Made by a program: the position numbers and the translations under genes. A stretch of 64,000 nt of DNA from an uncultured Solibacteraceae bacterium (GTDB lineage: Bacteria; Acidobacteriota; Vicinamibacteria; Vicinamibacterales; SCN-69-37): the NCBI GenBank assembly GCA_964471115.1, contig CAYYFE010000015.1, positions 13,818-77,817 on the forward strand. The letters are read 5' to 3'. This document shows, in pieces, positions 1 to 64,000 of this stretch. The notes below the pieces were generated by a model that was not told the origin of the DNA, ran no database searches, and saw only the letters and a program-made list of their open reading frames with translations. The stretch's first letter is position 1; each line of letters starts with the position of its first letter.

Positions 1-2
1 AG

Positions 3-1286
3 GCGTTCGCCGTCCGGTATCGCGCCTTCGGCTGGCACACCATCGTGATCGACGGCCACGACATCGCGGCCATCCGCGCGGCGCTGGCGGAAGCCCGTGG
101 CATGTCGGGCCGGCCGACGATGATCGTGGCGAAGACGCTGAAGGGGAAGGGCTGTTCAATCTTCGAGGACAAGGACAACTGGCACGGCAAACCCCTCAAG
201 AAGGGCGCCGAGGCCGACGCCGCCGTGGCCGAACTGCAGGCGCAGATGATTCCGACGTCCGACCCGGCGCCCGTGATTCGCAAGCCCGCCTCGCGTCGAT
301 CGGAAGGGCCGCTGCCGGACTTCGTCGCGGCCATGCCCGCGCCCGCCTACAAGGCCGGCGATCTGGTGGCCACGCGGGAAGCCTACGGCACGGCGCTGGC
401 CGCGCTGGGCGGCCTCGACGCTCGCATCGTCGCGCTGGATGCCGACGTGAAGAACTCCACCTTCAGCGAACGTTTCGAGAAGGTGTACCCCGAGCGGTTT
501 TATCAGACATTCATTGCCGAGCAGGCGATGATTGGCGTCTCGATGGGCCTGGCCAGCCGCGGCGCAATCGCGTTCCCGTCGTCGTTTGCGTGTTTCCTCG
601 AGCGCGGCGCCGACTTCATCCGCATGGCCGGCATCTCGATGCTCAACGTGAAGTTGTGCGGCTCACACGCCGGCATTTCCATCGGTGAAGACGGCCCGTC
701 GCAGATGGCGCTGGAAGACCTGGCCATGGCGCGCGCCGTGCCGAACTGCACCGTGTTGTATCCGTCGGATGCCGTTTCGGCCGAGCGCCTCGTGGCGGCG
801 GCCGCGGCCACCCATGGCCCGGTGTACATCCGCAGCTCGCGTCCCAAGACCCCGGTGTTGTACAGCGTGTCCGAGACGTTCCCGGTGGGGGGCTCGAAGG
901 TGCTTCGCCAGAGCGCGAAGGACGTGGCCACGGTCATCGGCGCGGGTGTCACGTTGCACGAAGCGCTCAAGGCGCACGACCTGCTGGCCAAGGACGGCAT
1001 CGCGATTCGCGTCATCGACGCGTACTCGGTGCAGCCCATCGATCGCGCCGGGCTCATCGCCGCAGGCAAGGCCACCGGCGGCCGGCTCATCGTCGTGGAA
1101 GATCACTACGCGCAGGGCGGCCTGGGCGACGCCGTGTCGGAAGCCGTCTGGGACCAGGGCTTCACCGTGCAGCGCCTGGCCGTCCGCGAGATCCCGCGCT
1201 CCGGCGGGCCCGAAGAACTGCTCGATCGCTACGGCATCTCCGCGTCCGCGATCGCGGCGCAGGTGGTGGCAAGGAGCGGCGAGTAG
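3..1286 (+). CDS. tkt: transketolase, C-terminal part (5' end lies upstream of the window)
   Basis: Frame 3 is open from base 3 (AFAVRYRAFGWHTIVIDGHD...), so the track start at 45 is internal. Transketolase pyrimidine-binding and C-terminal domain sequence is present (FIAEQAMIGVSMGLA, CGSHAGISIGEDGPSQMALEDLAMARA). Confidence 0.9.
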   Translation, partial: AFAVRYRAFGWHTIVIDGHDIAAIRAALAEARGMSGRPTMIVAKTLKGKGCSIFEDKDNWHGKPLKKGAEADAAVAELQAQMIPTSDPAPVIRKPASRRSEGPLPDFVAAMPAPAYKAGDLVATREAYGTALAALGGLDARIVALDADVKNSTFSERFEKVYPERFYQTFIAEQAMIGVSMGLASRGAIAFPSSFACFLERGADFIRMAGISMLNVKLCGSHAGISIGEDGPSQMALEDLAMARAVPNCTVLYPSDAVSAERLVAAAAATHGPVYIRSSRPKTPVLYSVSETFPVGGSKVLRQSAKDVATVIGAGVTLHEALKAHDLLAKDGIAIRVIDAYSVQPIDRAGLIAAGKATGGRLIVVEDHYAQGGLGDAVSEAVWDQGFTVQRLAVREIPRSGGPEELLDRYGISASAIAAQVVARSGE

Positions 1287-1307
1287 CGGCAAGTGGCGGC
1301 AAGTAGC
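1268..1307 (+). repeat. tandem decamer array, 4 units (GGCRAGKRGC)
   Basis: Read directly: ggcaaggagc ggcgagtagc ggcaagtggc ggcaagtagc. It spans the tkt stop codon and the tkt/ggt spacer. Confidence 0.85.
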
Positions 1308-1361
1308 GCGGCCGGATCTGCCGGCCGCGATCGAACGCCAGTGCTCTTGTATCATCCCCGG

Positions 1362-4319
1362 ATGTTCCGAACGACCCGTGTCACCCGGGCGGCCGTCGTC
1401 CTGTCGGCCGTCTCCGCTTTCATCGTCACTGCGTTTGCCGCGCAAACGCCGGTCTCGCTGACGGGCATGCGCGATCCCGCGTTCGCCCCGGATGGCCGGC
1501 GGGTGGCCGTGTCCTGGTTCGAACAGTTATGGACGATGACGCCGGACGGGCGCGATCAGAAGCGCGTCGTCAGCGGCGGCGGCACATGGGTGAGTGAACG
1601 CGATCCTGCGTGGTCACCCGATGGCCGGCAGATCGCGTTTGCCGCGGACACGAACGGCGCGTTTGATGTGTACGTCGTGCCCTCCGGCGGCGGCACACCG
1701 CGCAAGGTGACGAGCCTGGCCGGCGACGAACGATGGCCGTCATGGACACGCGACGGACGGCTGTTGTTCTCGCACCGTCCGCCGGCCGGCGACTGGTCGT
1801 TGCATCTGGTGAGCGCCGACGGCAGCGGCGAACCGGCACGACTGACGACCGGCGACCACGCCGAGTGGTTCGGCCGCGTGTCGCCGGATGGCCGTCGCGT
1901 CGTGTATCTGTCGAACGCCGATCCCGACGGCGCTGACACGGCTGATGTGTTCGTGCGCGCGCTTGACGCAGCGGAGGCGGCACCGGTGCGCCTGACCCGC
2001 GGCGGCGGCCCGGAGCGCTGGCCCGCGTGGGCGCCCGACAGCGCGCGCGTCTCGTTTGCGGCCGCGCGCCAGGGTGTGGCCACAGGCGTGTGGGTCGTGG
2101 AGGCCGCGGCGCCGGCACCATCAGCCGCGCCTGGACGCGCGGGCGGTCCCGCGGGCCGGGGTGGTGGTGGCGCGGCGCAGCCGCTCGCGCAACTGGCATC
2201 GCGGCATGCGGGCCTCTCCGCGTGGTCACCGGACGGCGAGACGCTGCTCGTCGCCACCGAACCGGCACCGTCGACGCAGTACAACGGGAATCCGGTGCGC
2301 AACGATGACGATGCGGCGGCGGTGTTTGTCGCGGCCGAAGACCTGCAGGTGTGGCGCGTACCCGCGCCGCGCGCCATTGACGCCAACGCGCGCGCGATCG
2401 CCGCGCCGCCGCCGGGCCGCAGTCAGTGGGTGACGCAGTTCGATCGCACGTGGCAGACGCTCAAGTCGCTGTATTACCGGGAGGGGCCGTCGGCGGCGGC
2501 GTGGGACGCGTTGCGCGAGAAACACCGGCCGGCCGCGCTGGCCGCGACGTCGGCGAGCGACGTGGAAGATGTCATCGATGTGATGCTGGCCGAGCAGCCG
2601 CTGATGAAGCCGGCGGTCGAGAAGACGACCGGCGTGATTTCGTCGGGCCACCCGCTGGCGTCGGCCGCCGGCGCGCGAATCCTCGACATGGGCGGCAACA
2701 TCGTGGATGCGATCGTCGCCACGTCGTTTGCGCTCGGTGTCGTCGAGCCCGATGCGTCGGGCATCGGCGGTGACGGGCAGGCCATCCTTTTCCTGAAGGG
2801 GATGAGCGAGCCGGTCATCATCGAATACAAGGACATGACGCCCGCGCGGGCGACGTTCGACAACCCGAAGATCTTCGGCCCGAACGGACAGCGCACGGCG
2901 GGTGATGGACCGACGGTCGTGAACATTCCCGGTGTCGTCGCCGGGCTGGACCTGCTCTTCCAGAAGTACGGCAGCAAGAAGGTGACCTGGGAGCAGGTGC
3001 TGGCGCCCGCGATTGAACTGGCGGAGAACGGGTACATCCTCGACGAAGCGCTGCCGACGACCATCGCAATCGGCCGCGACCGGTTCGCCAAGTACCCGGA
3101 GGCCGCGAAGATCTATCTGCCTGGCGGGAAGGTGCCCAGACCCGGCGATCGGTTCATCAACAAGGACTATGCCGAAACGCTGAAGGTGCTGGCGAAGGAA
3201 GGCGGCCAGTCGTTCTACCGCGGCAGCATCGCGCGCCGGATTGCCGACGACATGGCAGCCAACGGCGGCATCATCTCGCTGGAGGATCTCGCGCAGTACC
3301 GCGCGATGGAGCGCAAGCCGTTGTCAGGCACCTTCCGCGGCCATCTGGTGTATTCGGTGGCGCCGCCTGTCTCGACCGGTCTCACGCTCATCGAGACCCT
3401 GCAGATTCTCGACAACTACACACCGAAGCCAGGCGCCACGGTGTTCAACGACCCCGAGTACCTGCATTACGCGATCGAAGCCTGGCGTGTGCGTGATGGC
3501 GGCGCGCAGATTGCGGATCCCGAGCGCTGGCCGATCAATCTCGGCAATCACCTCGAGCGCAATCACGCGCTCGATCGCTTCAAGCTCATCAATCCGTCGA
3601 AGGCCTGGGTCGCGCCGCAGGCCGCCGGCCGTGGCCGCGGCGCCGGCCCGCTGGACCCTGGGACCCTGGACCCTGGGACCCTGGACCCTGGACCCTCGGA
3701 CCCTGGACCCATTGAGATCCTTACAGGCACCACCTCCTTCGCCGGCGCGGACACCGACGGCAACATGATCGCCGTCACGCAGACGTTGTCCACCTGGGGC
3801 GGCAACTTCTACGTGTCGAAGGGGCTCGGCTTCCTCTACAACGATCACTTCCGCGGCGGACGCGGCACCGGGTACGGGTCGATGCTGCCGCTGCAGCGGC
3901 ATTCGTCGGTCAGTGTGCCGACGCTGCTGTTTGCGCCCAGCGACGTGGACCCCGGCCGGTACGGCATTCCCGGGTTCACGCCGCGGCTGGCCGTGGGCGC
4001 CGCGGGCAACGCGTGGATTCCCGCGTCGGTCTACAACATCATCCTCAACGTCGTCGACGGCGGGCTCGACGCGCAACGCGCCATCGAGGGGCCGCGCATG
4101 CTCATCGGCAACGGCCCCGGCGGCACGTCGCGTGTGCAGCTCGAGGATCGCATCCCCCGGGCGCTGCTCGAGAAACTGGAAGCCATGGGCCACACGTTCG
4201 CCAAGACCGGCCGGAAGGGCGAGGTGGTGCAGGGCTACGCGGCCGTCGCGCTGATCAATGCGTCGAAAGGAACGGTCGAGGGCGGATCCGAGCCTCGACG
4301 TACCCATGGCGCGCGTTGA
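1362..4319 (+). CDS. ggt: secreted TolB-like (PD40/WD40-like) beta-propeller fused to gamma-glutamyltranspeptidase
   Basis: Start re-picked at MFRTTRVTRAAVVLSAVSAFIVTAFAAQ (signal-peptide-like). The N-terminal third has repeated WSPDG/SPDG propeller motifs (AWSPDGRQIAFAAD, PSWTRDGRLLFS, VSPDGRRVVYLS, AWAPDSARVSFAA, AWSPDGETLLVA). The rest is GGT (SSGHPLASAAGARILDMGGNIVDA, SGIGGDGQAILF, putative nucleophile in LTGTTSFAGADTDGNMIAVTQTLSTWGG). Confidence 0.85.
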   Translation: MFRTTRVTRAAVVLSAVSAFIVTAFAAQTPVSLTGMRDPAFAPDGRRVAVSWFEQLWTMTPDGRDQKRVVSGGGTWVSERDPAWSPDGRQIAFAADTNGAFDVYVVPSGGGTPRKVTSLAGDERWPSWTRDGRLLFSHRPPAGDWSLHLVSADGSGEPARLTTGDHAEWFGRVSPDGRRVVYLSNADPDGADTADVFVRALDAAEAAPVRLTRGGGPERWPAWAPDSARVSFAAARQGVATGVWVVEAAAPAPSAAPGRAGGPAGRGGGGAAQPLAQLASRHAGLSAWSPDGETLLVATEPAPSTQYNGNPVRNDDDAAAVFVAAEDLQVWRVPAPRAIDANARAIAAPPPGRSQWVTQFDRTWQTLKSLYYREGPSAAAWDALREKHRPAALAATSASDVEDVIDVMLAEQPLMKPAVEKTTGVISSGHPLASAAGARILDMGGNIVDAIVATSFALGVVEPDASGIGGDGQAILFLKGMSEPVIIEYKDMTPARATFDNPKIFGPNGQRTAGDGPTVVNIPGVVAGLDLLFQKYGSKKVTWEQVLAPAIELAENGYILDEALPTTIAIGRDRFAKYPEAAKIYLPGGKVPRPGDRFINKDYAETLKVLAKEGGQSFYRGSIARRIADDMAANGGIISLEDLAQYRAMERKPLSGTFRGHLVYSVAPPVSTGLTLIETLQILDNYTPKPGATVFNDPEYLHYAIEAWRVRDGGAQIADPERWPINLGNHLERNHALDRFKLINPSKAWVAPQAAGRGRGAGPLDPGTLDPGTLDPGPSDPGPIEILTGTTSFAGADTDGNMIAVTQTLSTWGGNFYVSKGLGFLYNDHFRGGRGTGYGSMLPLQRHSSVSVPTLLFAPSDVDPGRYGIPGFTPRLAVGAAGNAWIPASVYNIILNVVDGGLDAQRAIEGPRMLIGNGPGGTSRVQLEDRIPRALLEKLEAMGHTFAKTGRKGEVVQGYAAVALINASKGTVEGGSEPRRTHGAR
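3653..3710 (+). repeat. tandem 7/8-mer array (GGACCCT / GGGACCCT), about 8 units, in frame inside ggt
   Basis: Read directly: ggaccctgggaccctggaccctgggaccctggaccctggaccctcggaccctggaccc. It is translated as GPLDPGTLDPGTLDPGPSDPGP. Confidence 0.9.
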
Positions 4320-4328
4320 GGTTGCTGC

Positions 4329-6737
4329 ATGCCCACTGAACTTCGCTACGTCATCCGTCAGCTCGCCAAGTCACCCGGCTTCACGGCGGTCGCCGTCCTC
4401 GGCCTGGCTCTGGCCATTGGGGCGAACACCGCGCTGTTCAGCGTCGTCAACTCGGTGTTCCTCCGCCCGCTGCCGTACCACGAGTCCGACCGCCTGGTGC
4501 GCCTGAGTTCCACCGACCAGTCACGAGAGGTCGATCGATTCGGGTTTTCGTACACGCGGTACCAGGCTGTGCTCGCCCAGCCTGGCGTGTTCAGCGCGTT
4601 GGCGTTTTCGGCGCCAAACGCCTTCACCCTCACTGGCCGTGGCGATCCCGAACAACTGACGGCGCTGCAGGCGTCGGCGACGATGTTGCCGACGCTCGGT
4701 CTCGAGGTGGCGGCGGGCCGGAACTTCTCGATCGACGAAGATCAGCCGGGCGGCGCCCGCGTGGTGCTCATCAGTCACGGCTTCTGGCGCCAGCGGTTCA
4801 ACGGCGAGCCGTCCGCGCTCGGGCAGACGCTGCAGCTCGACGGCGTGCTGCACACCATCGTCGGCGTCCTGCCGGAGGCCGCCACCGCCGCGCCGCTGGA
4901 CGATTTCGAGATCTGGGTGCCGCGCCCGGCGGAGGTGCCCTATCTGGTGCCGTCGCAACTGCACGGCGGCGGGTACTTCTTCCAGGTCGTCGGCCGGCTT
5001 GCGCCCGGCGTCTCGCTGACGCAGGCGCAGCAGGCGATGGACCTGACGGCGGCGGCCTACCGAGCCGAGTACCCCACGAACGTCGATGCGCCGACCAGCA
5101 TCGAGCTGGTGCCGCTGCTCGACGACGTCGTGCAGAACGCACGCCAGAGTTATCTCCTCTTGTTCGGAGCGGTCGGGTGTGTGTTGCTGGTGGCCTGCGC
5201 CAACGTCGCCAATCTGCTGCTGGCGCGTTTTGCGTCCCGTCGCAAGGAGATTGCGGCGCGCTTCGTGCTGGGCGCGAGCCGCGCGGACATCGTACGCCAG
5301 CTGCTCCTCGAGAGTCTGGCCGTGGCGGTGCTGGGCGGCGCCCTCGGGTTGTGGCTGGCGGCCTGGGCGCTGCGGGTCGTGGTCGCATTCAGCGCCGACT
5401 TGATTCCGCGAGCGGCTGAGATCGCGCTCGATCCGGTGGCGGTCCTCTTCACCGTGGGCGTGACGCTGGTCACCGGCCTGGCCATCGGCGTCTTTCCGGC
5501 GATGCAGGCGTCGAGTGTCCACGTGCGCGAGGCGCTGAACGAAACGAGCCGCGGCTCCACGGGCACCGGCAAGCGCCTGCGCGCCGGGTTGCTCGTCGCC
5601 GAGGTGGCGCTGTCGCTGACGCTGCTCATCGCCGCGGGGCAATTGCTCACCAGCTTCGCGCGGCTCCAGCGGGTGGATCCGGGTTTTGATCCCGGCCAGG
5701 TCTTCACCGCGCAGCTCGTGCTGCCGCCCCAGCGGTACGCCGGCCCGGAACTGGTCGCGGCCTACGAACGGCTCTACGAGCGTCTGTCCACGCTGCCGGG
5801 CACGACGTCGGCCGCATTGACCGATCGGGTACCGCTGACGGGGGCCACGACCCCCGCGCCCGTCGCGGTGTCGAACCGGCCCGTGCCCCTCAGCGAGCGG
5901 CCCTACGCCAACCGGCACCTGGTCTCACCGCGGTATTTCGAGACGCTCGGAATCCCGTTCCGCGCGGGTCGCGATTTCGATACCCGTGACAATGCCAACG
6001 TGCCACACGTGGTCATCATCAACGAAACGTTCGCCCGGCAGTTCTTCCCTGGCGAAGATCCGATCGGGCGGACGTTGATCACCGGAATGGGGCAGCTGCC
6101 ATCGCAGGTCGTGGGCGTCGTCGCCGACGTTCGCGGCGCGACGCTGAACACACCGCCCGCGCCGGACTACTTCCTGCCGGCGCTGCAGCGACCGGAGGGC
6201 TTCACGAACATCCTGATCCGCACCATCGCGCATCCGTCGACGTTGACGCCGGCCGTGCGCGAGGCGCTCAAGGACATCGACGCCGATCTGCCGCTGCTGC
6301 AGCCCCAACCGCTGACGGCGCGCGTGGAAGAAACGGTCGCCGACCGGAAGCTGGCCCTCGTCCTGCTCGGTGGCTTCGCAGGCCTGGCGCTCGTCCTGGC
6401 CCTGCTTGGCGTTTACAGCGTGATGGCGCATCTGGTGGCCTACCGGACAGCGGAGATCGGGATTCGGATGGCCCTCGGGGCGAGCCGCGGCTCGGTGCTG
6501 CGGATGGTGCTGGGGCATGGTCGCCGGCTCACGCTGGTGGGGATCGTCGCCGGCGGGCTCGGTTCCTTCTGGGTCACCCGGCTCATGCAGCAATCCCTCT
6601 TCGAGGTGGATGCCGCCGATCCCACGATTTACCTGGTGTTGTCGCTGATGCTGCTGGTCGTGGCCGAGTGCGCATGCTGGTTCCCGGCGAGGCGGGCGAC
6701 CCGCATCGATCCGCTGGTCGCGATGCGCGCGGACTGA
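4329..6737 (+). CDS. MacB/FtsX-type duplicated ABC permease, ADOP-like (no adjacent ATPase)
   Basis: N-terminus MPTELRYVIRQLAKSPGFTAVAVLGLALAIGANTALFSVVNSVFLRPLPY is typical of the ADOP family. There are two FtsX-like 4-TM modules separated by large periplasmic domains, and no ABC ATPase gene next to it. Confidence 0.85.
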   Translation: MPTELRYVIRQLAKSPGFTAVAVLGLALAIGANTALFSVVNSVFLRPLPYHESDRLVRLSSTDQSREVDRFGFSYTRYQAVLAQPGVFSALAFSAPNAFTLTGRGDPEQLTALQASATMLPTLGLEVAAGRNFSIDEDQPGGARVVLISHGFWRQRFNGEPSALGQTLQLDGVLHTIVGVLPEAATAAPLDDFEIWVPRPAEVPYLVPSQLHGGGYFFQVVGRLAPGVSLTQAQQAMDLTAAAYRAEYPTNVDAPTSIELVPLLDDVVQNARQSYLLLFGAVGCVLLVACANVANLLLARFASRRKEIAARFVLGASRADIVRQLLLESLAVAVLGGALGLWLAAWALRVVVAFSADLIPRAAEIALDPVAVLFTVGVTLVTGLAIGVFPAMQASSVHVREALNETSRGSTGTGKRLRAGLLVAEVALSLTLLIAAGQLLTSFARLQRVDPGFDPGQVFTAQLVLPPQRYAGPELVAAYERLYERLSTLPGTTSAALTDRVPLTGATTPAPVAVSNRPVPLSERPYANRHLVSPRYFETLGIPFRAGRDFDTRDNANVPHVVIINETFARQFFPGEDPIGRTLITGMGQLPSQVVGVVADVRGATLNTPPAPDYFLPALQRPEGFTNILIRTIAHPSTLTPAVREALKDIDADLPLLQPQPLTARVEETVADRKLALVLLGGFAGLALVLALLGVYSVMAHLVAYRTAEIGIRMALGASRGSVLRMVLGHGRRLTLVGIVAGGLGSFWVTRLMQQSLFEVDAADPTIYLVLSLMLLVVAECACWFPARRATRIDPLVAMRAD

Positions 6738-6750
6738 CGGCGCCGGCGGC

Positions 6751-7509
6751 TTACGCCTGGTCCGGGCGCGCCGGGGGCTGGCGTTTGTGTTCGCTGGTTG
6801 ACCGCAGTTGCTCGATCCGGCGGGCGACGTCGGGCGGCACGGCGGACGGGCCGTCGTTGAGGTACGCCTCGAGCATGTCGTACGAGAAACCCATCTCCGC
6901 CTCGTCGGTCTGGCCGATCCACAGGCCCGCGGACGGCGCCTTGTCGATGATCGGCGCCGGCACGCCCAGCGCGCGCGCCAGGGCGCGCACCTCGCTCTTG
7001 ACGAGGTTGGCGATGGGCAACACGTCGCAGCCGCCGTCGCCGAACTTCGTGAAGTACCCCAGCGTGATCTCGCTGCGGTTGCCCGTGCCCGCCACCAGGT
7101 AGTTGAGCGAATTGGCGATGAAATAGAGCGACGTCATCCGCAGACGCGGCTTGATGTTGGCCTCGGGCATCTGCTGTTTGATGTCCGCCACGTGCACCGA
7201 CTGCGGCAGGCCCTTCAGCACCTGATGCAGTTCGCCGATGAGCGCGTCGAACACCGGCGACAGGTCGATGCGCGCCGTTGGAATGCCGAACGTCCGCGCC
7301 AGCAGCCGCGCATCCGCTTCATCCTGCGCATGGCTGTAACACGGCAGAATCACGCCCAACACCCGGTTGGGCGTCGCCATCTGACACAGGCGCGCCACCA
7401 CCGCCGAATCAATGCCGCCGCTCAGCCCCACGACATACCCATGCGCACCCGCCGCCTGCGCGCGGTCTCGAAGAAACTGGACGATGGAATCGGGGGACGG
7501 GGAGGACAT
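6751..7509 (-). CDS. nadE: NH3-dependent NAD+ synthetase
   Basis: PP-loop motif GLSGGIDSAVVARLC, then later LVAGTGNRSEITLGYFTKFGDGG. Length about 250 aa. Confidence 0.9.
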   Translation of the reverse strand: MSSPSPDSIVQFLRDRAQAAGAHGYVVGLSGGIDSAVVARLCQMATPNRVLGVILPCYSHAQDEADARLLARTFGIPTARIDLSPVFDALIGELHQVLKGLPQSVHVADIKQQMPEANIKPRLRMTSLYFIANSLNYLVAGTGNRSEITLGYFTKFGDGGCDVLPIANLVKSEVRALARALGVPAPIIDKAPSAGLWIGQTDEAEMGFSYDMLEAYLNDGPSAVPPDVARRIEQLRSTSEHKRQPPARPDQA

Positions 7510-7515
7510 GGTGTA

Positions 7516-7571
7516 AAGGATAAGGGATAAGGGATAAGGGATCAGGGATCAGGGACAAGGGACCAGGGACC
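7516..7571 (+). repeat. tandem heptamer array, 8 units (AGGGAYN)
   Basis: aaggata agggata agggata agggatc agggatc agggaca agggacc agggacc, starting 7 nt upstream of the nadE start codon. Confidence 0.9.
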
Positions 7572-7587
7572 ATTTGGAACCGCTCCC

Positions 7588-7647
7588 AATGATCCCTGGT
7601 CCATTGTCCATGTCGCCCTTCCAATGATCCCTTATCCTTGATCCTTT
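7588..7647 (+). repeat. degenerate heptamer array in inverted orientation to 7516-7571
   Basis: caatgat ccctggt ccattgt ccatgtc gcccttc caatgat cccttat ccttgat. Its reverse complement has the GGAYNNN type of the left array. The inner units are near-complementary (ggaccagggacc vs gatccctggtcc). It overlaps the last codons of the upstream membrane-protein gene. Confidence 0.75.
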
Positions 7648-8591
7648 CGTAAATTCCGAATCCCTTCCGCCGCCGGGGAGTCGGGCCAGAGGGGCAGCGG
7701 AGCCGCGGTGTAGGTCGCGTGCGCGAGTTCGCCCTGGAAGAACACGATGAGCGACGCCGTCCACCAGAGGCTCGCCGCGACGCGCAGGACGATGTAGAGC
7801 ATGACGACGGTGACGTAGTAGTCGAGGCCCTCATCGCTGACCGGCGCGGCGCCGAACCAGAGGCGAATGACGACCACGGACGGCAACGCGCTCAGCGCGT
7901 ACAGGCCGGCCGTGCGCAGCGGGCGCCGGCGCATGAACCGAAGCCCCGCCATGAGGCCGCCGAGCGCGCTGTGGCGGTCCTCCACCACCATGCGAATGCG
8001 CGCGAAGTCGCCCGCCATCGCGACCAGGCCCAGCGCCGCCGCGAACATGAGATGCATCGACACTTGTACGACGAGCAGGTCGGTGCGGTCGGTCAGGCCC
8101 TGCGTCCGGTTCGCCATGACCGTGCCCAGCCACCAGGGCTGGGCATAGATAAGCAGCACCCACCAGGCCGGAGCCATCAGGACCGCCAGTCGAAGGAATC
8201 GCCAGAAATGGACGCCGCAGGCGGAGAAAAACGCCGCGGTGTACGTGGCGCGTCCTCGCGCGAAGCGATCGATGATGCCGCCGGAGAGAAACAACGACAG
8301 CGCCAGGGCGGCCAGTGCGGCGCCCATCGCCGCCGGCGCGGCGGGCGGCGTGCGATGGCCCAGCGCCAGCGCCCAGCCACCGTGCCACTGCCACATCAGG
8401 CGTTCGAGCGCGGTTCGCAGGCCGAGCCGGTCCGACATCGGCCCGAAGACGTCGCCGGCAAACGGCGCCAGCACGACCACCGCCAGCACCGCCAGTGCCA
8501 CACCCATCACCGGCGCCTGCCACACCCGCCGCCCGCCCTCGAGGAACGCGCCGAGGATGGTGGCTCGCTGCGTGGTGGGTGCACCGGTCAT
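7632..8591 (-). CDS. polytopic membrane protein, unknown function
   Basis: 319-aa ORF with several long hydrophobic segments (VMGVALAVLAVVVLAPFAG, LMFAAALGLVAMAG, VTVVMLYIVLRVAASLWWTASLIVFF). I recognise no family. Confidence 0.55.
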   Translation of the reverse strand: MTGAPTTQRATILGAFLEGGRRVWQAPVMGVALAVLAVVVLAPFAGDVFGPMSDRLGLRTALERLMWQWHGGWALALGHRTPPAAPAAMGAALAALALSLFLSGGIIDRFARGRATYTAAFFSACGVHFWRFLRLAVLMAPAWWVLLIYAQPWWLGTVMANRTQGLTDRTDLLVVQVSMHLMFAAALGLVAMAGDFARIRMVVEDRHSALGGLMAGLRFMRRRPLRTAGLYALSALPSVVVIRLWFGAAPVSDEGLDYYVTVVMLYIVLRVAASLWWTASLIVFFQGELAHATYTAAPLPLWPDSPAAEGIRNLRKDQG

Positions 8592-8615
8592 GACCGTGGC
8601 ATCCTATCTCAACCC

Positions 8616-10526
8616 ATGGAATTGCTCTTTGTCCTGTATCTGACGCTCCAACTGCCCACGCCTCCCGCGCCGCCCCCGCAACCGCCGGTCGAGATTGAAG
8701 AAGAAATCATCGTCACCGCCACCCGCACCGGCCGGCTCGCCACCGACCAGGCGATGCGCGTGGAAGTGGTGGGACGCGAAGAGATTGAAGAGAAACTGCT
8801 GATGACGCCCGGCGACATCGCGATGCTGCTCAACGAGACCAGCGGCATCCGGCTGCAGCCGACGTCGCCGGCCCTGGGCGCCGCGGCCGTGCGAGTACAG
8901 GGCCTGCCCGGCCGCTTCACTGCGGTGCTGACCGACGGCCTGCCGATCAACGGCACGCAGGTCGCGTCGATCGGCCTGCTGCAGATCCCACCAATGGACC
9001 TTCAGCAGGTCGAAGTCATCAAGGGCGCCGCCTCGGCGATGTACGGACCCTCGGCGCTTGGGGGCGTCATCAACCTGGTGACGCGCCGGCCCACGCCCGA
9101 ACACGAGGGCGAACTGCTGCTCAACGCCACCACCCGTTCGGGTGGTGACGCGGTGGTGTTTGCCGCTGGACCGGCCTCGGCGTCGGCGGGATACACGCTG
9201 CTGGCCGGCCTCCACGGCCAGCGGATTGACGATGTGGATGGGGATGGGTGGGCGGACCTGCCGCGGTATCAGCGCGTCATTGCGCGGCCGAAGGTGTCGT
9301 GGACGGCCGGCGCCACCAGTCTGGACGCGACCGTCGGCGTGACGCGCGAGGACCGTCGGGGCGGACTCTTCGACTCCGCCGACGGCCGTCAGGCGGTCGA
9401 CACCCTGCGTGTGGATGCGGGGCTGGCCGCGCGGCGTCCGGTGTCGACCGGCGTGTTCGTCGGCAAGGCCGCGTTCGTGCGTCTCGACCACGATCATCGC
9501 TACAACACCGAGACCTTCTCCGATGCGCACGACGCGCTGATGCTGGAAGGGTCGTACCTGTGGTCACGCGGCCGCCACACGCTGGTGGCCGGGGGTGGTC
9601 TCGACTGGCAGCGGTACGACGGATCCCGAGACGACCTGAACTACTCGTGGGTCACCCCCGCCGTCTTCGTACAGGACGATGTCGACGTGGGGGACCGGAT
9701 GCGGATGTCGCTCAGCGCGCGGGTGGATCGCCATCCCGAGTTCGGATGGCTGTGGAGCCCGCGGGCGTCGGTCCGCTGGGCGCTCGATCCGTGGGACGTG
9801 CGGGTGTCGGCCGGGCGCGGCGCGTTCGCCCCGACGCCGTTCATCGATGAGGTCGAAGAAATCGGCGTGCATCAGGTGACGCACAACCGGATCGATCGCG
9901 CCGAGACGGCCGAGACGGTGTCGGTCGACGTCAGTCGCGAGGTCGGCCCGGTGTCGGTCTCGTTGACGGGGTTTGGCGCGGCGATTCATCACCCGGTGCG
10001 GCTCTCGGCGGTGGTCGATCGTGGTCTGCGGGTGGCCGTGTTCAACGAGGACCGCGCCGATTCGGCGATTCGGATTCTCGGCGCCGAAGCGTTTGCGCGT
10101 GTGCGATCAGGCCCGTGGGTGGCGACCGCCACACACGTGTGGCTGCGCGCGACGGAATTGAGCGAGGCGGGCGCGCGTGAGGACGTCGCCTACACCCCGC
10201 GCCGCACGTTCAGCCTGGTGGCGGCGTGGGAGCAGCACGGGACGGCGCGTGTGGGGCTGGAGGTGTATTACACCGGCCGGCAGGCGCTCGAGGAGAATCC
10301 GTACCGGACCGAGTCCGCGCCGTACACGATCGTGGGTCTGCTGGCGGAACGGCGGTTCGGCCGCGTGCGCGCGTTCATCAACCTCGAGAACCTGACCGAC
10401 GTACGCCAGTCCGACTACGACCCGCTGCTGCTGCCGTCGGCCACGTTCCTGGGCAAACGCGCGGTCAGCGCGTGGGCGCCGCTCGAAGGGCGCACGATCA
10501 ACGCGGGCGTCAGGATCGGGTGGTGA
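8616..10526 (+). CDS. TonB-dependent receptor
   Basis: Start re-picked at the in-frame ATG 8616 (MELLFVLYLTLQ...); the upstream part of the track ORF is antisense to the 7632-8591 gene. Plug region IIVTATRTG...GIRLQPTS...VRVQGLPGRFTAVLTDGLPING. Beta-barrel with terminal aromatic (...NAGVRIGW). Confidence 0.85.
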   Translation: MELLFVLYLTLQLPTPPAPPPQPPVEIEEEIIVTATRTGRLATDQAMRVEVVGREEIEEKLLMTPGDIAMLLNETSGIRLQPTSPALGAAAVRVQGLPGRFTAVLTDGLPINGTQVASIGLLQIPPMDLQQVEVIKGAASAMYGPSALGGVINLVTRRPTPEHEGELLLNATTRSGGDAVVFAAGPASASAGYTLLAGLHGQRIDDVDGDGWADLPRYQRVIARPKVSWTAGATSLDATVGVTREDRRGGLFDSADGRQAVDTLRVDAGLAARRPVSTGVFVGKAAFVRLDHDHRYNTETFSDAHDALMLEGSYLWSRGRHTLVAGGGLDWQRYDGSRDDLNYSWVTPAVFVQDDVDVGDRMRMSLSARVDRHPEFGWLWSPRASVRWALDPWDVRVSAGRGAFAPTPFIDEVEEIGVHQVTHNRIDRAETAETVSVDVSREVGPVSVSLTGFGAAIHHPVRLSAVVDRGLRVAVFNEDRADSAIRILGAEAFARVRSGPWVATATHVWLRATELSEAGAREDVAYTPRRTFSLVAAWEQHGTARVGLEVYYTGRQALEENPYRTESAPYTIVGLLAERRFGRVRAFINLENLTDVRQSDYDPLLLPSATFLGKRAVSAWAPLEGRTINAGVRIGW

Positions 10527-12063
10527 GCCGCCGCGTCAGTGCGCTGACCATGCCGTCGATCGTGTACGGGTCCGCGGTCACGACCGAGGTGATGCCGAGC
10601 GCCTCGGCCGCGGCCGCCGTCACGGGGCCGATCGCCACGGCCAGCGTCTGGTTGAGCAGGTCGGCGACCTGATCGCGGCCGATGAGATCCGCAAATCGCT
10701 GCACGGCCGTCGGCGTGGTGAAGGTCACCGCGTCCACGCGGCCGTCGAGCAGCTGTCGATAGATCGCCTGCGCCGCCGCCGATTCCGGCGCGCCGGGGAC
10801 GGTCCGATACGCGATCAGGTCCGTGGCCTCCGCGCCGCGCCGGCCGAGTTCGGCCGCCAGGCCGTGCCCCACGCCTGCATGGCCGTGATCCGGGCGGACC
10901 ACCAGCACGCGCGCGCCGCGCAGGTCGCCGGCGGCCTCCAGCGCCCGAATCGTGGCGTCGGTGCCCGACTCGGGAACGATCACATCGGCGCGCAGGCCGA
11001 ATGCGGCGAGCCGATCAGCCGTCGATGGGCCGATGGCCGCCACGCGTACGCCGCCCAGCGCGCGCAGATCGCGCGAGCCCGACAGCAGCGCGTTCAGGAA
11101 CCGGCCCGCGGCATTCGCTGATTCGATCACGATCCAGCGGAACTGCGACGCGGACGCGGCCGCGCGATCGATCGCTTCGGGATCGTCGGGCGGCACGAGG
11201 CGGAACGTCGGCGCTTCGATCGTCTGCGCGCCGAGGCCTTCGAGTTGTTCGACCAGGCCGCGGGCCTGTTCCCGCGACCGCGTGACCACAATCCGCTTGC
11301 CGAACAGCGGACGCTGGTCGTACCAGCGCAGATGCGCGCGCAGGCCCGCCACGTCGCCCACCACGAGCAGCGCCGGCCGGTCGCCGCCGTCGGCGCCCGC
11401 GGCCAGTTCCGCCAGCGTGCCGGTGACGGTCTGCTGCTGCGGCAGCGTGCCGTCATAAATGAGCGCCGCCGGGCTGCTCGCCGGGCGGCCGTGTTTGATC
11501 AGCCGCTCCAGAATCGCGGCGGCCTGCCGGCCGTTGGTGTACGCCGCAATCGTGCCGTCGAGCCGCGCCAGCGCCTCCCAGTCGACGTCGGGTCCCGTGT
11601 CTCCCGCCGTTTCGTGGCCGCGCAACAACACCAGCGCATCCTGTCCGCCGGGATACGTGATCGGCACACCGGCGTACGCGCTGCCCATGGCCAGCGGCAC
11701 GCCCGGCACCACCTCGAACGGCACCCGCTGCTCGTACAGGAACAGCGCTTCCTTCGCGCCCGACCCGAACAGGAACGGGTCGCCCCACTTCAGCCGCGCC
11801 ACCAGGCGCCCGTCGCGCGCGTGGTCGGCGATCAACATCGCGATCGCGTCCTGCGCGGTCGCGCCTTCGGCCGGCGCGCCGACCTCGATGCGTTCGCTGT
11901 CGGGCCGCGCCAGATGCAGCAGCCGCGCGACGTCGCGGTCGTAGACCACCACGTCCGCTTCGGCCAGCACCTGCCGGCCGCGCATCGTCAACAGGCCGGG
12001 ATCGCCGGGACCGGCGCCAATGAGGACTACTCGGCCTCGGGGGGATGTGTCGGATGTCGTCAT
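10510..12063 (-). CDS. cobA: uroporphyrinogen-III C-methyltransferase / uroporphyrinogen-III synthase fusion
   Basis: N-terminal SUMT motif VVLIGAGPGDPGLLTMRGRQVLAEADVVVYD. The C-terminal half is HemD-like (two Rossmann-like halves, RIVVTRSREQA...). The 3' end overlaps the convergent receptor gene by 17 nt. Confidence 0.85.
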   Translation of the reverse strand: MTTSDTSPRGRVVLIGAGPGDPGLLTMRGRQVLAEADVVVYDRDVARLLHLARPDSERIEVGAPAEGATAQDAIAMLIADHARDGRLVARLKWGDPFLFGSGAKEALFLYEQRVPFEVVPGVPLAMGSAYAGVPITYPGGQDALVLLRGHETAGDTGPDVDWEALARLDGTIAAYTNGRQAAAILERLIKHGRPASSPAALIYDGTLPQQQTVTGTLAELAAGADGGDRPALLVVGDVAGLRAHLRWYDQRPLFGKRIVVTRSREQARGLVEQLEGLGAQTIEAPTFRLVPPDDPEAIDRAAASASQFRWIVIESANAAGRFLNALLSGSRDLRALGGVRVAAIGPSTADRLAAFGLRADVIVPESGTDATIRALEAAGDLRGARVLVVRPDHGHAGVGHGLAAELGRRGAEATDLIAYRTVPGAPESAAAQAIYRQLLDGRVDAVTFTTPTAVQRFADLIGRDQVADLLNQTLAVAIGPVTAAAAEALGITSVVTADPYTIDGMVSALTRRLTTRS

Positions 12064-12992
12064 GGTTGTCGCAGGGGAGTCTTGGGCACCGACGGCGCGA
12101 AATACCCGCGTTTGGTCCGGGCCTGGGTGTTCGGCCGCTCGACCCGGACGACGATGGCGCGCCAGGCGCCGTCGCGTCTCAGGTTCTTCGGCGTGTAGGC
12201 AATCGTGTACTGGTTGGCGAGTTCGTCGGCGATGCGCTGGTAGACGGCCGGCAGTTCGCCGATGTTCTCGACGAAGAACAGGCGGCCGCCCGTTTCGGTC
12301 GACAACGTGCGCAGCACGAACTCCGCCTCGTTGAAGCCCCGCGTGGGCCGGTCGGTCTTCGAGCGCAGGCCGATCGCATACACGGCCACGTCCGCGCGTT
12401 TGGCCGACTCGAGCACGTCTTCGTAGGCAATCAGGCTGGACGTGTCTTCGCCGTCCGACAGGATCACGATGGCCTGGCGGCGGATCTGGTCGGCCGACGC
12501 CGCGCGCACCCGGCGCAATTCGGAGAGCGCGACATACAGCGCGTTGTAGAGCGAGGTGGAGCCGCCCACCTGGGTGCGGCGGATGGCCGATTCGAGCAGC
12601 AGCGGATCGTTGGTGAACGGCTGCAGGATCTCGACGCGGCTGTCAAAGTCGATGATCTGCGCCGTGTCCGACCCGGTCAGCCGCCTGGCGAATCCGATCG
12701 CGCCTTCCTGCGCCACCGGCAGCTTGATCTCCATGCTCGTGCTGGTGTCGATGAGCAGCGACAGGGCGATGGGCTGCGCCGCGCGCGAGAAAAACGAGAT
12801 GTCCTGCTGCACCCCGTCTTCGTAGACGCCGAAGAGCGCCTGGTCGAGGCCCGCGACCAGCCGGTCGCCTTCCGTCACCGTGACCTGGAGCGACACCACG
12901 TCGATGCCGCCGCGGAAGACCTGCGCGGACAGCGACCACGCGGCGGACACCACGAGCGCGCCCGCCACGAGGCTGGAGCGCCACCGGGTCAT
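12060..12992 (-). CDS. secreted VWA-domain protein (acidobacterial VWFA-related type)
   Basis: Start re-picked at MTRWRSSLVAGALVVSAAWSLSAQ (signal peptide). MIDAS-like LLIDTSTSM and ILSDGEDTSS. ATGA start/stop overlap with the upstream paralogue at 12989-12992. Confidence 0.8.
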   Translation of the reverse strand: MTRWRSSLVAGALVVSAAWSLSAQVFRGGIDVVSLQVTVTEGDRLVAGLDQALFGVYEDGVQQDISFFSRAAQPIALSLLIDTSTSMEIKLPVAQEGAIGFARRLTGSDTAQIIDFDSRVEILQPFTNDPLLLESAIRRTQVGGSTSLYNALYVALSELRRVRAASADQIRRQAIVILSDGEDTSSLIAYEDVLESAKRADVAVYAIGLRSKTDRPTRGFNEAEFVLRTLSTETGGRLFFVENIGELPAVYQRIADELANQYTIAYTPKNLRRDGAWRAIVVRVERPNTQARTKRGYFAPSVPKTPLRQP

Positions 12993-13882
12993 TTGTTCGT
13001 CCAGCGCGGCGCGGCCAGGCGGTAGCCGTCTTTCGACAGCCGGACCTCGAGGCGCTCGGGGGGAATCAGCGACTCCGGCCGGCCGTACGTCACGGCGAAC
13101 TGGCCGAGCAGTTGCGCGGCGATGTCGCCAAACCGCGCCTTGAGCGCCGACGGCGCGAAGATCATGGCGTTCTGGCCGCCCGACCGCTGCGTCACGTCGC
13201 CCAGCACGAGCGATCGTTCGCGCGTCTCGCTGACCATCGGGTTGTCGTTGAAGCTCTCCCGCGCGATGGTCCACAACGACGCGCGGGCGGCGGCCACGGC
13301 GGCCATGGCCTGGTCGTGCCGGCGGGTGCTGAACTCGGGGCCGTTTTCGTCGACGAACGCCACGATGGCGGCGCGCGCCGGTTTGCGGCGCGCCAGGGCG
13401 TTGGCGGCCTCGACCACGGCTTCGACGAAGTACGCGCCCGACCCGCTCACTGCAAAGAGGCGGTCGACCCCCCGGCCCAGCGCGACGGCCGACGTCGTGA
13501 AGTCGGCCTGAAGCGTCGGCCGTTCACCGAAGGTGTACAGCGCGATTTGGGACTCGGGGCTGGCTTTCCAGATGGCCGCGGCAAACGTGGAGATGGCCTC
13601 CCGCAGGTCCGGAGTGGCGCCCTGGGTCACATCGCTGGAATCAATGAGGACCGCAATTTCGAGCGGGGCCGTGGCCTTCTCGACCTTCAGGATTTCGCGG
13701 GCGTTGCCGTCCTCGCGGATGGTCAGTTCGCTGGCCAGGAGGGCCTCGGCGGGCCGGCCCTGCCGGTCGGTCACCGACACAAAAATCGTCTGGTCGCGCA
13801 GGGCGCGCTGGGCCTCGGGCAGGGCGGATCCGGCCAGCCAAACGGCCAGCGCCGCCACGAGCAGTCGGGGGAAGTGGCCCAT
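12989..13882 (-). CDS. secreted VWA-like protein, paralogue of 12060-12992
   Basis: Start re-picked at MGHFPRLLVAALAVWLAGSALPEAQ. The architecture matches its neighbour (IFVSVTDRQGRP..., VLIDSSDV, IVAFVDENG). Confidence 0.75.
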   Translation of the reverse strand: MGHFPRLLVAALAVWLAGSALPEAQRALRDQTIFVSVTDRQGRPAEALLASELTIREDGNAREILKVEKATAPLEIAVLIDSSDVTQGATPDLREAISTFAAAIWKASPESQIALYTFGERPTLQADFTTSAVALGRGVDRLFAVSGSGAYFVEAVVEAANALARRKPARAAIVAFVDENGPEFSTRRHDQAMAAVAAARASLWTIARESFNDNPMVSETRERSLVLGDVTQRSGGQNAMIFAPSALKARFGDIAAQLLGQFAVTYGRPESLIPPERLEVRLSKDGYRLAAPRWTNK

Positions 13883-13950
13883 GTCGGCAGTATAGCCCCC
13901 GCGTGATATATTTCCGAGGTTCGCCCGGCGGCACAGAGGCCCACAGTAGA

Positions 13951-14214
13951 ATGGGCTGCTTGGCGAAGGGGCAGAGTCCGCGGCAAGGGCTGGAACAAGC
14001 CCTGCGGGCGTTCCAGGAGAACGTCCACCGGTCGGGTCCGGCCGCCTCCGCCAGCTACACGCTGATTGGCGGCATCCTGGTGCTCGGCGGGCTGGGATAC
14101 GGGTTCGACCTGTGGCGCGGCACCGAGCCGTGGGGGCTGCTCGTGGGATTGTTTCTGGGCATCGCGACGGGGTTTTACGCCATCGTGATGTCCACACGGC
14201 CCCGGTCGCGCTGA
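13951..14214 (+). CDS. AtpZ/AtpR-like small membrane protein of the F-ATPase operon
   Basis: SASYTLIGGILVLGGLGYGFDLWRGTEPWGLLVGLFLGIATGFYAIV resembles the ATPase_gene1 family. Start uncertain (ATG 13951 or GTG 13903). TGATG overlap with the next ORF. Confidence 0.6.
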   Translation: MGCLAKGQSPRQGLEQALRAFQENVHRSGPAASASYTLIGGILVLGGLGYGFDLWRGTEPWGLLVGLFLGIATGFYAIVMSTRPRSR

Positions 14215-14561
14215 TGCTCTGGACCATGCTGGCGGTGACGCTGGCGGCCGGGCTGGCCGGCTGGGCGGCGGGATGGCCGGAAGTGCTGGCGGGTGTCGCG
14301 GCGCCGGTGGTCACCACCGCGGGGTCGTGGATGCTGATGACGCGCACGTGGGCGTCGGCGCCGGCCACGTTGTTGCCGGTGATGATTCGGGCGTTTGTCG
14401 CGAAGAGCGGGCTCTACCTCGCGTACGTGACGATCGTCCTCAAGGGCACGAACGCCAGACCCGAGCCATTCGTGGCCGGCCTGGTGGGAGCGTTCCTGGT
14501 GCTGCACTTCACGCAGGCCTGGGCGCTCAAACGGTTGATGGACGGCAAGCAGGGGAACTGA
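14214..14561 (+). CDS. atpI: ATP synthase protein I-like membrane protein
   Basis: About 115 aa with 4 hydrophobic segments, sitting directly upstream of atpB. Called on position and topology only. Confidence 0.5.
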   Translation: MLWTMLAVTLAAGLAGWAAGWPEVLAGVAAPVVTTAGSWMLMTRTWASAPATLLPVMIRAFVAKSGLYLAYVTIVLKGTNARPEPFVAGLVGAFLVLHFTQAWALKRLMDGKQGN

Positions 14562-14566
14562 CGGGC

Positions 14567-15493
14567 ATGAACGCAGTGGATCCAGGAACCGAGCAGGCGG
14601 CCAAGGAAGGCTTCAACGCCGCCGACACGATCATCGGACACGTGGCCAACACCGGCCTCGATCATCCGATCCTGCACCTGCCGCCGATCTTCGGCATCGA
14701 CTTCTCGGTCACCAAACACGTGTTCATGGTGTGGCTGATGGCCACGGTCGTGTTTGTCACCGTCACGCTGCTGGTGCGCCGGTATCTGGCGCAGGGCCGG
14801 CTGGTGCCCACCGGCGGCATGAACGCGCTCGAGGCCCTCGTCGAATTCATTCGCGACTCCATCGCCCTGCCCAACGTCGGCAAGAAGTGGGTGATGGCGT
14901 GGACGCCCCTGCTGCTGACGTTTTTTGTCTTCATCTTCGCGGCCAACGCCATCGGCCTGGTGCCGGTGTTCGACCTGATTGCGCTGGTCGACAAGCTGGT
15001 GCTGCACACCGGCGACCATTCGTTCCTCAAGAACCTCACCCACGGCGGCACGACGGCCACGGCCAACTTCAACGTGACGGCGGCGCTGGCCAGCATCACG
15101 TTCGTGGCGATCATCGCCGCGGGCACCAAGGCGCACGGGTTCATCCAGCACTGGAAGAACCTGGTGCCGCACGGGCTCAATCCGGCGCTGTACGTGCTGC
15201 TGATTCCGCTGGAAGTGATCGGCATGTTCGTGCGGCCCTTCGCGCTCACCATGCGTCTTGCGGCCAACATGGCGGGCGGCCACATCGCCATTCTCGCGAT
15301 CATCTCGTTCGTCTTCATCTTCGCGGAGATGACGCAGAGCGCGCTGGTGGGCGTCGGCATCGGCGTGGGGTTCTCGCTGCCGCTGGCGGTCGCCATCTCC
15401 GCCCTCGAGATCATCGTCGTCCTCGTGCAGGCCTACGTGTTCACCTTGCTGTCGGCCGTGTTCATCGGCATGGCCATTCACGCTCACCATTAA
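14567..15493 (+). CDS. atpB: F0F1 ATP synthase subunit a
   Basis: Start re-picked at MNAVDPGTEQ. Conserved Arg region ALTMRLAANMAGGHIAILAI. Polytopic. Confidence 0.9.
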   Translation: MNAVDPGTEQAAKEGFNAADTIIGHVANTGLDHPILHLPPIFGIDFSVTKHVFMVWLMATVVFVTVTLLVRRYLAQGRLVPTGGMNALEALVEFIRDSIALPNVGKKWVMAWTPLLLTFFVFIFAANAIGLVPVFDLIALVDKLVLHTGDHSFLKNLTHGGTTATANFNVTAALASITFVAIIAAGTKAHGFIQHWKNLVPHGLNPALYVLLIPLEVIGMFVRPFALTMRLAANMAGGHIAILAIISFVFIFAEMTQSALVGVGIGVGFSLPLAVAISALEIIVVLVQAYVFTLLSAVFIGMAIHAHH

Positions 15494-15532
15494 TTCAACC
15501 GTCGTCACTCACTCAGGAGAAGGAACGTAGTC

Positions 15533-15802
15533 ATGGATCAGGCAGCTAACCTCACCGTCGAACAGCTCCAGCTTATGAAGCCCGTGTGGCACTACATGGG
15601 AGCCGCGATTGGCTTCGGTCTCACGGTCATCGGCGCCGGGCTCGGCATCGGCAAGCTCGCGGCGGCGGCGGCGGAAGGTGTCGCGCGTCAGCCCAGCGCG
15701 TCGGCGCAGATCACCGCGGCGGCCAACCTGCCGCTCTTCCTGCTGGAAGGCGCCACGATTCTCGCGCTGGTGTTCGGTCTGCTCGTCATCTTCCTGGCGT
15801 AA
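15533..15802 (+). CDS. atpE: F0F1 ATP synthase subunit c
   Basis: 89-aa two-helix hairpin protein: GAAIGFGLTVIGAGLGIG...ARQP...LPLFLLEGATILALVFGLLV, with the carboxylate Glu in helix 2. Confidence 0.9.
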   Translation: MDQAANLTVEQLQLMKPVWHYMGAAIGFGLTVIGAGLGIGKLAAAAAEGVARQPSASAQITAAANLPLFLLEGATILALVFGLLVIFLA

Positions 15803-15824
15803 CCGCCGGGAGTAAGGAGCCGAC

Positions 15825-16322
15825 GTGGAGAATCTGGTCCGGCCCGATCTCGGGCTGTATGTCTGGACGCTCCTGACGTTCCTTGTGCTCGCGTTCCTGC
15901 TGCGGAAGTTCGCGTGGGGACCGTTGCTCAAGGCGCTCGAGGAGCGGCGCGCGACGATCGAGAAGTCGGTCGAGGACGCGAAGAAGGCGACCGCCGAACT
16001 GCAGCGCGTGCAGGAGGAATCCGCGCGCCTGATGGCGGAGGCCCGGTCGGAAGCCGCGGCCATCGTCACGCGCAGCCGCGCCGACGCCGACCGCTTCCGC
16101 GAAGAGATGCGGAAGAAGGCGGCCGAGGACGCGCAGGCGATCGTCAAGAACGCCGAGAAGGAGATCCAGCTCGAGACGGCGCGCGCGGTGGCGCAGCTCC
16201 GGACCGAAGCGGTCGACCTGTCGGTGGCCATCGCGTCGAAGCTGCTGCGGAAGAACATCTCCGCGGCCGACAACGACGCGCTGATCCAGGACGCGATCTC
16301 GAAGTTCAAACGAGTCCAGTGA
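15825..16322 (+). CDS. atpF: F0F1 ATP synthase subunit b
   Basis: A single N-terminal TM (LYVWTLLTFLVLAFLL) followed by a long Ala/Glu/Lys/Arg coiled coil. Confidence 0.85.
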   Translation: MENLVRPDLGLYVWTLLTFLVLAFLLRKFAWGPLLKALEERRATIEKSVEDAKKATAELQRVQEESARLMAEARSEAAAIVTRSRADADRFREEMRKKAAEDAQAIVKNAEKEIQLETARAVAQLRTEAVDLSVAIASKLLRKNISAADNDALIQDAISKFKRVQ

Positions 16323-16416
16323 CATCAGGGCACAGGGCTCAGGTTGCAGGGCACAGGGGCGGACAACAGCACCTTCCGTCCCTGTGGCTTGTGACCTGTC
16401 GCCTGTAGCCTGCAGG
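16323..16416 (+). repeat. two heptamer arrays in inverted orientation (NNNCAGG x5, about 20 nt spacer, CCTGNNN x5)
   Basis: Left arm: catcagg gcacagg gctcagg ttgcagg gcacagg. Right arm: cctgtgg cttgtga cctgtcg cctgtag cctgcag. Perfect complementary core CACAGGG (16352-16358) / CCCTGTG (16380-16386). It fills the atpF-eamA spacer. Confidence 0.8.
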
Positions 16417-16421
16417 CGCGT

Positions 16422-17348
16422 TTGTCCCGGGTCGATGTCCTGCTGGTGCTGATGGTCCTCATCTGGGGGGCCAACTTCAGCGTCATCAAGTGGGCATTCG
16501 TCGAAATCCCGCCGCAGCCGTTTAACGCCCTTCGTCTGGTCATCGCGTCAGCCGTCTTCCTGGCGGCCATCCGGTGGGCCCGCCGCCGCGCCCAGGCCGG
16601 CGACGCCGTCTCGTCGATCCTGCACACGCCCCATCCGCTGACGCGCCGCGACCGGCGTGACCTCGTCTGGCTCGGCCTGGTGGGGCATCTCGGGTATCAG
16701 TTCTTCTTTGTCGGCGGCGTGGCGCTGTCCACCGCGTCGAACGCCGCCCTGATCGTCGGCACGACGCCGACGGTGCTGGCCGTGGTGTCGGCGCTGCTGG
16801 GCCGCGAACGCATCAGCGGTTTCCACTGGGCCGGCGCGTTGCTGGCGGTCACCGGTATTGCGTTCGTCGTCGGGCCGGGCGCCTCGTTTGGCGGCGCGAC
16901 GTGGCGCGGCGACCTCATGGTGATGTGTTCGGTGGCCTGCTGGACCACGTTCACGCTGGGATCGGCGCGGCTCATCGAACGCCATTCGCCGTTGTACGTC
17001 ACGGGCATGACCATGGTCTACGGCGGCATCCCCTATGTGGCGCTGGCGCTGCCGGCCATCCTGCGGGTGGACTGGGCGGCGGCCTCCTTCGGCGCGCTCG
17101 TCGCACTGGTGCTGTCGGCGCTGCTGGCGCTCAACCTGGCCTACGTGATCTGGTACACGGGCGTGCAACGCCTGGGCCCGGCGCGGACGTCGATTTACTC
17201 GAACGGTGTGCCCATCGTCGCGATGTTCGTGGCGGCCATCTGGCTGGGCGAGTCTTTGACCTGGACGAAAATCGCCGGCGCCTCGGCGGTGCTGGGCGGG
17301 GTGGCGCTGACCCGGGTGGGGCGACGGCTGTTGCTGCAGTCAAGCTGA
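16422..17348 (+). CDS. EamA/DMT-family transporter
   Basis: Ten-TM-like profile with two EamA-like halves. N-terminus VLMVLIWGANFSVIKWAF. Confidence 0.85.
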   Translation: MSRVDVLLVLMVLIWGANFSVIKWAFVEIPPQPFNALRLVIASAVFLAAIRWARRRAQAGDAVSSILHTPHPLTRRDRRDLVWLGLVGHLGYQFFFVGGVALSTASNAALIVGTTPTVLAVVSALLGRERISGFHWAGALLAVTGIAFVVGPGASFGGATWRGDLMVMCSVACWTTFTLGSARLIERHSPLYVTGMTMVYGGIPYVALALPAILRVDWAAASFGALVALVLSALLALNLAYVIWYTGVQRLGPARTSIYSNGVPIVAMFVAAIWLGESLTWTKIAGASAVLGGVALTRVGRRLLLQSS

Positions 17349-17359
17349 TCAGAGCGAGT

Positions 17360-17421
17360 GCCGGGGTTGGGCGTCCCCCTCGCCGCGCCCGGCCCGGCTT
17401 CGCCGGGCCCCCAACCCCGGC
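17360..17421 (+). terminator. nested GC-rich stem-loop downstream of the EamA gene
   Basis: Outer 12-bp perfect inverted repeat gccggggttggg / cccaaccccggc (17360-17371, 17410-17421). Inner stem gcccggc-ttc-gccgggc (17392-17408). No T-tract follows, so a terminator function is uncertain. Confidence 0.4.
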
Positions 17422-17430
17422 ATACGTCTT

Positions 17431-17458
17431 CCTTCATGGCCCTTCATGTCCTTCATGG
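17431..17458 (+). repeat. three tandem copies of CCTTCATG(G), period 9-10 nt
   Basis: ccttcatgg c ccttcatg t ccttcatgg. Each copy carries an ATG (17436, 17446, 17455). The array overlaps the annotated desaturase start. Confidence 0.8.
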
Positions 17459-18435
17459 TGAATAATCCGGATAAGGCCATGTCGCACTACTACAGCCAGC
17501 ACGCGACGGCGTTACGGGCCGAACTGGGCCGCGCGATCACGCGCGAAGAGATGCGGGTGCTGCACACCAAACATCCGTGGCGCCACTTCGTGGTCGCCGC
17601 GCGGCAGTTCCTGATCCTGGCGCTGACCACGTGGGCGCTGATCCGGTTCGAGGCGTGGTACGTCTGGCTGCCGCTGGCCGTCGTCCAGGGCTTCACGGTG
17701 TTCAACTTCACGGTGCTGCTGCACGAAGTGCTGCACCACCTGGTGTTCAACAAGCCGCACAAGCGCATCGAACGCGCGCTGGGTTTCCTGTACGCGATCC
17801 CCAGCGGCATCTCCCCGTCGCAGTTCACGCGGTGGCATCTCGATCATCACGCCGAGCTCGGGTCCGATACCGACGACCCCAAGCGGCACCATCTCTCACC
17901 GAAGCGGAACGCCCGCTGGTACAAGCTGCTGTACGCCACGCCGGCGTTGTTTCCGATCTACTTCCGGGCGGCGCGCCTCGAGTCGTCGACCTACCCGGAG
18001 GCCCTGCAGCGCCGCATCGGGTGGGAGCGCCGCGCCGCGATCCTGTTTCACCTGAGTGTGCTGGGCGGTCTGTGGTGGGCCTTCGGCGGCGCCGCGGCGT
18101 TTCGCGCCCACGCGTTTCCGGTGTTCTTCATCTTCCCGATCGCCTTCACGCTGAACCGCCTGGGCCAGCACTACGACATTGACCCGAGCGACCCGGCCAA
18201 GTGGGGCACACTCATGCGCAGCCACTGGTTCTGGAACTTCGCGTTCCTCACCTCGAACCTCCACCTGGAGCACCACTACTTTCCAGGCGTGCCGTTTTAC
18301 CACCTGCCCGCATTGCAGCGCGCGCTCGGCCCCTTCTACGCCCGAAAAGGGATGCGGTGGCAGACCTATCGCGGCCTGTTGTACGGCTGGATCATCCAGA
18401 ACAAGCGACCGCACTCGAACTGGTCACTGGTCTGA
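17446..18435 (+). CDS. membrane fatty-acid desaturase family protein
   Basis: Three His boxes: HEVLHH, HLDHHAELG, HLEHHYFPGVPFYHLP. Start ambiguous (17446, 17455 or MSHYY at 17479). Confidence 0.85.
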   Translation: MSFMVNNPDKAMSHYYSQHATALRAELGRAITREEMRVLHTKHPWRHFVVAARQFLILALTTWALIRFEAWYVWLPLAVVQGFTVFNFTVLLHEVLHHLVFNKPHKRIERALGFLYAIPSGISPSQFTRWHLDHHAELGSDTDDPKRHHLSPKRNARWYKLLYATPALFPIYFRAARLESSTYPEALQRRIGWERRAAILFHLSVLGGLWWAFGGAAAFRAHAFPVFFIFPIAFTLNRLGQHYDIDPSDPAKWGTLMRSHWFWNFAFLTSNLHLEHHYFPGVPFYHLPALQRALGPFYARKGMRWQTYRGLLYGWIIQNKRPHSNWSLV

Positions 18436-18510
18436 TTCACGCCCGGCACGAAGGGCAAAGATGAACGCGAGAGAACAGACCATGACAAAACCGACCACGG
18501 TCGTCAACAT
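18424..18510 (-). CDS. possible 28-aa single-TM peptide (too short for the ORF track)
   Basis: My own translation of the minus strand: gaaAGGAAGacagaccATG then MLTTVVGFVMVCSLAFIFALRAGRESDQ*. It starts 41 nt downstream of the RHH gene stop. Low-GC codons match the local islet. It overlaps the desaturase 3' end by 12 nt. Confidence 0.3.
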   Translation of the reverse strand: MLTTVVGFVMVCSLAFIFALRAGRESDQ

Positions 18511-18551
18511 GGTCTGTCTTCCTTTCTGACAAGGCTCGCTGGCATCATCAC

Positions 18552-18755
18552 CTACGCCGGATAAGACTTCTTTGTTTCCAGAAAAGCCGGGTCCACCAGC
18601 CGGGGCAGGACCAGCGGACGATGCCGCAGCCGCTCGGCCTTGATCAGCCGGCGAATCACCCCGGAGACGGAATCCCTGGTGACCTGGGCCTCCTCGCGCA
18701 GCAGACGATAGTCACTCTCAGTAATCCACACGTGAATCTGGCGGTGCTGAAACAT
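18552..18755 (-). CDS. ribbon-helix-helix (CopG/Arc-like) small DNA-binding protein
   Basis: IHVWITESDYRLLREEAQVTRDSVSGVIRRLI fits a beta-strand/helix/helix RHH pattern. Strong SD (GGAGGAGG) 8 nt upstream of the ATG. Visibly lower GC than the flanks. Confidence 0.6.
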   Translation of the reverse strand: MFQHRQIHVWITESDYRLLREEAQVTRDSVSGVIRRLIKAERLRHRPLVLPRLVDPAFLETKKSYPA

Positions 18756-18783
18756 TGGCCCGTCCTCCTCCGCGCCTCGGACA

Positions 18784-18801
18784 TAGCAAGAGCGGTGCCA
18801 G
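18784..18801 (-). promoter_or_regulatory. sigma-54 (-24/-12) promoter
   Basis: Minus strand reads cTGGCAC-CGCTC-TTGCTa, matching TGGCAC-N5-TTGCW. It lies 30 nt upstream of the RHH gene ATG. Confidence 0.55.
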
Positions 18802-18860
18802 CGCTTGAGGCTGCCGCACAGAGTCTTGAAGTGATTGTGAGTGGTGAGTGGATGGGCCTG

Positions 18861-18911
18861 TGGGTCACTTGTGACCCGGCGATAACTCCCGTGTGGGTCA
18901 GTTCTGACCCA
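18861..18911. promoter_or_regulatory. two copies of the palindrome TGGGTCA-N4-TGACCC(A), candidate enhancer (UAS) sites
   Basis: 18861-18878 TGGGTCActtgTGACCCg and 18894-18911 TGGGTCAgttcTGACCCA. Centres are 33 bp apart, roughly 95 and 130 bp upstream of the predicted sigma-54 start site. The second copy also lies 12 nt past the GT87 gene stop. Confidence 0.45.
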
Positions 18912-18923
18912 CGCAGACCGCCT

Positions 18924-20066
18924 TCAGGCCAGCTTGCTCAGGCGAATCTGCGCCAGCGTAAAGACCAGTGTGAGCGCGCAGACCGACACGATGGACCACG
19001 CCATGAATTGCTGGTACGCGGTGCGTCCCATCAGGTCGAAAAGTGACAGGCCCATGACCATCAGCGCTGCGCCGGAAGCCCAGCGCCAACCGGTGCCCAG
19101 TTCGCGCCAGCGGTCGATGATCAGGACCACGGCCGGCGTGCCCAGCAGCAGCACGTAGTCCCAACCCTGCGGTGAAATCAGAGGAATGAGCAGCAGGAGC
19201 AGGGCAAACTCGAGGTAGTCGGGGTCGCTCACCGTGGGCCGGCGCCGCCAGGTGGCCGCCGCCACGGCCAGCAGCAGTCCGACCGTGAGGGTGGCCAGGG
19301 CCGCGGCCGTCGTGCCCGGGCCCAGCCACTTCGCCCACATCGCCGCCATCGAGATGTTGTCGGCGCCGAGCAGGTTGGGCGCGGTCGACGACGACACGAT
19401 GTGCCACCAGCCCTGGAGCTGATCGAGGTTGCCGGCCCAGCCATACAGGATCAGCGGCAGCAGGAGCCCCCCTGCGATGACGGCCGCACCCACCACGCCG
19501 GCGGCCACGCCGTACGACGCCGCCAGCCACGGCAGCAGGATGAGCGCGTACGGCTTGACGAACACCGCCAGCCCGATGCTGACGGCCGCCAGCCTGGGGG
19601 CGTCCAGCTGCAACGCGCCGAGACCGGCGACCAGCAGGACACCCAGGAGCAGGTTGGACTGGCCCAGCGTCAGCTCGTGGGCGTAGAACTTCGCCATCAG
19701 GACGAGCGTCAGCACGATGATCGTGCGGTCCGACCAGCGGCGCGCCGGCAGCGCCACGACCGACCAGCGCAGCAGGATGACCAGGCACGCGCACGACAGG
19801 GCGAACCAGCCGACGCGCGCGGCGTCGCGGCCGAGGATGGCCCACGGGGCCATCGCCACGGCGAATGCCGGCATGTACTTGAACGTATAGTGGCCGTCCG
19901 CCTCCTGGTACAGGGGTTGGGCGGCGAGGGCTCGGTGGCCGGCGGTGCGATACACCTCGAAGTCGACCATCTCCTGGCTGACCCGCAGGTTGTAGATCGT
20001 CAGCGCCAGGGCGATCAGGGCGACCGGAAGGATCAGCGCACGCAGGTGGGCCGGCAGTCGGGCCAT
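18924..20066 (-). CDS. GT87/DUF2029-like polyprenol-phosphate-dependent membrane glycosyltransferase
   Basis: EMVDFEVYRTAGHRAL...GHYTFKYMPAFAVAMAPW near the N-terminus, then about 10 TM segments. Confidence 0.7.
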   Translation of the reverse strand: MARLPAHLRALILPVALIALALTIYNLRVSQEMVDFEVYRTAGHRALAAQPLYQEADGHYTFKYMPAFAVAMAPWAILGRDAARVGWFALSCACLVILLRWSVVALPARRWSDRTIIVLTLVLMAKFYAHELTLGQSNLLLGVLLVAGLGALQLDAPRLAAVSIGLAVFVKPYALILLPWLAASYGVAAGVVGAAVIAGGLLLPLILYGWAGNLDQLQGWWHIVSSSTAPNLLGADNISMAAMWAKWLGPGTTAAALATLTVGLLLAVAAATWRRRPTVSDPDYLEFALLLLLIPLISPQGWDYVLLLGTPAVVLIIDRWRELGTGWRWASGAALMVMGLSLFDLMGRTAYQQFMAWSIVSVCALTLVFTLAQIRLSKLA

Positions 20067-20097
20067 GTCGGTGTGCCGTGGTTAGACACCACGCCCG

Positions 20098-21957
<1,860 letters not shown>

Positions 21958-21966
21958 TCATGCGCG

Positions 21967-23421
21967 ATGCGGGGTTGTCTCAAGTGGGTTCCGCTGCTGG
22001 TGGGGGTGGCGACGTGCCTGGCGTGGGCGGCGCCGGCGCGCGCGCAGCGGGGCGCCACCGGGCCGGTGGCCGATCTGAACGCCCAGGCGAAGGCCCTGCA
22101 CGAGTCGGATCCGGCCCGTTCCCTCGAACTCGCCCGGCAGGCCCTGGCGGCGGCCCAGGCGGCCGGCGACGTCCGGGGCCAGGCCGAGGCCCTCAATTAC
22201 GTCTCGTACGGCTACCGGCAGCAAAGTCTGCTCGACCTGGCGCGTGAACACGGGCTGGAATCGGAGCGGCTGGCCGCGCAGGCCGGCGACCCCTACGGCG
22301 AATCCCAGGCCTACAACACGCTGGGCCTGATCGAAGCCGATGACGGCCGGTTTCCCGAGGCGCTGGAGTACCACCTCAAGGCGCTGGCCATCCGCCAGCA
22401 GACCGGCGACAAGGAAGGGTTGTCGTACACCTACAACAACCTGGGGAACGCCTACCGCAACATGGGGGACTATCCCCGCGCGCTCGACTACCACCAGCGC
22501 GGCCTGGCGCTGAAGATCGAACTGGGCAACCGCGAAAGCGAGGCCTACTCCCATCACAACATCGGCCTGGTGTATTTCGCGATGAAGGATTTCCCGCAGG
22601 CCCTGGCGGCGTACCGGCGGGGACTGGCGATTCGCGAGGCGCTGGGCGACACACGCGGCATGGCGGTGTCGCTCAACGGCATCGGCTCGGTCGAGGCGCA
22701 GACCGACCCGGTCGCCGCGCTGCGGACCTACGAGCGCGCGCTGGGGATGCGCCGGCAGGTGGGGGATGAACGCGGGGAGATGGCCACGCACCTGAACATG
22801 GGCGATGTCCATCGCCGGCTCGGCCGTCCGGGCGAGGCGATTGCCGCGTACGGCCGCGCGCTGGCGATTGGCGGCCGCATCGACGCGCCGCTGATGCGCT
22901 CCAACGCGCTCAAGGGGTTGGCCGAGGCCGAGGCCCAGCGCGGGGACTACCGCGCCGCCTACGAACATCAGCTGGAACACCAGCAGGTGCGCGACGAGAT
23001 GTTCAACCAGGAGAACGCTGCGCGGCTGGCGCGCCTCCAGGTGACCCACGAGACGCAGCAGCAACAGCGGCAGATTCAGCTGCAGGACGCCGAACTCGCG
23101 CGCGTCCGCACCACGCGCACCGCGCTGATCGTCATCGTGGCGCTCGTGATCCTGAGCCTCGTGCTGGTGCTGGCGCGTTTCCGCCTCAAGCAGCAGTCCG
23201 AGGCGCGGCTGCAGGTCCAGGCCGACGCCCTGCGTGAGGCGCTCGACAAGGTCCAGACCCTCAAGGGCCTCTTGCCGATCTGCGCGTCGTGCAAGAAAAT
23301 CCGGGACGACAACGGCTATTGGACGCAGGTGGAACAGTACGTCTCGGCGCACAGCGCCGCCGAGTTCACGCATTCCATCTGCCCGACGTGTTTTGACGGG
23401 CTGTATACGGAGCGCACGTGA
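21967..23421 (+). CDS. TPR-repeat transmembrane sensor with C-terminal four-Cys module
   Basis: Signal peptide MRGCLKWVPLLVGVATCLAWAAPARAQ. About 8 TPR units (repeated AxxYxNLGxxY-type motifs). TM TALIVIVALVILSLVLVLARF. C-terminal LLPICASCKKIRDDNGYWTQVEQYVSAHSAAEFTHSICPTC. Confidence 0.7.
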   Translation: MRGCLKWVPLLVGVATCLAWAAPARAQRGATGPVADLNAQAKALHESDPARSLELARQALAAAQAAGDVRGQAEALNYVSYGYRQQSLLDLAREHGLESERLAAQAGDPYGESQAYNTLGLIEADDGRFPEALEYHLKALAIRQQTGDKEGLSYTYNNLGNAYRNMGDYPRALDYHQRGLALKIELGNRESEAYSHHNIGLVYFAMKDFPQALAAYRRGLAIREALGDTRGMAVSLNGIGSVEAQTDPVAALRTYERALGMRRQVGDERGEMATHLNMGDVHRRLGRPGEAIAAYGRALAIGGRIDAPLMRSNALKGLAEAEAQRGDYRAAYEHQLEHQQVRDEMFNQENAARLARLQVTHETQQQQRQIQLQDAELARVRTTRTALIVIVALVILSLVLVLARFRLKQQSEARLQVQADALREALDKVQTLKGLLPICASCKKIRDDNGYWTQVEQYVSAHSAAEFTHSICPTCFDGLYTERT

Positions 23422-23900
23422 CGATGCACGATGAGGAGTCTCAGGAGCCACGCCGGGCGTTCCTCGCCCGGCTGGTGATGGGCGCCGCCGGCCTGGTGGG
23501 CGCGGCCATCGCCGGCCTGGCCGGCGCGGTCGCCACCCCCCGCGCGCGCGCCGCGGCCGCCCGCTGGCGTCCGGCCGCCTCGATGTTCGACCTGCCGCCC
23601 ACCGGCCCGTTCGTCGCCACCATCGCCGAGCGTCATGCCGACGGCTGGCACGAGACCCGCAAGGAAACCGTCGTGTTCATCGACAAGATGGGCGACGACT
23701 ACGTGGCGATGTCCGCCACGTGTACGCACCTGGGCTGCCGTGTGGCGTGGGACGCCGCCGCCACGCAGTACAAATGTCCGTGCCACGGCGGCGTGTTCAA
23801 CCGTGAAGGGCAGGTGGTGGCCGGCCCGCCGCCCGAAGGGTTGCGGCGCGTGCCCGTCAGGCTCAACCCCGAGACCGCGAACATCGAGGTCGAGATCTGA
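23418..23900 (+). CDS. Rieske [2Fe-2S] subunit of a cytochrome bc-type complex (Tat signal)
   Basis: RRAFLARLVMGAAGL twin-arginine leader. CTHLGCRV...CPCHGGVF cluster-binding boxes. Confidence 0.85.
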   Translation: MTMHDEESQEPRRAFLARLVMGAAGLVGAAIAGLAGAVATPRARAAAARWRPAASMFDLPPTGPFVATIAERHADGWHETRKETVVFIDKMGDDYVAMSATCTHLGCRVAWDAAATQYKCPCHGGVFNREGQVVAGPPPEGLRRVPVRLNPETANIEVEI

Positions 23901-25465
23901 TGCGCGGGGTGTTCGACTGGCTCGACCACCGTACGGGATTCCGCGCGCTGCGTCACCATCTGCTCGACGAGCGCCTGCCGGCCGGCACCGGCTGGTGGTT
24001 CACCTTCGGCAGCCTGCTGCTGTTCGGGCTGACGCTGCAGGTGGTCACCGGCACGCTGCTCGCGCTCTTCTACGCGCCGACGCCCGATCACGCCTGGGAC
24101 AGCGTGCGGTACATCACGACGGAGGTGCGCGGCGGCCACCTGCTGCGCGGCCTGCACCACTGGGGCGCCAGTCTCGTGGTGGTCACCGCGGTCCTGCACC
24201 TGATTCGTGTGGTCTTCTTCGGGTCGTACAAGGCGCCGCGTGAACTCAACTGGATCGTCGGGCTGGTCCTGCTGCACGTGATCCTCGCGTTCGGCCTCAC
24301 GGGCTACCTGCTGCCGTGGGACCAGCGCGCGTACTGGGCGACGGTCGTCACGATCAACATGGCCAAGCTGGCGCCCGGCGCCGGCGAGTTCATCGCCGAT
24401 CTGCTGCGCGGCGGCCCCGACATCGGCGCGCTGACGTTGACACGCTGGTACGCCGTGCACGTGCTCGTGTTGCCGCCGGTGTTGTTCGGGCTGATTGGCC
24501 TGCACCTCTACCTCATGCGCCGCCATGGGATCTCCGGGCCCATCCGGCCGCGGCCGGGGCCCACGCAGACGTTTTTCCCCTATCAGGCCGGGCGGGATCT
24601 GACCGTCGCCGTCGTCGTGGGCATCGGCCTGGCGTGGATGGCCTGGCAGGGCGCCCCGCCGCTCGAGCCGCCGGCCGACCCGACGTCGAGTGATTACATT
24701 CCCCGGCCGGAGTGGTATTTCCTGGGCCTCTTCCAGTTGTTGAAGTATTTCCCCGGCCGGCTCGAGATCGTCGGCGCCATCATCATCCCCGGCGTCGTCA
24801 TGACGCTGCTGGCGCTGCTGCCGTGGATCGATCGCGCGCAGTCGCGCGGCCTCCGTGAACGGCGTGTGGTGCTGGGGGTGTTCGCCGCCGGGCTGGCGAC
24901 CATCACGACGCTGACCGTCCTGGGCGCCATGGACAAGCCGCCGTTGAGCGGCACGGCGTGGAACGTGCGCGAGCAGGCCGGCGCCGTGTTGCTGCAGTCC
25001 GGCTCGTGCAGCACCTGTCACAACCCCGACGGGATCGTCGCGCCCATCAACCCGGTGCGCGTGTCACGGCCCCGGGACTGGGTGGCGTCTCATCTCGTGG
25101 ATCCCGAGATGATCGCGCCCGGCCTGCGGCCCGCGCCGGCGGCAATCGACCAGCACGACCAGGCGGCGATCCTCGCGGCCCTCGCGCGTGGCCGCGTGGG
25201 GACGGCGTTGCCCGCCGTGGATGAGGACGGCCGGATGGCCGTGCAGTTCAACCGGCACTGTCTGCGGTGCCACGTGCTCGGCGCCGTCGGCGGCACCGAG
25301 GGCCCTGAGTTGACCGCCATCGGTCTCGAATTCGACGAGGCCCGGCTGATCCGGCAGATCACCGATCCCCGGTCGCTCAAGGCTGATGGGGACATGCCGC
25401 CGTTTGCCGACAAACTGACCACCGACGAGATCGCCGCGCTGGCGCGTTGGCTGATGCGGCAGTAA
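23900..25465 (+). CDS. cytochrome b (b6 + subunit IV-like) fused to a dihaem cytochrome c domain
   Basis: Cytochrome b N-terminal region WWFTFGSLLLFGLTLQVVTG...RGLHHWGASLVVVTAVLHLIRV...GYLLPWDQRAYWA. Two CxxCH motifs lie in the C-terminal third (CSTCH, CLRCH). TGATG overlap with the Rieske gene. Confidence 0.85.
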   Translation: MRGVFDWLDHRTGFRALRHHLLDERLPAGTGWWFTFGSLLLFGLTLQVVTGTLLALFYAPTPDHAWDSVRYITTEVRGGHLLRGLHHWGASLVVVTAVLHLIRVVFFGSYKAPRELNWIVGLVLLHVILAFGLTGYLLPWDQRAYWATVVTINMAKLAPGAGEFIADLLRGGPDIGALTLTRWYAVHVLVLPPVLFGLIGLHLYLMRRHGISGPIRPRPGPTQTFFPYQAGRDLTVAVVVGIGLAWMAWQGAPPLEPPADPTSSDYIPRPEWYFLGLFQLLKYFPGRLEIVGAIIIPGVVMTLLALLPWIDRAQSRGLRERRVVLGVFAAGLATITTLTVLGAMDKPPLSGTAWNVREQAGAVLLQSGSCSTCHNPDGIVAPINPVRVSRPRDWVASHLVDPEMIAPGLRPAPAAIDQHDQAAILAALARGRVGTALPAVDEDGRMAVQFNRHCLRCHVLGAVGGTEGPELTAIGLEFDEARLIRQITDPRSLKADGDMPPFADKLTTDEIAALARWLMRQ

Positions 25466-25504
25466 CGCAGCGCGGCTGGGCCGGCCGGCCGCGGAGGGAC
25501 GACG

Positions 25505-27082
25505 ATGACCGCCACCACCTTCAGTCTCGCCCACCTGCTGGACCAGACCGCGCGACTCACCCCGTCACGCGAAGCCGTCGTGATGGGGCAGACGCGCCTG
25601 ACCTGGGCGCAGCTGGACGCCATGGTGAGTCAGGTCGCCAACGGCCTCCGCAGCCTGGGGCTGCGCCCCGGGGATCACATCGCGTTGTCGTGCCCCAACG
25701 TGCCGTATTTCCCGATGGCGTATTACGGCATCCTCCGGATGGGCGGCGTGGTGGTGCCCCTCAACGTGTTGCTCAAGCCGCGCGAGATTGCGTACCACCT
25801 CAAGGACGCGCAGGCCAGGGCGCTGCTGGTGTTTGAAGGCACGGCGGAACTGCCGATGGCGACGATGGCGCGGGCCGCCTGTGACGAGGCCGGCCTGTCG
25901 ATGCCGGTGATCGTGATGACCGCCAATCCCGCGGCGCCCAGTCCGGTCGACCGCGCGCTGTCGTTTGGCCAGCTCGTCCACGGACAAGCCCCGCGGTGCG
26001 CCACCCATCCGGCCGCACCCGGCGACACGGCGGTCATTCTCTACACCTCCGGGACGACCGGACAGCCCAAGGGCGCCGAACTGACGCACTTCAACATGGT
26101 GACCAACGCGCTGGTGTCGCGCGACATGTTGTCGCCGCTGGTCGACAGCCCGATCGCCGGCACCACCCGCCACCTGATCACGCTGCCGTTGTTCCACTCG
26201 ACCGGGCAGACCGCGCAGATGAACGCCAGCGTGGCTGGCGCCTCCACGATGGTACTGATGCCTCGGTTCGAGGCGGCGGGCGTGCTCAAGACGATGGTCG
26301 ACGAGCGGATTACGTGCTGGGTGGGCGTGCCCACGATGTACTGGGCGCTGCTTCAGCATGCGCGCCAGCACGGCGTCGACACGTCGGCCATCGCGGCGCG
26401 GCTGCGCGTCTGTGCGTCGGGCGGCGCGCCGATGCCGGTCGCCGTGTTGCAGGATTTCGAGCAGACCTTCGGGGTGCGCGTGCTCGAGGGGTACGGCCTG
26501 TCCGAGACGGCGCCGGTCGCCTGTTTCAACCAGGTGTTCCTGCCGTCCAAACCCGGCACCGTCGGCTTGCCCGTCCTCGGCTGCGAGGTGCGCGTCGTCA
26601 ACGATCAGGACGAACCGCTGCCCTCCGGTGAACGCGGCGAAATCGTCATCCGCGGCCACAACGTGATGAAGGGGTACTTCAACCGCCCGGCCGACACGGC
26701 CGAGGCGCTGCGGGGCGGGTGGTTCCACACCGGCGACATCGGCGTCATCGATGCCGATGGCTTCGTGTCGATTGTCGATCGCAAGAAGGACATGGTGCTG
26801 CGCGGCGGCATGAACGTGTATCCACGCGAGATCGAGGACGTGTTGATGACGCACCCGGCGGTGTCGCTGGCGGCCGTCATCGGCGTGCCCGACGAACGCC
26901 TGGGCGAAGAAGTGAAGGCGTATGTCGTGCTCAAGCCGGGCGCGACGCTGACGCCCGAGGCACTGGTGGACTGGAGCCGCGAACAACTGGCCGCCTACAA
27001 GTACCCCCGGATCGTCGAGATTCGGGAGTCGCTGCCGGTCGGGCCCACCGGCAAGGTGTTCAAGCGGGCGTTGCGCGAGTAG
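25505..27082 (+). CDS. long-chain fatty-acid--CoA ligase (AMP-dependent synthetase)
   Basis: AMP-binding motif ILYTSGTTGQPKGAELTH, with WFHTGDIG...DRKKDMVLRGGMNVYPREIE later. Confidence 0.9.
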   Translation: MTATTFSLAHLLDQTARLTPSREAVVMGQTRLTWAQLDAMVSQVANGLRSLGLRPGDHIALSCPNVPYFPMAYYGILRMGGVVVPLNVLLKPREIAYHLKDAQARALLVFEGTAELPMATMARAACDEAGLSMPVIVMTANPAAPSPVDRALSFGQLVHGQAPRCATHPAAPGDTAVILYTSGTTGQPKGAELTHFNMVTNALVSRDMLSPLVDSPIAGTTRHLITLPLFHSTGQTAQMNASVAGASTMVLMPRFEAAGVLKTMVDERITCWVGVPTMYWALLQHARQHGVDTSAIAARLRVCASGGAPMPVAVLQDFEQTFGVRVLEGYGLSETAPVACFNQVFLPSKPGTVGLPVLGCEVRVVNDQDEPLPSGERGEIVIRGHNVMKGYFNRPADTAEALRGGWFHTGDIGVIDADGFVSIVDRKKDMVLRGGMNVYPREIEDVLMTHPAVSLAAVIGVPDERLGEEVKAYVVLKPGATLTPEALVDWSREQLAAYKYPRIVEIRESLPVGPTGKVFKRALRE

Positions 27083-27153
27083 CGGCGAGTGGCGGCGAGT
27101 GGCGGCGAGTGGCGGTGAGTAGCGGTGAGTAGCGGCGAGTAGCGGGGAGTGGA
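27075..27153 (+). repeat. tandem decamer array, about 8 units (GCGAGTRGCG)
   Basis: gcgagtagcg gcgagtggcg gcgagtggcg gcgagtggcg gtgagtagcg gtgagtagcg gcgagtagcg gggagtgg. It spans the ligase stop codon and the whole spacer up to the HD gene. Confidence 0.9.
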
Positions 27154-27157
27154 CATC

Positions 27158-27721
27158 ATGGAGCGGCAACTGGCGTTCATTCGTGAGGCCGATCGGTTGA
27201 AGACGGTCCTGCGCCGGACGTCGGTGGGCGACCGATCCCGGCTCGAGAATTCGGCGGAGCATTCGTGGCACCTGGCGCTCATGGCCCTGGTGTGGGCCGG
27301 ACAGGCGCCGCCTGGTGTCTCGGTGGATCGTGTGGTGCGCATGCTCGTGGTGCACGACCTGGTCGAGATTGACGCGGGCGATACGTTTGCGTTTGACGCC
27401 GCGGCCAACGGCGACAAGGCCGAGCGCGAGCGCGCGGCCGCCGACCGCCTGTTTGGAATGCTGCCCGCGGACGTGGGGGCCGAACTCCGGGGGCTGTGGG
27501 AGGAGTTCGAGGCCGGCGACAGCGCCGACGCGCGGATGGCCAACGCGCTCGACCGGTTCGGCGCGCTCGTGCAGAACACGCAGCAGCCCGACGGCGGGAC
27601 CTGGGCGGCCCACGGCATCTCGCGCGAGGCGATCCTGCGCCGGATGGATCCCATTCGCGAGGGGTTGCCGGCTCTGTGGCCGTATGTGATGTCGGTGGTG
27701 GACGAGGTCAGTCGCAGGTAA
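27158..27721 (+). CDS. HD-domain phosphohydrolase (YfbR-like 5'-nucleotidase family)
   Basis: ENSAEHSWHLALMAL ... VVHDLVEIDAGDT ... metal-ligand pattern. Start at ATG 27158, or GTG 27149 inside the repeat. Confidence 0.8.
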   Translation: MERQLAFIREADRLKTVLRRTSVGDRSRLENSAEHSWHLALMALVWAGQAPPGVSVDRVVRMLVVHDLVEIDAGDTFAFDAAANGDKAERERAAADRLFGMLPADVGAELRGLWEEFEAGDSADARMANALDRFGALVQNTQQPDGGTWAAHGISREAILRRMDPIREGLPALWPYVMSVVDEVSRR

Positions 27722-27732
27722 CGCCACCCGTC

Positions 27733-29052
27733 ATGCGAGTGAAACTGCCGCACCCTTTCATGCTTCTGCTCGGTGGCGTGGTCGTCGCCGTGATGCTCAC
27801 GTGGATCGTGCCCGCCGGGCGGTACGACAGGCGTGAAGACGCCGCCACGGGACGGCAGGTCGTGGTGCCGGGAACGTATACGCGCGTGGACGCCACACCC
27901 GTCGGCCCGATGGCCGGGCTGCTCACGGTGCCGCGAGGCATCGTCGACGGCGCCGACGTGATGCTGGTGGTGCTGCTGGTCGGCGGTGTGTTCACACTCC
28001 TCGATCGCACGGGCGCGCTGGGTCGGCTGGTCGGCTCGCTGGTTGGCGGGGGGCTTGGGCCACGCACGATCGTGATCCTGGTCTCCCTGGGGTTCGCCAC
28101 ACTCGGAGCGCTCGAGAACATGGGCGAGGAGATCGTCGCCATGGTGCCGGTGTTGCTCGTGTTGTCGCGCGGACTGGGGTGTGGCGCGGTCACGGCGGTG
28201 GCGATGAGCGCAGGGGCCGCCGCGATCGGCGCCGCGTTTGGTCCGATGAACCCGTTTCAGACCGGCATCGCGTTGAAGCTGGCCGAGCTGCCGCCGCTCA
28301 GTCAGGCGGGCCTGCGCTTCTCGCTGCTCGCCGTGGCCGTCACGCTCTGGATTTCGTGGACGCTGGCGATGGCGGGCCGCGATGACGTACGCCCGACGAT
28401 GGCCGCGCCGGCACCGGACGCGCCCGACCGGCGCGATTGGCTGATGCTCGCGCTGGCCTTGCTGCCGTTTGTGCCGTATGTCTACGGCGTCCTGGCCTGG
28501 GACTGGGGCTTCAACGAACTCTCGGCCCTGTTCCTGGTGTCGGGGCTCGCCATCGGCGTGGCTGCAGGCGCGTCGCCCTCCGACGCCGGCGCCCGGCTGC
28601 TGAAGGCGATGGAAGGGATGGTCGCGCCCGCGCTGTTCGTCGGCGTCGCACGCGCCATCTCGCTGGCGCTGTCGGATGGACAGATCCTCGACACGATTCT
28701 CCATGCGCTGGCGTCGCCATTGGCCGAACTGCCCGCGGCCGCGGCGGCGATCCTGATGGTGCCGGTCCACGCGCTGTTGCACATCCCGGTGCCGTCGGTC
28801 AGCGGCCAGGCGGTGTTGACGATGCCGATCATGGCGCCGCTGTCGGACCTGATTGGCCTGTCGCGTGACGCGGCCGTCATCGCCTACCAGACCGGCGCGG
28901 GCCTCTGCGAACTGTTCACGCCGACCAACGGGGGGTTCATGGCCGTCTTGCTCGCTGCCGGTGTGAGCTGGCAGCGATGGGTGCGGTTCGCGCTGCCCGG
29001 GGCGTTGCTGGTCGCGTTGGTCGGCCTTGCGGGTATCCTGCTGGCAGCGTAA
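27733..29052 (+). CDS. YfcC/DcuC-like anion (C4-dicarboxylate-type) transporter family protein
   Basis: Start re-picked at MRVKLPHPFMLLLGGVVVAVMLTWIVPAGRYDR, a typical YfcC N-terminus. Polytopic. Confidence 0.75.
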   Translation: MRVKLPHPFMLLLGGVVVAVMLTWIVPAGRYDRREDAATGRQVVVPGTYTRVDATPVGPMAGLLTVPRGIVDGADVMLVVLLVGGVFTLLDRTGALGRLVGSLVGGGLGPRTIVILVSLGFATLGALENMGEEIVAMVPVLLVLSRGLGCGAVTAVAMSAGAAAIGAAFGPMNPFQTGIALKLAELPPLSQAGLRFSLLAVAVTLWISWTLAMAGRDDVRPTMAAPAPDAPDRRDWLMLALALLPFVPYVYGVLAWDWGFNELSALFLVSGLAIGVAAGASPSDAGARLLKAMEGMVAPALFVGVARAISLALSDGQILDTILHALASPLAELPAAAAAILMVPVHALLHIPVPSVSGQAVLTMPIMAPLSDLIGLSRDAAVIAYQTGAGLCELFTPTNGGFMAVLLAAGVSWQRWVRFALPGALLVALVGLAGILLAA

Positions 29053-29063
29053 CGGAGGACGGG

Positions 29064-31427
29064 ATGCGACGAACGACTGTGGGCCTGTTGATGGTGCTCG
29101 TGGGGGGGCTGGCCACCAGCTGGCACCTCACCGCTGATGCGCGAGCGCAGCAACCCTCCGAACCACTGCGCGCGATGGCGCGGGCGTCGCTGGCGCGCAT
29201 CGAAGGCGACCAGACCCTGACCGGACTGCGCGCGCCGGTGGAAGTCATTCGTGACCGGTGGGGCACGCCGCACATCTATGCGCAGAACACGGAGGACCTG
29301 TTTTTTGCGCAGGGCTACGTGATGGCGCAGGACCGCCTGTGGCAGATGGAACTGTGGCGCCGGCAGCGCGAGGGCCGCATGGCCGAGATCGTCGGCCCCG
29401 GCGCGGTGAACGCCGACCGGCAGGCGCGCCTGCTCAAGTACCGCGGCCCCATGGACGATCGTGAATGGACGTCGTACCACCCCGAGGGCCGCCGGATCTT
29501 CGAGGCGTACGCCGCCGGCGTCAACGCCTTCATCGCCGCCCACCGCGCGAACCTGCCGCTCGAGTTCCAGCTGACCGGCGTCACCCCGGATCCGTGGACG
29601 GCCGAGACCGTCGTGCTGCGGTCGGCGACCTTTGGCGACGCCACCAACGAACTCAATCTCGCCCGCGCCGTGGTGCGCGACGGCCGCGAGGCGGCCAATC
29701 GATCGCGTGCGCCCGATCCGTGGGACGACCTGGCGCTGCCGGAGGGCCTGGACCTCTCGATCATCGATGAGAACGTGACGACCACCGGGGCCCGCGCCGG
29801 CGGGGCCGGTCGTGGCGGACGCGGCGGCGCGTCACTGCCGGAGATCCTGCCGCAGTATCGCGAGCTGGTGGGCGCCGCGCGAGGCCGCGGCGGCGCCGTC
29901 GAGCCCGGGCTGCAGTCCTCCGCGCCGCCCGATCCGCCCGGGTCGAACAACTGGGTCGTGAGCGGCAGACTCTCGGCCACCGGCAAGCCCGTGGTCGTCA
30001 ACGATCCGCATCGGACCGTCGGTCATCCCTCCCTCCGTTACATCGTCCATCTCAACGCGCCGGGGTGGAACGTGATCGGGTCGGGCGAGGTGCCGTTTGT
30101 GGGCGTGGCGATCGGGCACAACGATCGACTCGGCTGGGGCCTCACCATCGTCGGCACCGACATGGAGGATGTGTACGTCGAGGATGTGAATCCCGCCAAC
30201 GGCACGGAGACGCGGTACCGCGGCCAGTGGGAGCCGATGCGCGTCGTGCGCGAGACCATTCGCGTGAAGGGCGGCGCGGACGAGGTGATCGAGCTGAAGT
30301 TCACGCGGCACGGCCCGGTGTTTTATGAGGATCGCGGACGCAACAAGGCCTACGTGTTGCGCAGCGCCTTGCTCGAGCCTGGCACCGCGCCGTATCTGGC
30401 CGGTCTGCGGTTGTCGCAGGCGAAGGACTGCAAGGAGTTCCTCACGCAGGCGATGTATTGGAAGGCGCCCAGCGAGAACCTCATCTGCGGCGATGTGGAC
30501 GGCAACATTTCGTGGCAGGCGTCGGCGAACACGCCCGACCGCCGGGCGCAGGGCCCGGATGGCCACTCGTGGGTCGGGCGTCTGCCGGTGCCCGGCACCG
30601 GCGCGTACGAGTGGAACGGGTTCCGCCGCGACCTGCCGCGTGAGCTCAATCCGGCGCGCGGCTTCATCGCCACGGCCAATCACAACATCCAGCCGAAGGA
30701 CTACCAGCCGCCGCTGATGTTCAAGTCGTCGGCGAACCTGCCGTACGACCGCATCACGCGGCTCCTGCAGTTGTTCGACGCGCCGCGGGCGTTTACGCTC
30801 GAGGACCATCGCCGGATGCAGCTGGACGCGAAACACCTGCGGGCCGAGGCGGAGATCGCGCTGTTCCGCGGGTGGACGTCGAGCGACGCCGCGGTCGAGC
30901 GCGCGCGGCAGTTGCTGGCGGCCTGGGACGCGACGTTGACGAAGGACAGCGCCGCCGCGGCGATCCACGACGTGTGGCGCGGCGCATCGTCGGCGGCCGA
31001 ACGCGACGCGTCGAGGCCGGTTGAGGCGCGCCGCGCCGAACACGAGGCCTCCCTGCGCAAGGCGATTGCCGAGCTCACCGCCGAAATGGGCGCCGACTGG
31101 TCGCAATGGCGGTGGGGCCGGATGCACACGCGCGCGTTCACGTTCCCGCTCGTGCCGGCGTACAGCCTCCCGACGGTGGAACGGCCCGGAGGCACCGGGA
31201 CGCTCGCCGCCGACGGCGCGAGCTTCCGCGAGATCCTCGACGTGGCGGACTGGGATCGCTCCATCGTCACGAACGTCCCCGGTCAGTCCGCGCAGCCCGA
31301 GAGTCCGTTCTTCGGCAACCTGCACGGCCTGTGGGCCAACGATGAGTACTTTCCGCTCGTCTACTCGCGCACGCGCGTCGAGCAGGAGCGCATGTACACA
31401 CTGACGCTGCGCCCGGGCCGTCAGTAG
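29064..31427 (+). CDS. penicillin/AHL acylase family (Ntn hydrolase, S45)
   Basis: Start re-picked at MRRTTVGLLMVLVGG. Alpha/beta junction with nucleophile Ser: PPGSNNWVVSGRLSATGKPVVVNDPH. Confidence 0.85.
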   Translation: MRRTTVGLLMVLVGGLATSWHLTADARAQQPSEPLRAMARASLARIEGDQTLTGLRAPVEVIRDRWGTPHIYAQNTEDLFFAQGYVMAQDRLWQMELWRRQREGRMAEIVGPGAVNADRQARLLKYRGPMDDREWTSYHPEGRRIFEAYAAGVNAFIAAHRANLPLEFQLTGVTPDPWTAETVVLRSATFGDATNELNLARAVVRDGREAANRSRAPDPWDDLALPEGLDLSIIDENVTTTGARAGGAGRGGRGGASLPEILPQYRELVGAARGRGGAVEPGLQSSAPPDPPGSNNWVVSGRLSATGKPVVVNDPHRTVGHPSLRYIVHLNAPGWNVIGSGEVPFVGVAIGHNDRLGWGLTIVGTDMEDVYVEDVNPANGTETRYRGQWEPMRVVRETIRVKGGADEVIELKFTRHGPVFYEDRGRNKAYVLRSALLEPGTAPYLAGLRLSQAKDCKEFLTQAMYWKAPSENLICGDVDGNISWQASANTPDRRAQGPDGHSWVGRLPVPGTGAYEWNGFRRDLPRELNPARGFIATANHNIQPKDYQPPLMFKSSANLPYDRITRLLQLFDAPRAFTLEDHRRMQLDAKHLRAEAEIALFRGWTSSDAAVERARQLLAAWDATLTKDSAAAAIHDVWRGASSAAERDASRPVEARRAEHEASLRKAIAELTAEMGADWSQWRWGRMHTRAFTFPLVPAYSLPTVERPGGTGTLAADGASFREILDVADWDRSIVTNVPGQSAQPESPFFGNLHGLWANDEYFPLVYSRTRVEQERMYTLTLRPGRQ

Positions 31428-31462
31428 AGGCCTCGGCGCCCGGCGTGCGAGATAATGCCGGC

Positions 31463-31975
31463 ATGCCAGTCTCCAAGCGCGCCTCTGCCGCGACGCCCTA
31501 CGAAGCGGCGCAGCGGGCGTTGTCCGACCGGATCGTCGAACTCGCGAAGCAGTATCAGATGCGCAGCCGGAATCGCGTCTGCCGCCACGGCATCACCGTG
31601 TCGCAGTGTTATGCCCTCGACGTGTTGCTCAAGACCGGCGGCGTGCTGGTGACGGAGCTGGCGCGGGCGCTGGCGCTCGACAAGAGCACGGCCAGCCGGG
31701 TCGTGACGTCCCTGGGGCAGCTGGGACTCATCCGCGTGGTGGATGTCGCGGGGAACGAGCGGAAGAAGCGGGTCATCCCGACCGCCGCCGGCCGGACGCT
31801 GGGTACGCGAATCGCGCGCGAGATCCGCGACGAACACCGGGCCGCGCTGGCGTCGTTCAGTCGAGGCGACCTCGAGGCGTGCGGCCGCATGCTCGATGCG
31901 CTGCTGGCCTCCCGTCCCCTCGGGAACCCGGGGCGGCCCCGCGCCGAGCGCGCCCGGCGCGCGGCGTCGACGTAA
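31463..31975 (+). CDS. MarR-family transcriptional regulator
   Basis: Winged-HTH core ITVSQCYALDVLLKTGGVLVTELARALALDKSTASRVVTSLGQLGLI. Confidence 0.8.
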   Translation: MPVSKRASAATPYEAAQRALSDRIVELAKQYQMRSRNRVCRHGITVSQCYALDVLLKTGGVLVTELARALALDKSTASRVVTSLGQLGLIRVVDVAGNERKKRVIPTAAGRTLGTRIAREIRDEHRAALASFSRGDLEACGRMLDALLASRPLGNPGRPRAERARRAAST

Positions 31976-31982
31976 CGGATTC

Positions 31983-32537
31983 CTACCGCCCTTCAGGGCG
32001 GCCGGGCCGGCGGACCGGGATGAACCGCGCGTGCGACGGCATCACGATGCGCGACAGACCCTGTGCGTCGAGGGCTGAGTCGGGCGCGATGATCCGGTTG
32101 CGCGCGAGCAGGAATGCGAGCAGGGCGTACACCTCGTCATCGGACAACGACCAGGGAGCCGCCGGCGGCATGGTTCGACGGATGTAGTCGAAGAGCGGCG
32201 GGGCATACGGCCAGTGGGTCGCGATGTTCCGTCGCGGCCGTCCCTCAACCACGGCTGGTTGAATCAGCTGCGGCCCGGCCCCGCCTTCGCCGTGTGCGCC
32301 GTGACACGCCGCGCAGGCCGTGTCGTACAGACGCGCGCCCTCGGCATACGTCCCGCGGCCGGGTGGCAATCCGTCACCCTCACCATTGACGTCGGTGTCC
32401 CACGCCGCAATCTCTTCGGCCGTCGCCGGCCGGCCCGCATCGAACCGTTCCGGCACCGCCGGGGCGGTGTGCCGGGCGCACCCGGCGGCGACCACGAGTC
32501 CGGCGAACAGGACGACAGCCGCGCGTCCGCCGATCAC
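31983..32537 (-). CDS. cytochrome c subunit of a sulfite dehydrogenase-type enzyme (SoxD/SorB-like)
   Basis: CAACHGAHGEGG haem motif. Lipoprotein-like leader ...VVLFAGLVVAAGC. GTGA overlap with the upstream molybdoenzyme gene. Confidence 0.7.
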   Translation of the reverse strand: MIGGRAAVVLFAGLVVAAGCARHTAPAVPERFDAGRPATAEEIAAWDTDVNGEGDGLPPGRGTYAEGARLYDTACAACHGAHGEGGAGPQLIQPAVVEGRPRRNIATHWPYAPPLFDYIRRTMPPAAPWSLSDDEVYALLAFLLARNRIIAPDSALDAQGLSRIVMPSHARFIPVRRPGRPEGR

Positions 32538-33769
32538 CGCCAGGGTTCCTCTTTGACCGACAGGCGTCCGTCCGCCGCGACGCGCCAGCCGACGATGGGA
32601 TTCATGTGGTACGACGGCGAGGCCACGCCGCGTTCGGCCAGCAGTTGGGCGACGGTGGGTTGCACGTACCCGGTGTCGTCGATCGCGCGGCTCAGCAGGG
32701 TGGCCGGAGTGCCGTCCCATCGCCACGGGAGACGGAAGCGCACATGGGCGCGCGGGAGCACCGGGCCGTCCAGCGCGGCGTCACGCCACCGCCGGCCATC
32801 GTCCGTGCTGATTTCGACACGGGCGATCCGTCCCCGTCCGCTCCAGGCGAGGCCCCTGATCTCCACGTATCCGGGCCGCATGGTTGCCGGTGGGGCGGGC
32901 GCGGTGATGATGGATCGGGCGTCCAGTTCAAGGCTGAACTGCCGGATCGTGCCGTCCGCCATTTCTTCGGTGTACCGCGACGTTTCCTCGCGGGTCATGA
33001 ACGGCCCCGTGCCGACGTCGAGACGCCGCAGCCATTTGACGCTGGCGACGCCCTCCCAGCCCGGCAGCAGGAGCCGCACGGGGAATCCCTGCGCCGGCCG
33101 GAGCGGTTCGCCGTTCTGCGCGTACGCCAGCATCCCGCCGATGCGGATGGCCTCCTCGATCGGCGCGCTTCTGGTCATCGCGACGCCGTCCTGTCCTTCG
33201 GCCAGGAACCATCCGGCCTCCGGCCGAAGGCCGACCTCGCCGAACAACACCGAGAGCGGCACGCCCGTCCATTCACTCTGGCTCGTCAGCCCCGCCATCG
33301 TCTGCGGGGTGACGGCGCCGGTGGCATTGCGCGGGTAGTTGCCGCCGCATTCGAGGAAACACGTGCGGGTGATCGCCGGCAGGCGCTTCAGGTCCTCGAG
33401 GGTGAACACACGCGGACGATCCACCAGGCCATGCACGAGCAGCCGGTAGGCGACCGGGTCGACGGCGGGGATGCCCGCGCGGTGGACTTCATAGTGGAGG
33501 TCCGACGGCGTGATCGTGCCCTCCAGGGCGTGCAGCGGTGTCGCCGAGATCATGCCCGAGACCGCGCGGGTCAGCAGGACCGAAGGCGCACGCGTCCCGG
33601 CGGCCGAGGCGGGTGCGCCGGGGCCGCGGGTGGTGTCGGGCGCGCCCGGGGGCGCGAGGGACGCCGGCGCGGGCGGCTGCGCCTGCAGGCCGGCCACCGC
33701 CGCCGCGATCGGCACGCCGAGCAGCCGGCGCCGGGTGATCGAGAGGCCGCGGTCAGTGCGCGCTCGCAT
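32534..33769 (-). CDS. sulfite-oxidase-family molybdopterin oxidoreductase (SoxC/SorA-like), Tat-exported
   Basis: Start re-picked at MRARTDRGLSITRRRLLGVPIAAAVAG. Mo-ligand Cys context CFLECGGNYPRN. C-terminal dimerisation/Ig-like domain. Confidence 0.8.
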   Translation of the reverse strand: MRARTDRGLSITRRRLLGVPIAAAVAGLQAQPPAPASLAPPGAPDTTRGPGAPASAAGTRAPSVLLTRAVSGMISATPLHALEGTITPSDLHYEVHRAGIPAVDPVAYRLLVHGLVDRPRVFTLEDLKRLPAITRTCFLECGGNYPRNATGAVTPQTMAGLTSQSEWTGVPLSVLFGEVGLRPEAGWFLAEGQDGVAMTRSAPIEEAIRIGGMLAYAQNGEPLRPAQGFPVRLLLPGWEGVASVKWLRRLDVGTGPFMTREETSRYTEEMADGTIRQFSLELDARSIITAPAPPATMRPGYVEIRGLAWSGRGRIARVEISTDDGRRWRDAALDGPVLPRAHVRFRLPWRWDGTPATLLSRAIDDTGYVQPTVAQLLAERGVASPSYHMNPIVGWRVAADGRLSVKEEPWR

Positions 33770-33784
33770 GTCCGGCAGCGTAGC

Positions 33785-33855
33785 GCAACTATGTTGCACC
33801 GTGCAACTATATTGCCACCGACGGCCTGGTGCGTTAATGTTGCTCAATGCAACAT
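33785..33855. promoter_or_regulatory. three GCAAC/GTTGC palindromes in an AT-rich divergent promoter region
   Basis: GCAAC-tat-GTTGC (33785-33797), GCAAC-tata-TTGC (33803-33815), atGTTGC-tcaat-GCAACat (33837-33855, overlapping the MBL ATG). Confidence 0.45.
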
Positions 33856-34953
33856 CACACGAGCCTGGCGCGCGCGGCCGTGACGCTGGCCGGCGTGCTC
33901 CTGGCCGCCGGCCTTGGCGGGGCGGCGGCGCAGCGTCCGTTGATGCAACCCGACGCGTTCGACGTCGTCGCGCTGGGCGAGGGCCTCCACGCCGTGGTGC
34001 GCCGCGACCCGCCCGACGATGCGGCGAATGCCAATGTGCTGATCATCATCAACGCCCACGACGTCGTGGTCGTGGATGGCGGCCTCACCACCGCCTCCGC
34101 GGACGCCGTGATCCGGACCATCCGCCGGCTGACCCCGCATCCGGTCCGGTACGTCGTGAACACGCACTGGCACGACGACCACGTGCTGGGCAACGGCGCG
34201 TACGCCGCGGCGTTCCCCGGAGTCGAGTTCATCGGGCATCCCGTCACGCGGGAGATGGTGATCGGGAGTGTGGGACCCGCCCTGCAGCGCAACCAGACCG
34301 ACTATGCGGACGCGGCCACGGCCATCGAGGCGCGCCTGCGGGCCGGGAGGCGTGCCGACGGCCAGCCGATGTCGGACGCCGATCGGACCCGGGCGCGGCG
34401 GCTCAGTGAACTGTATCGGGCCTTCGTGGCGGAGATCCCTCGCATCAACGTGACGCCGCCCGCGGTGCTGGTGGACCAGTCGCTGACCCTTTGGCGCGGA
34501 TCCCGCGAGATCCGGGTGATGCACATCGGCCGGGGCAATACCGCTGGCGACCTGGTGGTCTTCCTGCCGAAGGAAGGTGTGATGGCGGCCGGCGATCTGC
34601 TGGTCCGTCCGATTCCGTACGCGTACGGGTCGTACATTGGCGACTGGATCGGCGCTCTGGATCGCTTCGAAGCGCTCGCGCCGCGTGTGATCCTGCCCGG
34701 ACATGGTGCGGTGATGACCGACACCGGGTATGTCACGGCGGTACGCGACCTGCTGGTGACGGTGAGGGATCACATGCGCCAGGCGGTGGCACAGGGCCTC
34801 ACCCTCGAGGCCGCTCGGGCGTCACTCGATCTCGATCGGCATCGTGCCTGGTTTGCCGGAGACGATCCGGGGCGACGGCAATCGTTTGACTCGGTGTTCG
34901 TGACACCGGCCACCGAGCGCGCCTACCTCGAGGCGCGTGGGGAGCTGAAGTAG
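33847..34953 (+). CDS. secreted metallo-beta-lactamase-fold hydrolase
   Basis: HWHDDHVLGN (HxHxDH) motif. Signal peptide ARAAVTLAGVLLAAGLGGAAAQ. Confidence 0.8.
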   Translation: MQHHTSLARAAVTLAGVLLAAGLGGAAAQRPLMQPDAFDVVALGEGLHAVVRRDPPDDAANANVLIIINAHDVVVVDGGLTTASADAVIRTIRRLTPHPVRYVVNTHWHDDHVLGNGAYAAAFPGVEFIGHPVTREMVIGSVGPALQRNQTDYADAATAIEARLRAGRRADGQPMSDADRTRARRLSELYRAFVAEIPRINVTPPAVLVDQSLTLWRGSREIRVMHIGRGNTAGDLVVFLPKEGVMAAGDLLVRPIPYAYGSYIGDWIGALDRFEALAPRVILPGHGAVMTDTGYVTAVRDLLVTVRDHMRQAVAQGLTLEAARASLDLDRHRAWFAGDDPGRRQSFDSVFVTPATERAYLEARGELK

Positions 34954-34959
34954 CGTGAC

Positions 34960-36768
34960 CTACTGCGCCCGCAGCCACTCGAGCACCTGCTGCTCGAGCA
35001 GGTCCAGCGGCAGCGGGCCGTGGCGCAGCACCGCATCGTGGAACGCGCGGATGTCGAAGCGCGGCCCCAGCGTCGCCTCGGCTTTCGCGCGCAGCTCGGC
35101 GATCTTCAGCAGACCGAAGGTGTACGCCAGCCCCTGGCCGGCCTCGGTGATGTGGCGGTCGGTTTCGGCCGTCGCCGGCCCGCGCTGGAAGCCCGTGTTG
35201 TCGGCCATGTACGCGATGGCCTGTTCACGCGTCCACCCGAGTGCGTGGACGCCGCTGTCGACCACCAGCCGCACGGCGCGCCAGATCTCGTACGTCAGCC
35301 GGCCGAAGTCGCTGTAGGGGTCCTCGTAGAACCCGACATCGCGCCCCAGGCGCTCCGCGTACAGGCCCCAGCCTTCCGTGAACACCGTGATCCCCAGCCC
35401 GCGCCGGAACGGACTGAGCGACCGGTTCTCCTGCGTCAGCATGATCTGCAGGTGATGGCCGGGCACCCCTTCGTGAAACGCGAGCGCTTCGACGACGTAC
35501 AGCGGCCGCGCCGGCAGGTCGGACGTATTGATGTTCACCCAGCCCGCGCGGCTGCCGTCAGCCGCGCCGGCGTCGTAATAGCCCGCCGACTGCCGGATCG
35601 CAATCCGCTCGGGAATGGCGCGCACCCCGTACGGCGCGCGGGGCATCGTCGAGAACAGCCGGGGCAACACGCCATCCATTCGCTTGGCGGCATACGAGAC
35701 GGCCTTCAGATACTCCTCTTCGCTCGTGGCTCTGAACCGTGCGTCGGTCTGAAGAAACCGGAAGAACTCGGCGAGCGTGCCGGTGAATCCCGCGCGCGCC
35801 TTGACGGCCTCCATCTCGGCGCGCAGCCGCGCCACTTCACGCAGACCGATGTCGTGCACCTCCTGCGGCGACAGGTCGAGCGTCGTGTGCATCCGGATGC
35901 GATGCCGGTAGAACGCGCCGCCGTCGGCCAGTGCCGAGAGGCCCAGCGTGGTGCGCGCGCCCGGGATGTACTCGCGCTGCAGGAACTCCAGGAACGCGCG
36001 CAGACCGGGCATCACCGAGGTCTGCAGCGCCGCCGTGCCGTCGCGGCGGATACGCTCGCGATCCGCGGCCGGGAACGCCTCGGGAATGCGTGTGAAGGGC
36101 TCGAACAGGCCGCTGCGCGTGACGTCCTCGACGATCTGCGCCCGCACCGGCGCGTCGTACCCGTCGAGCAGCGCGCGGGGCATCGTCCGGCCGGCGCGCA
36201 GCCCCGCACGCATCGCGGCGATGCGCTGGTCCACATGGAGCGCGAACGACTGCAGACGGGCGATGTAGCCGTCGTACTGTCCGACGGTCGTGAACGCAGA
36301 GCGGTCCGGCCACGCCGGCAGGTCGAAGTGGAAACCCTCGCGGCTGCCGATCGGAATTTCGTACGCGCGATGGCGGATCTCCTCGCGCCGACCGCGGAGC
36401 TGCCTGAAGAGGATTTCGGCGTCCACCTGTACCGCGGCCGGCAGTTGCGCGCGGTCGATCTGGGCCAGACGCGCGGCGAACGCATCGAGCGCCGCCGCTT
36501 CCCGTTCGAACCGCTCGGCAGAGACGTCCTCGAGGCGCCCGGCGTACCGTCGATCGACGCCCTCCGGAAGCGGCAGCGTAAATCCCCGGCCTCGAAACGC
36601 CTGTACGTCCTGCAGCAGCCGTTCGAAGGTGTCCTGGGCCGGCGCCGTCGATGCGTCGAGCCGTGGTGGGAGACCAGCCGCCGCGGCGCTGCACACCAGG
36701 CCGGCGATGGCCACGCACCAGACCGTCCGCGCCCTCATCCTCATGCTCATGGGGCCAGATGATGGCAC
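34960..36768 (-). CDS. DUF885-family secreted protein
   Basis: ALAFHEGVPGHHLQ motif and overall length are typical of DUF885. N-terminal signal-like segment VWCVAIAGLVCSAAAAG. Confidence 0.75.
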   Translation of the reverse strand: MPSSGPMSMRMRARTVWCVAIAGLVCSAAAAGLPPRLDASTAPAQDTFERLLQDVQAFRGRGFTLPLPEGVDRRYAGRLEDVSAERFEREAAALDAFAARLAQIDRAQLPAAVQVDAEILFRQLRGRREEIRHRAYEIPIGSREGFHFDLPAWPDRSAFTTVGQYDGYIARLQSFALHVDQRIAAMRAGLRAGRTMPRALLDGYDAPVRAQIVEDVTRSGLFEPFTRIPEAFPAADRERIRRDGTAALQTSVMPGLRAFLEFLQREYIPGARTTLGLSALADGGAFYRHRIRMHTTLDLSPQEVHDIGLREVARLRAEMEAVKARAGFTGTLAEFFRFLQTDARFRATSEEEYLKAVSYAAKRMDGVLPRLFSTMPRAPYGVRAIPERIAIRQSAGYYDAGAADGSRAGWVNINTSDLPARPLYVVEALAFHEGVPGHHLQIMLTQENRSLSPFRRGLGITVFTEGWGLYAERLGRDVGFYEDPYSDFGRLTYEIWRAVRLVVDSGVHALGWTREQAIAYMADNTGFQRGPATAETDRHITEAGQGLAYTFGLLKIAELRAKAEATLGPRFDIRAFHDAVLRHGPLPLDLLEQQVLEWLRAQ

Positions 36769-36771
36769 GAA

Positions 36772-37803
36772 TCAGGAGAGGTCGTAGGTGTAGCAGCCGG
36801 GCAGGACCAGCGCCCGGGTGACGCCGGGCACGCGGCTGAACGACAGACTCTCGGGCGCCTGGTTGCCCGTGCCGTCAAACGTGACGACCCGCCGCTTGTC
36901 GCCGTACTGGTCGTAGACGTACGTGAAGGGCGCGGCCAGGCTGACCCAGAGGTGGCCGTTCGGATCGAGCGCCGCCGTGCGAATCATCGGCGGGATCACC
37001 GGGTACGTCCCGTCCCCCGTCTTGCGCGTGGGCCACGTCGTCGGCAACGTCTGCAGGTACGGATCGAGATGGGATCCCTCGATGTGGCGCTCGAAGACCA
37101 GTTGCCCCGCGGCGTCGTACTTCTGGAACTTCGGCACGCCGGTCTGAAAGACAAACGTCACGCTGCCGTCACGACCGCGCAACGCCAGGCCCACGTTGAG
37201 CGCCATGTGCACGTTGCGGTCGTGTTCGTGGCCCGTCGCTCGCAGCCGCCCGATCTGCCGGATCGGATTGCCGTTGAGGTCCAGCTCGGTGATCAGCGCG
37301 CCGTTGTCCGGCTCGTTGAGCAGGAATCCCGATCCGGTGAACTGCAGCGCGCCCACGCCGTTGAGGATGACCGCGCCCATGATGAGCCGGGGCGCCACCA
37401 CGCCCGGCCGCAGAAACGCGCGAATCTGCGCGCCGGCCGCGGTGAACACCTGGATTCGCTCCTGACGGAAGGGCGCATCCGAAATCGCATACGCGCCATC
37501 GTCGGCCAGGCTGAGGGCGCCCGGCTGCAGCGTCTCGCCCTTTTCGAGCCCGGCCTGCACCAGCCGCGTGAGACGTGTCCCGGTGCGGTCCACCGCGTAC
37601 AACGTGTGCGCGCGACGGTCGAGCAGCAGGTACCGCCCGGAGGCGTCCTGCACGAATCCGATGGGATGAATCAGCGAATCACAGACCTGCTGCGACAGGC
37701 CGCCGGTGGGGCGCAGGACTTCGACGGGCAGCTGCGATGCCGTGAGTGTGGTCGACAGGAAAAGTGCGGCGCCCCACAGACCATGGCGCCCTACGCAAGT
37801 CAC
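36772..37803 (-). CDS. secreted hypothetical protein, possibly beta-propeller (NHL-like)
   Basis: The ORF is followed 3 nt downstream by the DUF885 gene. Repetitive beta-rich sequence. Start uncertain: GTG 37803 lies at the edge of the decamer array. Confidence 0.45.
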   Translation of the reverse strand: MTCVGRHGLWGAALFLSTTLTASQLPVEVLRPTGGLSQQVCDSLIHPIGFVQDASGRYLLLDRRAHTLYAVDRTGTRLTRLVQAGLEKGETLQPGALSLADDGAYAISDAPFRQERIQVFTAAGAQIRAFLRPGVVAPRLIMGAVILNGVGALQFTGSGFLLNEPDNGALITELDLNGNPIRQIGRLRATGHEHDRNVHMALNVGLALRGRDGSVTFVFQTGVPKFQKYDAAGQLVFERHIEGSHLDPYLQTLPTTWPTRKTGDGTYPVIPPMIRTAALDPNGHLWVSLAAPFTYVYDQYGDKRRVVTFDGTGNQAPESLSFSRVPGVTRALVLPGCYTYDLS

Positions 37804-37877
37804 TCGCCGCCACCCGCCGCTACTCGCCGCCACTTGCCGCCACTTGCCGCCACTCGCCGCCACTCGCCGCTACTCGC
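37801..37877 (-). repeat. tandem decamer array, about 7.7 units, same unit as 27075-27153 but on the minus strand
   Basis: Plus strand reads cactcgccgc cacccgccgc tactcgccgc cacttgccgc cacttgccgc cactcgccgc cactcgccgc tactcgc. It fills the spacer between two minus-strand genes. Confidence 0.9.
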
Positions 37878-39967
37878 TAATACCTTGCTGTCTCAAGCAC
37901 CGCCGCCAGCACATCGGCCGAGCCGGGCAGGATGACCTCTTCCAGATCGGGGCAGTAGGCGACCGGGCAGTCCATCGCCGCCACACGGCGCACCGGCGCG
38001 TCGAGGTATTCGAACAGGTCGCTCGCGGTGCGGGCGGCCAGCTCGGCGCCGAAGCCGCAGGTCAGCTGATCTTCGTGCGCGATGACCAGACGGTTCGTCG
38101 CCTTGACCGCGTCGGCGATCGCGTCGAAGTCGTACGGCATGATCGTGCGCAGGTCGATCACCTTCACGCTCACGCCCTCTTTTTCCGCCTGCTGCGCCGC
38201 CAGCAGGGTGCGCTGCACCAGCGCGCCCCAGGTGACCACCGTCACGTCCGTGCCCTCGCGCCGCACCGCCGCCTTGCCGAACGGAATCATGTATTCCGCG
38301 CCGGGGTACTCGCCCTTGTTGTACGTCTGGCGGTACAGGTGTTTGTGCTCGAGGAACATCACCGGGTCGTCGCACCGGATGGCCGTGCGCAGCAGCCCGG
38401 CCGCGTCCTGTGCGTTCGACGGGAACGCGATGCGGATGCCGGGGCAGTGCGCAAAGATGCTTTCGCCCGACTGGCTGTGGTACGGCGCGCCGCCGCGCAG
38501 GTACCCGCCAATCGCCGTGCGCACCACCATCGGGCACGAGAAGAAGTTGCCCGACCGGTACCGCATCATCGACATCTCGTCGCGCAGCTGCATCATCGCG
38601 GGCCAGATGTAGTCGAAGAACTGAATCTCGACGATGGGTTTGATGCCGCGCGTGGCCATGCCGACGCCCCGGCCGACGATGTTGGCCTCCGCCAGCGGCG
38701 CGTTGAACACGCGCGTGCCGCCGTACGCCTTCTGCAGGCCGTGCGTCACCTTGAACACGCCGCCCTTGCCCTGGACCTGCGCCAGGTTGGCCTCGTGCGT
38801 GGCATCCGCCACGTCTTCGCCGAAGACGACGATGCGCGGGTTGCGCGCCATTTCATCCTTCATCGTGCGGTTGATGGCGGCCACCATCGTGTCGGGTTTG
38901 CCCTCGGGCTGCGCCGGCGTGTCAAACGCCGCGCCGGCCGGATCCACGTCCGGTGAATACACGTACAGGCCGGCCGTCTCGCGCGCGGGTTTGGGCGCCT
39001 TGATGGCCGCGTCGGCCGCGGCGTTGATCGTGGCGTCCACGTCTTTCGCGATGGCCGCCAGATCCTCGTCGGTGGCCAGGCCCTCGGCCTTGAGCCACGC
39101 GGCGAACTTCGGCAGCGGGTCGCGCGTCGCTTCCTCCGCGCGTTCGGCCGGCGTCTTGTACAACTTCTCGTCGTCGGAGAGCGAGTGGGAGTACGGCCGG
39201 ATGACCTTGGCGTGAATCAGCGCCGGTCCCTTGCGGCTGCGGCAGTAGTCCAGCGCCTGCGCGGCCGTGCGGTAGCTCTCCATGAAGTCGGTGCCGTCGC
39301 AGCGGAACACGCCGAGGCCCGGGAAGCCTTCCACCAGCTTCGACATGTCGCCGCCGGGCGTCTGCACCTCGACCGGCACCGAAATGGCGTAGCCGTTGTC
39401 CTCAATCATGAAGAGGACGGGCAGCTTGGCGACGCAGGCCGCGTTGAGTGACTCCCAGAACTCGCCTTCGCTGACCGTGCCATCGCCGACGGACACGTAC
39501 GTGACTTCGTCGGGTTGGTACTTCGACTCGCGATCGGGAATGTCGGTGACGCGTTCATACAGCCGGCCGGCTTCCGCGCAGCCCACGGCCTGCAGGCACT
39601 GGGTGCCCGTCGGGCTGCCCTGCGAGACGATGTTGAGCCGCTTGTGGCCCCAGTGCGAGGGCATCTGGCGGCCGGCGCTGTTGGGATCGTCGGCCGCGCC
39701 CACCGCGCTCAGGAACATCTCGAGCGGCGTCATGCCCAGCGCCAGACACAACGCGCGGTCGCGGTAATACGGGTAGAACCAGTCGTGCCCGGGCTTCATC
39801 TGCATGCCCGTGGCCGTGAGGATGGCCTCGTGGCCGGCCCCGCTGATCTGGAAAAAAATCAGGCTCTGATTCTTGAGCTGAATCTCCTTGTCGTCGATGC
39901 GCCGCGAGGTCAGCATCGTCCGATAGGCCGTCAGCAGGTCATCCCGGGTCAGTCCATCGTGGGCCAT
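37877..39967 (-). CDS. fused E1 alpha+beta component of a 2-oxoacid dehydrogenase (TPP-dependent)
   Basis: Start re-picked at [12 protein letters not shown]. Alpha part with TPP motif [18 protein letters not shown]. Beta part [36 protein letters not shown]. Confidence 0.85.
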
Positions 39968-39994
39968 ACAACCACTCGATTCTATACTGGCCAG

Positions 39995-40327
39995 GTGGAC
40001 ACGCCGGCCGTTTTCCGTTGGGAGGAACTGCCCCTGGAACGGGTGACCGAGATGGTGGCGCGCAAGGTGGCGCAGACCCCGGCGCACGTGGTGGCGCAGG
40101 TGTACCTCAAGCGGGGTGCGCTGGTGCCGCGGCACCAGCACGAGGCCGAACAACTGCTGTACGTGCTGCAGGGCGCGCTGGCGTGCCGCATCGGCGACCG
40201 GACACGGATCATCAGGCAGGGCGAGATGGTCGCGGTGCCGGCCGGTGTGCCGCACCAGGCCGAGGCCCTCGACGACACCTTCGTGATGTCAATGCACGCG
40301 GCGGATGTAATCGGGCCGGGGCGGTGA
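39995..40327 (+). CDS. small cupin-domain protein
   Basis: [22 protein letters not shown]...[17 protein letters not shown] cupin motifs. The upstream part of the track ORF is antisense to the E1 gene and was trimmed to GTG 39995. Confidence 0.55.
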
Positions 40328-40972
40328 GGGCCGCGACCGCGGCCGCGGGGTCTTGAGGTAGAACCAGCCGGCCACCAGGCCCGACAGATGGGCCACGTGG
40401 GCGATGCCGCTGTTGCCGCCGCTGCTGACCGCCTGCGCCAGCGCGATGGCGCCCGCGATCAGGGCAAACACCCGCGCGGTCAGCGGAAACAACCCGAAGA
40501 AGTACACCGTGCGGTGCGGAAACACGATGGCCCACGCCATCATCAGGCCGTAGCCGGCGCCCGAGGCGCCCACGGTGAGCGCGAAGTACGACGGGGCCGT
40601 GGCGGCCAGCGGCAGCAGCGAGGTCACGACGGTCGCCAATCCGGCGGTGGTGCCGACGATCAGGTAGTACTTCGTAAACGCGATCGTGCCCCAGCGGCGT
40701 TCGAGGTCGACCCCGAACATCCAGACGAACAACATGTTGAAGAGCAGGTGGAACACGTCGAGGTGCACGAACTGGTAGGTGAACACCTGCCAGACATACC
40801 CCTCGGTCAACACGAGCTCCGGCACCAGGCCCACCCAGTCGGCCAGGCGGGCCATGATGAGCACGATCACGTACACCGCGACGTTGGCGATCACGATCGC
40901 CTTCACGGCCGGGGTCATCGGTCCGGGACCCAGGGTGTAGGTCATGTGCGGCGCGGGCGCGTAGCGGCTCAC
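40289..40972 (-). CDS. rhomboid-family intramembrane serine protease
   Basis: Catalytic GASGAGYGLM and HVAHLSGLVAGW. Six TM segments. Start/stop overlap with murJ. Confidence 0.85.
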   Translation of the reverse strand: MSRYAPAPHMTYTLGPGPMTPAVKAIVIANVAVYVIVLIMARLADWVGLVPELVLTEGYVWQVFTYQFVHLDVFHLLFNMLFVWMFGVDLERRWGTIAFTKYYLIVGTTAGLATVVTSLLPLAATAPSYFALTVGASGAGYGLMMAWAIVFPHRTVYFFGLFPLTARVFALIAGAIALAQAVSSGGNSGIAHVAHLSGLVAGWFYLKTPRPRSRPSPPRPDYIRRVH

Positions 40973-42582
40973 GGTCTGATCCTAGCCGACACTTTTTGCC
41001 AGGCGTCCAGGAACTCCCGCAGGCGCAGCGCCCATGCGGCCGCCGCGAGCGTCAGCAGCGCCACGCTGATGGCGCCGCACACCCGGAGGCCGGCGCCGAT
41101 CGTGTGCGCGATCGACGGTGACAGCCCGGGCCACCACGCGCGCGGATCGGGCAACGCCGCGCCGATCCACTGCGCCGAGGCCCAGGCGGCCGCCCCCATT
41201 GCCGCCGAGGCCGCCAGGATCTTCAGCGCGGCCACCAGCACGCGGCTGCCGTCCAGGCCTCCGAGCCGTCGCGCCAGCAGCACGAACAACAGGGCGGCAT
41301 TAAAGAGAGCCGACAGCGCCGTGCTGAGCGCCAGGCCCGGGAAGCCCATCACCCGCACGAGTGTGAGACTGAGAACGAGGTTCAGGGCGATCGACGCCAT
41401 GCTGACCGCCACCGGCGTCCGCGCGTCGCCCAGCGCGTAAAACGCCGGCGAGGCAATCTTGACCGCCGAGTAGCCAAGCAGACCTGGCGCGTAACAGAGC
41501 AGGGCCTGCGCGGTCATCCGGGTGCTGGTGGCGTCAAAGGCTCCGCGCTCGAAAATGAAGGCGATGATCGGCGATGCCAGCACCATCAGGCCAACGGCCG
41601 ACGGCACGTTGAGCATCAGCATCATGCGTACCGCGCTCGAGATCGTCCGGCGCATCTCCGCGGCGCTCCCGGCCGCGGCCTGGCGCGCCAGGTCGGGCAA
41701 CGCGGCCGTCGCCACTGACACGCCGAAGATGCCGATGGGCAGGTACATGAGCCGGAACGCATACCCCAGCGAGGACACGGCCCCTTCACCCTCGCCGACG
41801 GCCAGCACCGTGTTGACCACGACGTTGACCTGCGCGGCGGCCAGGCCCAGCGTGCCCGGCCCCATCAGCATCAGGATCTCGCGCACGCCCGGATCGCGGA
41901 AGTCCACGATGGGCCGGTAGCGGAAGCCCTCCCGATAGAGCAGCGGCAGTTGCACCAGAATCTGCCCCAGACCGCCCAGCAACGTCCCCCACGCGATGCC
42001 CACGATGGGATGCCAGCCCAGCTGCCGCGCCAGCGGCACAAAGGCCACCGCGCTGATGAGGATGCCGACGTTGTACGCGGCCGGCGACACCGCCGGGATG
42101 AAGAACTTCCGCAGCGCGTTGAGCATGCCGCCCAGCGCGACGGCGATTGCCACCAGCGTCAGAAACGGCATCACCCATCGCGCCAGCTCCACCGTCAGCG
42201 ACAGTTGCGCGACATTGTCGGTATCCGGCGCGTCGGGCAACAACTGCAGCAGGGGCTCGGCGAACACGATCCCCAGCACCACCAGCGCGCCGGTGACGAC
42301 GATGAGCGCATTGAGGACGAGGTTGCCCAGCCGCCAGGCGGCCTCTCGGCCCTGCTGCTTGAGGACCTTGGTGAACGTGGGCACGAACGCGGCGCTCATG
42401 GCGCCTTCCGCGAACAGGTCGCGCACCAGGCTCGGCACCCGCATGGCCACCTGGTAGGCGTCGTTGGCCAGGCCGGTGCCGAAGAGTCCGGCCATGACCT
42501 GGTCGCGCACCACGCCCAGCAGCCGGCTGGACATGACGGCGGCGCCCACCGTGCCCGCGGACCGGGCCAGACGTTCAGACAT
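40969..42582 (-). CDS. murJ: lipid II flippase MurJ
   Basis: VMSSRLLGVVRDQVMAGLFGTGLANDAYQVAMRVPSLVRDLFAEGAMSAAFVPTF is the canonical MurJ N-terminus. 14-TM MOP fold length. Confidence 0.9.
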   Translation of the reverse strand: MSERLARSAGTVGAAVMSSRLLGVVRDQVMAGLFGTGLANDAYQVAMRVPSLVRDLFAEGAMSAAFVPTFTKVLKQQGREAAWRLGNLVLNALIVVTGALVVLGIVFAEPLLQLLPDAPDTDNVAQLSLTVELARWVMPFLTLVAIAVALGGMLNALRKFFIPAVSPAAYNVGILISAVAFVPLARQLGWHPIVGIAWGTLLGGLGQILVQLPLLYREGFRYRPIVDFRDPGVREILMLMGPGTLGLAAAQVNVVVNTVLAVGEGEGAVSSLGYAFRLMYLPIGIFGVSVATAALPDLARQAAAGSAAEMRRTISSAVRMMLMLNVPSAVGLMVLASPIIAFIFERGAFDATSTRMTAQALLCYAPGLLGYSAVKIASPAFYALGDARTPVAVSMASIALNLVLSLTLVRVMGFPGLALSTALSALFNAALLFVLLARRLGGLDGSRVLVAALKILAASAAMGAAAWASAQWIGAALPDPRAWWPGLSPSIAHTIGAGLRVCGAISVALLTLAAAAWALRLREFLDAWQKVSARIRP

Positions 42583-42585
42583 GGG

Positions 42586-42627
42586 GGGAAAAAAGAAGGG
42601 GCCTCAACCCCTGCGATTGAGGCCCCT
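42586..42627 (-). terminator. rho-independent terminator-like hairpin with T-tract (minus strand)
   Basis: Minus strand reads AGGGGCCTCAA-tcgcagggg-TTGAGGCCCCT-TCTTTTTTCCCCCC: an 11-bp perfect stem (42597-42607 / 42617-42627) followed by a T run. It ends 3 nt before the murJ ATG. Confidence 0.6.
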
Positions 42628-42723
42628 GCCCGGAGGATGGATGAGAGGCACTTGCGTGCCTTTCATGGGGATTAGACTGCGGACCCCGCAAAAAAGTTTG
42701 GTCGCCGGTCCGCGCCACGGCTG

Positions 42724-43179
42724 TCAGCGCCCGCCTGAGAGCCGCGCCTTGACCGCATCCGCCAGCACCTTGCCGTCCACGGTCTGGCCGGCCAGAGCGG
42801 CCTGCACGGCTTTCATCACCTTGCCCATGTCCTTCACGGACGTGGCTCCGGTTTCGGCCACCGCGGCGTCCACCGCCGCCGCGACGGCGGCCGGGTCGGC
42901 GGCCGGCGGCAGGAAGGTTTCGAGGAACGTCAGCTCGGCCTGTTCCTTGTCGGCCAGGTCGGCGCGGCCGCCCGCGCGGAACTGGTCGATCGAGTCACGG
43001 CGCTGCTTGACGAGCTGGCTGACGACCTGCAGGGATTCGGCCTCGTCGAGCGCGCGGCCTTTTTCGACTTCGCGGTTCATCAGCGCGGCCTTGAGCATGC
43101 GCAGCGGCCCCAGCGACGCCTGGTCGCGCTGCTTCATGGCGTCGGCAATCGCGGCGGTGACTCGGTCGAGCAGGCTCAT
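42724..43179 (-). CDS. GatB/YqeY-domain protein
   Basis: MSLLDRVTAAIADAMKQRD...LRMLKAALMNREVEKG...VSQLVKQRRDSIDQF is typical of YqeY. Confidence 0.85.
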   Translation of the reverse strand: MSLLDRVTAAIADAMKQRDQASLGPLRMLKAALMNREVEKGRALDEAESLQVVSQLVKQRRDSIDQFRAGGRADLADKEQAELTFLETFLPPAADPAAVAAAVDAAVAETGATSVKDMGKVMKAVQAALAGQTVDGKVLADAVKARLSGGR

Positions 43180-44318
43180 GGCGCAAGCATACCGCGATAG
43201 AGCGCTTCGTATTGACCGGCGACCGCCTCGGGCCCGAAGCGCGCGCGCAGGGTCTCGGCCGTCGCCTGGCTGGTCCGGCGCGGACGGGCCAGCGCGTCAG
43301 TCAGCGCGCCGGCCAGCGCGTCGACGGCCTTGCGTGGCACCACCCGCACATCGTCGCCAAACAGCGCGTGCAGCTCGACGCCGCCGGGATGATCGGCCGA
43401 GACGACCGGCGTGCCCGCCGCCAGCGCCTCGACGGCGACCGTCGGCAGGGCTTCGAGCAGGGACGGCAGCGCGAAGACGTCGGCCGCGGCCACGTACCGC
43501 GCCACCTCGTCATTGGGCACCAGCCCGGCGAAGGTGACCCGCTCGGCGACGCCCAGCGCGCGGGCTTGCGCTTCGAGCGTCGCCTTCAGCCCGCCCGTGC
43601 CGCAGATGATCAGGCGGGTGTCGGGATGGGCCTGCAACACGGCCGGCATCGCCTGAATCAGATACGTCTGCCCGGCCAGTTCATGCAGGCGTTTGACGTT
43701 GAGGATCAGCCGCGACTCGGTGATGCCCAGCGCCCGGCGCACGCCCTGCCGCGCCTCCTCGGACAGCGGGTGAAACGCCGGGGAGACGGCCGGATACACG
43801 ACCGTCAGGCCGGGGCGATCCAGCTGCAGTTCGCGCGCGCGGTCGAGCAGCCCCTGGCTGTAGAACGTGACCGTCGCGGCGCGCCGATAGGCCGCGCGGA
43901 AGAAGTCGACGGGCCAGCGGCGCTGATAGTGCCAGATCTCCGTGCCGTACAAGGTGAGCACGTACGGCACGCCGTGGCCGCGCGCCCAGCGCGCGCTCGT
44001 CTCCACCAGCAGGCCGTTCGAGTGCAGGTGCAGCGCGTCGGCGCCATCGGCCACTTCATCGAGCACGCGGGTGTACTGGCGCGAGAGCAGCGCCGCGTCG
44101 ATCCGGAGCGCGCCGGCCAGGCCCGCGCGCACCCGGCGGGGCACCCAGGTGACGCCGCCGGCCGCCGGTGCCTCGGGGGCGCCGCCCTGCGCGGGCGGAT
44201 GCGCGATGTAGATCACTTCGTGTCCATGCGCCACGGACCATTCGCCGAGCTGCGCCGGCAGGATGGCGTTGGCCGCCTGATCCGGCGGCAGATGCGGCGT
44301 GACGTGAATGATCCTCAT
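43176..44318 (-). CDS. GT4-family (GT-B) glycosyltransferase
   Basis: MRIIHVTPHLPPD... N-terminus. C-terminal EALPTVAVEALAAGTPVVS (EX7E-like) region. Confidence 0.85.
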   Translation of the reverse strand: MRIIHVTPHLPPDQAANAILPAQLGEWSVAHGHEVIYIAHPPAQGGAPEAPAAGGVTWVPRRVRAGLAGALRIDAALLSRQYTRVLDEVADGADALHLHSNGLLVETSARWARGHGVPYVLTLYGTEIWHYQRRWPVDFFRAAYRRAATVTFYSQGLLDRARELQLDRPGLTVVYPAVSPAFHPLSEEARQGVRRALGITESRLILNVKRLHELAGQTYLIQAMPAVLQAHPDTRLIICGTGGLKATLEAQARALGVAERVTFAGLVPNDEVARYVAAADVFALPSLLEALPTVAVEALAAGTPVVSADHPGGVELHALFGDDVRVVPRKAVDALAGALTDALARPRRTSQATAETLRARFGPEAVAGQYEALYRGMLAP

Positions 44319-45301
44319 GCCGGCCCCTGAACCCTGGACCCTCGGACCCTGGACCCTGCGTACGCTTCAAACGTCATTCCCTCGGCGCCCAGTTCCTTCG
44401 TGGCGTACGTCAGGAAGGCGCCCAGCCGTTCGTAGAAGGCGTCCAGCTCGGCCTCGGTGCGGTTGTACGGACTGCCGCCGACGATGGCCTCCGAGGAATG
44501 GAAGAGCAGGTTGAGAATCGGGACGCCGGCGTCGACCAGCTGCCGTCCCAGCGCGCACATGTCCTGCGTCGAGCTGTACGACGGGCGCAGCCAGCGGACC
44601 TGCGCGACCCCCGACAGACGCAGCAGGCGCTTGGTGGTGTAGTTGAACGGCGCGCGCGCGTAGGCGTGCGCCAGCCACGCCGGGACGCGCCGGTTGAGTG
44701 CGGCCGAAATCGGCAGCTCCAGCACCTGGCTCGAGCCCGGCCGCGTCGCGTTGTCGTAGGCGAGGAAGTACGGCGTCAACGGGGCCTCGACGAAGTCGGG
44801 CCCGCCCTTGTGCGCCTCGTAGAACAGGGGAGCCACGCTCGAGTCGACCAGGTAGCCGGCGCGTTCGAGTGACGAAACGTGGGAGGCCGAAAATCCGAAG
44901 CGGCCCGAACGATACGACACCGGCCGCACGCCGACCGCGGCGGTGATCGCGTCGGTCAACGACGCCAGCTGGGCGTCGAATTGATCGAGGGGCAGCTGCA
45001 GGGCGTACGGGTGCCGGCGGATGTCCGCCTCGGTGCACGGCGGCGTTTCCCACGCGTGATGATGCGCGCCGATTTCACAGTCGCCCGCCTCGTGCAGCCG
45101 GCGCAGCACCTCGGCCGAGCGGGGATCGGTGGCGACCGGATGGGTGATGACGTACGTCGGCCGGACGCCGTGACGCCGGAAGAACTCGTGCAGCCGATCG
45201 AGCGCGTAGATGTTCTCGAAGCGCTGGTGCAGGCGCGCCTGGGCGTCCCACTGGTTGTCGCCTTCGGTGTCGATTGCGACCAGCAGGGCGGGCCCGGTCA
45301 T
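44315..45301 (-). CDS. polysaccharide deacetylase-like protein (WalW-type)
   Basis: LLVAIDTEGDNQWD...VRPTYVITHPVA...EIGAHHHAWETPP resembles the divalent-metal deacetylase fold. ATGA overlaps at both ends. Confidence 0.7.
   Translation of the reverse strand: MTGPALLVAIDTEGDNQWDAQARLHQRFENIYALDRLHEFFRRHGVRPTYVITHPVATDPRSAEVLRRLHEAGDCEIGAHHHAWETPPCTEADIRRHPYALQLPLDQFDAQLASLTDAITAAVGVRPVSYRSGRFGFSASHVSSLERAGYLVDSSVAPLFYEAHKGGPDFVEAPLTPYFLAYDNATRPGSSQVLELPISAALNRRVPAWLAHAYARAPFNYTTKRLLRLSGVAQVRWLRPSYSSTQDMCALGRQLVDAGVPILNLLFHSSEAIVGGSPYNRTEAELDAFYERLGAFLTYATKELGAEGMTFEAYAGSRVRGSRVQGPA
44329..44357 (+). repeat. tandem 7/8-mer array (GGACCCT type), 4 units
   Basis: gaaccct ggaccct cggaccct ggaccct. 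It encodes the last residues (GSRVRGSRVQGPA) of the minus-strand deacetylase gene and sits just upstream of the GT4 start. Confidence 0.85.
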
Positions 45302-46341
45302 CGGTCCTGGTCCGAGTCGCCGAGTGTGACGTGCCAGGTCTCGGTGGAGTCGTAGAAGGCCTTCGGCACGTCAATGGCATTGATCTTGGCCACGAACTCC
45401 ATCGTGGACTTCACGGCGAAGTACCCCTCGGCCTTCAGGTGCTTGCGATACCCGGCGTGCATGGCAAACGCGCGAATCTTGTCGGAGTTCGCCGTCCGCG
45501 CCTCGCGATCCACCCAGCGGAGCAGCGTGAGGAACCCGGAGGCATCCTGGGGGTCGGTGAGCCAGTCCACCACCAGCGTGACGCGCCCGCGCGGTTCCTG
45601 CACGTGGCGGTAGACCACGTAACCGCCCAGCTCGCCGTCGCGTTCGAGCATGGCAATGCTGTACCGCACGTGCGGCGCCTGGATGTATTTCCAATTGAGG
45701 TACGCCGCGTCGCGGCGCACGGCGAACGCGAACTGGGGGGCCACGCGCGCCCACAGGGCGTCACAGCGCGCGTCGAACTGCCGGACCACGCGCACCTCGC
45801 CCTGCAGCGGACGCGTCCGCGCAATGAGCCGGATCCACGGCAGCGTCAGCGCCGACAGCAGCTTGTTGGCGCCCACCGACCAGCCGGGCCGCCGCAGCGC
45901 GCGGCGCGTCAGCGGCTTGACCAGGCACGGCACCGGACCCACGTCCGGCCAGCGCAGTTTGCCGAAGAGCCGATACGACGAGTCGGACAGGCCCAGGCCC
46001 AGCGACGCGCCCACGTTGCGGTCCCACGTGCGGAACAACACTTCGCCCAGCCCCTGGCGCTGACGTTCGGGGGCCACCATGACGTCCATGCCCCAGGCGG
46101 CATCGATCTCGCGGCCCTGCACCCACAACTTCACCGGCATCGTCGCGTACTGCCCGACGATGGTCTGGCCCTCCCGGGCCAGCCAGATGAGGGGCCCCTC
46201 GGCGGGCATGTGCGGATTGCGCCGGTACTGCCAGTCCCAGCGCAGCCGGTTGGCTTCGGCCGAATCGGTGCCGAACACGCGCCGGTACAACGCCTCGACG
46301 TGGCGCCGGTCATCCTCGCGGTAGCGGTCGATGTCAGCCAT
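45298..46341 (-). CDS. GNAT-family acyltransferase, two-domain
   Basis: GMDVMVAPERQRQGLGEVLFRTW matches acetyl-CoA binding motif A (Q/RxxGxG/A). About 350 aa, suggesting a GNAT plus an accessory domain. Confidence 0.65.
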   Translation of the reverse strand: MADIDRYREDDRRHVEALYRRVFGTDSAEANRLRWDWQYRRNPHMPAEGPLIWLAREGQTIVGQYATMPVKLWVQGREIDAAWGMDVMVAPERQRQGLGEVLFRTWDRNVGASLGLGLSDSSYRLFGKLRWPDVGPVPCLVKPLTRRALRRPGWSVGANKLLSALTLPWIRLIARTRPLQGEVRVVRQFDARCDALWARVAPQFAFAVRRDAAYLNWKYIQAPHVRYSIAMLERDGELGGYVVYRHVQEPRGRVTLVVDWLTDPQDASGFLTLLRWVDREARTANSDKIRAFAMHAGYRKHLKAEGYFAVKSTMEFVAKINAIDVPKAFYDSTETWHVTLGDSDQDR

Positions 46342-46343
46342 GC

Positions 46344-47204
46344 CTATTCCAGAACGTATTCCATATTACTGATGAAGATGTCGCGCGTGGCTTCGCTGTC
46401 GCGCAGCCAGCGCCCCAGCGGGCCGGGCAACCGGCGCACCGTCGCCGTCGAGTGCAGTTCCTCGCGGACGATGCGCAGGCCGGCGTCGGCGATCTGCCGG
46501 CGCAGGCGCGTCACCGTGACCAGTTCAAGCAGGTCGTCTTCCTTCCAGATGCCATTGCGCGCGTCCCGGATGAACGAGTTCTCGTGGGCGGGCTCCTTCA
46601 GCGTCCACGGCGCGTACCGCGCCAGCAGCCGGAACGTGCGGAACGCGATCCAGCGGCCCGTGATCAGGTGCAGCGGGATCTGAATCTTCAGGCGCGGCAG
46701 GTGCGCGCCGGCAAACGACAGGTACGGCGCGGTCGACAGCAGGCACCGCGCGCCGGGAGCCATCACGCGCCGGATCTCCCGCAGGTACAGCGGTGCGTCG
46801 GCGACGTGTTCGATCACGGCGTGTGACAGGACGAGATCAAACGACGCGTCGGCAAACGGCAGATACATGCCGTCGGCCTGCAGGAAGTGCAGGTGCGCCA
46901 GACCGCGTTCGCGCGCCAGCCGGACGCCGGCATCGCCGAACCGGTTGATGGGATCGATGCCCACGACGAACCGCGCGTGTTCGGCCAGTGACAGCGGCAT
47001 GCCGCCGCCGCCGCACCCGGCATCCAGCACGCGCCCTTCCACCTGCACGCCGGCGCGGTCGAGGAAGGCCAGCACCTTGGCGGACCGGTAGTACTCGAAA
47101 AGCGCGTAGTCGTACTCGGACCGGAACCGGCGGTCCGCATGCTGCTTGATCAGGGCGTCATTTATCTCGCGCACGCGGGTCGGGTCCGTCGGGAAACTTG
47201 TCAA
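46344..47204 (-). CDS. class I SAM-dependent methyltransferase
   Basis: Motif I VLDAGCGGGGM. Start uncertain (TTG 47204 or GTG 47174); it overlaps the upstream gene's 3' end. Confidence 0.8.
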   Translation of the reverse strand: MTSFPTDPTRVREINDALIKQHADRRFRSEYDYALFEYYRSAKVLAFLDRAGVQVEGRVLDAGCGGGGMPLSLAEHARFVVGIDPINRFGDAGVRLARERGLAHLHFLQADGMYLPFADASFDLVLSHAVIEHVADAPLYLREIRRVMAPGARCLLSTAPYLSFAGAHLPRLKIQIPLHLITGRWIAFRTFRLLARYAPWTLKEPAHENSFIRDARNGIWKEDDLLELVTVTRLRRQIADAGLRIVREELHSTATVRRLPGPLGRWLRDSEATRDIFISNMEYVLE

Positions 47205-48990
47205 TGAGTGCAGCCCGGTCGCGGCCCGGCGTCTCCTGGACGTCGAACTCCATCACGAGTCGTCGCTGCGGGTAGTGCGCGAGCACGTCGAGGATGACGT
47301 CACCCTCGTAGCCTGGCTCGGGCCGTCCGTCGGCTTCCGTATAGGAGAGTATATAGCGCGCATCGTCGCGCGAGAGCCGGTCCGCGTAGTTGCCGAACCC
47401 CCGGCCCACGAAGACCGGGCGGATGCGATTCTCGAGCGCGAGGCCGTTGGCCAGCTTGCCGTGCACGAGGGTGCCGTCGGGCAACACTGCCCCCAGCGCC
47501 CGCGACGCGTCGACGTTGAGGTACGTGCGGGACGCGGCCCACCGGCCGAACAGCGTCAGGTCGGTCGCGACGGTCGCCACCACGACGAAGGCCAGCGCCA
47601 CGGGCGAGGGACGCCAGCCGGCCAGCCAGTCCGCGTAGCGCGCCCGGTACCACCAGGCCGCCAGCCCGGCCGCGACCGCAACCGCCGCCGAGACCCGGAC
47701 GGTCTGCTTCAACTCGCCCGCCAGGACGTCGTCGAGCCAGACCAGGCGCAGCAGACTGCCGGCGGCCAGATACGCCAGGGGCACCGCCGCGACGGCCACC
47801 ACCACGCCCCCCCATCGATCCATCGATCCATCGATCCATCGATCCATTGATCCATCGATCCATCGATCCATGGTTGTCATGCCGGCCAGTGCGATGAGCG
47901 CCGGCACGAACATCACGTAGCGACGTTCGTTGCCCGCGTCATGCACGATCAGTTCGAGCAGCCCGATGGCCAGCCAGAGCACGGCCAGCCGGGCCGCGGG
48001 CGGCGCGGCGGGCCAGCGTCGCACCACCGCGAGTGTCGTCACGGCCGCGACCAGCAGCACCAGCCACATGCGCGAGAACACGCCATGCACGACGGGCAGC
48101 CAGCTGGCGCGCTGGACGAAGTCGGCAAGGCCGTAGCTCGGCTTGCGCGTGACCGTCATCTCCCAGTTGTAGAACTGGAATTCGGTCCAGTACGGCACGA
48201 CGAACATCGCCAGCACGACGGCGGTGGCGAGTACGAGACCCGCGAGGGTGGCGAGGTGGCGAGATGGCGAGGTGGCGAGGTGGCCGGATGGCGAGGCGGC
48301 GAGGTGGCGGGATGAGCACCACCATGCGGTGGCCATCTCCAGTACGAGCGCGGCGATGAAAAACGCCGCGGCGGCCTTCGTGAAAAACGCGGCCACCGCC
48401 GCCGCGCCGGCGATGACGCCGAGCCAGGGGCGGCGCGCGCTGCCGGCGTACGCGGCCCAGCTCACCGTCATCAACGCCGTCATGGTGGACTCCATCAGCG
48501 CCGCGCGGTTCCACATGACGAACGTGAAACTGGTGGCCAGCAGCACGCCGCCCAGCAGCGCGGCCCGGCGCCCAGCCACGGCCAGCAGGCCGGCCATCAG
48601 CGCCGCCACCGCCACGACACCGGAGATCGCCGGCACCAGTCGCGCCTGCCACGTGCCGACGCCGAAGGCCTCAAACGACGCCCACTCGAGCGCGGTGAAC
48701 ACCGGCGCGATGAACACGGGGTTCCAGGCGTCGGTCCGCCACTCGCCCCACAACGCGGCGTTGCGCGCATTGTGCGTCCACGCACCTTCGTCGTGCCAGA
48801 CGATCCCGGTGTGCCCCACCGGAGGATCCGCCGTCAGCCAGACGCCGCGCAGGGCGATGGCGAGCAGCAGCAGGCCGGCGATGGCCGCCAGTGTCCGCAC
48901 GGACGAGGCTCCGCACTCCGCACTGCGCTCCGCGCACTCCGCACTTCGCACTCCGCACTGCGCACTGCGCACTCCGCACTGCGCACTCAT
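47158..48990 (-). CDS. GT-C fold, ArnT/PMT_2-like membrane glycosyltransferase carrying three in-frame repeat arrays
   Basis: Start fixed by an ATGA overlap with the upstream gene (48987-48990). First-loop acidic motif IVWHDEGAWTHNARNAALWGEW. At least 10 TM segments. Soluble C-terminal domain. Confidence 0.75.
   Translation of the reverse strand: MSAQCGVRSAQCGVRSAECAERSAECGASSVRTLAAIAGLLLLAIALRGVWLTADPPVGHTGIVWHDEGAWTHNARNAALWGEWRTDAWNPVFIAPVFTALEWASFEAFGVGTWQARLVPAISGVVAVAALMAGLLAVAGRRAALLGGVLLATSFTFVMWNRAALMESTMTALMTVSWAAYAGSARRPWLGVIAGAAAVAAFFTKAAAAFFIAALVLEMATAWWCSSRHLAASPSGHLATSPSRHLATLAGLVLATAVVLAMFVVPYWTEFQFYNWEMTVTRKPSYGLADFVQRASWLPVVHGVFSRMWLVLLVAAVTTLAVVRRWPAAPPAARLAVLWLAIGLLELIVHDAGNERRYVMFVPALIALAGMTTMDRWIDGSMDRWIDGSMDRWGGVVVAVAAVPLAYLAAGSLLRLVWLDDVLAGELKQTVRVSAAVAVAAGLAAWWYRARYADWLAGWRPSPVALAFVVVATVATDLTLFGRWAASRTYLNVDASRALGAVLPDGTLVHGKLANGLALENRIRPVFVGRGFGNYADRLSRDDARYILSYTEADGRPEPGYEGDVILDVLAHYPQRRLVMEFDVQETPGRDRAALIDKFPDGPDPRARDK
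47812..47872 (+). repeat. tandem octamer array (CCATCGAT), about 7.5 units, in frame inside the GT-C gene
   Basis: ccatcgat x3, ccattgat, ccatcgat x2, ccatgg. Translated on the minus strand as MDRWIDGSMDRWIDGSMDRW. Contains six GATC and five ATCGAT sites. Confidence 0.9.
48247..48311 (+). repeat. tandem octamer array (GGTGGCGA type), about 8 units, in frame inside the GT-C gene
   Basis: ggtggcga ggtggcga gatggcga ggtggcga ggtggccg gatggcga ggcggcga ggtggcgg. Translated on the minus strand as SRHLAASPSGHLATSPSRHLAT. Confidence 0.9.
48911..48987 (+). repeat. tandem heptamer array (SSGCACT), 11 units, forming the first about 26 codons of the GT-C gene
   Basis: ccgcact ccgcact gcgctcc gcgcact ccgcact tcgcact ccgcact gcgcact gcgcact ccgcact gcgcact. 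Minus-strand translation MSAQCGVRSAQCGVRSAECAERSAECG. Confidence 0.9.
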
Positions 48991-50588
48991 GGCTTTCGCC
49001 TCCAGACTTCGAAGCGATCGAGGTCGGCCTCGCGCGTGTAGTGCGCCGTGAGCCACGTCTCGAGGAGCGGCGTGTCGTGGAAGTAGTCGGCCGAATGGCG
49101 ATCGGGACCAGCCCACGAGTCGCGTTGCAGGGCCACGAGCGCGGGGGTGTGCTGTTGCAGCTCCGCCAGCAGGCCCGCGGGGCCGTACCCGGGGCGGTCA
49201 ACCTCGAAGTCGCTCACGATGGGCTGGCTCCAGTGAAAACGCGACGCACTGCGGCGCCCGGCCAGCACCGGGACGCCGGGCGAGAAGCCGAACACGTAGA
49301 TGGTGTCGGTCGGGGCCGTGGTGGCGCGCACCAGACGCACCAGCTCGTCGATGGCGCCGGCCACGAACTTGTCCTGCGGCCGGCCTCCGAAGTCCGCGAG
49401 ATACCGCGCGCGATCGACCGGGCCGGTCAGCGCCTGCCAGTCCAGTCGGGTGCGGCTCAGGAGGTCGTCGTAGCTGGTGGCGCGTTCGGCGCCCACCAGC
49501 ACGAGGGCGCCGGCCACCCACGGGAGGATCCGGTGCCGCTGGCCGAGTCGACGGCCCAGCAGGACAAGGCCGACGCCCGCCGCCAGCGCGAGCGCGGGCC
49601 AGGCCTGCACGAAATACTGCGGCAGGTGCCGCGCGCCGTTGATGAGGATGGACAGCCACGCGCCGGCCAGCCACGCGGCGGCGACGGCGGCGCTTCGCCG
49701 GGCCGGGCGGTCCGCCGTCCACACGGTGGCCAGTGACGCCAGCACGCCCAGGCCGCCGAGGAACCAGAGCGCGTCATTGCGCGCGCGTTCGACCGGAAAC
49801 TGCGCCGCGTACCGCAGCACGCCCAGCAGTCCGTCGTAGGTGTCGCCGGCGTACCGCGCGTTGTAGGTGATTGTCGCCAAGTAGAGATCGGATAACGATC
49901 CGGTCAGGGCCAAGAGCGCGATCGGCGCCAGCACCATCACCAGTCCCGCGGCCGACACGGTCGCCAGCTCCCGCACCCATGCGCGCGGTTCGAAGGTCAT
50001 CCCCCGTGGCCAGCACGCCAGCGCGACGGCGGCGGTGACGGCGTACGCGGCCGCGTTGTATTTCAGCCAGAACGCCGCGCCCAGCAGGACGCCGATGCCC
50101 AGCAGGTGTCCACGCCGGCGATCGTGGGTGGCAGCCAGGGCGAGGGCGCCGGTGATCGCGAGTGCGATGAACGTCTCGCACTGCCCGCGTACGAAGACGC
50201 CGCCCAGCCGCTGGGTCAGGGCCGGATTGCCGAAGAACAGATACACGGCGGCCGCGGCGACGCCGGTCGCCTCGTCGAGCCGGCGGCGTCCGATGATGAC
50301 CAGCAACCAGGCCACGGCGCCCGCCGCCGCCATGTCGGCCGCCGCGACGACCGACTGGTGCGGCCAGACCGCCCACAACACGCCGTAGATGACATGAATG
50401 CCCGGCGGCTTCTGATCCCACGCGCCGGCGTACGGCGCGTCGCCCGCCATCAGACGCTGGCCGGCGTAGGCGTACAAGCCCTGGTCGGAGGCCATGGGCT
50501 GCGCCAGCGACGGAACCCGCAGGAGCCAGAGCGCCGCCAGCAGCACACACCACGCCAATCGCTGGGTTGACGGCCCCCGTGCGGACAC
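48987..50588 (-). CDS. GT-C fold, ArnT/PMT_2-like membrane glycosyltransferase
   Basis: MASDQGLYAYAGQRLMAGDAPYAGAWDQKPPGIHVIYG first-loop region, then about 12 TM segments and a C-terminal soluble domain. Confidence 0.75.
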   Translation of the reverse strand: MSARGPSTQRLAWCVLLAALWLLRVPSLAQPMASDQGLYAYAGQRLMAGDAPYAGAWDQKPPGIHVIYGVLWAVWPHQSVVAAADMAAAGAVAWLLVIIGRRRLDEATGVAAAAVYLFFGNPALTQRLGGVFVRGQCETFIALAITGALALAATHDRRRGHLLGIGVLLGAAFWLKYNAAAYAVTAAVALACWPRGMTFEPRAWVRELATVSAAGLVMVLAPIALLALTGSLSDLYLATITYNARYAGDTYDGLLGVLRYAAQFPVERARNDALWFLGGLGVLASLATVWTADRPARRSAAVAAAWLAGAWLSILINGARHLPQYFVQAWPALALAAGVGLVLLGRRLGQRHRILPWVAGALVLVGAERATSYDDLLSRTRLDWQALTGPVDRARYLADFGGRPQDKFVAGAIDELVRLVRATTAPTDTIYVFGFSPGVPVLAGRRSASRFHWSQPIVSDFEVDRPGYGPAGLLAELQQHTPALVALQRDSWAGPDRHSADYFHDTPLLETWLTAHYTREADLDRFEVWRRKP

Positions 50589-50620
50589 CGGGGAATTATA
50601 CGTTCCGGTATAGTGCTGGG

Positions 50621-51397
50621 GTGACGACCGCCCGGCCGGCTGACCTGTCGATGGTCGTGCCCACCTACAACGAACGCGAACGGTTGACCGGGCTGGTGGA
50701 CGCCGTGTTTGCCGCGGCCTCGGCGTCGGGCCTGCGCCTCGAGCTGATCGTTGTCGACGACAACTCGCCGGACGGCACCGGGGCGCTGGCCGACGACCTC
50801 GCCGCGACCCGCCACATGCGCGTGGTGCATCGCGCCGGCAAGCTGGGGCTGGGCACCGCGGTGGTCGAAGGGTTCTCGGTGGCGTCGGCGCCGATCGTCG
50901 GCGTCATGGACGCGGACTTCAGCCATCCGCCGGCGCTGATTCCGGTGTTGTATCGCGCCTTCACCGACGCGCAGGCCGATGTGGTGGTCGCGAGCCGGTA
51001 CGTGCCCGGCGGCTCGACTCCCGACTGGCCGTTCAAGCGCCGGCTGCTGTCACGGGTCGCGTGCCTGCTGGCGCGCGGGTTGTCGCCGATTCGGGATGCC
51101 GCCTCGGGGTTCTTCCTGATTCGCGCGGACCTGGCGCGCGCGACCACGATCAAGGCGGGCGGCTTCAAGATCTGTCTCGAACTCATCGTCCGCGGCGGCG
51201 CGCGGCGCCTCGTGGAACTGCCGTATCGCTTCGATGACCGTGAGCTGGGCGAAAGCAAGATGAGCCTGCGCGAAGCCGCGGGGTACCTGGTGCAGTTGCG
51301 CGACCTGTACGGCGAACGTCTCACCGGCGCGCCGCGTGTGCGGCGCGACTACCGCCGCCTGTCGGTCTCCGACGTCGAGGCGCTGCATCGGCGATGA
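50621..51397 (+). CDS. GT2 polyprenol-phosphate sugar synthase (Dpm1/Ppm1/ArnC-like)
   Basis: VVPTYNERERL, VVDDNSPDGT, MDADFSHPP, RYVPGG. Start uncertain (TTG 50567, GTG 50621 or ATG 50650). Confidence 0.85.
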   Translation: MTTARPADLSMVVPTYNERERLTGLVDAVFAAASASGLRLELIVVDDNSPDGTGALADDLAATRHMRVVHRAGKLGLGTAVVEGFSVASAPIVGVMDADFSHPPALIPVLYRAFTDAQADVVVASRYVPGGSTPDWPFKRRLLSRVACLLARGLSPIRDAASGFFLIRADLARATTIKAGGFKICLELIVRGGARRLVELPYRFDDRELGESKMSLREAAGYLVQLRDLYGERLTGAPRVRRDYRRLSVSDVEALHRR

Positions 51398-52503
51398 CGG
51401 GCCGGGCCGGACGCCTCGTCCTGTTCGGCACCATGGTCGCCGCGCAGTTCGTCGCCCTCGAGGCCGGGATGCGCGTGTGGGGCGGGTCCGAGGCGTCGCC
51501 GGCGTTCCAGCAACTGTTCATGCAGGACCCCGCCGTCGGGCACCGGCTCCGGCCGGGCGCCAGCGTCCGCTACACCACGCCCGAGTTCAGCGCGTTCATC
51601 AACATTGCGCCCGAGGGCGTGCGCGCCGCTGGGGCTGTGGGACCGAAAGCGCCGGGCGAGACGCGCATCGTCGTCCTCGGCGACTCCCTGGTGCTGTCGG
51701 TGCAGGTCGACCTCGAGGCGTGGTTCGGCACCCATCTGGAGCGTGCCCTCAACGCCTCGGCGCCGCCCGGGCGGACGTTCCGTGTCATCAACGCCGGCGT
51801 GCAGGGGTACGGGCCGGTCGACGAGTGGCTGTTCTACAAACACGTGGTCGAACCGCTCGAGCCCGACCTGGTCCTGACCGTCGTGTTCGTGGGCAATGAC
51901 GCGGTGGAGGCCTTCGACAAGGCCGCGTGGATCGAGGCGGACGGCCCGCCGGCCGACACGCGCAGTGCCCAGGCCGCCACGGCGCTGCGCCGGGTGGTGC
52001 GATCCAGCATGGTGCTGCAGAACGTGCGCCTGCGCTGGGATCTGCTCAAGGCGTCGTTTGAGGGACCCGGCACCGAACGCCCGTTGACCAGTTACCTCGC
52101 GGACCCGCCCGCGGATGTCAACGAGGGTCTGGCGGTGGCGCGCCGCGCGTACGGACTGCTGGCCGCGCGCGCGGCCGATCGGGGCGCGGCCACGGCCCTG
52201 GTCCTCATGCCGGCGCGTTTCCAGACCGACGATGCCGACTATGGCCGTCTGCGTGACATCGTGCAGGCCGCGGGGGGCACACTCGTGCGCGATGCGGCCA
52301 CGGAGCGGTTTGCCGGCGCGCTCGCGCCGCTGGGCCTGCCCACGCTGGACCTGCTGCCCGCGTTGCGCGCCGAGCCGGATCGCATCGAGTTGTTCTTCCA
52401 GCAGAACGTGCACCTCACGCCGCGCGGGCATCGGGTTGTGGCCCGGGCGCTCGAGGGGTTCGTGCGGCCGCTCGTGGAGACGGCGCCGGCCGGCCGCGAC
52501 TGA
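51394..52503 (+). CDS. SGNH/GDSL-fold hydrolase/acyltransferase (AlgJ/AlgX/DltD-like partner of MBOAT)
   Basis: Block I IVVLGDSLV, block III VFVGNDAVEAF, block V-like QQNVHLTPRGH. N-terminal TM. Start/stop overlaps with both neighbours. Confidence 0.7.
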   Translation: MTGRAGRLVLFGTMVAAQFVALEAGMRVWGGSEASPAFQQLFMQDPAVGHRLRPGASVRYTTPEFSAFINIAPEGVRAAGAVGPKAPGETRIVVLGDSLVLSVQVDLEAWFGTHLERALNASAPPGRTFRVINAGVQGYGPVDEWLFYKHVVEPLEPDLVLTVVFVGNDAVEAFDKAAWIEADGPPADTRSAQAATALRRVVRSSMVLQNVRLRWDLLKASFEGPGTERPLTSYLADPPADVNEGLAVARRAYGLLAARAADRGAATALVLMPARFQTDDADYGRLRDIVQAAGGTLVRDAATERFAGALAPLGLPTLDLLPALRAEPDRIELFFQQNVHLTPRGHRVVARALEGFVRPLVETAPAGRD

Positions 52504-53909
52504 TGGTCTTCACCTCCCTGCACTTCGTCGCGTTTTTCCTCGTCGTCTACACGGCGTACCGCGTGTTGCCGCACCGCGCGCAGAACGGGTTGCTCGTGCT
52601 GGCGAGTTACTACTTCTACGCGGCGTGGGACTGGCGGTTCCTGTCACTGCTCGTGGCCTCCACGGTGATCGACTACGCCGTGGCCCGGGTGATCGAGCGG
52701 CAGGACGATCCGGTGGCACGGCGGCGGTGGTTGTGGGTGAGCCTGGCGTTCAACTTCGGAATGCTGGGGTTCTTCAAGTACTTCAACTTCTTCGCGGACG
52801 GCCTGCGCGACCTGGCCGCGCTGGCGGGCTGGCATCTCGACGCGGTGACGCTGCACGTGATGCTGCCGATCGGCATTTCGTTCTACACGTTCATGACCGT
52901 CAGTTACGTCGTCGACGTGTACCGGCGCGAGATACCGGCCACGCGGTCGCTGCTCGATTTCGCGGTGTTCGTGGCGTATTTCCCGCATCTGGTGGCCGGT
53001 CCGATTCTCCGCGCCTCGTTGCTGCTGCCGCAGATCAGTCAGCCGCGCCGGATTGCGTCGGCGCAGATCGTCGAGGGCCTGTGGCTGATGGCCTGGGGCG
53101 CGTTCCAGAAGCTGTTTGTCGCCGACAACCTCGCCCGTCTGGTCGACACCGTGTATGGCGCCGGCGCGACGCCCACCGGCGGAGACGTGCTGGTGGCCAC
53201 CTGGGCCTTTGCCTTCCAGATCTACGGCGATTTCGCCGGGTACTCGAACATGGCGCGGGGCATGTCGAAGCTCATGGGCATCGAGCTCAACGTCAATTTC
53301 CGGTATCCGTATTTCGTGACCTCGCCGCAGCAGTTCTGGCGGCACTGGCACATCAGCCTGTCCACGTGGCTGCGTGACTATCTCTACATTCCGCTGGGCG
53401 GCAATCGCGGGTCCGCCCTGGCCACCAAACGCAATCTGTTCCTCACCATGGTGCTGGGCGGCTTGTGGCATGGGGCCGCGTGGACGTTCGTGATCTGGGG
53501 CGTCTATCAGGGGCTCGTGCTGGCGGCCGGCCGCGCGATTGCCGATCTCGGAATTCCTCTGCGCGCCGCCTGGCAGCGGGTCCTGCTGGCGCTGGTCATG
53601 TTCCAGGTCACCTGTTACGGCTGGCTCATCTTCCGCGCACAGTCAGCCGGTCAGATCAGTGACTTCACGCGCCGCCTCGTCACGGATCTCACCTTCACGC
53701 CCACGACGCTGTACGCGCTGCTCGTGCCGCTGCTGCTGGTGGTGCTGCCGCTGCTCATCGTTCACAGCTGGCAGGCCCGTCAGGATGACGACGGGGCGGT
53801 GGTGCGGCTGCCCCTCGTGCCGCGGTACGCGGTGTATGCGGGGGTGTTCTGGCTGACGCTGGTGTTCGGCAACTTCGAAGGCGCCGAGTTCATCTACTTC
53901 CAGTTCTGA
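52503..53909 (+). CDS. MBOAT-family membrane O-acyltransferase (AlgI/DltB-like)
   Basis: FWRHWHISLSTWLRDYLYIPLGGNRG with the catalytic His. N-terminus MVFTSLHFVAFFLVVY is typical of AlgI/DltB. Confidence 0.9.
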   Translation: MVFTSLHFVAFFLVVYTAYRVLPHRAQNGLLVLASYYFYAAWDWRFLSLLVASTVIDYAVARVIERQDDPVARRRWLWVSLAFNFGMLGFFKYFNFFADGLRDLAALAGWHLDAVTLHVMLPIGISFYTFMTVSYVVDVYRREIPATRSLLDFAVFVAYFPHLVAGPILRASLLLPQISQPRRIASAQIVEGLWLMAWGAFQKLFVADNLARLVDTVYGAGATPTGGDVLVATWAFAFQIYGDFAGYSNMARGMSKLMGIELNVNFRYPYFVTSPQQFWRHWHISLSTWLRDYLYIPLGGNRGSALATKRNLFLTMVLGGLWHGAAWTFVIWGVYQGLVLAAGRAIADLGIPLRAAWQRVLLALVMFQVTCYGWLIFRAQSAGQISDFTRRLVTDLTFTPTTLYALLVPLLLVVLPLLIVHSWQARQDDDGAVVRLPLVPRYAVYAGVFWLTLVFGNFEGAEFIYFQF

Positions 53910-53931
53910 GCCAGCAGACCCCGCCGGGGTG

Positions 53932-55383
53932 TCAGCGCGTGGCCGGCGGCCGGCTGCCGAAGATCATCCGCGTCCCGATCTCCCAGGCCACCGGGAACTT
54001 CGTGGTCGCCAGACGGACCACGTCGCCGAAGTGGGTCGCCAGGTACCGCGGCCGCAGGAAGAAGCGCCGTTTCGCCCGGTTGATCGCATCCATGACCACC
54101 CGCTCGTTCAGGCCGTTGCCCTCGAGCAGGTAGTACGAATACTCCATCTTCGACCAGTCCTCGCTGGCGAGCAGACCCTCGCGCTTGGCCTTGGCGTACA
54201 GATCCGTGCCGGGATAGGGCACGGCCGGGTAGAAGTTGGCGAAGTCGGGATTGAGGTCGATCGCGTACGCAATCGTTCGGTCGAGCGCCTGGGCATCTTC
54301 GCCCGGGTACCCCAGGATGAAGAAGCCGAACGACTTGATGCCGGCCTGGCGCATGTTGACCAGCGCCGTGCGGATCTTCTCGCCTTCGAGCCGCTTCATC
54401 ATGTCCTTGCGCGTGTCGTCCGATTCGGTTTCGATGCCCAGCGCCAGCATCCAGCAGCCGGACTTCTTCAGCCGCGCGACAAACGCCGGATCCTGCAGAT
54501 TGTCCGCGCGCGCGTTGCCGAACCACTGGATGTCCAGCCCGCGCGTGATGATTTCCTCGCAGATGGCGCTGAACGACTTCACGTTGAGCGTGACCGTGTC
54601 GCCCCAGAGGTAGAAAAACTTCACGCCGTGTTGCCGCACCATGTGCGCCATCTCGTCGACGATGGCCGCCGCCGAGCGCTCGCGGAACTTGTGGCCCTGA
54701 TGAATCGGCGCCACACAGAAGTCACAGGTGTACGGACACCCGCGTGACGTCTCGACGATGACGTAGGACTGGTTGACGAGCGGCAGCGAATACTGCGACA
54801 GGTCTAGCAGGTCCCACGCCGGCACGGGCGCCGTCAGGAATCCCGTGAAGCTGCCGTGGGCGCGGTGTGGCACCACCGCGCCGCCGCGCCGGAAGGTGAG
54901 CGACGGCACGGAGTCCAGCTCGTCGACCGAGGCCAGCGCCCCCAGCGCGAGCGCGCCGTCCTCGGGCTCGCCCACGAACATGCCGTCGACCTCCGGCACC
55001 CGCGCCATGGACTCGGCCGGCGTCGTCGAGGCATGCGGCCCGAAGCAGAACATGGGCGCGCCGTAGCGCGCCTTGAGCCGGGCGATGGCCGCCACGTCCG
55101 CGTCGAGTGTGGGGGTGGTGCTGGGGAACAGGATGAGCGTCGGGACGAACCCTTCGCGATCGAGGTCGGCGATGAGGTCGTCCACGCTGCGGCGGCTGGC
55201 GGTCAGATCGACCAGGCGCACCTGCTGCCCGCGCTGCCGCAGCAGGGCCGCGATCAACGCCAGCGTCAGCGGCGGCTTGGTGGTCCCCAGGACTTCTTCG
55301 CGCTCCTGGCAGCGTCCCTGCCGCGTGAACGCAATGCCGCCCACGAGGGGCGGGTTCACGAGCAGTGTGCGGTCACCCAGCAT
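53932..55383 (-). CDS. B12-binding-domain radical SAM enzyme (class B)
   Basis: Start re-picked at MLGDRTLLVNPP (1-nt TGATG overlap with the upstream gene). N-terminal cobalamin-binding-like Rossmann segment. Cluster motif SRGCPYTCDFCVAP. Confidence 0.85.
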   Translation of the reverse strand: MLGDRTLLVNPPLVGGIAFTRQGRCQEREEVLGTTKPPLTLALIAALLRQRGQQVRLVDLTASRRSVDDLIADLDREGFVPTLILFPSTTPTLDADVAAIARLKARYGAPMFCFGPHASTTPAESMARVPEVDGMFVGEPEDGALALGALASVDELDSVPSLTFRRGGAVVPHRAHGSFTGFLTAPVPAWDLLDLSQYSLPLVNQSYVIVETSRGCPYTCDFCVAPIHQGHKFRERSAAAIVDEMAHMVRQHGVKFFYLWGDTVTLNVKSFSAICEEIITRGLDIQWFGNARADNLQDPAFVARLKKSGCWMLALGIETESDDTRKDMMKRLEGEKIRTALVNMRQAGIKSFGFFILGYPGEDAQALDRTIAYAIDLNPDFANFYPAVPYPGTDLYAKAKREGLLASEDWSKMEYSYYLLEGNGLNERVVMDAINRAKRRFFLRPRYLATHFGDVVRLATTKFPVAWEIGTRMIFGSRPPATR

Positions 55384-56567
55384 CACAGTGCACTCCCGGC
55401 CGGCTGGCCGTCCAACTCCACCTTGCAGCAGCGGCGGCACACCGGGAACAGGCGGGCCTCCACCAGCTTCTTGCGCAGGGCCACGTACCGTGGCCCCGTC
55501 CACACCTCTTCCAGCGACTGCTGAGTCAGGTCGCCCACTTCCAGGCGGATGAAGGGGCAGAAGTACGCCTTGCCGGAGAACGACACCCGCGCGTAGAGGA
55601 ACGGATACAGGCAGCGGCCGGCCAGCGGTGTGCCCGGCGTGTAGTACTCATCGAGGATCGCGGGCTTGACCTTGGGCCGCATGTCGAACCGGATCCCCCG
55701 ATCGCGGCACTTCGCGATGAGCGCGTCCACCTGCGCGCGGACCCGCGCGGCGTCCAGCCCGGGGTCGTCGGTCACATACGTCGAGATCACCTTCGGGTCG
55801 TCGGTGCCCAGCTGGCGAATCGTGTCCTGCACCTCGGCCGGGGTGCTGAACATCAGGTGATTGAGGCCGATGGCGTCCACGCCCAGTTCCGCGGCCACGT
55901 CGACCATCTGGTCGAGCACCTCGAGCGTCTCGTGCGCGACCGTCGTGTTGATGCTGACGCGCAGGGGCGCGTGTGTGCGCCGCGCGGCCTCCTGCAGCCG
56001 CCGCAGGCCCGCCGACGTCCGCTCGAACGTGCCTTTGACGCCCCGGGCCTTGTCATGCATCTCGCCGGGGCCGTCAATCGACACACTGATGTGTTTGAGG
56101 AATCCGCGCGACGCCAGGTCGGCCAGCGCGTCGGCGCGTTCATCGGTGATGATCGTGCCGTTGGTGGTGAGGTAGCCGCAGACGTAGCCCTTGCCCTGAA
56201 AGACCTCCATCACGTCGAGGATGTCTTTCCGCATGAAGATTTCGCCGCCGGTGAGGCTGACCTGCAGCCCGTCCTGATCCGGAAACGCGCGGCGCAACGT
56301 GTCCATCGGCAGCTCCTGCCGCCATTCGCCCTCGATGTTGAGCAGGTCGCCGACGTAGCAGAACTCACACGTCAGGTTGCACCGCATCGTCGCTTCGTAC
56401 ACCACGCCCATGGGCAGGCGGCCGGCGTCGCCGGTGCGCTCGCGCTCGAAGCGTTCGACCTGCCGCGCGTACTTCCGTTTGCGGTACTTCGCCCACAGGC
56501 TGGTGAGGGCCGGCACGCCCCGGGCGCGGCGCGCAACGGCTTCACGGAGGTGGGCTGTCAGGGACAT
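55383..56567 (-). CDS. radical SAM enzyme with C-terminal SPASM/twitch-like Cys cluster
   Basis: CNLTCEFCYV (CxxxCxxC). C-terminal CLYPFLYARVSFSGKAYFCPF ... FPVCRRCCKVE. Confidence 0.8.
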   Translation of the reverse strand: MSLTAHLREAVARRARGVPALTSLWAKYRKRKYARQVERFERERTGDAGRLPMGVVYEATMRCNLTCEFCYVGDLLNIEGEWRQELPMDTLRRAFPDQDGLQVSLTGGEIFMRKDILDVMEVFQGKGYVCGYLTTNGTIITDERADALADLASRGFLKHISVSIDGPGEMHDKARGVKGTFERTSAGLRRLQEAARRTHAPLRVSINTTVAHETLEVLDQMVDVAAELGVDAIGLNHLMFSTPAEVQDTIRQLGTDDPKVISTYVTDDPGLDAARVRAQVDALIAKCRDRGIRFDMRPKVKPAILDEYYTPGTPLAGRCLYPFLYARVSFSGKAYFCPFIRLEVGDLTQQSLEEVWTGPRYVALRKKLVEARLFPVCRRCCKVELDGQPAGSAL

Positions 56568-56572
56568 GTGGG

Positions 56573-58246
56573 TCAGTGGATGCGCCAGACTTCGATGACC
56601 GGACCGGGCCGCGCCAGCGCCGGATGCCGAAGGGCATCCTCGTTGTGCTCGAACGGCGCCACCATGGCGCGCGCCTCTTCCCCGGCCTCGAGGCGATAGG
56701 GCAGAACCGTGGTGATCAGCTGCCCTTCACGCGCCAGCGCCCGGTCAAAGGACGTCAGCGACGGATTCGGGACATTGTACCGCTTCATCGCCACCCACTG
56801 CACGCCGCGGGCGCGCAACGGCGCCAGGCCGGAGGCATCGGTCACCTCTGAGGGCGACAGGTAGATCTTGTCGGCGTCCAGGCCGCCATCGCCCAGGTAC
56901 AGCAGCCGGTAGGCCGGCGCCGGATACGGCTCCAGCGCCAGCTGCTTCTGGAACCGGACGGAAGCCCGCGCCGCATCCCCGAGCCGCGCGCGCAGCGCCT
57001 CCAGCAGGCCGTCACGCGACTGTCTGAGCGGGACGCTGTAGGGCTGCACCAGCACGGTGGCGCCCGGTGCCACGTTCGCTTCGATCCAGCGTTGCGCCAG
57101 CGTCCGGGTGTCGTCCTGCCGGAAGAACTGGCCCAGGTGGACACTCTCGCGCGCCGCGCCCACCACCACCAGCACTCCCGCCATGACCAGGGCGCCCAGC
57201 CGGCTGAGTTGAGCGGCCCAGGCGAGTGAGGCGCCGGCCAGCACGGCCAGGAACGGCAGCACCGGATTCAGATACCGCGTCGCGGGCACGGTGTTGGCGA
57301 GGAACAGCAGAAACGCCACGGGGAAAACCACGAGCAGCAGGCCGCGGCGCCACGTCTGATGAAAGGTCAGGACACCCACGGCGGCCAGCCACGTGGTGAT
57401 GCCGCTGCCCAGCGCGTGATCGCTGGTGAGCCACCGCAGGTAGGTGCCGAGGTAGCCAAAGGCGCCGGCGGAGGACGTCGCGCGGTCCATCACGATCGCC
57501 CGGTTCTGCGTGATGTCCACCCACGCGGTGCGCCACTCCGGCAGCAGAAACGGCGAGGCCGCCAGGAAGACCACGGCCGCCGCCACCCCCGCCTGCATCA
57601 GGCCCGTCACCCGCGCCCGCCACGATTCCTCGGCCGTCAGGCGTTCGGCAGTGATGACGAGCGCGGCGAACACCGCGTAGTAATGCGTCGACATCGCCAG
57701 ACCGGCGGCCGCGCCCGCCCACCACAGCCGCCGCGGCGACGAGGAGGTGAGCGCCAGCGGGACGAGCATGATCAGCAGCGTGACCGGCACGTCATGTTTG
57801 ACGTAGTGCGCATCCTGCACCGCAAACGGCGCCACGGCCAGCAGCGCCGCGCCGATGAGGCCCGCTGTGGCGCCGCGCAGCCGCGCGCCGATCAGGTAGA
57901 CCACGACGATCGTCAGCGTGCCGCACAGCGCCGAGAGCAGGCGGCCCGACAGATACAGCGGTGTGGGGTCCACGAAGAACTGGCGCTCGAAGTCCGCCAG
58001 CGACCCCCACCAGCCCAGGGCCAGGCCGGCCAGCGCCGTGAGGCCCTCCCAGGCGAACAACGCGTAGAAGTAAAACGTGGGATACAGGAAGTTGCCGGGA
58101 TTGAGCGTGCCGGTGCCGAACGTCAGGGCGCGATTCATGATCGCGACCTCGTCCATGTTGTAGACCGCGGGCAGTCCGTAGCCAATCGCCTGAATCCTGA
58201 GCCAGAAACCGACTGCGACGATGGCCGCCAGGGCGATTCGGGTCAT
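56573..58246 (-). CDS. GT-C fold, ArnT/PMT_2-like membrane glycosyltransferase
   Basis: Start re-picked at MTRIALAAIVAVGFWLRI (ATGA overlap with the flippase gene). First-loop motif AVYNMDEVAIMNRAL. About 12 TM segments plus a C-terminal soluble domain. Confidence 0.75.
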   Translation of the reverse strand: MTRIALAAIVAVGFWLRIQAIGYGLPAVYNMDEVAIMNRALTFGTGTLNPGNFLYPTFYFYALFAWEGLTALAGLALGWWGSLADFERQFFVDPTPLYLSGRLLSALCGTLTIVVVYLIGARLRGATAGLIGAALLAVAPFAVQDAHYVKHDVPVTLLIMLVPLALTSSSPRRLWWAGAAAGLAMSTHYYAVFAALVITAERLTAEESWRARVTGLMQAGVAAAVVFLAASPFLLPEWRTAWVDITQNRAIVMDRATSSAGAFGYLGTYLRWLTSDHALGSGITTWLAAVGVLTFHQTWRRGLLLVVFPVAFLLFLANTVPATRYLNPVLPFLAVLAGASLAWAAQLSRLGALVMAGVLVVVGAARESVHLGQFFRQDDTRTLAQRWIEANVAPGATVLVQPYSVPLRQSRDGLLEALRARLGDAARASVRFQKQLALEPYPAPAYRLLYLGDGGLDADKIYLSPSEVTDASGLAPLRARGVQWVAMKRYNVPNPSLTSFDRALAREGQLITTVLPYRLEAGEEARAMVAPFEHNEDALRHPALARPGPVIEVWRIH

Positions 58247-59712
58247 CGCCGCATCACCTGCAACAGCAGCGCGCGCTCGGTCGGCCGCAGAAAGCCGGTG
58301 ACCGCGAGCCAGCCGCCGAAGATCGCGCACACGGTGGCCCCCCGCAGGAGCACACCGGTCAGGGGCGTCACGTCGGGGATCCACCGACCCGCCGTGGCCG
58401 CGATCACCCCCGCCAGGACGACCTGCGCCAGCCGCCGCCACTCATACGTCATCGGATATTGCCGGCGCGAGAACCACCCGGCCACCAGCGCCAGGGTCAC
58501 GTACGACAACACAAACGCGACGGCGGCGCCGACGGTGCCCCACGCGGGCATCAGCACCGCGCCGCTGCCCAGGCCCACTGCGGCTGAGGCAAACGTGGCC
58601 ACCGGGTAGTACTGCGTCTGACTGGTGAGATTGAGGCCGATCGAGGTCAGCAGATACACGCCCTGCCACACCAGGCCGGCCGCAATCAGGGGGACGACAA
58701 TGCCCGCCTGGGTATAGGCCGTCTCGCTCCACGGTGTGGCGGTCGTGAGCAGGCGCACCAGGTCCTCGGCAATCGCGGTCAGGCCGGCGGCCAGCAGCAC
58801 CAGCACCGCCACGCCGTAGGTCGTGATCTTGCGGAAGACCTCCCGGGCGTCCGGTTGTTTCGCCGTGGCGTAATAAAACGGCGCCCAGCCGGTCTCGAAG
58901 GCCGACAGGAACAGTTTGACCGCCTGGCCGATCGTCCCGCTGATCTGATACACGCCCAGGCTGCTGAGCGGCACGAACAGGTTGAGCAGCACCTTGTTGC
59001 CGCCGTCGAGCGCCTGCTGCGCCAGGCCGTGCGGCAACCTCGGCAGCCCGAAGCGCAGGCAGCGCCGCAGCACCTCGGCCGACCAGCGTCCCCCGATGAC
59101 CCGCCGCGTCCACGGCCAGAGCAGCGGCAACACGCCCACCGTGACGATCAGGTCGGCTACGAACAGGCCCGTGACGCCCCACTGCCACCACAACACCAGC
59201 AGAATGCGCAGCAGCAGCGTGCCGATCGACCGGCCGAACGTGAAGGCCGCAAACGTGGGGGCCGCCTTCTCCATCCGCATGACGTGGAACGGGATGAACG
59301 TGAAGGTCAGCAGGAAGATGTTGAGCAGCACGAGCCGCAGCGCGGGCAGATACCGGGCGGCGAGATCGCCGAAGAGCCAGCCCGCGATCGCCGGCGCGGC
59401 CAGTTGCCCGGCCGCCAGCAACGCGCCGCTGGCGACCAGAAGGAACCCGGCGAGCGTCCCGCCCAGCACCCGACGGGACGCCTCGTCGGCGCAGTCCAGG
59501 TAGAACCGCATGAACGCGCCGTCCAGGCCGAACCGGAAGAGGATCTTCGCGATCGTCTCCACGGCCAGCAGCAGCGCCAGCGCGCCGTAGTCCTCCTGCG
59601 TCAGGACGCGGAAGTAGAGCGGCAGCAGCAGATAACTGACGGCCGTGACACCGATGTCGCCCGCGCCGTAGATGGCGACGTCCCTGGACAGCGATCCGAG
59701 CGGTTTGCGCAC
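58243..59712 (-). CDS. Wzx-like oligosaccharide flippase (MOP superfamily polysaccharide biosynthesis protein)
   Basis: About 14 TM segments. N-terminus LSRDVAIYGAGDIGVTAVSYLLLPLYFRVLTQEDYG is typical of the family. Confidence 0.8.
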   Translation of the reverse strand: MRKPLGSLSRDVAIYGAGDIGVTAVSYLLLPLYFRVLTQEDYGALALLLAVETIAKILFRFGLDGAFMRFYLDCADEASRRVLGGTLAGFLLVASGALLAAGQLAAPAIAGWLFGDLAARYLPALRLVLLNIFLLTFTFIPFHVMRMEKAAPTFAAFTFGRSIGTLLLRILLVLWWQWGVTGLFVADLIVTVGVLPLLWPWTRRVIGGRWSAEVLRRCLRFGLPRLPHGLAQQALDGGNKVLLNLFVPLSSLGVYQISGTIGQAVKLFLSAFETGWAPFYYATAKQPDAREVFRKITTYGVAVLVLLAAGLTAIAEDLVRLLTTATPWSETAYTQAGIVVPLIAAGLVWQGVYLLTSIGLNLTSQTQYYPVATFASAAVGLGSGAVLMPAWGTVGAAVAFVLSYVTLALVAGWFSRRQYPMTYEWRRLAQVVLAGVIAATAGRWIPDVTPLTGVLLRGATVCAIFGGWLAVTGFLRPTERALLLQVMRR

Positions 59713-59721
59713 GGCGAGGTG

Positions 59722-60420
59722 TCAGGGGCGCTCGAAGCGCATCAGGTTCAGGAAACACCAGCCCGGGATGGGCAACAGGCGCGTGAGCGCGCGGTGCAGC
59801 GGCCGGAGCCGGGCCGGATGCCGGCGGATGTATTTCGTCAGCACCGGCACGGTCGGAAAGATGCCGCGCCGCTCCACCAACCGGAATCCCGCGCGCCGGG
59901 CGAGATCGATGTAGTCACCGGCCGGCCGGTCGCCAGGGTGTTTCTCCAGGCTCGCCGTGTGAATCAGCCGGCCCGTCAGGATGAAGTGCACCCGCGACTG
60001 CAGGTGCGCCAGGTTCGGCACCGAGACATACAGCTGTCCGCCGGGGCGAATCACGCGGAACAGCTCGCGCAACGCCTTTGGCTGATCGTCGAACGTGAGA
60101 TGTTCAAGCACGTCCAGGCACGTCGCGCAGTCGAACGCGCCGTCCGGATACGGCAGCGGAATGAGTGAGCCCCGCTTGACGAAACGCGACTCGTAATTGG
60201 GGTCGACGCCTTCAATGGCCAGTCGCGGGTGGAATTCCTCGACGAGCACGCCTTCACCGCACCCGGCGTCGAGCACCCGCGTCCCGTCAGGCAGCGACCG
60301 CAGGAACGCGCGCACACGCTCGAGCTTGGCGAGATACGTCGGATAGAACTCCCAGTCCGGAGAGAGGTTCCGGTGGTAGTCGCCGCGCAGCGCGTATTCC
60401 CCGGTTGCGTCAGCGCCCAT
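59722..60420 (-). CDS. class I SAM-dependent methyltransferase
   Basis: Motif I VLDAGCGEGVL, post-I DVLEHL, RPGGQLYVSVPN. Confidence 0.8.
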   Translation of the reverse strand: MGADATGEYALRGDYHRNLSPDWEFYPTYLAKLERVRAFLRSLPDGTRVLDAGCGEGVLVEEFHPRLAIEGVDPNYESRFVKRGSLIPLPYPDGAFDCATCLDVLEHLTFDDQPKALRELFRVIRPGGQLYVSVPNLAHLQSRVHFILTGRLIHTASLEKHPGDRPAGDYIDLARRAGFRLVERRGIFPTVPVLTKYIRRHPARLRPLHRALTRLLPIPGWCFLNLMRFERP

Positions 60421-60459
60421 CGGGCCGAAATTGTATCAGCGCGGGTATACACTTCGCCG

Positions 60460-62310
60460 ATGCCCGCCACCGCCACGTCACGAGCCGTGTACGGGGCGGT
60501 GACCGCGGTGCTGGCGGCCCTGGCCGTGATGGCGACCCGGCCCGCGCAGGCCGGCTTCGACTTTGGCACCCTGCTGCCGCCCGGGTTGGTCGACGGAGTC
60601 TACGACGTCGAGCGCGGCCCGGACGGGCTGACCTACGCGTGGACCCGGCCGGTGTTCACGGTGCGGCTCGACGCGATTGACCGCGCCGGCCCCTGGGGCT
60701 TGAGGCTCAGGATGCGTGCCGCGAGGCCGGACGGATCCGAACCCGAACTGACCACGGCCGTCGACGGCATTGTCGTCGATCGCAGCCGCCTGTCCGCCGA
60801 GTTCGAGACGCGCCGCGTGCCGTTGCCGCCGCGCGCCAGCCCCGGCCCGACGCACATTACGTTCACGGTGACACCGGCCTATGTCCCAGCCGGTGATCCG
60901 CGACCGCTGGGCGCGATGGTGGACTGGCTGGCCGTCGAGCGTCCGCCGGGCGTGTGGTGGGCGGCGTCGTTTCGCGGCTGGGTGGTGCTCGTGCCCGTCG
61001 TGCTCCTCGCCGCGCTGACGGCGCTGGTGTTCGGCGCGCCCGGCATCCTCGGTGGCGCGGCGCTGTCGGGGCTGGCGGCGTGGAGCCTCACCCGTGGACT
61101 GGGGCCGCTGGTCGACTGGCCCGTGGTCAGTCTGACCGCCGCGGCAGTTGCGGCCGGGGGAGCCGTTGCGCTCGTCAGCGCCGGCCGCCGGCTGGGTGCA
61201 ATGCTGGGCGTCGTGGCCGCCGTGGCCGTGATGCTCAAGTTGCTGATCCTCGCGCATCCGGACACGCCCATCGGCGATGCGATGTTCCATGCCCATCGAT
61301 TCCAGACGGTGCTGGCCGGCAATCTGCTCTTCACTTCGATCACGCCAGGCAACTACGACTTTCCGTACGCCCCCGGGTTGTACGTCCTGTCGACGCCGCT
61401 GGCGTTCCTGACCGAGACGTCACTCGACAAGGTCTGGCTCCTGCGCATCGTCACCACGGTGGCCGAGGCGGTGGCCGCCGGCGCGGTCGGCTGGTGGGTG
61501 GGCCGCGGCGGGCAGACGGGACTGGCGGTGACGACCGCCGCGGTGTGCCATCTGCTGCCGTTGTCGATGACCGTGCTCGTCGTGGGGAACCTCACCAACG
61601 CCTTCGCGCAGGCGGCGGCGGCTCTGGCGCTGGCCGTGATGGCCCGGAGCACCGGCTCGCGCGGGTCCACCGTGGCGGCGGTGGCGCTTGTGTTGACGGC
61701 CCTGCTCTCACACACCGGGACCGCCGTGTTGTTGACGACCCAGCTGCTGGCGATTGGGGCGTGGCTCGCGTGGAAGGGCGCAGACGGCAGCGGCCCCAGC
61801 GGCCGCTGGTGGATGGGCGTGGCCACGGTCTGCGCCTTGATCGCGACGGTGGCGTACTACGCGCACTTCTGGCCGGTGTACGAGACCGCGTTGACGCGCG
61901 CGGCGGCGGAAACAGGCGCGGCCGCCTCCACCGCGGGCTTTCGCACGCCGGGGCAGCGGCTGCGCGACATTCCGGTGCTGCTGTCGCTGTACTACAGCAC
62001 CGCCGGTGTGGTGCTGGGCATGGCCGGTGTGTGGTGGTGGCGCCGCTCCGGCCTCGCGAGCAGCGACCGTGTGGTCGTGGCGGCCGGCGGCCTGGTGCTC
62101 GCGGGGTTTCTCCTCGTCGGCGTGATCACGCCGATCGACTTCCGGCACTACCTGGCGGCCATTCCCCTGGTGGCGATTGTCATCGCGATCGGGACACACG
62201 CGCTGTGGTCGACGGGCCGCCTGGGGCAGGTGGCCGTGGCGTGTGTGTGGTCGGTTCTGGTGTGGTCAGCGCTGCGCAACGCGCTTCAGGGAATCGGGGC
62301 GACGGACTAA
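60460..62310 (+). CDS. polytopic membrane protein with N-terminal extracytoplasmic domain (possible GT-C-like transferase or polymerase)
   Basis: Start re-picked at MPATATSRAVYGAVTAVLAALAVMATRPAQA. About 170-aa beta-rich domain, then at least 11 TM segments. Loop HPDTPIGDAMFHAHRF. I recognise no family. Confidence 0.55.
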   Translation: MPATATSRAVYGAVTAVLAALAVMATRPAQAGFDFGTLLPPGLVDGVYDVERGPDGLTYAWTRPVFTVRLDAIDRAGPWGLRLRMRAARPDGSEPELTTAVDGIVVDRSRLSAEFETRRVPLPPRASPGPTHITFTVTPAYVPAGDPRPLGAMVDWLAVERPPGVWWAASFRGWVVLVPVVLLAALTALVFGAPGILGGAALSGLAAWSLTRGLGPLVDWPVVSLTAAAVAAGGAVALVSAGRRLGAMLGVVAAVAVMLKLLILAHPDTPIGDAMFHAHRFQTVLAGNLLFTSITPGNYDFPYAPGLYVLSTPLAFLTETSLDKVWLLRIVTTVAEAVAAGAVGWWVGRGGQTGLAVTTAAVCHLLPLSMTVLVVGNLTNAFAQAAAALALAVMARSTGSRGSTVAAVALVLTALLSHTGTAVLLTTQLLAIGAWLAWKGADGSGPSGRWWMGVATVCALIATVAYYAHFWPVYETALTRAAAETGAAASTAGFRTPGQRLRDIPVLLSLYYSTAGVVLGMAGVWWWRRSGLASSDRVVVAAGGLVLAGFLLVGVITPIDFRHYLAAIPLVAIVIAIGTHALWSTGRLGQVAVACVWSVLVWSALRNALQGIGATD

Positions 62311-63035
62311 CGCTGGTTGCCGCCGCCACCGCCGCCGCCGCCGCGACCTGGCCGCGGACCCGTGCCGCCCGGCCCTGCGGGAGGCCCACCGGCGCGTCCG
62401 GCGTCCGGCCCGGGAATGACCACGCCCGGGATCGTCGACGTCACCGTGCCGCCGGGGCCTGAGCGCAGATTCGGATTCGTCGAACCCGATCCCCCCGGGG
62501 TCGACGGCGGCAACTCGCCAATCTGACGCGCCGGCGGAATTTCGGAATCCGGCGACGGCGCGGGAGGCGGCACCAGCTGCGGCGGCTGAGGCGGTGGTGC
62601 CTGCTGTGGCGCCTGTGGAACCGGCGTCGAGGCGGCCGGCCCGCTGGCCACCGGCACGGTGCGCGAGGCCAGGATGAACACCGCGGCAATGGTGGAGGAC
62701 GAGGCGTCGGGGGCGATTCGCGGAGCCGCGCCGTAACCGGGCACGTCCCGCAGCAGGCTGCGCAACACCGCGGCCTCAGGCTCGTCGCGGAACTCCAGCA
62801 CGGGCACCGGCGCGCCGCTCAGCTTGTCCGCGTTCACGATCCGGGATCCGCCCTTGCGGCCCCATTCCTGCAGCACTTCCCGCACCGTGACGTTTTCGGC
62901 AACGATCGTCACCTTGCCGTCCTGGAAGCTGACTTCAAGCTTGCGCGGGCCCTGTGCCAGGGTGGGCCACGAGCCCGCCAGCACGATCGCAGCACTCACG
63001 CCGACGACGAATCCGGATCGGGTCAGGGACATCAC
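62307..63035 (-). CDS. secreted protein with STN-like N-terminal domain and Pro/Gly-rich tail
   Basis: Signal peptide ...VSAAIVLAGSWPTLAQ. VSFQDGKVTIVAENVTVREVLQEW resembles secretin/TonB short N-terminal domains. C-terminal half is low complexity, ending in GGGGGGGG encoded by a (GCC)n run. Confidence 0.5.
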   Translation of the reverse strand: MMSLTRSGFVVGVSAAIVLAGSWPTLAQGPRKLEVSFQDGKVTIVAENVTVREVLQEWGRKGGSRIVNADKLSGAPVPVLEFRDEPEAAVLRSLLRDVPGYGAAPRIAPDASSSTIAAVFILASRTVPVASGPAASTPVPQAPQQAPPPQPPQLVPPPAPSPDSEIPPARQIGELPPSTPGGSGSTNPNLRSGPGGTVTSTIPGVVIPGPDAGRAGGPPAGPGGTGPRPGRGGGGGGGGNQR

Positions 63036-63081
63036 AGGCCTCCAGAGGGGACGATTTCAGTATACGCCCCGTCGGCTTGCT

Positions 63082-63137
63082 CCGCACTGCGCACTGCGCA
63101 CTCCGCACTGGGCACTGCGCACTGGGCACTCCGCACT
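63082..63137 (+). repeat. tandem heptamer array (SSGCACT), 8 units
   Basis: ccgcact gcgcact gcgcact ccgcact gggcact gcgcact gggcact ccgcact. It lies in the spacer between two minus-strand genes, 15 nt past the radical SAM stop codon. Confidence 0.9.
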
Positions 63138-63151
63138 GCTTATGACGCTCG

Positions 63152-64000
63152 TCAGCGCAGTTTGGTCACCCAGAGCGGCGAATCTTTCTTGGGCAGGTCG
63201 CAGGACCGGCAAATCTCGGGTCCGCCGCTTTCCAGGTGCTGGCGCCGCACGTCGAGATAGGCCGGCGAGTTCCACACCTGCGCGATGGACTGCGTCCGCA
63301 GGTCGCCGAGGATGTGCCGGCCGTCGAAATCCGCGCAGCACAGCGACACCCGGCCGTCCCACAACACCGTGAACGTCTGCCACATCCGGTAACACGGATA
63401 GGTCACGTTCGACGTGGCATTCAGCGTCCCGGCCCAGTTGTGCAGGTCGGTGATGTGAATCTTGTCGGCCACCTGCCGCCAGTGATCGATGAAGGCCTGT
63501 TCGTCGGCGGAGTTGTCCTGGCGCACGAACGACAGGATGAGTTTGGGCCGCACCTTGCCGGCGGCCTTGCGCAGCCGCACCAGCGTCTCGATGTTCCGGA
63601 TCACATCGTCGTAGCTGAGGTTGAGGCGGGTGCTCTCGAAGACCTCCTTGCCCGACGCATCGACGCTGATGTTGATGGCGTCCAGGCCCGCGTCGATCAT
63701 CCCCTGCGCGATCTCCTCGGTGATGAGCGACCCGTTGCTGATCATGCCGACCTCGGCGATGCCGCGCTGCTTCGCATAGCGCACCTTCTCGACCAGCTGA
63801 CGGTCGAGGAACGGTTCGCCGTAGTTGTGCACGCGGACGTGGGTGATCCCCAGCGCGGCGCATTCATCCACGACCTTGCGGAACAGGTCCATGTCCATGA
63901 CGCCCTGCCGCCGGTACATGTCGTCGCGCGGGCAGAACACACACTTGGCGTTGCAGAGATTCGTGCTCTCGATCTGGACGATGTCGGGCCAGCGCACCGC
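63152..64000 (-). CDS. radical SAM enzyme with SPASM-like C-terminus (N-terminus at or beyond the window edge)
   Basis: ESTNLCNAKCVFCPRDD (CxxxCxxC) at the window edge. C-terminal CYRMWQTFTVLWDGRVSLCCADF ... ICRSCD. Confidence 0.75.
   Translation of the reverse strand, partial: AVRWPDIVQIESTNLCNAKCVFCPRDDMYRRQGVMDMDLFRKVVDECAALGITHVRVHNYGEPFLDRQLVEKVRYAKQRGIAEVGMISNGSLITEEIAQGMIDAGLDAINISVDASGKEVFESTRLNLSYDDVIRNIETLVRLRKAAGKVRPKLILSFVRQDNSADEQAFIDHWRQVADKIHITDLHNWAGTLNATSNVTYPCYRMWQTFTVLWDGRVSLCCADFDGRHILGDLRTQSIAQVWNSPAYLDVRRQHLESGGPEICRSCDLPKKDSPLWVTKLR

Follow-up and report, generated by a model that had tools for sequence, protein, structure and literature searches.

In the contingency loci of Neisseria, Haemophilus and Campylobacter (lgtA/lgtC/lgtG, lic and poly-G loci; PMC2651432, PMC5084427), a repeat unit whose length is not a multiple of three lies inside the open reading frame (ORF) of a surface-glycan transferase, and a change of one unit frameshifts the gene. 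Such classical tracts are pure, usually composed of 1-5-nt units, present once per gene and often situated near its 5' end, and OFF alleles are common among sequenced strains (PMC2651432, PMC5084427). Here we describe a GT-C membrane glycosyltransferase gene from an uncultured member of the Vicinamibacterales (Acidobacteriota) that resembles these loci in having repeat units whose length is not a multiple of three and in the consequence of a one-unit change; it differs from them in carrying three tracts, two of which are degenerate, in the absence of OFF alleles among 160 orthologues (best-scoring hits), and in the fact that repeats in this lineage are not specific to surface genes.

The earlier note on this DNA considered such an arrangement new for an environmental, high-GC lineage, a claim that is weakened by repeats already described in Burkholderia (PMC1574311) and in Xanthomonas and Nostoc (PMC4692102). 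Burkholderia mallei and B. pseudomallei, high-GC proteobacteria of which the latter is soil-dwelling, carry thousands of simple sequence repeats (SSRs) in and between genes; SSR indels arising on passage are mostly non-coding, and those in coding regions shift protein length or frame (PMC1574311, PMC1853098). The repeats reported here differ in having units mainly of 7-10 nt, and they are known from sequence comparison, not passage. The GGGAATC repeats of Xanthomonas and the GGGGA(C/T)T elements of Nostoc, the latter termed short tandemly repeated repetitive sequences, are dispersed SSR families of the heptamer class (PMC4692102). They share with the present repeats a unit of about 7 nt in a few to tens of tandem copies, the recurrence of one unit at many loci, a position between co-directional ORFs near stops or starts, and scarcity inside coding regions, and the commonest family found here, GGGTCCA, likewise has a G3 tract every 7 nt. 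They differ from the present repeats in lineage, in that units of 7-10 nt and many unit families coexist here, and in that the three arrays of the GT-C gene are situated within an ORF and contain no G3 tract.

The stretch of DNA analysed, referred to below as the window, is 64,000 nucleotides long and contains the following pair of genes within an envelope-glycan operon that also encodes a GT4 glycosyltransferase, a MurJ-like flippase and a deacetylase:

47158..48990, minus strand: GT-C (PMT_2 / GT39 / ArnT-like) membrane glycosyltransferase gene, intact, 610 aa from its ATG (ORF, Pfam and AF2 evidence)
48987..50588, minus strand: paralogous GT-C gene lying upstream, with a weak match to PMT_2 and translational coupling to the 47158-48990 gene

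The assignment of the 610-aa product as an ArnT-like GT-C protein, made earlier from the letters alone, held up both in a Pfam profile search (PF13231 PMT_2, E 2.7e-6, with 28.1 bits where the curated cut-off is 26.1) and at the level of structure, where the AF2 model (pTM 0.85) had ArnT (5f15/5ezm; E 6e-9, probability 1.00) as its best Foldseek match in the PDB, with OST STT3, Emb, AftA, ALG9 and PMT ranking below it. The kinship to ArnT is nevertheless remote (hmmsearch E 0.0015 to 5ezm; Foldseek TM-score about 0.5). Common to the protein and the ArnT / PMT_2 group (GT83/GT39) are a multi-helix membrane domain, the acidic WHDEGAW motif in the first loop beyond TM1 and a soluble C-terminal domain; the difference is that the 610-aa protein is only distantly related. 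The motif itself (W65 H66 D67 E68 G69 A70 W71) directly follows TM1 and is invariant across 23 sequences, and by analogy with ArnT topology, which sets the membrane side, the loop that holds it would be extracytoplasmic. A total of 1185 homologues were found, carrying PF02366 and PF13231 and annotated in their sources as GT39 or ArnT-like. The best of them is 73% identical. Scans for the same species reached at most 73% identity among GTDB genomes and 67% among JGI metagenomes; no record of the exact 610-aa protein was found elsewhere, and a look-up of the upstream paralogue likewise gave no match.

Tandem Repeats Finder (TRF) detected three arrays within the single open minus-strand frame of this gene, as had been noticed before, with coordinates agreeing to 2-5 nt:

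48909..48988, minus strand: array 1, heptamer GTGCGSA, period 7, 11.4 copies, 83% matches; also detected as period 21 x 3.8
48242..48314, minus strand: array 2, octamer CCAYCTCG, period 8, 8.4 copies, 81% matches, degenerate; also detected as period 24 x 3.0
47812..47871, minus strand: array 3, octamer GGATCGAT, period 8, 7.5 copies, 96% matches, nearly pure
47807..47813, minus strand: G7 homopolymer directly after array 3

The arrays lie far above chance expectation, with 6, 4 and 15 matches to the respective 2-/3-unit patterns against 0.09, 0.14 and 0.00 expected from dinucleotide shuffles. The near purity of array 3 would make it recent and still prone to slippage, even though its longest perfect run is 4 consecutive units. 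None of the units GTGCGSA, CCAYCTCG and GGATCGAT contains a G3 or C3 run. Array 1 encodes MSA(QCGVRSA)n at residues about 2-28 in the N-terminal tail, array 2 (HLATSPSR)n at residues about 226-250 in loop A between TM helices, and array 3 (MDRWIDGS)n at residues 374-393 in loop B, also between TM helices. That the reading frame stays open throughout is true but uninformative inside the arrays, since a stop codon cannot arise from any of the three units, whichever sense frame is read; the informative point is that the conserved protein keeps to one frame on either side of arrays 2 and 3. Simulation bore out the arithmetic proposed earlier for units of 7 and 8 nt, a gain or loss of one or two units truncating or frameshifting the product and a gain or loss of three altering only its length, by 7 or 8 aa.

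Since most arrays in the window are junctional, we at first suspected that array 1 might be an intergenic spacer, with translation beginning beyond it. The two candidate starts are:

48988..48990, minus strand: ATG start codon, in ATGA overlap with the TGA stop of the preceding GT-C gene
48898..48900, minus strand: in-frame GTG just after array 1, fallback start candidate (sequence and simulation)

A GGAGG at 48999-49003 lies 8 nt upstream of the ATG at 48990, the junction peptide ..LEA(A/K)AM(S/T).. is conserved among orthologues, and NTGA starts are common 37-45 codons ahead of WHDEG. The distance from start to WHDEG is 37-45 codons in orthologues (mode 38) and 64 codons in the window gene, that is, 38 + 26, so that array 1 reads as a 26-codon in-frame insertion directly after the conserved ATGA-overlap start. 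Because of the ATGA overlap, the GGAGG and the agreement of the ATG with the start of orthologues, array 1 is very probably translated, as the earlier note supposed in treating it as the first codons of the gene, and the spacer reading, with GTG 48900 as the true start, was largely rejected on the grounds of the ATGA with its GGAGG Shine-Dalgarno sequence, the conserved junction peptide and the 38 + 26 codon count. The GTG could possibly serve as a start all the same: GGAG at 48909-48912, within the last repeat unit of array 1, is 8 nt upstream of it, and initiation there would yield a protein of 580 aa whatever the length of array 1. Predicted RNA folding over the array 1 region was no more stable than that of shuffled sequences (z = -1.14).

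Loops A and B, which had been placed between TM helices by reading of the flanking hydrophobic segments, correspond in the AF2 model to non-helical stretches at residues roughly 233-241 and 374-387, respectively, with low pLDDT at residues 231-240 and 371-390, consistent with that placement. Both loops and the N-terminal tail would lie on the cytoplasmic side, not on the periplasmic side where catalysis takes place. In 11 orthologous loci, loop A (query aa 224-250) contains arrays of 7-, 8- or 9-nt units of differing sequence. C-rich units related to array 2 are present in loci L003, L083, L004, L001 and L002, and repeat derivation is visible in homologue peptides of both loops. Across the family the stretch spanning loop A measures 46-88 aa and the one spanning loop B 37-63 aa. 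Every indel that separates close relatives has a length divisible by 3 and maps to aa 226-244 or 371-393; the comparison of orthologues suggested earlier shows length variation of the in-frame kind only. In the same loop of different species, unit sequences and peptides are entirely different, and many orthologues have no array there. In a same-species pair that carries an array (L081 and L082, 99.5% identical and from different samples), copy number is identical. Loops A and B are repeat hot spots that vary in length family-wide. We know of no parallel in the Burkholderia reports to such a clustering of arrays in two loops of a single protein family.

Frameshifted alleles were sought in 160 Vicinamibacterales loci taken as the best-scoring tblastn hits, a choice that biases the sample against such alleles. 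None of the 160, including about 12 that carry arrays, showed a frame change or internal stop; stops flagged in 25 translations all proved either to precede the true start or to fall at the natural C-terminus. Truncated alleles were also looked for by fragment search, which gave no 100%-identical fragment. Truncated, split orthologues do exist but were rejected as evidence of switching: those examined either have 2-4 frame changes apiece and lie on Flye-style long-read contigs where adjacent genes are split too or, as in L163, carry an additional nonsense codon.

The arrays of the GT-C gene belong to a wider population. The window holds 10 arrays with 7-10-nt units, of which 5 sit exactly at co-directional gene junctions, 1 encodes a C-terminal tail and 1 is in-frame in an unrelated gene; no short-unit arrays were found in the upstream paralogue at 48987-50588. 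Examples include:

63083..63139, minus strand: junction array of the GTGCGSA heptamer family (as array 1), intergenic
27075..27150, plus strand: decamer array that takes up the whole junction of two co-directional genes
3651..3710, plus strand: in-frame heptamer array of the GGACCCT family inside an unrelated gene

From its translation, we take the host gene of the last of these to be gamma-glutamyltranspeptidase-like. Units recur within the window (GTGCGSA at 2 loci, GCGAGTRGCG at 3, GGACCCT at 2), the decamer family of 27075-27150 being found again at 1268-1308 and 37801-37877, and G3 runs are present in other window arrays (GGGTCCA, TAAGGGA). Over 161 sequences, periods 7, 8, 9 and 10 dominate (38, 26, 18 and 7 arrays) and periods 3, 6 and 12 are almost absent; the commonest family, GGGTCCA, accounts for 12 arrays in 8 loci. 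With coding sequences defined by a crude ORF call based on GC3, 69 of 94 arrays fall outside their interiors, despite a coding fraction of at least about 71%. A search of the available literature found no paper tying Vicinamibacter or Acidobacteriota to tandem repeats, the one match to an Acidobacteria and SSR survey being unspecific.

Against this background the GT-C gene is enriched: given 10 arrays per 64-kb window, 3 in one 1.8-kb gene have a Poisson probability (P(>=3)) of about 0.003, and by a rough count internal arrays per kb are about 4-fold more frequent in the orthologues than in neighbouring genes. Such an excess fits permissiveness and also selection for mutability.

A search with a neighbouring gene brought up three independent Logan contigs that come from three samples and belong to the organism of the window. 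They match the window at 100% identity over 3.4 kb of flank and over the proximal 24 nt of array 3, and all end inside array 3 at the identical base (47837), so that each starts with 24 nt of repeat and the G7. There is no repeated 31-mer at the break to account for the shared end, which faintly hints at heterogeneity beside array 3.

We consider it probable (roughly 0.65) that the arrays are tolerated by-products of a lineage-wide repeat habit that gives in-frame length variation. Vicinamibacterales genomes would give rise to tandem repeats of 7-10-nt units and spread them, replication slippage being the presumed mechanism, and these would survive only where they do little harm, that is, at gene junctions or, within genes, in structurally permissive segments, represented in the GT-C transferase by the N-terminal tail and loops A and B, where the inserted peptides may be neutral. 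If purifying selection on an important gene purges every out-of-frame length, only in-frame low-complexity insertions and length variation would be left to see. The placement of the arrays fits an account of tolerated coding-SSR sites in terms of structural constraint (PMC3315296). Counting against the by-product view are the excess of arrays in this gene, the purity of array 3, the shared Logan break and the sampling bias of the orthologue set.

That the gene is instead a contingency locus, in which single-unit slippage, most plausibly in array 3 or 1, reversibly switches the transferase and with it the envelope glycan, for example as a bet-hedge against phage, appears unlikely. In its favour are units that are not multiples of 3 within an ORF of an envelope-glycan operon, the simulated destruction of the product by one unit more or less, the 96% purity of array 3, the enrichment of the gene for arrays, the three-sample break at one base beside array 3 and G7 where no k-mer is repeated, and the description of N-terminal SSRs as a signature of phase-variable genes (PMC3315296). 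These are opposed by the orthologue survey, in which no OFF allele was seen even among array carriers, by indels between relatives in multiples of 3 only, and by equal array length in L081 and L082, so that the ON/OFF switching proposed in the earlier note finds no reflection in the alleles sampled. Its three independent switches fare no better, as three free-running switches would have the gene ON for only about 1/27 of the time, and it is ON throughout. Moreover, arrays 1 and 2 are degenerate (81-83% matches), the GTG and GGAG after array 1 could uncouple expression from its length, the split orthologues trace to noisy long-read contigs with several frameshifts or to an extra nonsense codon, and arrays of the same kind are general in the window and clade, mainly at gene junctions but also in an unrelated enzyme gene. 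Equally improbable is the wider proposition that Vicinamibacterales possess contingency tracts in which heterogeneity of array 3 and G7 toggles a surface glycan, e.g. under phage pressure, or, more broadly, a mechanism that seeds unit families at junctions and loops clade-wide.

It is doubtful, too, that the repeats are themselves selected, whether as tunable-length linkers in the loops and N-terminal tail or in a DNA- or RNA-level role such as structure near the start. One and the same loop does carry arrays in numerous species, the nearest clade sharing related C-rich units; array 1 occupies the translation-initiation region of a coupled gene pair; unit families recur at gene junctions; and related Xanthomonas heptamer repeats are transcribed and form G-quadruplexes in vitro (PMC4692102). 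Set against this are the wholly different units and peptides found in the same loop of different species, the many orthologues without an array, the unremarkable RNA fold of array 1 and the lack of G3 tracts in all three units of the gene. Least credible of all is that the arrays are assembly errors or that the gene is decaying and split at them, an outcome contemplated in the earlier note. Short-read assemblers do struggle at such arrays, the Logan contigs end in array 3, and the exact protein has no record elsewhere, but the ORF is continuous, more than 100 invariant residues flank each array on either side, AF2 gives a confident model, the Logan contigs confirm part of array 3 together with its flank, and comparable arrays are present in orthologues drawn from numerous independent assemblies.

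Were switching real, repeat-mediated phase variation of surface glycans would extend from host-adapted pathogens to free-living soil bacteria, which would be of ecological interest. If the arrays are by-products, the significance is mainly descriptive, namely an unreported abundance of 7-10-nt tandem repeats in a major soil lineage, repeats that break short-read assemblies and produce spurious split genes in long-read ones. They would also flag two loops of a conserved GT-C family as permissive, information that may be useful for annotation, for quality control of MAGs and for protein engineering of the loops.

The gene at 47158-48990 on the minus strand is a single uninterrupted open reading frame (ORF) of 610 codons, in which Tandem Repeats Finder recovers the three short-unit arrays described in the earlier note:

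Array 1: 48909-48988, in the minus-strand ORF; period 7, 11.4 copies, 83% matches
Array 2: 48242-48314, in the minus-strand ORF; period 8, 8.4 copies, 81% matches
Array 3: 47812-47871, in the minus-strand ORF; period 8, 7.5 copies, 96% matches

Their presence is confirmed by the periodic peptides they encode, (QCGVRSA)n, (HLATSPSR)n and (MDRWIDGS)n respectively, and by counts of multi-unit patterns (15, 4 and 6, where dinucleotide shuffles predict 0.00-0.14). Since 7 and 8 are coprime with 3, the arrays can also be read at period 21 or 24. The claim that the frame stays open through them holds insofar as the conserved protein is in frame on both flanks, but openness inside the arrays is uninformative, because no sense frame of any of the three units contains a stop codon. 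The array 3 unit, GGATCGAT, consists of overlapping palindromes (GATC, TCGA and ATCGAT; 47812-47871). MDRWIDGS-type repeats also make up two unrelated metagenome proteins, P0131 and P0132, so this unit builds arrays elsewhere too.

"ArnT-like GT-C glycosyltransferase" is a fair label for the product, given a Pfam PMT_2 match (only slightly over the gathering score), the GT39 or ArnT-like names that homologues carry in their sources, and an AlphaFold2 model (23 sequences, pTM 0.85) whose closest PDB structures are ArnT (5f15/5ezm, E 6e-9), with other GT-C enzymes next. The label also draws on the motif WHDEGAW after TM1, invariant in the 23-sequence alignment, and on an envelope-glycan neighbourhood comprising a second GT-C gene, a methyltransferase, a GNAT, a deacetylase-like protein, a GT4, a MurJ-like flippase and a rhomboid, with an AlgX-like SGNH protein and an MBOAT divergently encoded. 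Homologues number over 1,000 (top identity 73%), all from Acidobacteriota and, where named, from Vicinamibacterales. The two closest genome relatives (L001 and L002, 71-73% identity) are labelled Acidimicrobiia, probably reflecting a mis-binned or mislabelled contig; all others are Vicinamibacterales or Acidobacteriota.

Arrays 2 and 3 encode residues ~226-250 and 374-393, and in the model they cover linkers without helical structure and with low pLDDT (233-241 and 374-387) that join long helices. This bears out their proposed location in loops between transmembrane helices, here termed loops A and B. Both loops and the N-terminal tail would face the cytoplasm, judging from how Arg/Lys-rich both loops are in homologues and from a helix count that assumes an ArnT-like topology, N-in and with its first periplasmic loop holding the acidic motif, rather than from a computed topology.

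Because gene junctions are where most of the window's arrays lie, GTG 48900 was first suspected to be the real start codon, with array 1 lying upstream of it. The evidence favours ATG 48990: it forms an ATGA overlap with the stop codon of the preceding GT-C gene, GGAGG sits 8 nt 5' of it, the junction peptide ..LEA(K/A)AM(S/T).. is also present in orthologues, and the distance from start to WHDEG, 37-45 codons in orthologues (mode 38), is 64 in the window, or 38 + 26. Array 1 thus appears to be a 26-codon in-frame insertion right after the ancestral start codon. The last repeat unit of array 1 supplies a GGAG 8 nt 5' of the post-array GTG, which, speculatively, could act as a start unaffected by array length.

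Short-unit arrays are not peculiar to this gene. In the 64-kb window there are ten with 7-10-nt units, five of which fill or straddle co-directional gene junctions (1268, 7514, 27075, 37801 and 63083). Two others lie in coding sequence:

44325: array in the C-terminal tail of a gene
3651-3710, plus strand: in-frame heptamer array (GGACCCT family) in the unrelated ORF 1287-4319, peptide GPLDPGTLDPGT... / GPLDPGTLDPGTLDPGPSDPGP

By our reading of its translation, ORF 1287-4319 resembles a TolB-like/gamma-glutamyltranspeptidase-like fusion; close after its array comes a TGTTSF motif similar to the autoprocessing site. GGACCCT occurs at two window loci, and the heptamer family of array 1 (GTGCGSA, with the same C/G alternation) recurs 14 kb away at 63083-63139 with a 31-mer in common, which speaks against an independent origin from local sequence and for units that spread or are favoured. 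The decamer family GCGAGTRGCG forms three arrays (1268-1308, 27075-27150 and 37801-37877), each exactly at a co-directional gene junction; the unit includes TAG, and two of the arrays provide the stop codon of the gene upstream. At 7514-7572, heptamers TAAGGGA/TCAGGGA/CCAGGGA lie in a 120-nt spacer separating two minus-strand genes; like the Xanthomonas GGGAATC class, this array carries G3 every 7 nt and could potentially form a G-quadruplex.

The same class recurs across the order. The survey covered 160 orthologous loci, half of them from GTDB species genomes and half from JGI metagenomes (80 each; 1.16 Mb in total, with the window added). Among arrays reaching 3.5 copies or more, the periods were 7 (38 arrays), 8 (26), 9 (18) and 10 (7), with periods 3, 6 and 12 nearly missing. 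Placement was intergenic for 50 of 94 arrays, at CDS ends for 19 and CDS-internal for 25, in sequence whose coding share is at least ~71% by a crude GC3-based ORF call. The most frequent unit family is GGGTCCA (12 occurrences, 8 loci). A literature search found no report of such repeats for Acidobacteriota.

Sixteen of the 25 CDS-internal arrays fall in the GT-C gene, about four-fold more per kb than in neighbouring genes by rough arithmetic, and repeats in this protein family have their hot spots in two loops. At loop A (query residues 224-250), arrays with units of 7, 8 or 9 nt are present in eleven orthologous loci, the unit sequences being as diverse as CCACCAAC, CATCTCCC, GGGTCCA, GAACCCCA, GGCGGCGT and CACCTCTGC; C-rich units similar to the window's CCAYCTCG occur in its nearest relatives and may share ancestry with it. 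In homologues, the peptides of both loops plainly derive from repeats (PTNPPTHQ..., VLQVLQ..., FRHFRH..., MEDGGWRMGDGGW, IDRSTDRKIDRS), and anchor-to-anchor length spans 46-88 aa over loop A and 37-63 aa over loop B. In orthologues L006 (4536-4629) and L008 (4536-4644), loop A contains an inverted heptamer pair, (GGGTCCA)n then (TGGACCC)n, with the frame kept; this might form a long hairpin within the coding region. The very large arrays were:

L167, 3113-3375: loop A, 39 nt x 6.8 (263 nt)
L166, 3124-3224: loop A, 8 nt x 12.8
L014, 5644-5845, equal to L098, 4644-4845: immediately 3' of the GT-C gene stop, 8 nt x 23.8 (202 nt)

Were these arrays contingency tracts, many genomes should carry OFF alleles. 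The ON/OFF switching proposed earlier found no such support: none of the 160 orthologues, which are best-scoring hits and consensus assemblies and so disfavour split alleles and mask minority variants, had tblastn segments in more than one frame, and apparent in-frame stops all lay outside true coding limits. Across 13 pairs of close orthologues (12 at 86-99% nucleotide identity, plus L006/L008), every credible internal indel was a multiple of 3 (3, 6, 12, 15, 21 or 30 nt), and all but one fell at residues 226-244 or 371-393; the sole other gaps were two 5'-end alignment gaps facing a truncated locus (L096/L117). L006 and L008 differ by 15 nt inside the heptamer array, and L081/L082, from different samples and 99.5% identical, have equal array length. 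With three tracts drifting independently, the chance of all being in frame at once would be only 1/27; every array-carrying copy of the gene is nonetheless intact. Fragment searches did find truncated orthologues, of which those examined are poor evidence of switching and are read here as assembly error or decay: L164, L166, L167 and L168 (long-read-style contigs; ENA ERZ250395xx, records named contig_NNNN) have 2-4 frame changes per gene with neighbouring genes split too, which looks like long-read indel error, and L163 has a nonsense codon plus a frameshift. Such splits would inflate pseudogene counts of these MAGs. That the window's own arrays are an artefact, or its gene a pseudogene, is highly improbable.

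The sole sign of heterogeneity, and a hint only, is a shared contig break. Querying with the exact protein of a gene nearby retrieved three Logan contigs from this organism (L161, L162 and L165; ERR3494947, ERR3494959 and ERR3494961), which match the window at 100% identity and all begin at 47837, thus including 24 nt of array 3 and the whole G7 run 47807-47813, with their opposite ends scattered. Within array 3 of the window allele no 31-mer or 30-mer occurs twice, so a k=31 graph of a clonal population would be expected to pass through unbranched; branching at this very k-mer implies either a variant at the last G of the run (a G6/G7 indel or SNP) or a second locus with the repeat and six G's. 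Genuine phase variation by the arrays seems improbable, and a selected function of the repeats themselves is unlikely.

Best supported, at a probability of roughly 0.65, is that slippage generates repeats belonging to a lineage-wide class, which would persist solely in permissive positions and at frame-preserving lengths. This agrees with the tolerance of coding simple sequence repeats (SSRs) where protein structure permits (PMC3315296) and with the precedent of SSR-rich, high-GC Burkholderia (PMC1574311). The arrays in the GT-C gene are a real, tidy instance rather than a new mechanism, and they would vary the length and sequence of the N-terminal tail and the two loops while keeping the frame.
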